From: an uncultured virus (IMG/VR IMGVR_UViG_3300027730_000821)
Taxonomy: Duplodnaviria > Heunggongvirae > Uroviricota > Caudoviricetes
Direction: 5' to 3' (one strand)
DNA: 20,000 nt
IMG/VR virus record: IMGVR_UViG_3300027730_000821
Coordinates: 52,535 to 72,534 of that record
Shown here: positions 1-20,000 of the stretch, piece after piece
Layout of the letters: every line of letters starts with the position of its first letter
Numbering within the stretch: position 1 is the stretch's first letter
Notes under the pieces: generated by a model
Told to the model about the DNA's origin: nothing
Seen by the model: only the letters and a program-made list of their open reading frames with translations
Database searches by the model: none
Made by a program: the position numbers and the translations under genes

Positions 1-1
1 T

Positions 2-619
2 GTAGTCCTTGCTAGTGATCGCGAAGAAGTCGTAGAAAACAGTATCCGAGAATTCGAATATCATGTTGACATGGCACGTTGGATGGGCTATGGCAAGACT
101 TTTCAGGACATGAAGATCAATGTTCATATCAGTGGTCGTCAGGGCCCCGACGGTATCAAGAAGGTAATGTCTCGACTAAGCCCCGAGGCTCGTAATTGCA
201 TCACTATCGAGAATGACGAGATGACTTGGGGTATCGATAGCAGTCTAGAACTCGCTGATACCTGCGCTCTCGTACTAGATATCCATCATCACTATGTAAT
301 GACTGGTGAATATATCGAACCCAATGACGACCGTATCAAGCGCGTGATCGATAGCTGGCGTGGTGTACGTCCTGTCATTCATTACAGTGTAAGTCGTGAA
401 GAATATTTGTCATCACATCTTACTAATGAATTGCCTAACCTTCAACTTCTGCTAGAACAAGGGTTGAACAAGCAGAAGTTGCGGGCACATTCTGACTATA
501 TGTGGAATAAAGCAGTCAATGATTGGGCTAAAGGGCACTGGGATTGGGCAGATGTTATGGTGGAGGCAAAGGCCAAGAACCTAGCTAGCTTTAGATTGTA
601 TGATTATTGGAAGAGCTAA
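2..619 (+). CDS. uvsE: UV DNA damage endonuclease (UVDE/UvsE family), 5'-truncated by the window edge
   Basis: The frame is open from base 2 (VVLASDREEVVENSIREFEYHVDM...). Motifs INVHISG, TIENDE, VLDIHHH, IHYS, RAHSDY and DVMVEAKAKNLA match the UvsE TIM-barrel metal ligands. Confidence 0.9.
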   Translation, partial: VVLASDREEVVENSIREFEYHVDMARWMGYGKTFQDMKINVHISGRQGPDGIKKVMSRLSPEARNCITIENDEMTWGIDSSLELADTCALVLDIHHHYVMTGEYIEPNDDRIKRVIDSWRGVRPVIHYSVSREEYLSSHLTNELPNLQLLLEQGLNKQKLRAHSDYMWNKAVNDWAKGHWDWADVMVEAKAKNLASFRLYDYWKS

Positions 620-1249
620 ATTATATAACTCTGTTTCTTTCTTTATCTTACATATAACGCCAGTAGAGATACCTGTTAGTTTTGAAATTTCTCGTATTCG
701 GTGATTGCTTTTTTCTAGCAAATCAAGTGCTAACCTTAGATTTTCGCCCCTGTTTTTATATTTTGCTACTATAATAGATAATTTTCTCTTGTCGGTGCAG
801 GATATTTTTTTCCCATACATTCCGTTCCTTTCGCCTTTTTTAGCTTTTGATAAATTTTTACGCCAAACATCATTCCTAGGAATGCCTGCTAATGATTCTG
901 ATCTTTTCTTTAAGGTATCTTCACTTGGTTTCCAGCCTAATTTAGACGGAGGTTTTGTTCCGCCTTTATTAGCATTCCATCCTATGTTTTTTTCAGGTCT
1001 TAGTATTTCCTCTTGTCTGTAACAATTTTCTTTGGTGTCGGTCAACAATATTGTTTGGATTATTTTATCTTGATGTTTTTTGAGGACTCTACCGAAATAA
1101 GGATTTTTGTCGTTGCGGTTTTTAGAATCATTCTTATGCTCGTAAAGTCGTCTGGCTGGGTTATTAGAAACGCCTATGTACCCTTCCTTAGTGTAGTCAG
1201 TATGCTCTGGAAGATGAATCCAATAAAGATGGTGGGTATAAATAGTCAT
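581..1249 (-). CDS. Free-standing GIY-YIG homing endonuclease with NUMOD3-like DNA-binding repeats and a C-terminal HTH
   Basis: N-terminal LYWI...GYIGVSNNPARRLYEH, then E(EILRP) and GWN. Then SEDTLKKRSES / KNLSKAKKGERNGMYGK repeats and an IREISKLTGISTGVI HTH. ATG at 1249 has SD GAGGAG upstream. It overlaps the 3' end of uvsE convergently. Confidence 0.85.
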   Translation of the reverse strand: MTIYTHHLYWIHLPEHTDYTKEGYIGVSNNPARRLYEHKNDSKNRNDKNPYFGRVLKKHQDKIIQTILLTDTKENCYRQEEILRPEKNIGWNANKGGTKPPSKLGWKPSEDTLKKRSESLAGIPRNDVWRKNLSKAKKGERNGMYGKKISCTDKRKLSIIVAKYKNRGENLRLALDLLEKSNHRIREISKLTGISTGVICKIKKETELYNLALPIIIQSKAS

Positions 1250-1316
1250 GCTGATCGCTCCTCTTAGCATTAGAGTAGTTGGGTATTTGCAGTACCGCGA
1301 ACTACATCTTTATTTA
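1248..1316 (-). promoter_or_regulatory. Late promoter (TAAATA, 1316-1311) and structured 5' leader of the homing endonuclease
   Basis: The minus strand reads gaTAAATA-aagat-GTAGTT...AACTAC (stem 1305-1275), then an ATGCT-aagaggagcgatc-AGCAT stem enclosing the SD and overlapping the ATG. Confidence 0.65.
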
Positions 1317-1325
1317 TCTTTTTGA

Positions 1326-1355
1326 TTGACAACATATATACTATTATGATAGTAT
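1326..1355 (+). promoter_or_regulatory. sigma70-like promoter
   Basis: TTGACA at 1326-1331 and a TAGTAT-like -10 at 1350-1355, upstream of the ORF at 1379. Confidence 0.5.
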
Positions 1356-1378
1356 ACATATATTAAGAAAGGTAATTA

Positions 1379-1801
1379 ATGTTTAAAGCAATCAAAGACT
1401 GGATCAGTCCCCCTCCCCCACCTATCCCGGTTCCTGAACCCGAAGTAAAGAAAGAGCCCAAGGTTAAAAAGCCTGAATTAACTCCTAAGGAAAAGGCAAC
1501 ACTTGCAGGCGAGCCTTATATCTCTATCTTGAGTGTGGAGCTTGATCCTAACGATATCAACAATGGATCATTCGACTTAGATTGGAATGATAAGTTCGTG
1601 CTTAATCTAGTCAAGCAGGGATATAAGTTCTCACCTAAAGATACTGATTCAATGATCGTTGATCGTTGGTTCCAGACCGTGTGCAGGAATATCGCTTTAG
1701 AAGTGTATGAGCAAGAGATTGCTGATCCTGAAAAGCGTGAATCAGAACTACGTATCATTAGACAACGTGATATTGGTGGCGGATTTACTGAGGTAAGTTG
1801 A
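1379..1801 (+). CDS. Conserved phage hypothetical protein
   Basis: 140-aa ORF with SD AAGG, a Pro/Lys-rich N-terminus and an FDLDWNDKFV...GY...IVDRWF core of the kind seen in T4-like phage hypotheticals. Confidence 0.75.
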   Translation: MFKAIKDWISPPPPPIPVPEPEVKKEPKVKKPELTPKEKATLAGEPYISILSVELDPNDINNGSFDLDWNDKFVLNLVKQGYKFSPKDTDSMIVDRWFQTVCRNIALEVYEQEIADPEKRESELRIIRQRDIGGGFTEVS

Positions 1802-2379
1802 TGAAGAAAATGTTTGACCGACCAATTGAACTTGATGCTCCAGATTTCGTAATTCCATTACGAAATATTCAAAGTCCTACGGACATATATAATTTTTGCA
1901 GAACTAACAATATTTCTCATTTTGGATATGGGTTTAGGTTTGTTCGTAACAGTTATTTAACCAAACAGCTTAAATTTGGATTTAGTGCCCCAGAACCAAA
2001 TGTAAAGGCTATTCAAAAAGGTGAACGGTTGGTTCGGCAAATTGCTTGGCTTCCAGGCTGGAATGTTAATGTGTCAAGTTCTCATGGATTTGAATTTTGG
2101 CACGGTTGCACCTCTTTGATTAATCAAGAAATTCTCCCCAAAGATACAAATTACACTGATATTGAAATTGCAATTTGGTCGGTTGACAAACGTACTAACA
2201 TCTCGGGATACCCGTTAACTAGAAAAGAACTTGCAGCATATACTGAAAGCGAGTTGTGTGAACAGTATGTCGAACATCACGGCCGTCTCCCGCATTTAAA
2301 CATTGTAGATCCTACCCTAAATAAAACATATCGGGGGTTGAGAAAAAGCACCTTTTTAGACTTGTTTGAAATCGGATAA
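1801..2379 (+). CDS. Putative divergent GIY-YIG-like nuclease
   Basis: FGYGF...LKFGFS...GERLVRQ...ESELCEQY..HHGRLPHLN follows GIY-YIG motif order (two beta strands, R, E, N). ATG overlaps the upstream TGA. Confidence 0.55.
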   Translation: MKKMFDRPIELDAPDFVIPLRNIQSPTDIYNFCRTNNISHFGYGFRFVRNSYLTKQLKFGFSAPEPNVKAIQKGERLVRQIAWLPGWNVNVSSSHGFEFWHGCTSLINQEILPKDTNYTDIEIAIWSVDKRTNISGYPLTRKELAAYTESELCEQYVEHHGRLPHLNIVDPTLNKTYRGLRKSTFLDLFEIG

Positions 2380-2448
2380 AAAGACTTGACACCTATCCAT
2401 TAAGTGCGTGTATTAAAAATTGAACACAGAAATGAAAGTTTAATTGAT

Positions 2449-2820
2449 ATGCAAATTCGTCCTACTTGTATTAATCACGGCTGCAATCGCCCAGTTGCTA
2501 ATGACGGAAGTCGCTGGAGGCCTACCTGTTATCGATGCCATAAAGCAGGGTATGGGAAAGGTACTTTTGCTTTCGGCGTTACCCCATTTCGAACCGGTTA
2601 TTGCACTAACACTGATAGTCATTTGGGTTTTCCGTGCGCTATTGATTACAAAAAGGCACCGTGGGTAATAGGCAAAACGCACATTGATCATATTGACGGT
2701 AACCATTTAAATAATATTCTAGAAAATGTGGTTGAACTTTGTCCTCTCTGTCATCAATACAAAGGTATGCTTACCGGTGACTTTAAGAATCAAGGCGTGT
2801 ATCACTACAACAAAAAATAA
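2449..2820 (+). CDS. HNH endonuclease with Zn-binding Cys motifs
   Basis: HIDHIDGNHLNNILENVVELCPLCH is a canonical HNH. N-terminal CINHGC and CYRCH motifs. ATG 2449 follows GAAAG; the ORF track starts at GTG 2404. Confidence 0.85.
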   Translation: MQIRPTCINHGCNRPVANDGSRWRPTCYRCHKAGYGKGTFAFGVTPFRTGYCTNTDSHLGFPCAIDYKKAPWVIGKTHIDHIDGNHLNNILENVVELCPLCHQYKGMLTGDFKNQGVYHYNKK

Positions 2821-2823
2821 TGG

Positions 2824-2865
2824 TTGACATTCAGCCTAATCCTTGCTATAATATGCGTATAAATA
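2824..2865 (+). promoter_or_regulatory. Consensus sigma70 promoter plus tandem late promoter TATAAATA
   Basis: TTGACA (2824-2829), 17 bp, TGcTATAAT (2847-2852); TATAAATA at 2858-2865. Confidence 0.8.
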
Positions 2866-2878
2866 GAGAAAGCCTCAT

Positions 2879-3883
2879 ATGAAATATGCACTGATCGACA
2901 CGGCTAATACCTTCTTTCGCGCTAGGCACGTTGCGTCTCGCAACACTGACACGTGGGAAAAAGTAGGAATGGCGATGCACCTTACATTGTCGTCTGTCAA
3001 TCAGATGGTACGTAAGTTTGGCATCGATCATGTCGTGTTCTGTCTCGAGGGTCGTTCTTGGCGTAAGGACTTCTACAAGCCATACAAGGCTAATCGAGTA
3101 AAAACTGACGCGACCGAGGCTGAGATCGAAGAAAATCAGATGTTCTGGGAAACGTACGAATCGTTTACTACGTTCATTCGTGAGCGCACAAACGCTAGCT
3201 TACTACGTCATCCTACTGCTGAAGCAGATGACCTCATCGCCCGCTTCATCGCACTGCACCCCGAAGACGAGCATTTCATTATTTCTTCCGACACTGACTT
3301 TGTTCAACTGATCGCACCTAACGTAAAGCAGTACAACGGTGTTGCTGGTCAGTTGATCACACTTGAGGGTTACTTCGATGATCGCGGTAAGCCTGTCAAA
3401 GATAAGAAGACTAAGGAACCTAAATTGCTTGAGGATCCTGAATATCTATTGTTCAAGAAAATCATTCGTGGTGATGCATCTGACAACGTGTTCTCTGCAT
3501 ATCCTGGTGTTCGTGAGAAGGGCACAAAGAATAAGATCGGCATTGTCGAAGCATATGCTGATCGCAACAAACAGGGCTTTAATTGGAACAATCTGATGTT
3601 GCAAAGCTGGATTGACCACGATGGCGCTGAGCATCGAGTTAGGGATGATTACGCGCGTAATCGTACCCTGATCGATCTGACAGCACAACCGCAAGAAATT
3701 AAAGATATGGTTGATCAATCAATACGCACAGGAGTAAAGACCGAACATGTACCGCAAGTCGGCGTGCAACTTATGAAATTCTGCGGTAAGTATGAGCTTA
3801 CTAAAATAAGCGAGCAAGCCGAGACTTATTCTAAGTGGCTCAACAACACCTACAAGGGAGTTTTGCTTGACGAGTCGGTATGA
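2879..3883 (+). CDS. rnh: T4-like RNase H / 5'-3' exonuclease (FEN/PIN fold)
   Basis: LIDTAN, SWRKDFYKPYKANR, EADDLIA, IISSDTDFVQL, GDASDNV and RNRTLIDL motifs. Confidence 0.92.
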   Translation: MKYALIDTANTFFRARHVASRNTDTWEKVGMAMHLTLSSVNQMVRKFGIDHVVFCLEGRSWRKDFYKPYKANRVKTDATEAEIEENQMFWETYESFTTFIRERTNASLLRHPTAEADDLIARFIALHPEDEHFIISSDTDFVQLIAPNVKQYNGVAGQLITLEGYFDDRGKPVKDKKTKEPKLLEDPEYLLFKKIIRGDASDNVFSAYPGVREKGTKNKIGIVEAYADRNKQGFNWNNLMLQSWIDHDGAEHRVRDDYARNRTLIDLTAQPQEIKDMVDQSIRTGVKTEHVPQVGVQLMKFCGKYELTKISEQAETYSKWLNNTYKGVLLDESV

Positions 3884-4127
3884 TGACGGCCGTTACTCGC
3901 GAAGTCATACACTTTGGATGCGCATCGGCGGACTGTGGGTATATAAAACAGATACACGGATGCATGAAGTTTGGCATGCCGACATTGCGATAGAAAAAAC
4001 GCCTGATGGTAAGTTCAAGTATTTCAAACATCGCGGAGGCGACCTACGATTTCTGAATGAAGAAGAATTAAAAAAAATGTCCTGGATTGTTCTTACTGCG
4101 GAGAGAATATGCAATGAACCAGATTGA
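3867..4127 (+). CDS. Hypothetical protein
   Basis: 86-aa ORF with TTG start after SD AGGGAG; fills the gap and overlaps both neighbours. Confidence 0.6.
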   Translation: MTSRYDDGRYSRSHTLWMRIGGLWVYKTDTRMHEVWHADIAIEKTPDGKFKYFKHRGGDLRFLNEEELKKMSWIVLTAERICNEPD

Positions 4128-4410
4128 ACTTCTGTGCAAAGACTGTAAGTATTCTTTCGTTTCATTAGGTAACCTATTTTTTACATTTGGGTTTCCTACT
4201 TCGGATATGCATCGATGTCGCAAAGCGTTTAAGCCTAATAGGGTCGTTTTTGACCCCGTATACGGCAATCAAAATGTCAAAGGTACATATCGTTCTTGTA
4301 ATTCAAACAGGGCAAACTATGGGGATTGCAAGCCCGCAGCAATCATGTGGGCACCAAAGCACAAGAAAGATTTATTTAAAATGTTGACAAAGGAAACACA
4401 CCATGACTGA
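4114..4410 (+). CDS. Cys-rich hypothetical protein (CxxC)
   Basis: ATG 4114 after GGAGA; LCKDCKYS...RC...SC...DC pattern typical of small phage metal-binding ORFs. Confidence 0.7.
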   Translation: MNQIELLCKDCKYSFVSLGNLFFTFGFPTSDMHRCRKAFKPNRVVFDPVYGNQNVKGTYRSCNSNRANYGDCKPAAIMWAPKHKKDLFKMLTKETHHD

Positions 4411-4858
4411 TCTAATCGCGAAAACAATCGTCAAAGACCAATTTTGGATCGTTACGGATGGTACTAAAAAGGTAGGAAATATCGAAGCTAATAACTCTGG
4501 TTACGGTGTTCAACTTAACGGACATTTGTTCCAGTTTGACAATGCAGTCGAGTTAAAGAAAAAGACTAGGATTCGTTTCGACCCTATCAAGTCAGATCGT
4601 ACGAAGATATCTCTGCCCTACCCTGAATATCCTACGCCAGAACATGTATATAATTCTATTTTTGACATCACGCGTGGCTTACATCTGTTTACTACCTCTA
4701 CGAAAAGTAAATGTTTACACGCTGCAGGATGGTTCTTGTTAGAGCAGAACGGAATCAAGACAGTCATGTTCTGCCCAAAGTATATTTTCATTCAACGTTA
4801 CCCATATGAGGGTCCGTTTAAAACGGAAACTGAAGCTCTTAATAAGATAAATATCTAG
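4403..4858 (+). CDS. Conserved phage hypothetical protein
   Basis: 151 aa, SD AAGGA; TTSTKSKCLHAAGW...FCPKYIFIQRYPYEGPFKT core. Confidence 0.8.
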   Translation: MTDLIAKTIVKDQFWIVTDGTKKVGNIEANNSGYGVQLNGHLFQFDNAVELKKKTRIRFDPIKSDRTKISLPYPEYPTPEHVYNSIFDITRGLHLFTTSTKSKCLHAAGWFLLEQNGIKTVMFCPKYIFIQRYPYEGPFKTETEALNKINI

Positions 4859-4860
4859 CG

Positions 4861-5073
4861 ATGTTCCTTCATATAAAGCGATTCATGGAAAAGATGACAG
4901 TAGTCGAAACAAAGAATGCCAAAGATGTGGTTATTCCGATCGCCGAAGCACGTGGATTGCGAGATGAGCTTACTAAGCTATTAGCGGAACTGTACGAGCA
5001 TAGTACGAAACATGATGAAGATCGAAAAAATGAAGTGTTTGAGATACAAATAAGAGGAGGTTCATTTAAATGA
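4861..5073 (+). CDS. Hypothetical protein
   Basis: 70 aa; TAAATA at 4848-4853 lies 7 nt before the ATG. Confidence 0.7.
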   Translation: MFLHIKRFMEKMTVVETKNAKDVVIPIAEARGLRDELTKLLAELYEHSTKHDEDRKNEVFEIQIRGGSFK

Positions 5074-5082
5074 ATGATCTAA

Positions 5083-5388
5083 ATGTCTAGAAATCAACCT
5101 AATATTTTGCTCGAACATGTAGATAGACAGACCTATAAATGTGATCAGATTGTAGAGGCTGCTGGAATATGGGCTGTATTTCTTGATGGTCAACCCATCA
5201 ATCTCAAGTCATCACATTACCTCACTAACGATTCTGCTCCCAAGTATAAAAAGACTAGTTTCTCAAATCCTGGTCATGCTAGGAACCTATGTCGCAAGCT
5301 GAATGCACAGTTTAAGACTGACAAGTTTACTGTTTGTTTTTTAAACCAAGGTAGAACGGTTTACCCAGAATCCATCACTGATGAGTAG
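5083..5388 (+). CDS. Conserved phage hypothetical protein
   Basis: 101 aa; WAVFLDGQPINLK...PKYKKTSFSNPGHARNLCRKLN. Confidence 0.8.
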   Translation: MSRNQPNILLEHVDRQTYKCDQIVEAAGIWAVFLDGQPINLKSSHYLTNDSAPKYKKTSFSNPGHARNLCRKLNAQFKTDKFTVCFLNQGRTVYPESITDE

Positions 5389-5399
5389 GTAATCCGATT

Positions 5400-5810
5400 G
5401 TGACCTATCCCAAATCGAAGACAGAGATAGTAAAAACTATCTTAGCGGCGATAGGTGACGACCCCGATAATCCTTGGAAAAATATACCAGTGGATAAACT
5501 TGTGTTCTCTTGGTTTATTAGCGGGCGTACGGGATCTGGATTACGACTAACAGTAGAAGGATCAAAAGCTTTCGCATATGCACAGATCGCACACTACGAT
5601 TTTCCAGTTGACAATAGTGGACAAGTTTGGACGGCAGCGGCGTGGGAGAGGTATTCAGTTTTCGTCAACAAGAAACTACACTGTCCATATTTTATTTCTT
5701 CTAGCATAGAACAACAACATCTACGTGTATGGGTATATGATCATCGTATCGCGATGATGCTAGGTTTGTTTGGGTCACTAACTGAATATGTCGAATCTGT
5801 CATAGCATAA
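5400..5810 (+). CDS. Hypothetical protein
   Basis: 136 aa, GTG start after AGGT, in operon order. Confidence 0.7.
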   Translation: MTYPKSKTEIVKTILAAIGDDPDNPWKNIPVDKLVFSWFISGRTGSGLRLTVEGSKAFAYAQIAHYDFPVDNSGQVWTAAAWERYSVFVNKKLHCPYFISSSIEQQHLRVWVYDHRIAMMLGLFGSLTEYVESVIA

Positions 5811-5835
5811 TTAACCCGAACCAGTTTACTTACAC

Positions 5836-5892
5836 TAAATAGTATCGTAGACTGACACTGTAGTCGATCTACTACCACACACACAGAAAGGA
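5836..5892 (+). promoter_or_regulatory. Late promoter, 5' hairpin and CA-repeat leader
   Basis: TAAATA 5836-5841; GTAGA (5847-5851)/TCTAC (5868-5872) stem; (CA)5 at 5876-5885; then SD AAAGGA. Confidence 0.55.
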
Positions 5893-5897
5893 ATACT

Positions 5898-6176
5898 ATG
5901 TTTAAAACTTTAATCAACAACACCGTTGAATCGGTGCAGGCAATGCAAAAGATTGCCATTGACTCTTTTGTCAAACACGAACCCCTTGCTAATTCATTCA
6001 ACAAATTCGTAGATGCACAAACCGTGTATACCAAGAATGCCGTTACAGCCATGTCTGAAGCCGGGTCTTCACTTTTTCAGTTAATTACTGATAAGGATTT
6101 TTATACTGATTTGGTTAATACTGCCCAAGAAAGCGTAAAAACTGTTTTGCCTAAAAAAGAAAAGCAAAATGATTAA
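5898..6176 (+). CDS. Phasin-like amphipathic helical protein
   Basis: 92 aa, predicted all-helical, Ala/Thr/Gln-rich (NNTVESVQAMQK...FNKFVDAQTVYTKNAV). The phasin resemblance is by pattern only. Confidence 0.5.
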   Translation: MFKTLINNTVESVQAMQKIAIDSFVKHEPLANSFNKFVDAQTVYTKNAVTAMSEAGSSLFQLITDKDFYTDLVNTAQESVKTVLPKKEKQND

Positions 6177-6312
6177 GCAGTTTTTCAAACGGGCACTAGA
6201 GTTTTACCTCCGTGGATTGATAATCAACGGAGAGAATCAGGCTTTTATGCATCAAGCGATGTGGTCAGAGTCAAAGAAAATTTTTAACCAAGGCACAAAG
6301 AAAGATAATTAA
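6169..6312 (+). CDS. Small hypothetical protein (47 aa, below the ORF-track cutoff)
   Basis: MIKQFFKRALEFYLRGLIINGENQAFMHQAMWSESKKIFNQGTKKDN*; overlaps the upstream stop. Confidence 0.55.
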   Translation: MIKQFFKRALEFYLRGLIINGENQAFMHQAMWSESKKIFNQGTKKDN

Positions 6313-6316
6313 AATA

Positions 6317-6421
6317 ATGACTACTTATAAAGCAACTCAACTGACAAGTTGCGCCGGAGGCACTGTTATGGGTGCTATATGCGTATACATGTTATTTGTT
6401 TTCACAAGCCTAATATATTAA
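6317..6421 (+). CDS. Small membrane peptide (34 aa)
   Basis: MTTYKATQLTSCAGGTVMGAICVYMLFVFTSLIY*; hydrophobic C-terminal half; tiles the gap exactly. Confidence 0.45.
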   Translation: MTTYKATQLTSCAGGTVMGAICVYMLFVFTSLIY

Positions 6422-6434
6422 GGAGAAGACTTAA

Positions 6435-6698
6435 GTGGAACTTCCAAAATTTCCTGAATTCCGAACAACAAAGAACGGATATGAGATCCGTGCTGACGTA
6501 CTAGAGATGGCGAAGCAATTAGTTACTGAAGAATATCATGCCAAATACATGGGATGGGAAGTATCTCGGGAACGTGATCCAAAAACTGGTCAAATTGTGA
6601 CTAAGGTTGCAGCTCCAGAATTTCCAGGGCTCGATAAGGTCCTAGAAGCTGCACAGAAGATGTATGACTTCGTGAATAACAAGAAGTCTTCCGAATAA
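6435..6698 (+). CDS. Conserved phage hypothetical protein
   Basis: GTG start after AGGAG; KNGYEIRADVLEMAK...PGLDKVLEAAQKMYDFV family pattern. Confidence 0.8.
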   Translation: MELPKFPEFRTTKNGYEIRADVLEMAKQLVTEEYHAKYMGWEVSRERDPKTGQIVTKVAAPEFPGLDKVLEAAQKMYDFVNNKKSSE

Positions 6699-6713
6699 AT
6701 TTACTCCAGCCAT

Positions 6714-6740
6714 ACCCTATCAGGCAATGCCTGATAGGGT
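6714..6740. terminator. Perfect 12-bp hairpin, probable terminator
   Basis: ACCCTATCAGGC-AAT-GCCTGATAGGGT just after the stop at 6698; no strong U-tract. Confidence 0.65.
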
Positions 6741-6773
6741 GGTAAAAGAATTTCTTTAATGGGTCGTTTTTGG

Positions 6774-6802
6774 TTGACATTCTGAATCTCCTTTGCTATA
6801 TT
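6774..6802 (+). promoter_or_regulatory. sigma70 promoter with extended -10
   Basis: tggTTGACA, 17 bp, TGcTATATT; closely resembles the promoter at 2824. Confidence 0.8.
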
Positions 6803-6834
6803 TAAGATCATAGATTGAAGCAAAGGACTAGCAA

Positions 6835-7494
6835 ATGGCTCGTTATCAGGCTCCGAAGATTTCTTATTCGACTGACGAAGTGTTTGCCGCTGCTTGTGCA
6901 GCACAGCGCATCAACGGCGAATATCTTAAGGACGACAAGATTCTGTATGATACTGATGGGCATGTCGAGAAGGTTGAGAAGATCGCTAACAAGAAGCTGA
7001 CTTCTCAGTTTCTTCGCGGTGACTTTGACATCAACGATGAGGACCGTGCACTGGGACAAGAAGTGCGTCAGTACTGTAACTCCCTGACGTTCAAGATCCT
7101 GCAGGGAAAGACTCTGAGTGATTTTGAGCAAGTTATGCTCAGTGTTGCTGACAAAGAGACTGTTGACAGCTTCTACGAGATTGCTGTTGTTTCGTCTCTC
7201 CCTGCTTCGTATGAGCGTTATAAAGCTCGTGCAGAAACTGATCGCCGTGTCCGTGACACGAATGGTTTTGTTGGTGACATGGGTGATAGGGTTGATCTCA
7301 AAGTTAACGTAGTGAAGTGTTTTTATTCTCGTAACTGGAACGTATATTTCATTACTGCGATCACTGAAAATAATAAGTCTGTGTTTTTCAGCAGCCGTAA
7401 TCAGATTGATATCGGCAAGTCGCTGAATGTTAGGGGTACTGTTAAGTCTCATTGTGATGGGTCTTCTCAGCTTTCCCGTGTTAAGGTTCTCTGA
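6835..7494 (+). CDS. Phage protein with C-terminal OB-fold (putative nucleic-acid binding)
   Basis: 219 aa; FVGDMGDRVDLKVNVV...VFFSS....IGKSLNVRGTVKSH....QLSRVKV resembles an OB fold; SD AAGGA. Confidence 0.65.
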   Translation: MARYQAPKISYSTDEVFAAACAAQRINGEYLKDDKILYDTDGHVEKVEKIANKKLTSQFLRGDFDINDEDRALGQEVRQYCNSLTFKILQGKTLSDFEQVMLSVADKETVDSFYEIAVVSSLPASYERYKARAETDRRVRDTNGFVGDMGDRVDLKVNVVKCFYSRNWNVYFITAITENNKSVFFSSRNQIDIGKSLNVRGTVKSHCDGSSQLSRVKVL

Positions 7495-7504
7495 ACCTTA
7501 AAGT

Positions 7505-7595
7505 GGGTGTTCGTCAAACACGAATGGTCTTTCGTAAAGTGGGTCTCCCTTTAAAGGGTTGTAAATTCCCTAAGTGGACTGTTTGACGAACACCC
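7505..7595. repeat. 16-bp perfect inverted repeat enclosing a 59-nt structured core
   Basis: GGGTGTTCGTCAAACA (7505-7520) / TGTTTGACGAACACCC (7580-7595); inner palindrome CCCTTTAAAGGG (7547-7558). Confidence 0.85.
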
Positions 7596-7623
7596 AACTA
7601 TCATTTATATTATTAAAACAGCC

Positions 7624-7833
7624 ATGAACAACAGCAAAGAAAACACATTTAGGGCCTTGCGTGATGAGGAATTGCTTGTGAGCAGTTTTTGGTGTAGGTT
7701 TGGTTGGCACAGTTGGACCAAATATCGTGAACCTGAAAAAGTCCGCGAAAATGTATACGTTCCGAGTCATATCCAGGAACGTCGATGCGCCTCGTGCAAT
7801 AAGCTTAATCGCTGGCGCATACCCGATCTTTGA
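7624..7833 (+). CDS. Small Zn-ribbon-like hypothetical protein
   Basis: 69 aa; CRFGWHSW...RRCASCNK. Confidence 0.65.
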   Translation: MNNSKENTFRALRDEELLVSSFWCRFGWHSWTKYREPEKVRENVYVPSHIQERRCASCNKLNRWRIPDL

Positions 7834-7835
7834 AC

Positions 7836-7864
7836 TTGACATCAACCTAATTTGATAGTATACT
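7836..7864 (+). promoter_or_regulatory. sigma70 promoter of the ligase N-half
   Basis: TTGACA, 17 bp, TATACT; SD AAGGAG before ATG 7883. Confidence 0.75.
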
Positions 7865-7882
7865 ATAATTCAAGGAGCACTC

Positions 7883-8707
7883 ATGTCGGCATCGTGGATT
7901 AACGCACTCAACAGTAGCGATTCTCGCATTCACAAAGAACACATTATCAGTCAGGCGCTAACAGCAGCATTACTTGGCAACACAACTGCTAAGTTTTTTC
8001 TTAATATGCTGAAGCTTTGTTATGATCCATACATCGTGTTTGGGGTAAGACAGATACCAGAAACTTTTGGAATTACTGATGCAGAAAACCCTTGGGACGA
8101 GTTTGGCGATCTTACTGTAAAGCTCGGCACTCGTGAACTCACCGGACATGATGCACGTGACGCTATCCAAACAATGGCAGACCGATTCGACAGTGACGAG
8201 TGGAATACTTTTCTTGCTCCCGTTTTGCGGCGCGACATACGCTGTGGCATATCGTCAACCACAATCAACAAAGTTTGCAAAAAGACAGAGTACGAAATTT
8301 CAGTTTTTGGGTGTCAACTGGCAACCAATTCTGAAGGCAGACCCGAGATGACCGGTATCAAACGTCTCGAACCTAAACTTGATGGCTGTTTAAGTTCAGA
8401 TTGGGTAGTTGAGTTTGAAGATGGCAGTAAAGTCACAATCAAGGAAGTAGTTGACAACAAATTAGCAGGTAAGGTCAAATCATACAATATGATTACCGGT
8501 AAGGTCGAATTTAACGAAATTACCGGCTGGGCGGTGGACGGAATTGATGACTCGGTCGATGATTATGAATGGTACGAGATAACATTAGAGAACGGTAAAA
8601 CTTTGCCACCGCTAACGGGTAATCATTTGGTCTATCTTCCTAAGTTAAAATGCTATCGTAGAGTAGACTTGCTAACTGACAATGATGAATTATTAGAGCA
8701 CATTTAA
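7883..8707 (+). CDS. lig: ATP-dependent DNA ligase N-terminal part (168 aa) fused to split-intein N-fragment (106 aa)
   Basis: Ligase N-domain (RRDIRCGISSTTINKV, CQLA) ends in motif I EPKLDG. Intein block A CLSSDWVVEF follows at 8387, block B LTGNHLVY comes later, then a stop. Confidence 0.92.
   Translation: MSASWINALNSSDSRIHKEHIISQALTAALLGNTTAKFFLNMLKLCYDPYIVFGVRQIPETFGITDAENPWDEFGDLTVKLGTRELTGHDARDAIQTMADRFDSDEWNTFLAPVLRRDIRCGISSTTINKVCKKTEYEISVFGCQLATNSEGRPEMTGIKRLEPKLDGCLSSDWVVEFEDGSKVTIKEVVDNKLAGKVKSYNMITGKVEFNEITGWAVDGIDDSVDDYEWYEITLENGKTLPPLTGNHLVYLPKLKCYRRVDLLTDNDELLEHI
8387..8704 (+). mobile_element. Split intein, N-fragment (IntN)
   Basis: Cys1 directly after KLDG; TxxH block B (TGNH); acidic composition; no block F/G before the stop. 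Confidence 0.9.
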
Positions 8708-8730
8708 CCATCTAATTTCTGCTACAGGCA

Positions 8731-8750
8731 TAAATAACTATTATAGGAGA
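8731..8750 (+). promoter_or_regulatory. Late promoter TAAATA and SD for the intervening endonuclease
   Basis: caTAAATA 8731-8736, AGGAG 8745-8749, ATG 8756. Confidence 0.6.
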
Positions 8751-8755
8751 TTATT

Positions 8756-9610
8756 ATGCCGGTATGTCATATATGTGGAAAAATAGTGAGGAACATTGAC
8801 TATCACCTAATAGGTGAACAGTATAAGGATAAGATCAGTGATATGATACTAGCAGGATATTCTATCTTGTACCTATCCAAGAATTCGTTGACCTTATTCG
8901 GAGAGAAAATATCATATGACATGATATCTACAACCTGCAAGCACCACGGTATTAAAATACCCAGTTTAAAAGATACTGCAAACAGTAGAATAACACGAGA
9001 TTTGTATAAGTCTACTGTAGAAAAAACATATGGTCATGGAATAACCAATGTATCTCAATCCAAACTAATCAAAGAAAAGAAAAATAATACAAACTTAGAT
9101 AGGTATGGAGTAATAAATCCGTTTCAACGAGAAGAAGTAAAGCAAAAATCAAAAGAAACCCTATATAAAAAATACGGAGTTCTTAACCCAGTTGAACTGC
9201 CATAGTATACCAAAAACAATGGGAGATTCTCTAAACCTCACAAAAAAATATCAGATTTCCTACATACTCTGACTATAGAACACGACAATGACAAAGCTGG
9301 TCTATTTAGAAAATTTAATGACGAGTTAAAAAGAACGTATTCACCTATCCCTGATATTTTTATTCCTGATAAAAATGTCGTAATAGAAATATTCGGTGAT
9401 AGATGGCACATGAATCCAAGAATATACCACGAGTCTGATGTTGTCGTGTTTTTTGACGGTCCGTGTACGGCCGCTGAGGTCTGGTTAGGTGATGAAATAC
9501 GAAATAACCATATCCGCTATTTTGGGGTTGACATAATTGTAATTTGGGAATATGATATCAAATATCACTTTGAAGACATCAAACTAATGCTAACTGAAAG
9601 ATTGACATGA
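8756..9610 (+). pseudogene. Free-standing Vsr-like/EDxHD-type homing endonuclease interrupted by one in-frame TAG (9203-9205)
   Basis: The frame stays open after the TAG: ...VELP*YTKNNGRFSKPHKKISDFL...SPIPDIFIPDKNVVIEIFGDRWHMNP...DEIRNNHIRYFGVDIIVIWEYDI. The N-half has a CHIC motif and repeated KYGVxNP-type DNA-binding modules. ORFs 8756-9205 and 9410-9610 share the frame. Confidence 0.85.
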
Positions 9611-9723
9611 CCACCCTAAAAATCAAAAGTATTAAAAAACTACCTCCAACCAAAATGGCACGGTATGACATACAAGTAAAGAATACCGAAAACTTTTTTG
9701 CAAATGGGGTGCTAGTCCACAAC
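9607..9723 (+). mobile_element. Split intein, C-fragment (IntC)
   Basis: Basic N-terminus, block F (YDIQV...NFFANG), block G terminal HN, +1 Cys at 9724. Confidence 0.92.
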
Positions 9724-10569
9724 TGCCGTGTTCTACTAGTAGTGCAAGTTCTTGACAGCGGGGCACATGTCACATGCTATAGCCGTAATGGTAAGGTATT
9801 TGAAAACTTTAACCACATCGAAAAACAAGTACTTGATAACTTACCTGAAATGATTGCTGCTAGGCATGAGGTAGGAGGCCTTGGGGCAGACCTAACTCTT
9901 GGATTTGTGCTTGATGGTGAAGTTGTGGGTAATAGTTTTCAAGAACTGATGCGCCAGGCTCGTCGTAAAGAAAATGTTGCGAGCGAGGACAGTGTGTTTC
10001 ACGTATTTGACATTATTCCTATTCTTGATTTTAGCAGGGGATACTGGAACGCATCCCTGACCAAACGTCTCGCATTGCTTGACGCAATGAAGTCTGCCAT
10101 TGACAAGATGTCCAACCTAGAATTACTTCCACATCTACTTGTTGATCTTACTACACTCGAGGGCAGAAATCAGCTTGATCGTTATGCAAAAGATATGGTT
10201 ACTGCTGGATTTGAGGGCATCATGATCAAGGATCTTGCGACCTCGTATGAATGTAAGCGTAACACCGCCTGGATGAAGTACAAGCCCGTGCATGATTACG
10301 ACCTCACTGTAATCGGTGTGGAATCCGGTACCGGAAAGAACAAGGACAGAATGGGAGCATTGGTCTGTGAAGGAATGGACGACGGAAAACACATTGTAGT
10401 CAATGTGGGTAGCGGGTTTACTGATGCTGAACGACAAGAATATTGGGATAACCGAAACGATCTGATCGGGCGATCGGTGGTAATTATGGCAGATGCGATA
10501 ACTCTTAATCAAAACGGCACTTATAGTCTACGTTTTCCTAGATTTAAATCATTTCGATATGACAAGTGA
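9607..10569 (+). CDS. lig: Split-intein C-fragment (39 aa) fused to the ATP-dependent DNA ligase C-terminal part (281 aa)
   Basis: MTTLKIKSIKK...YDIQVKNTENFFANGVLVHN|CRV..., then ligase motifs YSRNGK, VLDGEVV, FHVFDI, FEGIMIKD, WMKYKP, VGSGF and SLRFPRF. Confidence 0.93.
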   Translation: MTTLKIKSIKKLPPTKMARYDIQVKNTENFFANGVLVHNCRVLLVVQVLDSGAHVTCYSRNGKVFENFNHIEKQVLDNLPEMIAARHEVGGLGADLTLGFVLDGEVVGNSFQELMRQARRKENVASEDSVFHVFDIIPILDFSRGYWNASLTKRLALLDAMKSAIDKMSNLELLPHLLVDLTTLEGRNQLDRYAKDMVTAGFEGIMIKDLATSYECKRNTAWMKYKPVHDYDLTVIGVESGTGKNKDRMGALVCEGMDDGKHIVVNVGSGFTDAERQEYWDNRNDLIGRSVVIMADAITLNQNGTYSLRFPRFKSFRYDK

Positions 10570-10578
10570 GGAACTAAA

Positions 10579-10758
10579 ATGTCTGGTTTAAATATTATTT
10601 TCGAAGAACTACCTCAACGCTGCGAAGGTTGTGGTATTATTGCAGAGACTCGACCGTTTGGCATCAATCATGAAGAAATCTGCTTTGATTGTGCTATGAA
10701 GGATGAAGCGGTTACCCAGATACGCATGAAGGAGTTTTTGTTTGGTGACGAAGAATGA
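10579..10758 (+). CDS. Small Zn-finger protein (59 aa, not in the ORF track)
   Basis: MSGLNIIFEELPQRCEGCGIIAETRPFGINHEEICFDCAMKD...; SD GAGGA; CxxC...CxxC. Confidence 0.75.
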   Translation: MSGLNIIFEELPQRCEGCGIIAETRPFGINHEEICFDCAMKDEAVTQIRMKEFLFGDEE

Positions 10759-10997
10759 ACGAGAACACTGACAATATAGAAGGTTGGGAAGAAGATCCAG
10801 TCGATTACCTAGAACTTCAAAAGATGGTCGGTAAGAAATATGTTTTCGAAGACGGTGACAGTATTGAGATCGTGCAGATCAAACGTAGAGAGACTGGTCC
10901 ATGGGTAACATATCATGTTCAGCAAGGACCGGGTATTCCCAGAAAGTTGTTGATGATGCTCGACGAATTTCATATTACATATGGTCATCTGTTTTAA
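10755..10997 (+). CDS. Hypothetical protein
   Basis: 80 aa, ATGA-coupled to the upstream gene. Confidence 0.75.
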   Translation: MNENTDNIEGWEEDPVDYLELQKMVGKKYVFEDGDSIEIVQIKRRETGPWVTYHVQQGPGIPRKLLMMLDEFHITYGHLF

Positions 10998-11032
10998 ATC
11001 CAACAGAAACAGAAAATTAGACTAAATAGCTA

Positions 11033-11164
11033 ATGACACTTTATGCATACAAATGGACTCGCCTATCTACAGACAAATGGTATGTAGGATCCCTCACTAT
11101 GGCCGTGACCTATCCAAAATTTGGATATCGTTGCTCCAGCAGGGAAAACACAAATGATATTTAA
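11033..11164 (+). pseudogene. Truncated GIY-YIG endonuclease remnant (43 aa)
   Basis: MTLYAYKWTRLSTDKWYVGSLT...GYRCSS resembles the YxYxW...WYIGS...GYxCSS start of phage GIY-YIG nucleases; TAAATA at 11023-11028. Confidence 0.55.
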
Positions 11165-12701
11165 TGCCATCGTACTGCTAGTTGCCCTGTTTATTTCCGC
11201 AATTAGTGCTTTCTATTCCATCACTGGTTTGGCCGTCATCTTTTCAGCGGCAGCAGTGCCAGTGATGGTTATGGGAAGTGCATTAGAGTTAGGTAAAATC
11301 ACGGCGGTGGTATGGCTTCACAAATACTGGACCAAAGCCGGATGGGCGCTGAAATCGTATCTAGTGCTGGCAGTTGTGTCATTGATGCTAATCACCTCTA
11401 TGGGGACATATGGATATTTGGCAAAGGCTCACAGTGACCAGACTTTAGTAAGTGGCGACACCGCTGCTAAAGTTGAGCTAGTTGATGAAAAGATCAAGAT
11501 TTCGCGCGAAAACATTGCCATGAGCCAAAAGGCTCTTGAGCAAATGAACAGTCAGGTTGATCAGTTATTGGGTAGAACCGACGATGACAGGGGTGCTAAT
11601 CGTGCGATTCAGGTTCGTAGGCAACAAGCCACCGAACGCAATCGATTAATACAAGAGATAGAAGCTGAACAAGCTGAAATAGCAAAACTTAACGAAGAAG
11701 TTGCGCCCATTCGTGCCGAGATTCGCAAAGTTGAGGCCGAAATAGGTCCGATCAAGTACATCGCCGCAATGATATACGGTGACGACCCAGATACTAATTT
11801 ATTAGAACGCGCGGTACGTTGGGTTATCATTCTTCTCGTACTAGTGTTTGATCCACTGGCGCTTGCACTTATGGTAGCTGCACAGAGCAGCTATAAATGG
11901 TTAAATGAAGATTTAGCAAAAAATCAAAATGAAGATAAATCCACAGATAGTATAGAAGTTTTGCCATCCGCAGAACAGTCTAAACCTAAAGTTCAGGAGG
12001 ATGTTGTTCCGAAGGAAGAAAAAACGGAATCACTAGAACACGAACTTCTAAAAACAACCGAGATAGAATTAATACCAGAGCCGGTATTAATTATAAACGA
12101 TATTTTCCCTTATGCAGAGGATGCATACAATGATGCTAAACCTATACCAGAGCGCAATGAAGCGCTACCTGTTGATTTCGATGAACCAATTAGAGAAGAG
12201 CCTGACGAAACATCTTTGGCCGTCTCAGGTAAAGATGTGGAACGATTGGGTGAGCCTAAAAACGAAACTGAAAAACGACATAGACTAGCAGAACCCAGCA
12301 TCAAGACTGAAGGGGTAACTTTACGGTCTACCGGTGGTGACTATGTAGAATATGACGGAAAATCTATGAGTACAGCAGCACTAAAGACGATGCGCCCTGA
12401 TTTATTTGCCATTGTTGCGGATATAGATCATCCTATCAATACTAATTTTGGAACACAGTTTCCCAAGATTGCACAAAAAGGAGACGTGTTTGTGCGTGTA
12501 GATATGTTACCGAATCGTGTTTATAAGTTTGATAGCTATAAATGGATAGAAATTAACAAAGAACAATCTGATTCTTATTTGTATGATGATGCTTATATAA
12601 AACACCTTATTGCCCAAATCGAACGAGGCGAATATGATGTTGACTTGCTGACCGAAAACGAAAAGTTACAAATAGAAGAATACATCAAAAAAGATACCTA
12701 G
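11154..12701 (+). CDS. Membrane protein with coiled coil (DUF4407-like) and a C-terminal soluble domain
   Basis: About 3 N-terminal TM helices, a coiled coil, a further TM (VIILLVLVFDPLALALMVAA), an acidic linker and a FGTQFP...GDVFVRVDMLPNRVYKFD..KW domain. ATG 11154 after AGGGA is preferred over TTG 11121. Confidence 0.7.
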   Translation: MIFNAIVLLVALFISAISAFYSITGLAVIFSAAAVPVMVMGSALELGKITAVVWLHKYWTKAGWALKSYLVLAVVSLMLITSMGTYGYLAKAHSDQTLVSGDTAAKVELVDEKIKISRENIAMSQKALEQMNSQVDQLLGRTDDDRGANRAIQVRRQQATERNRLIQEIEAEQAEIAKLNEEVAPIRAEIRKVEAEIGPIKYIAAMIYGDDPDTNLLERAVRWVIILLVLVFDPLALALMVAAQSSYKWLNEDLAKNQNEDKSTDSIEVLPSAEQSKPKVQEDVVPKEEKTESLEHELLKTTEIELIPEPVLIINDIFPYAEDAYNDAKPIPERNEALPVDFDEPIREEPDETSLAVSGKDVERLGEPKNETEKRHRLAEPSIKTEGVTLRSTGGDYVEYDGKSMSTAALKTMRPDLFAIVADIDHPINTNFGTQFPKIAQKGDVFVRVDMLPNRVYKFDSYKWIEINKEQSDSYLYDDAYIKHLIAQIERGEYDVDLLTENEKLQIEEYIKKDT

Positions 12702-12734
12702 GCAGTTTCAGTCATCAAAGAGTAGAGTAAAATA

Positions 12735-13952
12735 ATGCCAGATAAACTTCAGTATTGTTCTTTCTGCGGGACGCACAAAGACAATGTAACTAAATTGATT
12801 GTGGGCGACGACGCGGCTATATGCAGCGATTGCATTGCATTATGTAACCAACTTGTTATCAACGAGCAAGCAGAGGAACCAGTAGCCGCTGAACCTGAAA
12901 GTTTTGATGCATATAGTATTAAGAAACATTTAGATCAACATGTTATTGGCCAAGACGCTGCTAAAGAAGTGTTGGCAGTTGCTATAGCTAATCATTATAA
13001 AAGAATCACATATCCGTCAACCGACCTAGAGATTCGAAAAGGAAATGTATTGCTTGTTGGTCCTACAGGATCCGGCAAGACCTTGATCGCCCGAGCAGTT
13101 GCGAAGTATCTAAGTGTTCCGTTCGTGGTTGCTGACGCGACTAGTTTAACTGAATCAGGGTATGTTGGCGAAGACGTAGAAAGTATGATTAGTATGCTCT
13201 TGGCTAGTGCAGGCGGTGATGTTGCATTAGCAGAGAGAGGTATCGTCTTCATAGATGAGATTGACAAGGTGTCACGTAAAAGTGAAAATGCTTCTGTTAC
13301 GCGCGACGTAAGCGGAGAAGGCGTTCAGCAAGCACTATTGAAGATGATCGAAGGGACGACGTGCCGTGTGCCAGTAACCGGCAAACGCAAGAATCCACAA
13401 GGAGATATGATTGAGGTCGACACTAAAAATATTCTCTTTATTGCCGGAGGCGCCTTTACGGGCCTTGATCTTATAATCAAAAATAGAATTCAGGGTGCTT
13501 CGATCGGGTTCGTGCAAAATATAAAGACTAAGGATAAGAAAAGTAGTGCTGTCACTCCAGATGATCTGATCAAATTTGGAATGATTCCTGAATTTATCGG
13601 CAGATTCACTACGACTGTTGCATTGAACGAACTTACAGTAGACGAATTGATTTTGGTACTGACCTCAGTAAAAAACAATTTTATCGACCAATTCACGCAT
13701 CTATTTAAGATAGACAACATTAAATTGTCTTTCACTGACGAAGCTATAGCACAGCTTGCGCAGCGGTGTATAGAGTTAAACGTTGGGGCGCGTGGTCTTC
13801 ATACTGAGATAGAGCGAGTATTGATGCCAGCGATGTTCCACGTTAGCAAGTTTAGAGAACACGGGGTCACTGAATTAATAATCACTACTGAACACATCAA
13901 GGATCCTAGTTTAGTAATAGCAAAATATCTTTTACCTAAAACTGGTGTTTGA
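12735..13952 (+). CDS. clpX: ATP-dependent Clp protease ATP-binding subunit ClpX
   Basis: C4 Zn domain CSFC...CSDC, Walker A GPTGSGKT, GYVG pore loop, Walker B IVFIDEIDK, RDVSGEGVQQALLK, IGF loop, GARGL. Confidence 0.97.
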   Translation: MPDKLQYCSFCGTHKDNVTKLIVGDDAAICSDCIALCNQLVINEQAEEPVAAEPESFDAYSIKKHLDQHVIGQDAAKEVLAVAIANHYKRITYPSTDLEIRKGNVLLVGPTGSGKTLIARAVAKYLSVPFVVADATSLTESGYVGEDVESMISMLLASAGGDVALAERGIVFIDEIDKVSRKSENASVTRDVSGEGVQQALLKMIEGTTCRVPVTGKRKNPQGDMIEVDTKNILFIAGGAFTGLDLIIKNRIQGASIGFVQNIKTKDKKSSAVTPDDLIKFGMIPEFIGRFTTTVALNELTVDELILVLTSVKNNFIDQFTHLFKIDNIKLSFTDEAIAQLAQRCIELNVGARGLHTEIERVLMPAMFHVSKFREHGVTELIITTEHIKDPSLVIAKYLLPKTGV

Positions 13953-13983
13953 CTCGAAAAGCAAATAACTTGACCCAAAATAC

Positions 13984-14077
13984 TTTACAACTACCGAAAT
14001 TTCTTGTATAAATAACACAGTAGGGTGCTTTTAAAGGCTCTACTGTCATTATTTGCTTAAAGGAGAAATAATATGAC
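13984..14077 (+). promoter_or_regulatory. Overlapping sigma70-like and late promoter, 5' hairpin and ROSE-like SD-sequestering stem
   Basis: TTTACA, 17 bp, TATAAATA (14007-14014); ACAGTAG/CTACTGT stem (14017-14046); TTGCT (14053-14057) next to AGGAG (14061-14065). Confidence 0.6.
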
Positions 14078-14531
14078 TAATTCACAACTAACCCTTCGTT
14101 CTTTGGATATTCCGAACTTGCATAAATTTGGAATTGGATTTGATAACATCTTTGATGAACTATCGCGAATCAATGCACAACAAGCAAATGCTCCCAACTA
14201 CCCTCCATATAATATCATAAAGCACGATGAAGATCACTTTTCTATCGCGCTAGCTATTGCAGGATTTACGCCAGAAGATGTTTCCATCACGCTAGAGAAG
14301 AAAATTCTTACAATCAAGGGCGAGCAACGTCAACCCCTAGATGATTTAGAAAAAGAAACTGAATACTTGCACCGGGGTATTTCGGCGCGTAACTTTGTTC
14401 GTACTTTTACGATTGCAGAACATGTTGAAGTGATAAGTGCGGAAGCAGAACACGGCATCCTCAATATAAACTTGAAGCGTGAAATACCTGAAGAGCAAAA
14501 ACCAAAGAATATACCTATACAGCAGAAATAA
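14073..14531 (+). CDS. hsp20: Small heat-shock protein (Hsp20, IbpA-like)
   Basis: IGFD, NYPPYNI, IALAIAGF, YLHRGISARNFVRTF, HGILNINL and C-terminal IPI motif. Confidence 0.96.
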   Translation: MTNSQLTLRSLDIPNLHKFGIGFDNIFDELSRINAQQANAPNYPPYNIIKHDEDHFSIALAIAGFTPEDVSITLEKKILTIKGEQRQPLDDLEKETEYLHRGISARNFVRTFTIAEHVEVISAEAEHGILNINLKREIPEEQKPKNIPIQQK

Positions 14532-14550
14532 TATACTACACACAACAACC

Positions 14551-14577
14551 GTGCTAGCAGTCATTGACTGCTAGCAC
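14551..14577. terminator. Perfect hairpin between hsp20 and clpS
   Basis: GTGCTAGCAGTCA-T-TGACTGCTAGCAC followed by ATTT. Confidence 0.6.
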
Positions 14578-14595
14578 ATTTAAAGGAAGATAATA

Positions 14596-14904
14596 ATGTC
14601 AGCGAACACAGATACCCGTAGCAAGATCAAGCCTAATATTGCCTTAAAGGAGCCGCCGCTTTTTAGGATCATCTACATCAACGATGAGGTGACCTCGATG
14701 GAATTTGTGGTCGGGTCACTGATAGACTATTTCAATTATAACCCAGATACTGCTAGTCACATCACGACTGAAATACATGAAAAGGGCAGTGCAATCGTTG
14801 CTGTTCTACCTTATGAGATTGCGGAACAGCGCGGCATTGAAGTTACGCTTGATGCTCGTGCCCAAGGGTATCCGCTTCAAGTTAAGGTTGAAGCCGACAG
14901 TTAG
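14596..14904 (+). CDS. clpS: N-degron adaptor ClpS
   Basis: PPLFRIIYINDEVTSMEFVV, EIHEKGSAIV, YEIAEQR and GYPLQVKVE match ClpS. Confidence 0.93.
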   Translation: MSANTDTRSKIKPNIALKEPPLFRIIYINDEVTSMEFVVGSLIDYFNYNPDTASHITTEIHEKGSAIVAVLPYEIAEQRGIEVTLDARAQGYPLQVKVEADS

Positions 14905-14908
14905 TATA

Positions 14909-14941
14909 TTGCGGCTCTGAGTCTAAAATTCAGAGCCGCAA
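14909..14941. terminator. Bidirectional terminator between convergent genes
   Basis: TTGCGGCTCTGA-gtctaaaat-TCAGAGCCGCAA. Confidence 0.75.
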
Positions 14942-14988
14942 ATTCTTATAGATTTGTTGTAGCGACAGAATGCCTCTTTCATGATGAC

Positions 14989-15687
14989 TCACACAACTAA
15001 TGTGATTCTTTTTGCCCAATAGGGATTCTTACTTAAATAAGGATTATTGACAAAGTTGATATCATTGATATAGGTATCAACAGTTTTGCGGTAAGTACCA
15101 AATACCCAGTGAGTGACTTTATGTTCAGTATCGCTACCTAGTACCTCTTTAAGAGGTATTTGATCATTCATTTGGTGAGGAGCCTCACCAAAATAAAGTT
15201 CTTCCAACGGTACCGCATTCGATATCACTATTATGTTTTTGACATCTAAGTGTTTTTGCAGTTTTTCAATCGACTTGCGAAGATAGAACATATCTTCGTC
15301 TCTGGCTACCGTTCTTACTGTTTCTCCGATCGTTGATGTGTCTCCCGAATCGGCCCAGCCATTCGAGCCTAGCAAGGCAATACCATCAATAATAGCTACT
15401 TGTTGATGCAACAAACAGATATTAGGAATACTACCTGCAATAGCAATAAGTTCTTTTGTTTTAGTAGAAATATCGACTGCATCAACATATTCGAGTGGAC
15501 CAGGAACATAAAACACGCCTTGGTAAAATCTGCTAAGATGAGAGAGTGTTTGTATGATCGTTCGTAGATCAGAACTAACATTACCTGCTATAATACAATA
15601 CAAACTGGTCGCTTTGTTTTCCCAATTAAAATGGTCATCGGGCGCAAGATGCAGGTCGCCTATTATGTCAAAGCCAATGTCTTGCAT
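14989..15687 (-). CDS. Calcineurin-like metallophosphoesterase homolog with a degenerate active site
   Basis: IIGDLHL, IIAGNV, YVPGPLEY, ISNAVP and WVFGTYR line up with the five MPP motifs; NNPY near the C-terminus. Confidence 0.8.
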   Translation of the reverse strand: MQDIGFDIIGDLHLAPDDHFNWENKATSLYCIIAGNVSSDLRTIIQTLSHLSRFYQGVFYVPGPLEYVDAVDISTKTKELIAIAGSIPNICLLHQQVAIIDGIALLGSNGWADSGDTSTIGETVRTVARDEDMFYLRKSIEKLQKHLDVKNIIVISNAVPLEELYFGEAPHQMNDQIPLKEVLGSDTEHKVTHWVFGTYRKTVDTYINDINFVNNPYLSKNPYWAKRITLVV

Positions 15688-15697
15688 AAAATATATT

Positions 15698-15892
15698 TTA
15701 TTTAGCTATGTTTAACTTTGGCTTACGACTGGTTGTTTTTTTACCTGTTGCTTTCTTAGTTTTCGTTTTTTCTTGCGCGGGTTCTACTTCTTCTACTGTT
15801 GCAGGCTCGTTTACTTCAGTTACGGGTTCAACTTTTGCGGAAGCAACAGTAGCCGTAAATTTAGTTAGCAGCTTTTTCAAAAATAACATCAT
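15698..15892 (-). CDS. Small protein with acidic middle and Lys-rich tail
   Basis: 64 aa, SD AGGAG, late box TAAATA at 15926-15921. Confidence 0.65.
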   Translation of the reverse strand: MMLFLKKLLTKFTATVASAKVEPVTEVNEPATVEEVEPAQEKTKTKKATGKKTTSRKPKLNIAK

Positions 15893-15960
15893 GAATCTCC
15901 TATTGTTGATATTCTGCTAGTATTTATGATTGTTTAATATTTGATTAGAATAAATACTTC

Positions 15961-17508
15961 ATGCGTGATCTTCTTGATAAAATTGAAACTCTAGCCGAAA
16001 GTACTGGCCTTGCTGGTAGGAAAGCCGGTGCTGTATTTCGTAATTCAGCCGGCGAAGAAATCATATTTGACAAACTTGAGTTCTTTCCAGAAAAAATCGG
16101 AAGATATACTCCTGAACAATTAGATCATGTGTTGTTAGATATCAATAGTCAGACTGATCATAATATTCAATGGATGAATACTCGCACTATTAGAATGGGA
16201 GGATTTGCGCTCGCTACGTTCACCGGTACAGACGGTCCTTTGTATTTCGGTAGATATCTAGAACAGATCAAGCCAAATTTCACAGACAACTATGTTCCCA
16301 ATTTAGTAGGAGACTATAAATTAGCTAGCAAATCGGCTGAGAAGGCTCAAGCTGGCTTGAGCCCTCAGGATCTATTGACAAATAAAAATGATTTGACTGC
16401 TAACGACATCCTTAAGCAATTGGCCGAGAAATTGGGTACCGATAATATATTATATGACGTTACATACCGATTAGTAGCAGGTGAACCCCTTCCGATGACG
16501 TTTGACGCACCCGAGAATCTTAGCTTCTCTGCATTTAGAGATTATTTTTGTGAGATATTGCAGCCGATCGCATTGCAGATGGGGCAATACGAAGGTAATG
16601 CAGGAGAAGCTGCTGAAATTTTTCTAAATGGAAATTTTAAAAACACCCTTATCTCGTTTGATTCTACGAAAACTGCTGGACTAAGCGATAGCATCATGAC
16701 CAGTGATGAAGGCAAGTCGATCAAGGTCAGTACTAAAGGTGGCAAAGGAGCTACTGCGAGTACGACTAATCTAATCAACAGCGTTGACGAATTATCTCAG
16801 ACTGAAGGGGGCAATAAATTACGTGAAAAATATGCTGACACGATTGAGATTATACGCGAGATAAAACGTCGGGGCCAAGCACTCGCGCCTATCTATTTGG
16901 GACTGAAATTTGACATCATCGATGAAACAGATGCTAGGATGATATTATCACTCAAGAATGATAGTCCTTTGACAATGAGTGAATTAGATAATCTCGGGTT
17001 ATCTGACAATCTGCTAAAGCTAGCACAGACCAGAAAATCATTGGATAGAGACAAAGTTAATTTTTACTATCTCTTGCTTGCTGCTGTAGCCCATAAAGCA
17101 GCAGAGGAAGTCAACGAGAAAACTGACTTCAGCAAAGCTGCGGCAGACATCCTCAATCAAGGGGCGTTGATTCAGGTTTATACTAAAGCTAAAGAAAGCA
17201 AAGGTCAATGGACTCTTGACGAATTCAACACAGTCTACCCAGGTGATAGTATCAAGGGTGTTTATCTTTCGGCAAGCAAGACATATTACAGTACAGGCAT
17301 CAAGGGAAACTTCACATTTAAGATCGACAGCGGCAAGGGCGTAGCCAAAGATCAACCTATTATAGATGCCGAGATAGGTAGAGAAAAGCGTATTCCCACT
17401 TCATCTGAGTTTACCAAACAAGCAGCCGACATTGCCCTTGGTAGAAAAAAGCCAAAAGAAAAGCGCATATCTACTATGGGAAATGTTGGACGTTCATTAC
17501 GAAAGTAA
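15961..17508 (+). CDS. Large late hypothetical protein, possibly virion-associated, with a possible PD-(D/E)xK-like motif
   Basis: 515 aa; TAAATA 15951-15956 directly upstream; N-terminus MRDLLDKIETLAES; GLSDSIM....SIKVSTKGG. Confidence 0.7.
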   Translation: MRDLLDKIETLAESTGLAGRKAGAVFRNSAGEEIIFDKLEFFPEKIGRYTPEQLDHVLLDINSQTDHNIQWMNTRTIRMGGFALATFTGTDGPLYFGRYLEQIKPNFTDNYVPNLVGDYKLASKSAEKAQAGLSPQDLLTNKNDLTANDILKQLAEKLGTDNILYDVTYRLVAGEPLPMTFDAPENLSFSAFRDYFCEILQPIALQMGQYEGNAGEAAEIFLNGNFKNTLISFDSTKTAGLSDSIMTSDEGKSIKVSTKGGKGATASTTNLINSVDELSQTEGGNKLREKYADTIEIIREIKRRGQALAPIYLGLKFDIIDETDARMILSLKNDSPLTMSELDNLGLSDNLLKLAQTRKSLDRDKVNFYYLLLAAVAHKAAEEVNEKTDFSKAAADILNQGALIQVYTKAKESKGQWTLDEFNTVYPGDSIKGVYLSASKTYYSTGIKGNFTFKIDSGKGVAKDQPIIDAEIGREKRIPTSSEFTKQAADIALGRKKPKEKRISTMGNVGRSLRK

Positions 17509-17534
17509 TAACACTTTTGTTTATCCCAAAGTCA

Positions 17535-17563
17535 TTGACATTGTGGTTGCGATGAAGTAACAT
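17535..17563 (+). promoter_or_regulatory. sigma70-like promoter of clpP
   Basis: TTGACA, 17 bp, TAACAT. Confidence 0.6.
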
Positions 17564-17595
17564 ACACTTACATTAACAATGAAGGTAAAAAAAAT

Positions 17596-18180
17596 ATGTC
17601 TAACTTAGTTCCAATGGTAATCGAACAGTCCAGTCGTGGCGAAAGAGTAATGGATATCTACAGTCGATTACTAAAGGACCGGGTGATTCTTTTAGAGGGG
17701 GAAGTCAATGATTATATGGCTAATCTCATCGTTGCGCAATTGCTCTATCTTGAATCAGAAAATCCCTCCGCCGACATCTCACTTTACATCAACAGCCCAG
17801 GTGGTTCGGTGACTGCTGGATTAGCTATTCTTGATGCTATGCAATTTGTCAAGTCAGACATTTCTACTATCGCAATCGGAAGTGTCTGTTCAATGGGATC
17901 ACTTCTAGCAAGTTCCGGCACCAAAGGAAAGAGATTCATTCTTCCTAGGGCTCGCCACATGGTGCACTCTGTGTCCGGCGGTTCTCGTGGCACGATATGG
18001 GACGCTGAAATTCAAATGGAAGAAATGGTTCGATTGAATAATCTTCTCACTGAGATTTATGCAACTAATACTGGCAAGACCGTCGAAGAACTTAAGATTG
18101 CTATGGCACGTGACAACTATATGGACGCTCAAGCATCTGTCGAGTTTGGACTAGCGGATAAGGTTCTTGTTTCTCGATAA
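17596..18180 (+). CDS. clpP: ATP-dependent Clp protease proteolytic subunit ClpP
   Basis: [25 protein letters not shown] and [12 protein letters not shown]; catalytic Ser (CSMGS), His (MVHSV) and Asp (RDNYM). Confidence 0.97.
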
Positions 18181-18308
18181 AAGTGATATACCCATTAGTG
18201 TTATTTCGAGAAAAAGAATTAGCTAAAGTCAGCATTTCCTGAATTCTAATGGTTACTGATTTGGGCGGTAACCTGAACCAAAATAATTATTATTTTGGCA
18301 AAAAAAAG

Positions 18309-18337
18309 TTGACTTCGGCTATCTATTTTGCTATATT
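18309..18337 (+). promoter_or_regulatory. sigma70 promoter with A-tract UP element
   Basis: AAAAAAAAg-TTGACT, 17 bp, TGcTATATT. Confidence 0.75.
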
Positions 18338-18361
18338 AAATTATAAGCTGAGAAATAGGAA

Positions 18362-18730
18362 ATGATCATGAACTACGAACTGACCGATGAAACCATCGAA
18401 CATACCGGTACCACCCTGCATCGCATTCGTGCGCTTGTAGATATGCCTATTCATGATGTTAAGGCTGGTGATTTTGGTGGCTTTATCGAAAAATTCGAGA
18501 ACCTCCAAGAGAACGCTTGGGTCTCTGGCAATGCTAAGGTCTATGACGATGCTGTGGTCTCTGGCAATGCTAGGGTCTCTGGCAATGCTTGGGTCTTTGG
18601 CAATGCTTGGGTCTTTGGCAATGCTAGGGTCTCTGGCAATGCTTGGGTCTCTGGCTATGCTAGGGTCTCTGGCAATGCTAGGGTCTCTGGCAATGCTAGG
18701 GTCTCTGGCAATGCTTGGGTCTCTGAATAA
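18362..18730 (+). CDS. Phage hexapeptide-repeat (left-handed beta-helix) protein
   Basis: YELTDETI....TLHRIRALVD...VKAGDFGGFIE..ENL head followed by 12 NA[RW]V[SF]G repeats. Confidence 0.85.
   Translation: MIMNYELTDETIEHTGTTLHRIRALVDMPIHDVKAGDFGGFIEKFENLQENAWVSGNAKVYDDAVVSGNARVSGNAWVFGNAWVFGNARVSGNAWVSGYARVSGNARVSGNARVSGNAWVSE
18512..18727 (+). repeat. 18-bp tandem repeat, 12 copies
   Basis: Unit AATGCT(A/T)GGGTCT(C/T)TGGC, near-identical at the DNA level. Confidence 0.95.
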
Positions 18731-18733
18731 CAG

Positions 18734-18762
18734 TTGCTTTATTCTCATAAAGAGTCTATATT
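18734..18762 (+). promoter_or_regulatory. sigma70-like promoter
   Basis: TTGCTT, 17 bp, TATATT; shares CTATATTAAATTATA with the 18309 promoter. Confidence 0.7.
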
Positions 18763-18794
18763 AAATTATAGGATCAATTAAAGGAACTTATGAT

Positions 18795-19118
18795 ATGTCT
18801 CTGGATGTTTATCTGACTGCTGTTCGTCCCACAGAAGTGTACAGCCGTAATATCACCCACAATCTGAACAAGATGGCCGAAGCTGCGGGCATTTATATGC
18901 ATCTGTGGCGTCCCGAAGAAATTGGCATCGAAAAGGCCGAGCAACTGATCGCGCCGCTGACTGAGGGGCTGGAGAAGCTGAAGGCCGAACCTGAACACTA
19001 TAAGCAGTTCAATGCGCCTAACGGCTGGGGAATGTATGAGCATTTCGTTCCGTTCGTGGAGGACTATCTGGAGGCTTGTGTGGGTAATCCTGATGCCGAA
19101 GTCCGGGCGCATCGTTGA
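18795..19118 (+). CDS. Conserved phage hypothetical protein
   Basis: MSLDVYL...NITHNLNKMAEAAGIY..LWRPEE...NGWG; SD AAGGA. Confidence 0.85.
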   Translation: MSLDVYLTAVRPTEVYSRNITHNLNKMAEAAGIYMHLWRPEEIGIEKAEQLIAPLTEGLEKLKAEPEHYKQFNAPNGWGMYEHFVPFVEDYLEACVGNPDAEVRAHR

Positions 19119-19257
19119 TGGAGGCCATAATTAACTTTATTATCCGCAATTGTTTGAACGGTGGAATGGTTATCGCAATCCTAGTATTAGCGATAACCAT
19201 TTGGATCTCAATCAGCGCGCAATAAGTTTACTTTTTAATACTACGGAACAATACCTC

Positions 19258-19365
19258 ATGACCTTACTAGAAATCGTTCTTACCGTGATAACTATTGCTA
19301 TTCTTTTTGGCTTCTTTCATTGGGCTGATAGTCGCGGACAAGATGAATCTCAGGACAAAGAATAA
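19258..19365 (+). CDS. Small single-pass membrane peptide (35 aa)
   Basis: MTLLEIVLTVITIAILFGFFHWADSRGQDESQDKE; ATG after GGAAC. Confidence 0.55.
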   Translation: MTLLEIVLTVITIAILFGFFHWADSRGQDESQDKE

Positions 19366-19449
19366 TACTGTTGCTTTAATTCGGCGCGGCGTTGATATTT
19401 AACCTCTAAAAATAATTCGCTCTTAGTTGAAAAATAGGTGACATAAGTT

Positions 19450-20000
19450 ATGTTGAATATAGACCATCAAGCTGAGATGTGGGCGGTTCTCTGTGAACCG
19501 CCCGAGCAGTTCAACGACCTGATACGCCATTTCGATACAGTAGAATTCAAGAAAAAGTTCAACAGAACTTCGTTTACTTGGAATACTATCGATATAGATA
19601 TAGTGATGCGCAAGTTTCATATCGCATGTATCGAATATGCCTTAGCTAAGGCGAGAAAAGTACAACCAACTATTCTGCCTGATTACTGGCAACCGGTAGA
19701 AGATGCCTGTCGACAGGTCATCGATGCCTTGAATGGTAATGGTGATTTGGCTGCTGCTAGTGCTGCTAATGCTGCTGCTGATGCTGCTGCTAATGCTGCT
19801 GCTGCTGTTAATGCTGCTTATGCTGCTCGTGCTGCTGCTTATGCTGCTCGTGCTGCTGCTCGTGCTGCTTATGCTGCTGCTCGTGCTGCTGCTTATGCTG
19901 CTCGTGCTGCTGCTCGTGCTGCTTATGCTGCTGCTCGTGCTGCTGCTTATGCTGCTGCTGCTGATGCTGCTCGTGCTGCTGCTGCTGATGCTGCTCGGGC
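19450..20000 (+). CDS. Alanine-rich repeat protein, 3'-truncated by the window edge
   Basis: Open frame from ATG 19450 (SD AGGTG): MLNIDHQAEMWAVL...YWQPVEDACRQVIDALNGNGDLAAASAANAAA... with no stop before 20000. Confidence 0.75.
   Translation, partial: MLNIDHQAEMWAVLCEPPEQFNDLIRHFDTVEFKKKFNRTSFTWNTIDIDIVMRKFHIACIEYALAKARKVQPTILPDYWQPVEDACRQVIDALNGNGDLAAASAANAAADAAANAAAAVNAAYAARAAAYAARAAARAAYAAARAAAYAARAAARAAYAAARAAAYAAAADAARAAAADAAR
19750..20000 (+). repeat. (GCT)n-based coding repeat with a 54-bp higher-order unit
   Basis: GCT runs broken by TAT/CGT/GAT/AAT codons; AARAAAYAARAAARAAYA occurs about 2.5 times from 19822. Confidence 0.9.

Follow-up and report, generated by a model that had tools for sequence, protein, structure and literature searches.

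A fractured DNA ligase locus from Lake Gatun is listed by Dassa et al. 2009 (PMC2677866), in a fractured-gene set to which the NrdJ-1 split intein also belongs. In the accessible parts of that article, fractured genes are described with a spacer of 27–51 nt that carries a hairpin and a late-promoter-like TATAAATA element before the endonuclease, and the endonuclease and C-intein ORFs overlap by 6–69 bp in 15 loci. The ligase is reported there to be most similar to the one of phage Felix 01, with a 5′-3′ exonuclease gene downstream, and Supplementary Fig. S1 gives for the ligase locus the C-intein only, without an N-intein (PMC2677866). A group I intron of recA houses the EDxHD/Vsr-like prototype endonuclease, I-Bth0305I, according to the accessible part of its description (PMC3239194).

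Both the kind of element and its DNA ligase host have been in print since 2009, and the knowledge of inteins is unchanged by the locus described here. It adds a complete intein pair, a natural empty-site allele, information on intein conservation, a promoter-like site and a second fractured gene. The locus lies in a stretch of 20,000 nt (the window) taken from a 72.5-kb source record of an uncultured virus that is estimated to be 21% complete, leaving 79% of the genome unseen. Positions 7000–11500 gave no match to known phage genomes (blastn, 50,697 phage records). The reading we prefer, at a probability of roughly 0.8, is that a large uncultured lake-water phage carries a fractured ATP-dependent DNA ligase gene whose intein halves splice in trans and whose endonuclease was killed by an amber codon.

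Layout of the locus and its empty-site allele

The three same-strand ORFs of a fractured gene are present (Table 1), one for the N-extein and N-intein, one for a free-standing endonuclease and one for the C-intein and C-extein. ORF1 (7883–8707, 274 aa) comprises 168 extein and 106 intein residues, its tail reading ...LEPKLDG and then CLSSDW...TGNH...LLEHI. ORF2 (9607–10569, 320 aa) starts with 39 residues ending ...GVLVHN and continues with CRVLLVV. The TGA of the endonuclease gene overlaps the C-intein ATG by 4 nt (ATGA), an overlap that measures 4–32 nt in five relatives. A 5′-3′ exonuclease gene is found upstream of the ligase locus (2879–3883).

Table 1. Features of the fractured ligase locus (window coordinates)
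Feature	Position	Strand	Basis or remark
N-extein: DNA ligase residues 1–168, ending in motif I ...EPKLDG	7883..8386	+	PHROG 114, L003 alignment
N-intein, 106 aa: Cys1, block B TGNH, net charge −10	8387..8704	+	boundary from empty-site allele L003
ORF1 stop TAA	8705..8707	+	also in L002 and in X1, X12 contigs
Spacer, 48 nt: CATAAATA, AGGAG, hairpin	8708..8755	+	
Vsr-like (EDxHD-type) homing endonuclease gene, 855 bp, 284 codons, one amber codon inside	8756..9610	+	Pfam, PHROG, homologues
In-frame TAG, endonuclease codon 150	9203..9205	+	homologue alignment; same TAG in L002, X1, X12
C-intein, 39 aa, ...LVHN end, net charge +5	9607..9723	+	Pfam Intein_splicing, relatives, PDB inteins
C-extein: Cys+1 (TGC 9724–9726) and ligase residues 170–449, rest of adenylation domain and OB domain	9724..10569	+	
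Sigma-70-like promoter match TTGACA-17-TATACT, 11/12	7836..7864	+	19 nt 5′ of ORF1 start
Sigma-70-like promoter match TTGACA-17-TATGAT, 11/12	9528..9556	+	endonuclease 3′ end, 51 nt 5′ of ORF2 start

The PHROG 114 profile (ATP-dependent DNA ligase) spans both ligase halves at consecutive positions: residues 6–169 of ORF1 match profile positions 95–250 (E 4.8e-20) and the C-extein matches positions 259–501 (E 1.9e-64). In Pfam, ORF2 is recognized by DNA_ligase_A_M (PF01068, E 2.4e-12) and DNA_ligase_OB_2 (PF14743, E 1.5e-11). The ligase motif I, KxDGxR, is broken as KLDG|CR. A close relative, L003 (~96% DNA identity), codes for one uninterrupted ligase of 449 aa with the motif KLDGVR, a length equal to the sum of the two exteins (168 + 281). 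The L003 protein aligns with the solved ATP-dependent DNA ligases 6RAU/6RAR (E 4e-96), KLDGVR falling on KLDGVR. Nucleotide identity to L003 is 95.6% for the N-extein (L003 4494–4997) and 96.6% for the C-extein, where GTG in L003 is TGC in the window (Val to Cys at +1). The DNA alignment breaks at 8386/9727; across the empty site the sequence is CTTGATGGC|GTGCGT, across the occupied one ...GGC|TGTTTA... and ...CACAAC|TGCCGT. The intein boundaries are exact to the base because L003 is a natural empty-site allele, and relative to it the insertion is precise and in frame. What the preliminary description had said of the cut in motif I, coordinates and counts included, is borne out, as is the length of 449 aa given for the restored ligase; the intein-less allele, with which it had proposed a comparison, is uninterrupted and fixes the junction.

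Next to the insertion, the flanks agree with the intein-less allele at 84 of the 84 nt compared upstream and at 56 of 60 nt downstream, where the Val-to-Cys codon accounts for three of the differences. Compared with L003, the flanks show no co-conversion tract of a diverged donor and so do not point to a cassette recently acquired from a distant one. Among the 80 closest ligase loci, 78 are uninterrupted and read KLDGVR, and Val occupies the +1 site in 78 of the 78 uninterrupted alleles classified. The L003 allele defines the native extein context (KLDG / C-R-V) and gives the sequence that the endonuclease probably targets.

ORF1 and the endonuclease gene share one reading frame, as would be the case if a single contiguous intein with an endonuclease domain had been broken up by an assembly or sequencing artefact. 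The probability of such an artefact is practically nil. ORF1 is set apart from the endonuclease gene by three stops in the ORF1 frame (8705, 8735, 8744), a Shine-Dalgarno sequence and a separate ATG, ORF2 is in a frame different from that of ORF1, and five more diverged loci show this layout of three genes. The sequence recurs in a second IMG/VR contig, L002, with 100% identity over 10,960 nt, TAA and TAG included. The TAA, spacer and TAG also occur without differences in the lake-water contigs X1 record 1 and X12 records 7 and 8, which are separate assemblies rather than fully independent populations, since the X1 and X12 samples may come from one campaign. An ORF1 protein of exactly this sequence is recorded for 11 contigs (row P0022). 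In run X13, from another study (2024), the contigs listed stop at 9193 and resume at 9210, with the amber position outside them. The split arrangement is no assembly slip, which settles, to the extent that assemblies can, the doubt raised by the preliminary description about the stop at 8705–8707 and the frame change.

Intein halves and their predicted association

The two intein halves carry opposite charges (Table 1), with a pI of 4.47 for the N-intein and 10.12 for the C-intein, and their lengths and charges agree with the acidic and the basic half described beforehand. The first-residue nucleophile is Cys169 of ORF1 (8387–8389), a Cys in 8 of 8 aligned relatives. T, N and H of block B TGNH are equally invariant (8/8), and TGNH is found in 52 of 53 database clusters. 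Across 9 relatives the C-intein keeps Y, D, F, A, N, L, H and N unchanged, the penultimate His and terminal Asn (LVHN|C) among them (9 of 9). At +1, the 7 ligase loci have Cys, and the loci L166 and L167 have Thr. The canonical residues of a natural split intein that has a free-standing endonuclease between its halves, as the preliminary description had proposed, are thus present and invariant in relatives.

Neither half reaches the curated Pfam cut-off: Hint matches the N-intein with E 0.0015 and 18.6 bits (cut-off 29.7), Intein_splicing on C-intein residues 5–39 with E 7.5e-6 and 26.3 bits (cut-off 35.8). The family profile of the N-intein matches the NrdJ-1 intein 8UBS with E 5.8e-12, and the window N-intein alone matches NrdJ-1 with E 0.018 (single-sequence match). 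The C-intein matches solved inteins in the PDB with E 3.5e-5 and weaker. A complex of the two halves is predicted with a score of 0.73, against 0.02 for the best of 3 controls. Of 157 solved complexes, 116 attain the mark for such predictions, as do 2 of 215 mismatched pairs, and between runs the contacts agree to at least 93%, with a partner pLDDT of at least 72. The score may stem from likeness to already solved split-intein complexes. With this reservation, the prediction supports an association of the acidic N-intein with the basic C-intein, in line with the charge complementarity noted earlier.

On the preferred reading, a mobile cassette is inserted exactly between Gly168 and residue 169 of motif I (KLDG|xR); in it, the N-intein is followed by a spacer bearing control elements of its own, the Vsr-like endonuclease gene and the C-intein. 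The ligase halves would be produced as separate proteins, after which the acidic and basic intein fragments would form one Hint fold. Trans-splicing by Cys1, the block B Thr/His, the terminal His-Asn and Cys+1 would then yield a 449-aa ligase with KLDGCR as motif I; neither half by itself has a full adenylation domain. The same phage record has a second fractured gene, coding for a family B DNA polymerase. The phage would thus rely on protein trans-splicing for two replication enzymes.

The charge-complementary halves and the confident predicted interface would equally serve a non-covalent two-piece ligase, held together by the intein fragments without splicing. Non-covalent rescue has a precedent in a fractured phage enzyme, the Aeh1 ribonucleotide reductase, in the accessible part of that report (PMC3045599). 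This alternative is very unlikely here: the residues that serve splicing only (Cys1, block B Thr/His, Asn, Cys+1) are invariant despite saturated synonymous divergence, Cys+1 replaces the Val of all 78 classified uninterrupted alleles, as expected only if the nucleophile is used, and an unspliced intein of 145 residues would interrupt motif I beside the adenylated lysine.

The N-intein differs from five other fractured loci by 0.10–0.38 non-synonymous and 0.77–0.93 synonymous differences per site, the latter saturated; raw proportions are given, as saturation of synonymous sites makes dN/dS mostly not computable. We infer that the intein halves remain under selection because the ligase needs them. 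It is extremely unlikely that the ligase gene died after the insertion and that a host ligase or another phage ligase is used instead. Non-synonymous differences in the intein halves are far fewer than synonymous ones, both exteins are open over their full length and share 96% DNA identity with the uninterrupted allele, and the split is kept in 52 protein clusters; a tblastn search found no second ligase in the 72.5-kb record. On the other side, broken ligase relatives exist (L081 is without the motif I region), the endonuclease is already decaying in this phage, and 79% of the genome is unseen.

Endonuclease gene, control elements and mobility

The endonuclease gene matches Pfam DUF7487 (E 2.4e-11) and PHROG homing endonuclease families. 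Its relatives are named 'very short patch repair endonuclease' in the source databases, and the best PDB matches of the family profile are Vsr endonucleases, at a weak E of 0.11. The nuclease domain alone (9206–9607) gave only a chance match in the PDB when searched as a single sequence (E 0.19), and the I-Bth0305I structure was not returned by the PDB search with either single sequence or family profile. The nuclease core PD...E..GD.WH is kept and is invariant in the family alignment. Intact homologues of 284 aa reach 87% identity, the closest full-length one having 86%.

The nuclease gene of ~850 bp described earlier is present (8756–9610), but its frame is not open, an amber codon at 9203–9205 having been missed. 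The codon sits between the DNA-binding region and the nuclease domain. Trp aligns with it in 7 of 14 homologues, and among the 8 closest in 7; the closest intact ones have TGG. Because the amber codon stands where the closest intact homologues have Trp, the nuclease domain appears to be lost; the next in-frame start (9410) falls beyond the PD...E..GD.WH core. The comparison with homologues indicates that a single TGG-to-TAG change inactivated the endonuclease and probably left the cassette immobile in this phage.

Apart from codon 150 the endonuclease frame is intact and every family-invariant residue is kept. This would also fit a UAG that is read through, by a suppressor tRNA of phage or host or owing to its context, in which case the endonuclease would be made and the cassette would be mobile. 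tRNA genes are common in large phages, and the record covers only ~21% of the genome. Readthrough is nevertheless unlikely: no tRNA gene was found in the 72.5-kb record, TAG ends 13 of its 73 long ORFs, and a Trp to amber change is the simplest one-base knockout. In eleven cases one stop divides a same-frame pair of open stretches that are each 80 codons or longer, and the endonuclease gene is the sole + strand case with TAG, no other + strand gene having a single in-frame TAG between long open stretches. The three − strand TAG cases lie opposite genes of the + strand, which holds most genes. Reassignment of TAG was rejected from the same tRNA search, the same use of TAG as a terminator and the same count of stretches split by one stop.

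The spacer has CATAAATA at 8729–8736, a 7/8 match to the late-promoter-like TATAAATA that is carried by L084, and an AGGAG Shine-Dalgarno sequence at 8745–8749. YATAAATA shows no enrichment, with 5 occurrences in the window against an expected 2.9, a count of 5 being reached in 37 of 200 shuffles. GGCATAA (8727–8733) pairs with TTATGCC (8754–8760) in a hairpin that includes the endonuclease ATG. L082 and L084 retain it with an altered inner stem, and L085, L087 and L165 lack it; taken by itself, the window sequence gives no significant hairpin (z −0.58, with 57 of 200 shuffles folding equally well). Promoter-like matches of at least 11/12 number 10 on the + strand and 1 on the − strand of the 72.5-kb record, where 1.3 ± 1.2 are expected (100 shuffles), counting consensus matches only. 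Both hexamers of the site at 9528..9556 are kept in L082 despite synonymous changes between them; the site scores 9/12 in L084 and is absent in L085, L087 and L165. A scan found no terminators between the genes. ORF2 probably has its own promoter within the endonuclease 3′ end, judging from these matches, and the amber codon therefore need not lower ORF2 expression.

The same layout is complete, with intact endonuclease frames, in L082, L084, L085, L087 and L165, and partial in L086. In 52 of 53 database clusters (90% identity) a ligase N-half with the KxDG|C junction is followed by a tail of 100–115 aa, a family well suited to the study of how inteins move among phages. In 1311 of 1326 pairs, conservation is higher for the N-intein than for the ligase N-domain (99% versus 51% in one pair). 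This suggests mobility of the intein, but the higher conservation could partly reflect constraint and not transfer. The endonuclease would formerly have spread the cassette into intein-less ligase alleles. L166 and L167 have related split inteins without an endonuclease between the halves; their C-terminal halves match no Pfam family at E 0.001.

The locus might tentatively be placed between a mobile fractured gene and a fixed, endonuclease-free split intein, with the endonuclease remnant kept for its use to the ligase gene, a view we hold possible and somewhat doubtful. The endonuclease would just have died by the one Trp-to-amber change, its other residues intact; its 3′ end would hold the promoter for the C-terminal ligase half and its 5′ leader a late-promoter-like hairpin. 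The endonuclease-free L166 and L167 would then represent the end state, of the cyanobacterial DnaE kind. If so, the empty alleles and those with a live or dead endonuclease, present in populations of closely related phages, would let the split-intein homing cycle be followed in nature.

Comparison with described systems

The window locus shares with the ligase locus of Dassa et al. the host enzyme type, the three-gene layout, a freshwater viral origin and Cys+1, as far as the accessible parts of the article and its supplement go (PMC2677866). The two C-inteins end ...NFFANGVLVHN|C and are identical at 15 of the last 21 positions (by eye, unscored), and the one in the window reads clearly as allelic to the published one. 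The spacer (48 nt) falls within the range described, and the endonuclease 3′ end likewise overlaps the C-intein ORF, by 4 nt compared with 6–69 bp. The loci differ in the exonuclease gene, upstream here and downstream there, and in the complete intein pair and the amber-bearing endonuclease found here. The ligase split intein is now available with both halves, the accessible 2009 supplement having given the C half only.

Like I-Bth0305I, the window endonuclease combines repeated DNA-binding modules at its N-terminus with a Vsr-like nuclease domain at its C-terminus, going by the accessible description of the former (PMC3239194). E211, D215, H218, D228 and P199-D200 are invariant in its family, as compared with the EDxHD type, but the window copy is cut by the amber codon before the nuclease domain. 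The nrdA-a/mobE/nrdA-b genes of Aeh1 resemble the locus in that a free-standing endonuclease gene, bringing control elements of its own, divides an essential gene of phage DNA metabolism; they differ in having no intein, their halves assembling without splicing (PMC3045599, accessible part).

The closest solved structure is the NrdJ-1 split intein (8UBS, 9OMB), the N profile match extending over 99 positions and the C-intein match having E 0.053. NrdJ-1 likewise has an acidic N half, of similar length, and a basic C half; it differs in its host, a ribonucleotide reductase, and in Ser at +1 as against Cys here. Its splicing was reportedly measured by Carvajal-Vallejos et al. in 2012. For the ligase split intein, a literature search with most subscription journals outside its coverage found no experimental characterisation, only the 2009 article and reviews. 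The suggestion that it is uncharacterised holds to that extent, with the qualification that the ligase host was already listed in 2009 and that 52 of 53 clusters share the junction. Its supposed orthogonality finds no support, given the profile match to NrdJ-1 (E 5.8e-12) and the last C-intein motif shared, by eye, with the NrdA-2 and NrdJ-1 C-inteins in the accessible supplement of Dassa et al. (PMC2677866). As a tool candidate, the ligase intein is a Cys1/Cys+1 relative of NrdJ-1 whose orthogonality to NrdJ-1 and NrdA-2 should not be assumed.

Organization of the fractured ligase gene

The ligase halves and the endonuclease gene between them are listed in the table with the neighboring features of the window. 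ORF1 residues 6–169 match positions 95–250 of the PHROG 114 (ATP-dependent DNA ligase) profile (E 4.8e-20) and ORF2 residues 49–320 its positions 259–501 (E 1.9e-64), and the two ORFs thus encode consecutive parts of a single ligase. DNA_ligase_A_M and DNA_ligase_OB_2 were matched on ORF2 in Pfam, while Hint (ORF1 residues 165–255) and Intein_splicing (ORF2 residues 5–39) scored below threshold. The C-terminal region of ORF1 reads ...LEPKLDG followed by CLSSDW...PPLTGNHLVYL...DELLEHI, and ORF2 starts with MTTLKIKSIKK...NFFANGVLVHN followed by CRVLLVV. The preliminary description of the locus is accurate in all but one respect, which concerns the endonuclease frame.

Features of the window (coordinates in nucleotides)
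Feature	Position	Strand	Remarks
UvdE-like UV endonuclease	2–619
Small HNH endonuclease	2404–2820		directly upstream of the 5′-3′ exonuclease
5′-3′ exonuclease	2879–3883
Sigma-70-like match	7836–7864	+	19 nt upstream of ORF1
ORF1, ligase N-part and N-intein	7883–8707	+	274 aa; TAA stop at 8705–8707
Endonuclease frame between the halves	8756–9610	+	284 codons; in-frame TAG at 9203–9205
Sigma-70-like match	9528–9556	+	within the endonuclease 3′ end, 51 nt upstream of ORF2
ORF2, C-intein and ligase C-part	9607–10569	+	320 aa
ClpX-like protein	12735–13952
ClpP-like protein	14073–14531
Hsp20	17596–18180

The boundaries of the insertion were defined by comparison with an intein-less allele. This allele (L003), from an 81.9-kb contig with flanks 89–93% identical to the window, encodes a single uninterrupted ligase with LEPKLDGVRVLLVV. 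Its length, 449 aa, is the one that splicing would yield (168 + 281 residues). The DNA alignment is interrupted at window positions 8386 and 9727. Comparison of the empty site (...CTTGATGGC|GTGCGTGTT...) with the occupied junctions (...GATGGC|TGTTTAAGT... and ...GTCCACAAC|TGCCGTGTT...) gives an insert of 1337 nt (8387–9723) and a change of the +1 codon from GTG (Val) to TGC (Cys). The extein DNA is 95.6% (N part) and 96.6% (C part) identical between the two alleles, with no co-conversion tract visible beside the insert. The L003 ligase matches the solved ATP-dependent DNA ligases 6RAU, 6RAR and 6RAS (E ~4e-96), and its KLDGVR aligns with theirs, which places the break inside motif I, three residues past the lysine, which is the adenylated one according to what is established for the KxDGxR motif.

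ORF1 and the endonuclease gene share one frame but are separated by three stops (8705, 8735, 8744), followed by AGGAG (8745–8749) and the endonuclease's own ATG. ORF2 lies in a different frame and begins at an ATGA in which its start codon and the endonuclease TGA overlap. The preliminary description considered that the ORF1 stop and the frame change might be assembly errors in one contiguous intein. The same sequence was found in L002, an IMG/VR contig of 47.7 kb that is 100% identical across 10,960 nt, both stops included, and in run-by-run assemblies of lake-water metagenomes whose samples may stem from one campaign: zero differences are present in X1 record 1, spanning all of 7800–10650, and in X12 records 7 (8558–9161) and 8 (9167–9557), X12 being a run not flagged as a possible source. 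An identical ORF1 protein is recorded from 11 contigs. The listed contigs of X13, a run from a clearly different study, span the N junction and the C-intein, position 9204 lying outside them.

Intein halves and the probable trans-splicing and spread of the cassette

The N-intein (106 aa) has a net charge of −10 and a pI of 4.47, and the C-intein (39 aa) a net charge of +5 and a pI of 10.12. In alignments of the window inteins with those of five relative ligase loci (L082, L084, L085, L087, L165) and of two loci with another host protein (L166, L167), Cys1, the block B Thr/Asn/His, the His-Asn at the C-terminal end and the presence of a nucleophile at +1 do not vary. With the N-intein family profile, a match to the solved NrdJ-1 split intein (8UBS) is obtained at E 5.8e-12 (0.018 with the window N-intein as a single sequence), and the C-intein matches several solved inteins with E 3.5e-5 and weaker. 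The preliminary suggestion that this split intein may be orthogonal is unsupported because of its clear relationship to NrdJ-1. The predicted complex of the two halves, each entered with its alignment, scored 0.73 (best of three controls 0.02), a value that expresses likeness to known split-intein complexes, since such complexes have been solved, and is no proof for this copy. Of 157 solved complexes, 116 reach the mark for this score, as do 2 of 215 mismatched pairs. With contact agreement of at least 93% between runs and partner pLDDT of at least 72, the model supports binding of the two intein halves. Trans-splicing of the ligase halves is inferred and very likely. Experimental work on the ligase split intein was not found in the literature searched, a scope that mostly left out subscription journals.

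Among the 80 closest IMG/VR ligase loci, 78 are uninterrupted with KLDGVR, L002 has the window genotype and L081 is broken near motif I without an intein. The latter (2364–3652) has two ligase-like ORFs that lack the motif I region, with neither intein nor endonuclease, and could reflect a deletion, a decayed gene (pseudogene) or faulty assembly. The fractured layout with an intact endonuclease is found in the five ligase loci used for the alignments, whose ligases are only 23–66% identical to the window ligase, and partially in L086. L085 encodes a further 107-aa piece (892–1215) that looks like the N-terminus of a ligase, ~800 nt upstream of its fractured ligase.

N-intein matches in a large protein collection form 53 clusters, 52 of which show KxDG|C followed by a 100–115 aa tail with TGNH. 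When these proteins are compared pairwise, 1311 of 1326 pairs show higher conservation in the N-intein than in the ligase N-domain (means of 62% and 42%); one pair shares 99% identity in the N-intein and only 51% in the ligase. Relative to the window N-intein, non-synonymous differences amount to 0.10–0.38 per site, with saturation at the synonymous sites. Together with the distribution, these sequence comparisons indicate that the intein halves are under purifying selection and that the cassette has probably spread horizontally among diverged ligase genes. In X14 record 25, a contig of 20.9 kb assembled from a further lake-water run, the match is limited to the C-intein end (window 9691–9725), with flanks like ...KYDLEIQDNH... 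before it and C-RAIVSKKGI after it; this would be an additional allele of the intein, inserted at the corresponding ligase position in a different phage. X13 record 17 (window 9559–10312) shows no difference across the C-intein and 230 nt of the adjoining C-extein but 24 differences from 9960 onward, as would be expected of a ligase allele that is recombinant or mosaic and carries the same intein.

Endonuclease gene and candidate control elements

The preliminary description gives a nuclease gene of ~850 bp between the halves; its 284-codon frame holds an in-frame amber codon. Read with X at this codon, the protein has matches in Pfam (DUF7487, E 2.4e-11) and among the homing-endonuclease families of PHROG. 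Of 280 candidates in the protein collection, 21 are relatives at E ≤ 0.001; seven of these are intact at exactly 284 aa (closest 86% identity) and several carry the source name very-short-patch-repair endonuclease. Trp occupies the TAG column in 7 of 14 aligned homologues; the eight closest have Trp (seven) or Cys (one). A single G-to-A change (TGG to TAG) explains the amber stop. It lies past the repeated YGV.NPFQ modules and ahead of an otherwise intact PD...E..GD.WH...D core, and the next in-frame start (9410) is downstream of this core, so that the predicted product is a 149-aa fragment without the nuclease domain. No sign of TAG reassignment was found: the 72.5-kb record, rated 21% of the genome, has zero tRNA genes, and TAG terminates 13 of its 73 long ORFs. 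The best PDB matches of the family profile are Vsr endonucleases (weak, E 0.11), in agreement with the Vsr-like/EDxHD family described for fractured genes (PMC2677866) and I-Bth0305I (PMC3239194).

In the 48-nt spacer upstream of the endonuclease, GGCATAA (8727–8733) can pair with TTATGCC (8754–8760, including the ATG), leaving the Shine-Dalgarno sequence in the loop and CATAAATA in the 5′ arm. For the window sequence taken by itself, the hairpin lacks significance. It is kept in L082 and absent from L085, L087 and L165; in the L084 spacer, which contains TATAAATA, the inner stem is a different one of 7 perfect bp. Dassa et al. (PMC2677866) describe similar hairpins that include a late-promoter element in 15 of 16 endonuclease leaders. 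Sigma-70-like matches of at least 11/12 in the whole record number 10 on the + strand and one on the − strand (1.3 ± 1.2 in shuffles), an enrichment and strand bias suggesting that the phage uses host-type promoters. Almost all of the strong matches have a 17-nt spacer; those in the window are at 2824, 6774, 7836 and 9528. Both hexamers of the site preceding ORF2 are kept in L082, with synonymous changes between them. ORF2 may be transcribed independently from this candidate internal promoter, in which case the amber codon would be harmless to ligase expression.

Phage context and relation to known fractured genes

The completeness rating (21%) and the two contigs (333 and 335 kb) that carry the ligase relatives L006 and L035 point to a jumbo phage with a genome of about 335 kb. 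The same record carries a second fractured gene, encoding a family B DNA polymerase (G000:C1 33643–37535, equivalent to L168 643–4535), split in motif C (...VYGD|S... at the N-intein and ...LVHN|TDS at the C-intein). Its N half matches DNA_pol_B, DNA_pol_B_exo1 and Intein_splicing (38.1 bits, above cut-off) in Pfam, and an intact gene for a 320-aa Vsr-like endonuclease (35614–36576) lies between the halves, overlapping the C-half ORF. Related split inteins are present in L166 (1885–4561) and L167 (2773–4585), with N halves 42% and 38% identical and spacers of 55 and 64 nt that hold no endonuclease. Their host protein is not the ligase: the junction (...EK|C...HN|TDGQN) resembles a KxDG nucleotidyl-transferase motif cut right after the Lys, and no Pfam family was found for the C halves. 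The 196-aa protein P0074 has the Pfam families RNA_lig_T4_1 and Intein_splicing and contains an N-intein related to that of the window (49% identity), with TGNH; the KxDG|C junction is absent from it by the pattern used.

The 26–27 fractured loci in eight enzyme types reported by Dassa et al. 2009 (PMC2677866) include a single DNA ligase locus, which came from the freshwater of Lake Gatun. For “DNA ligase”, Supplementary Fig. S1 of that paper shows a C-intein and no N-intein. Compared by eye, 15 of the last 21 positions are common to this C-intein and that of the window, including the final ...NFFANGVLVHN|C; the two are allelic. The window locus is genuine, clean and complete, and both its kind of element and its host enzyme were already known. 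What is added here is the N half, an allele with the empty site, the recent inactivation of the endonuclease, a candidate promoter within the endonuclease gene and the size of the family.
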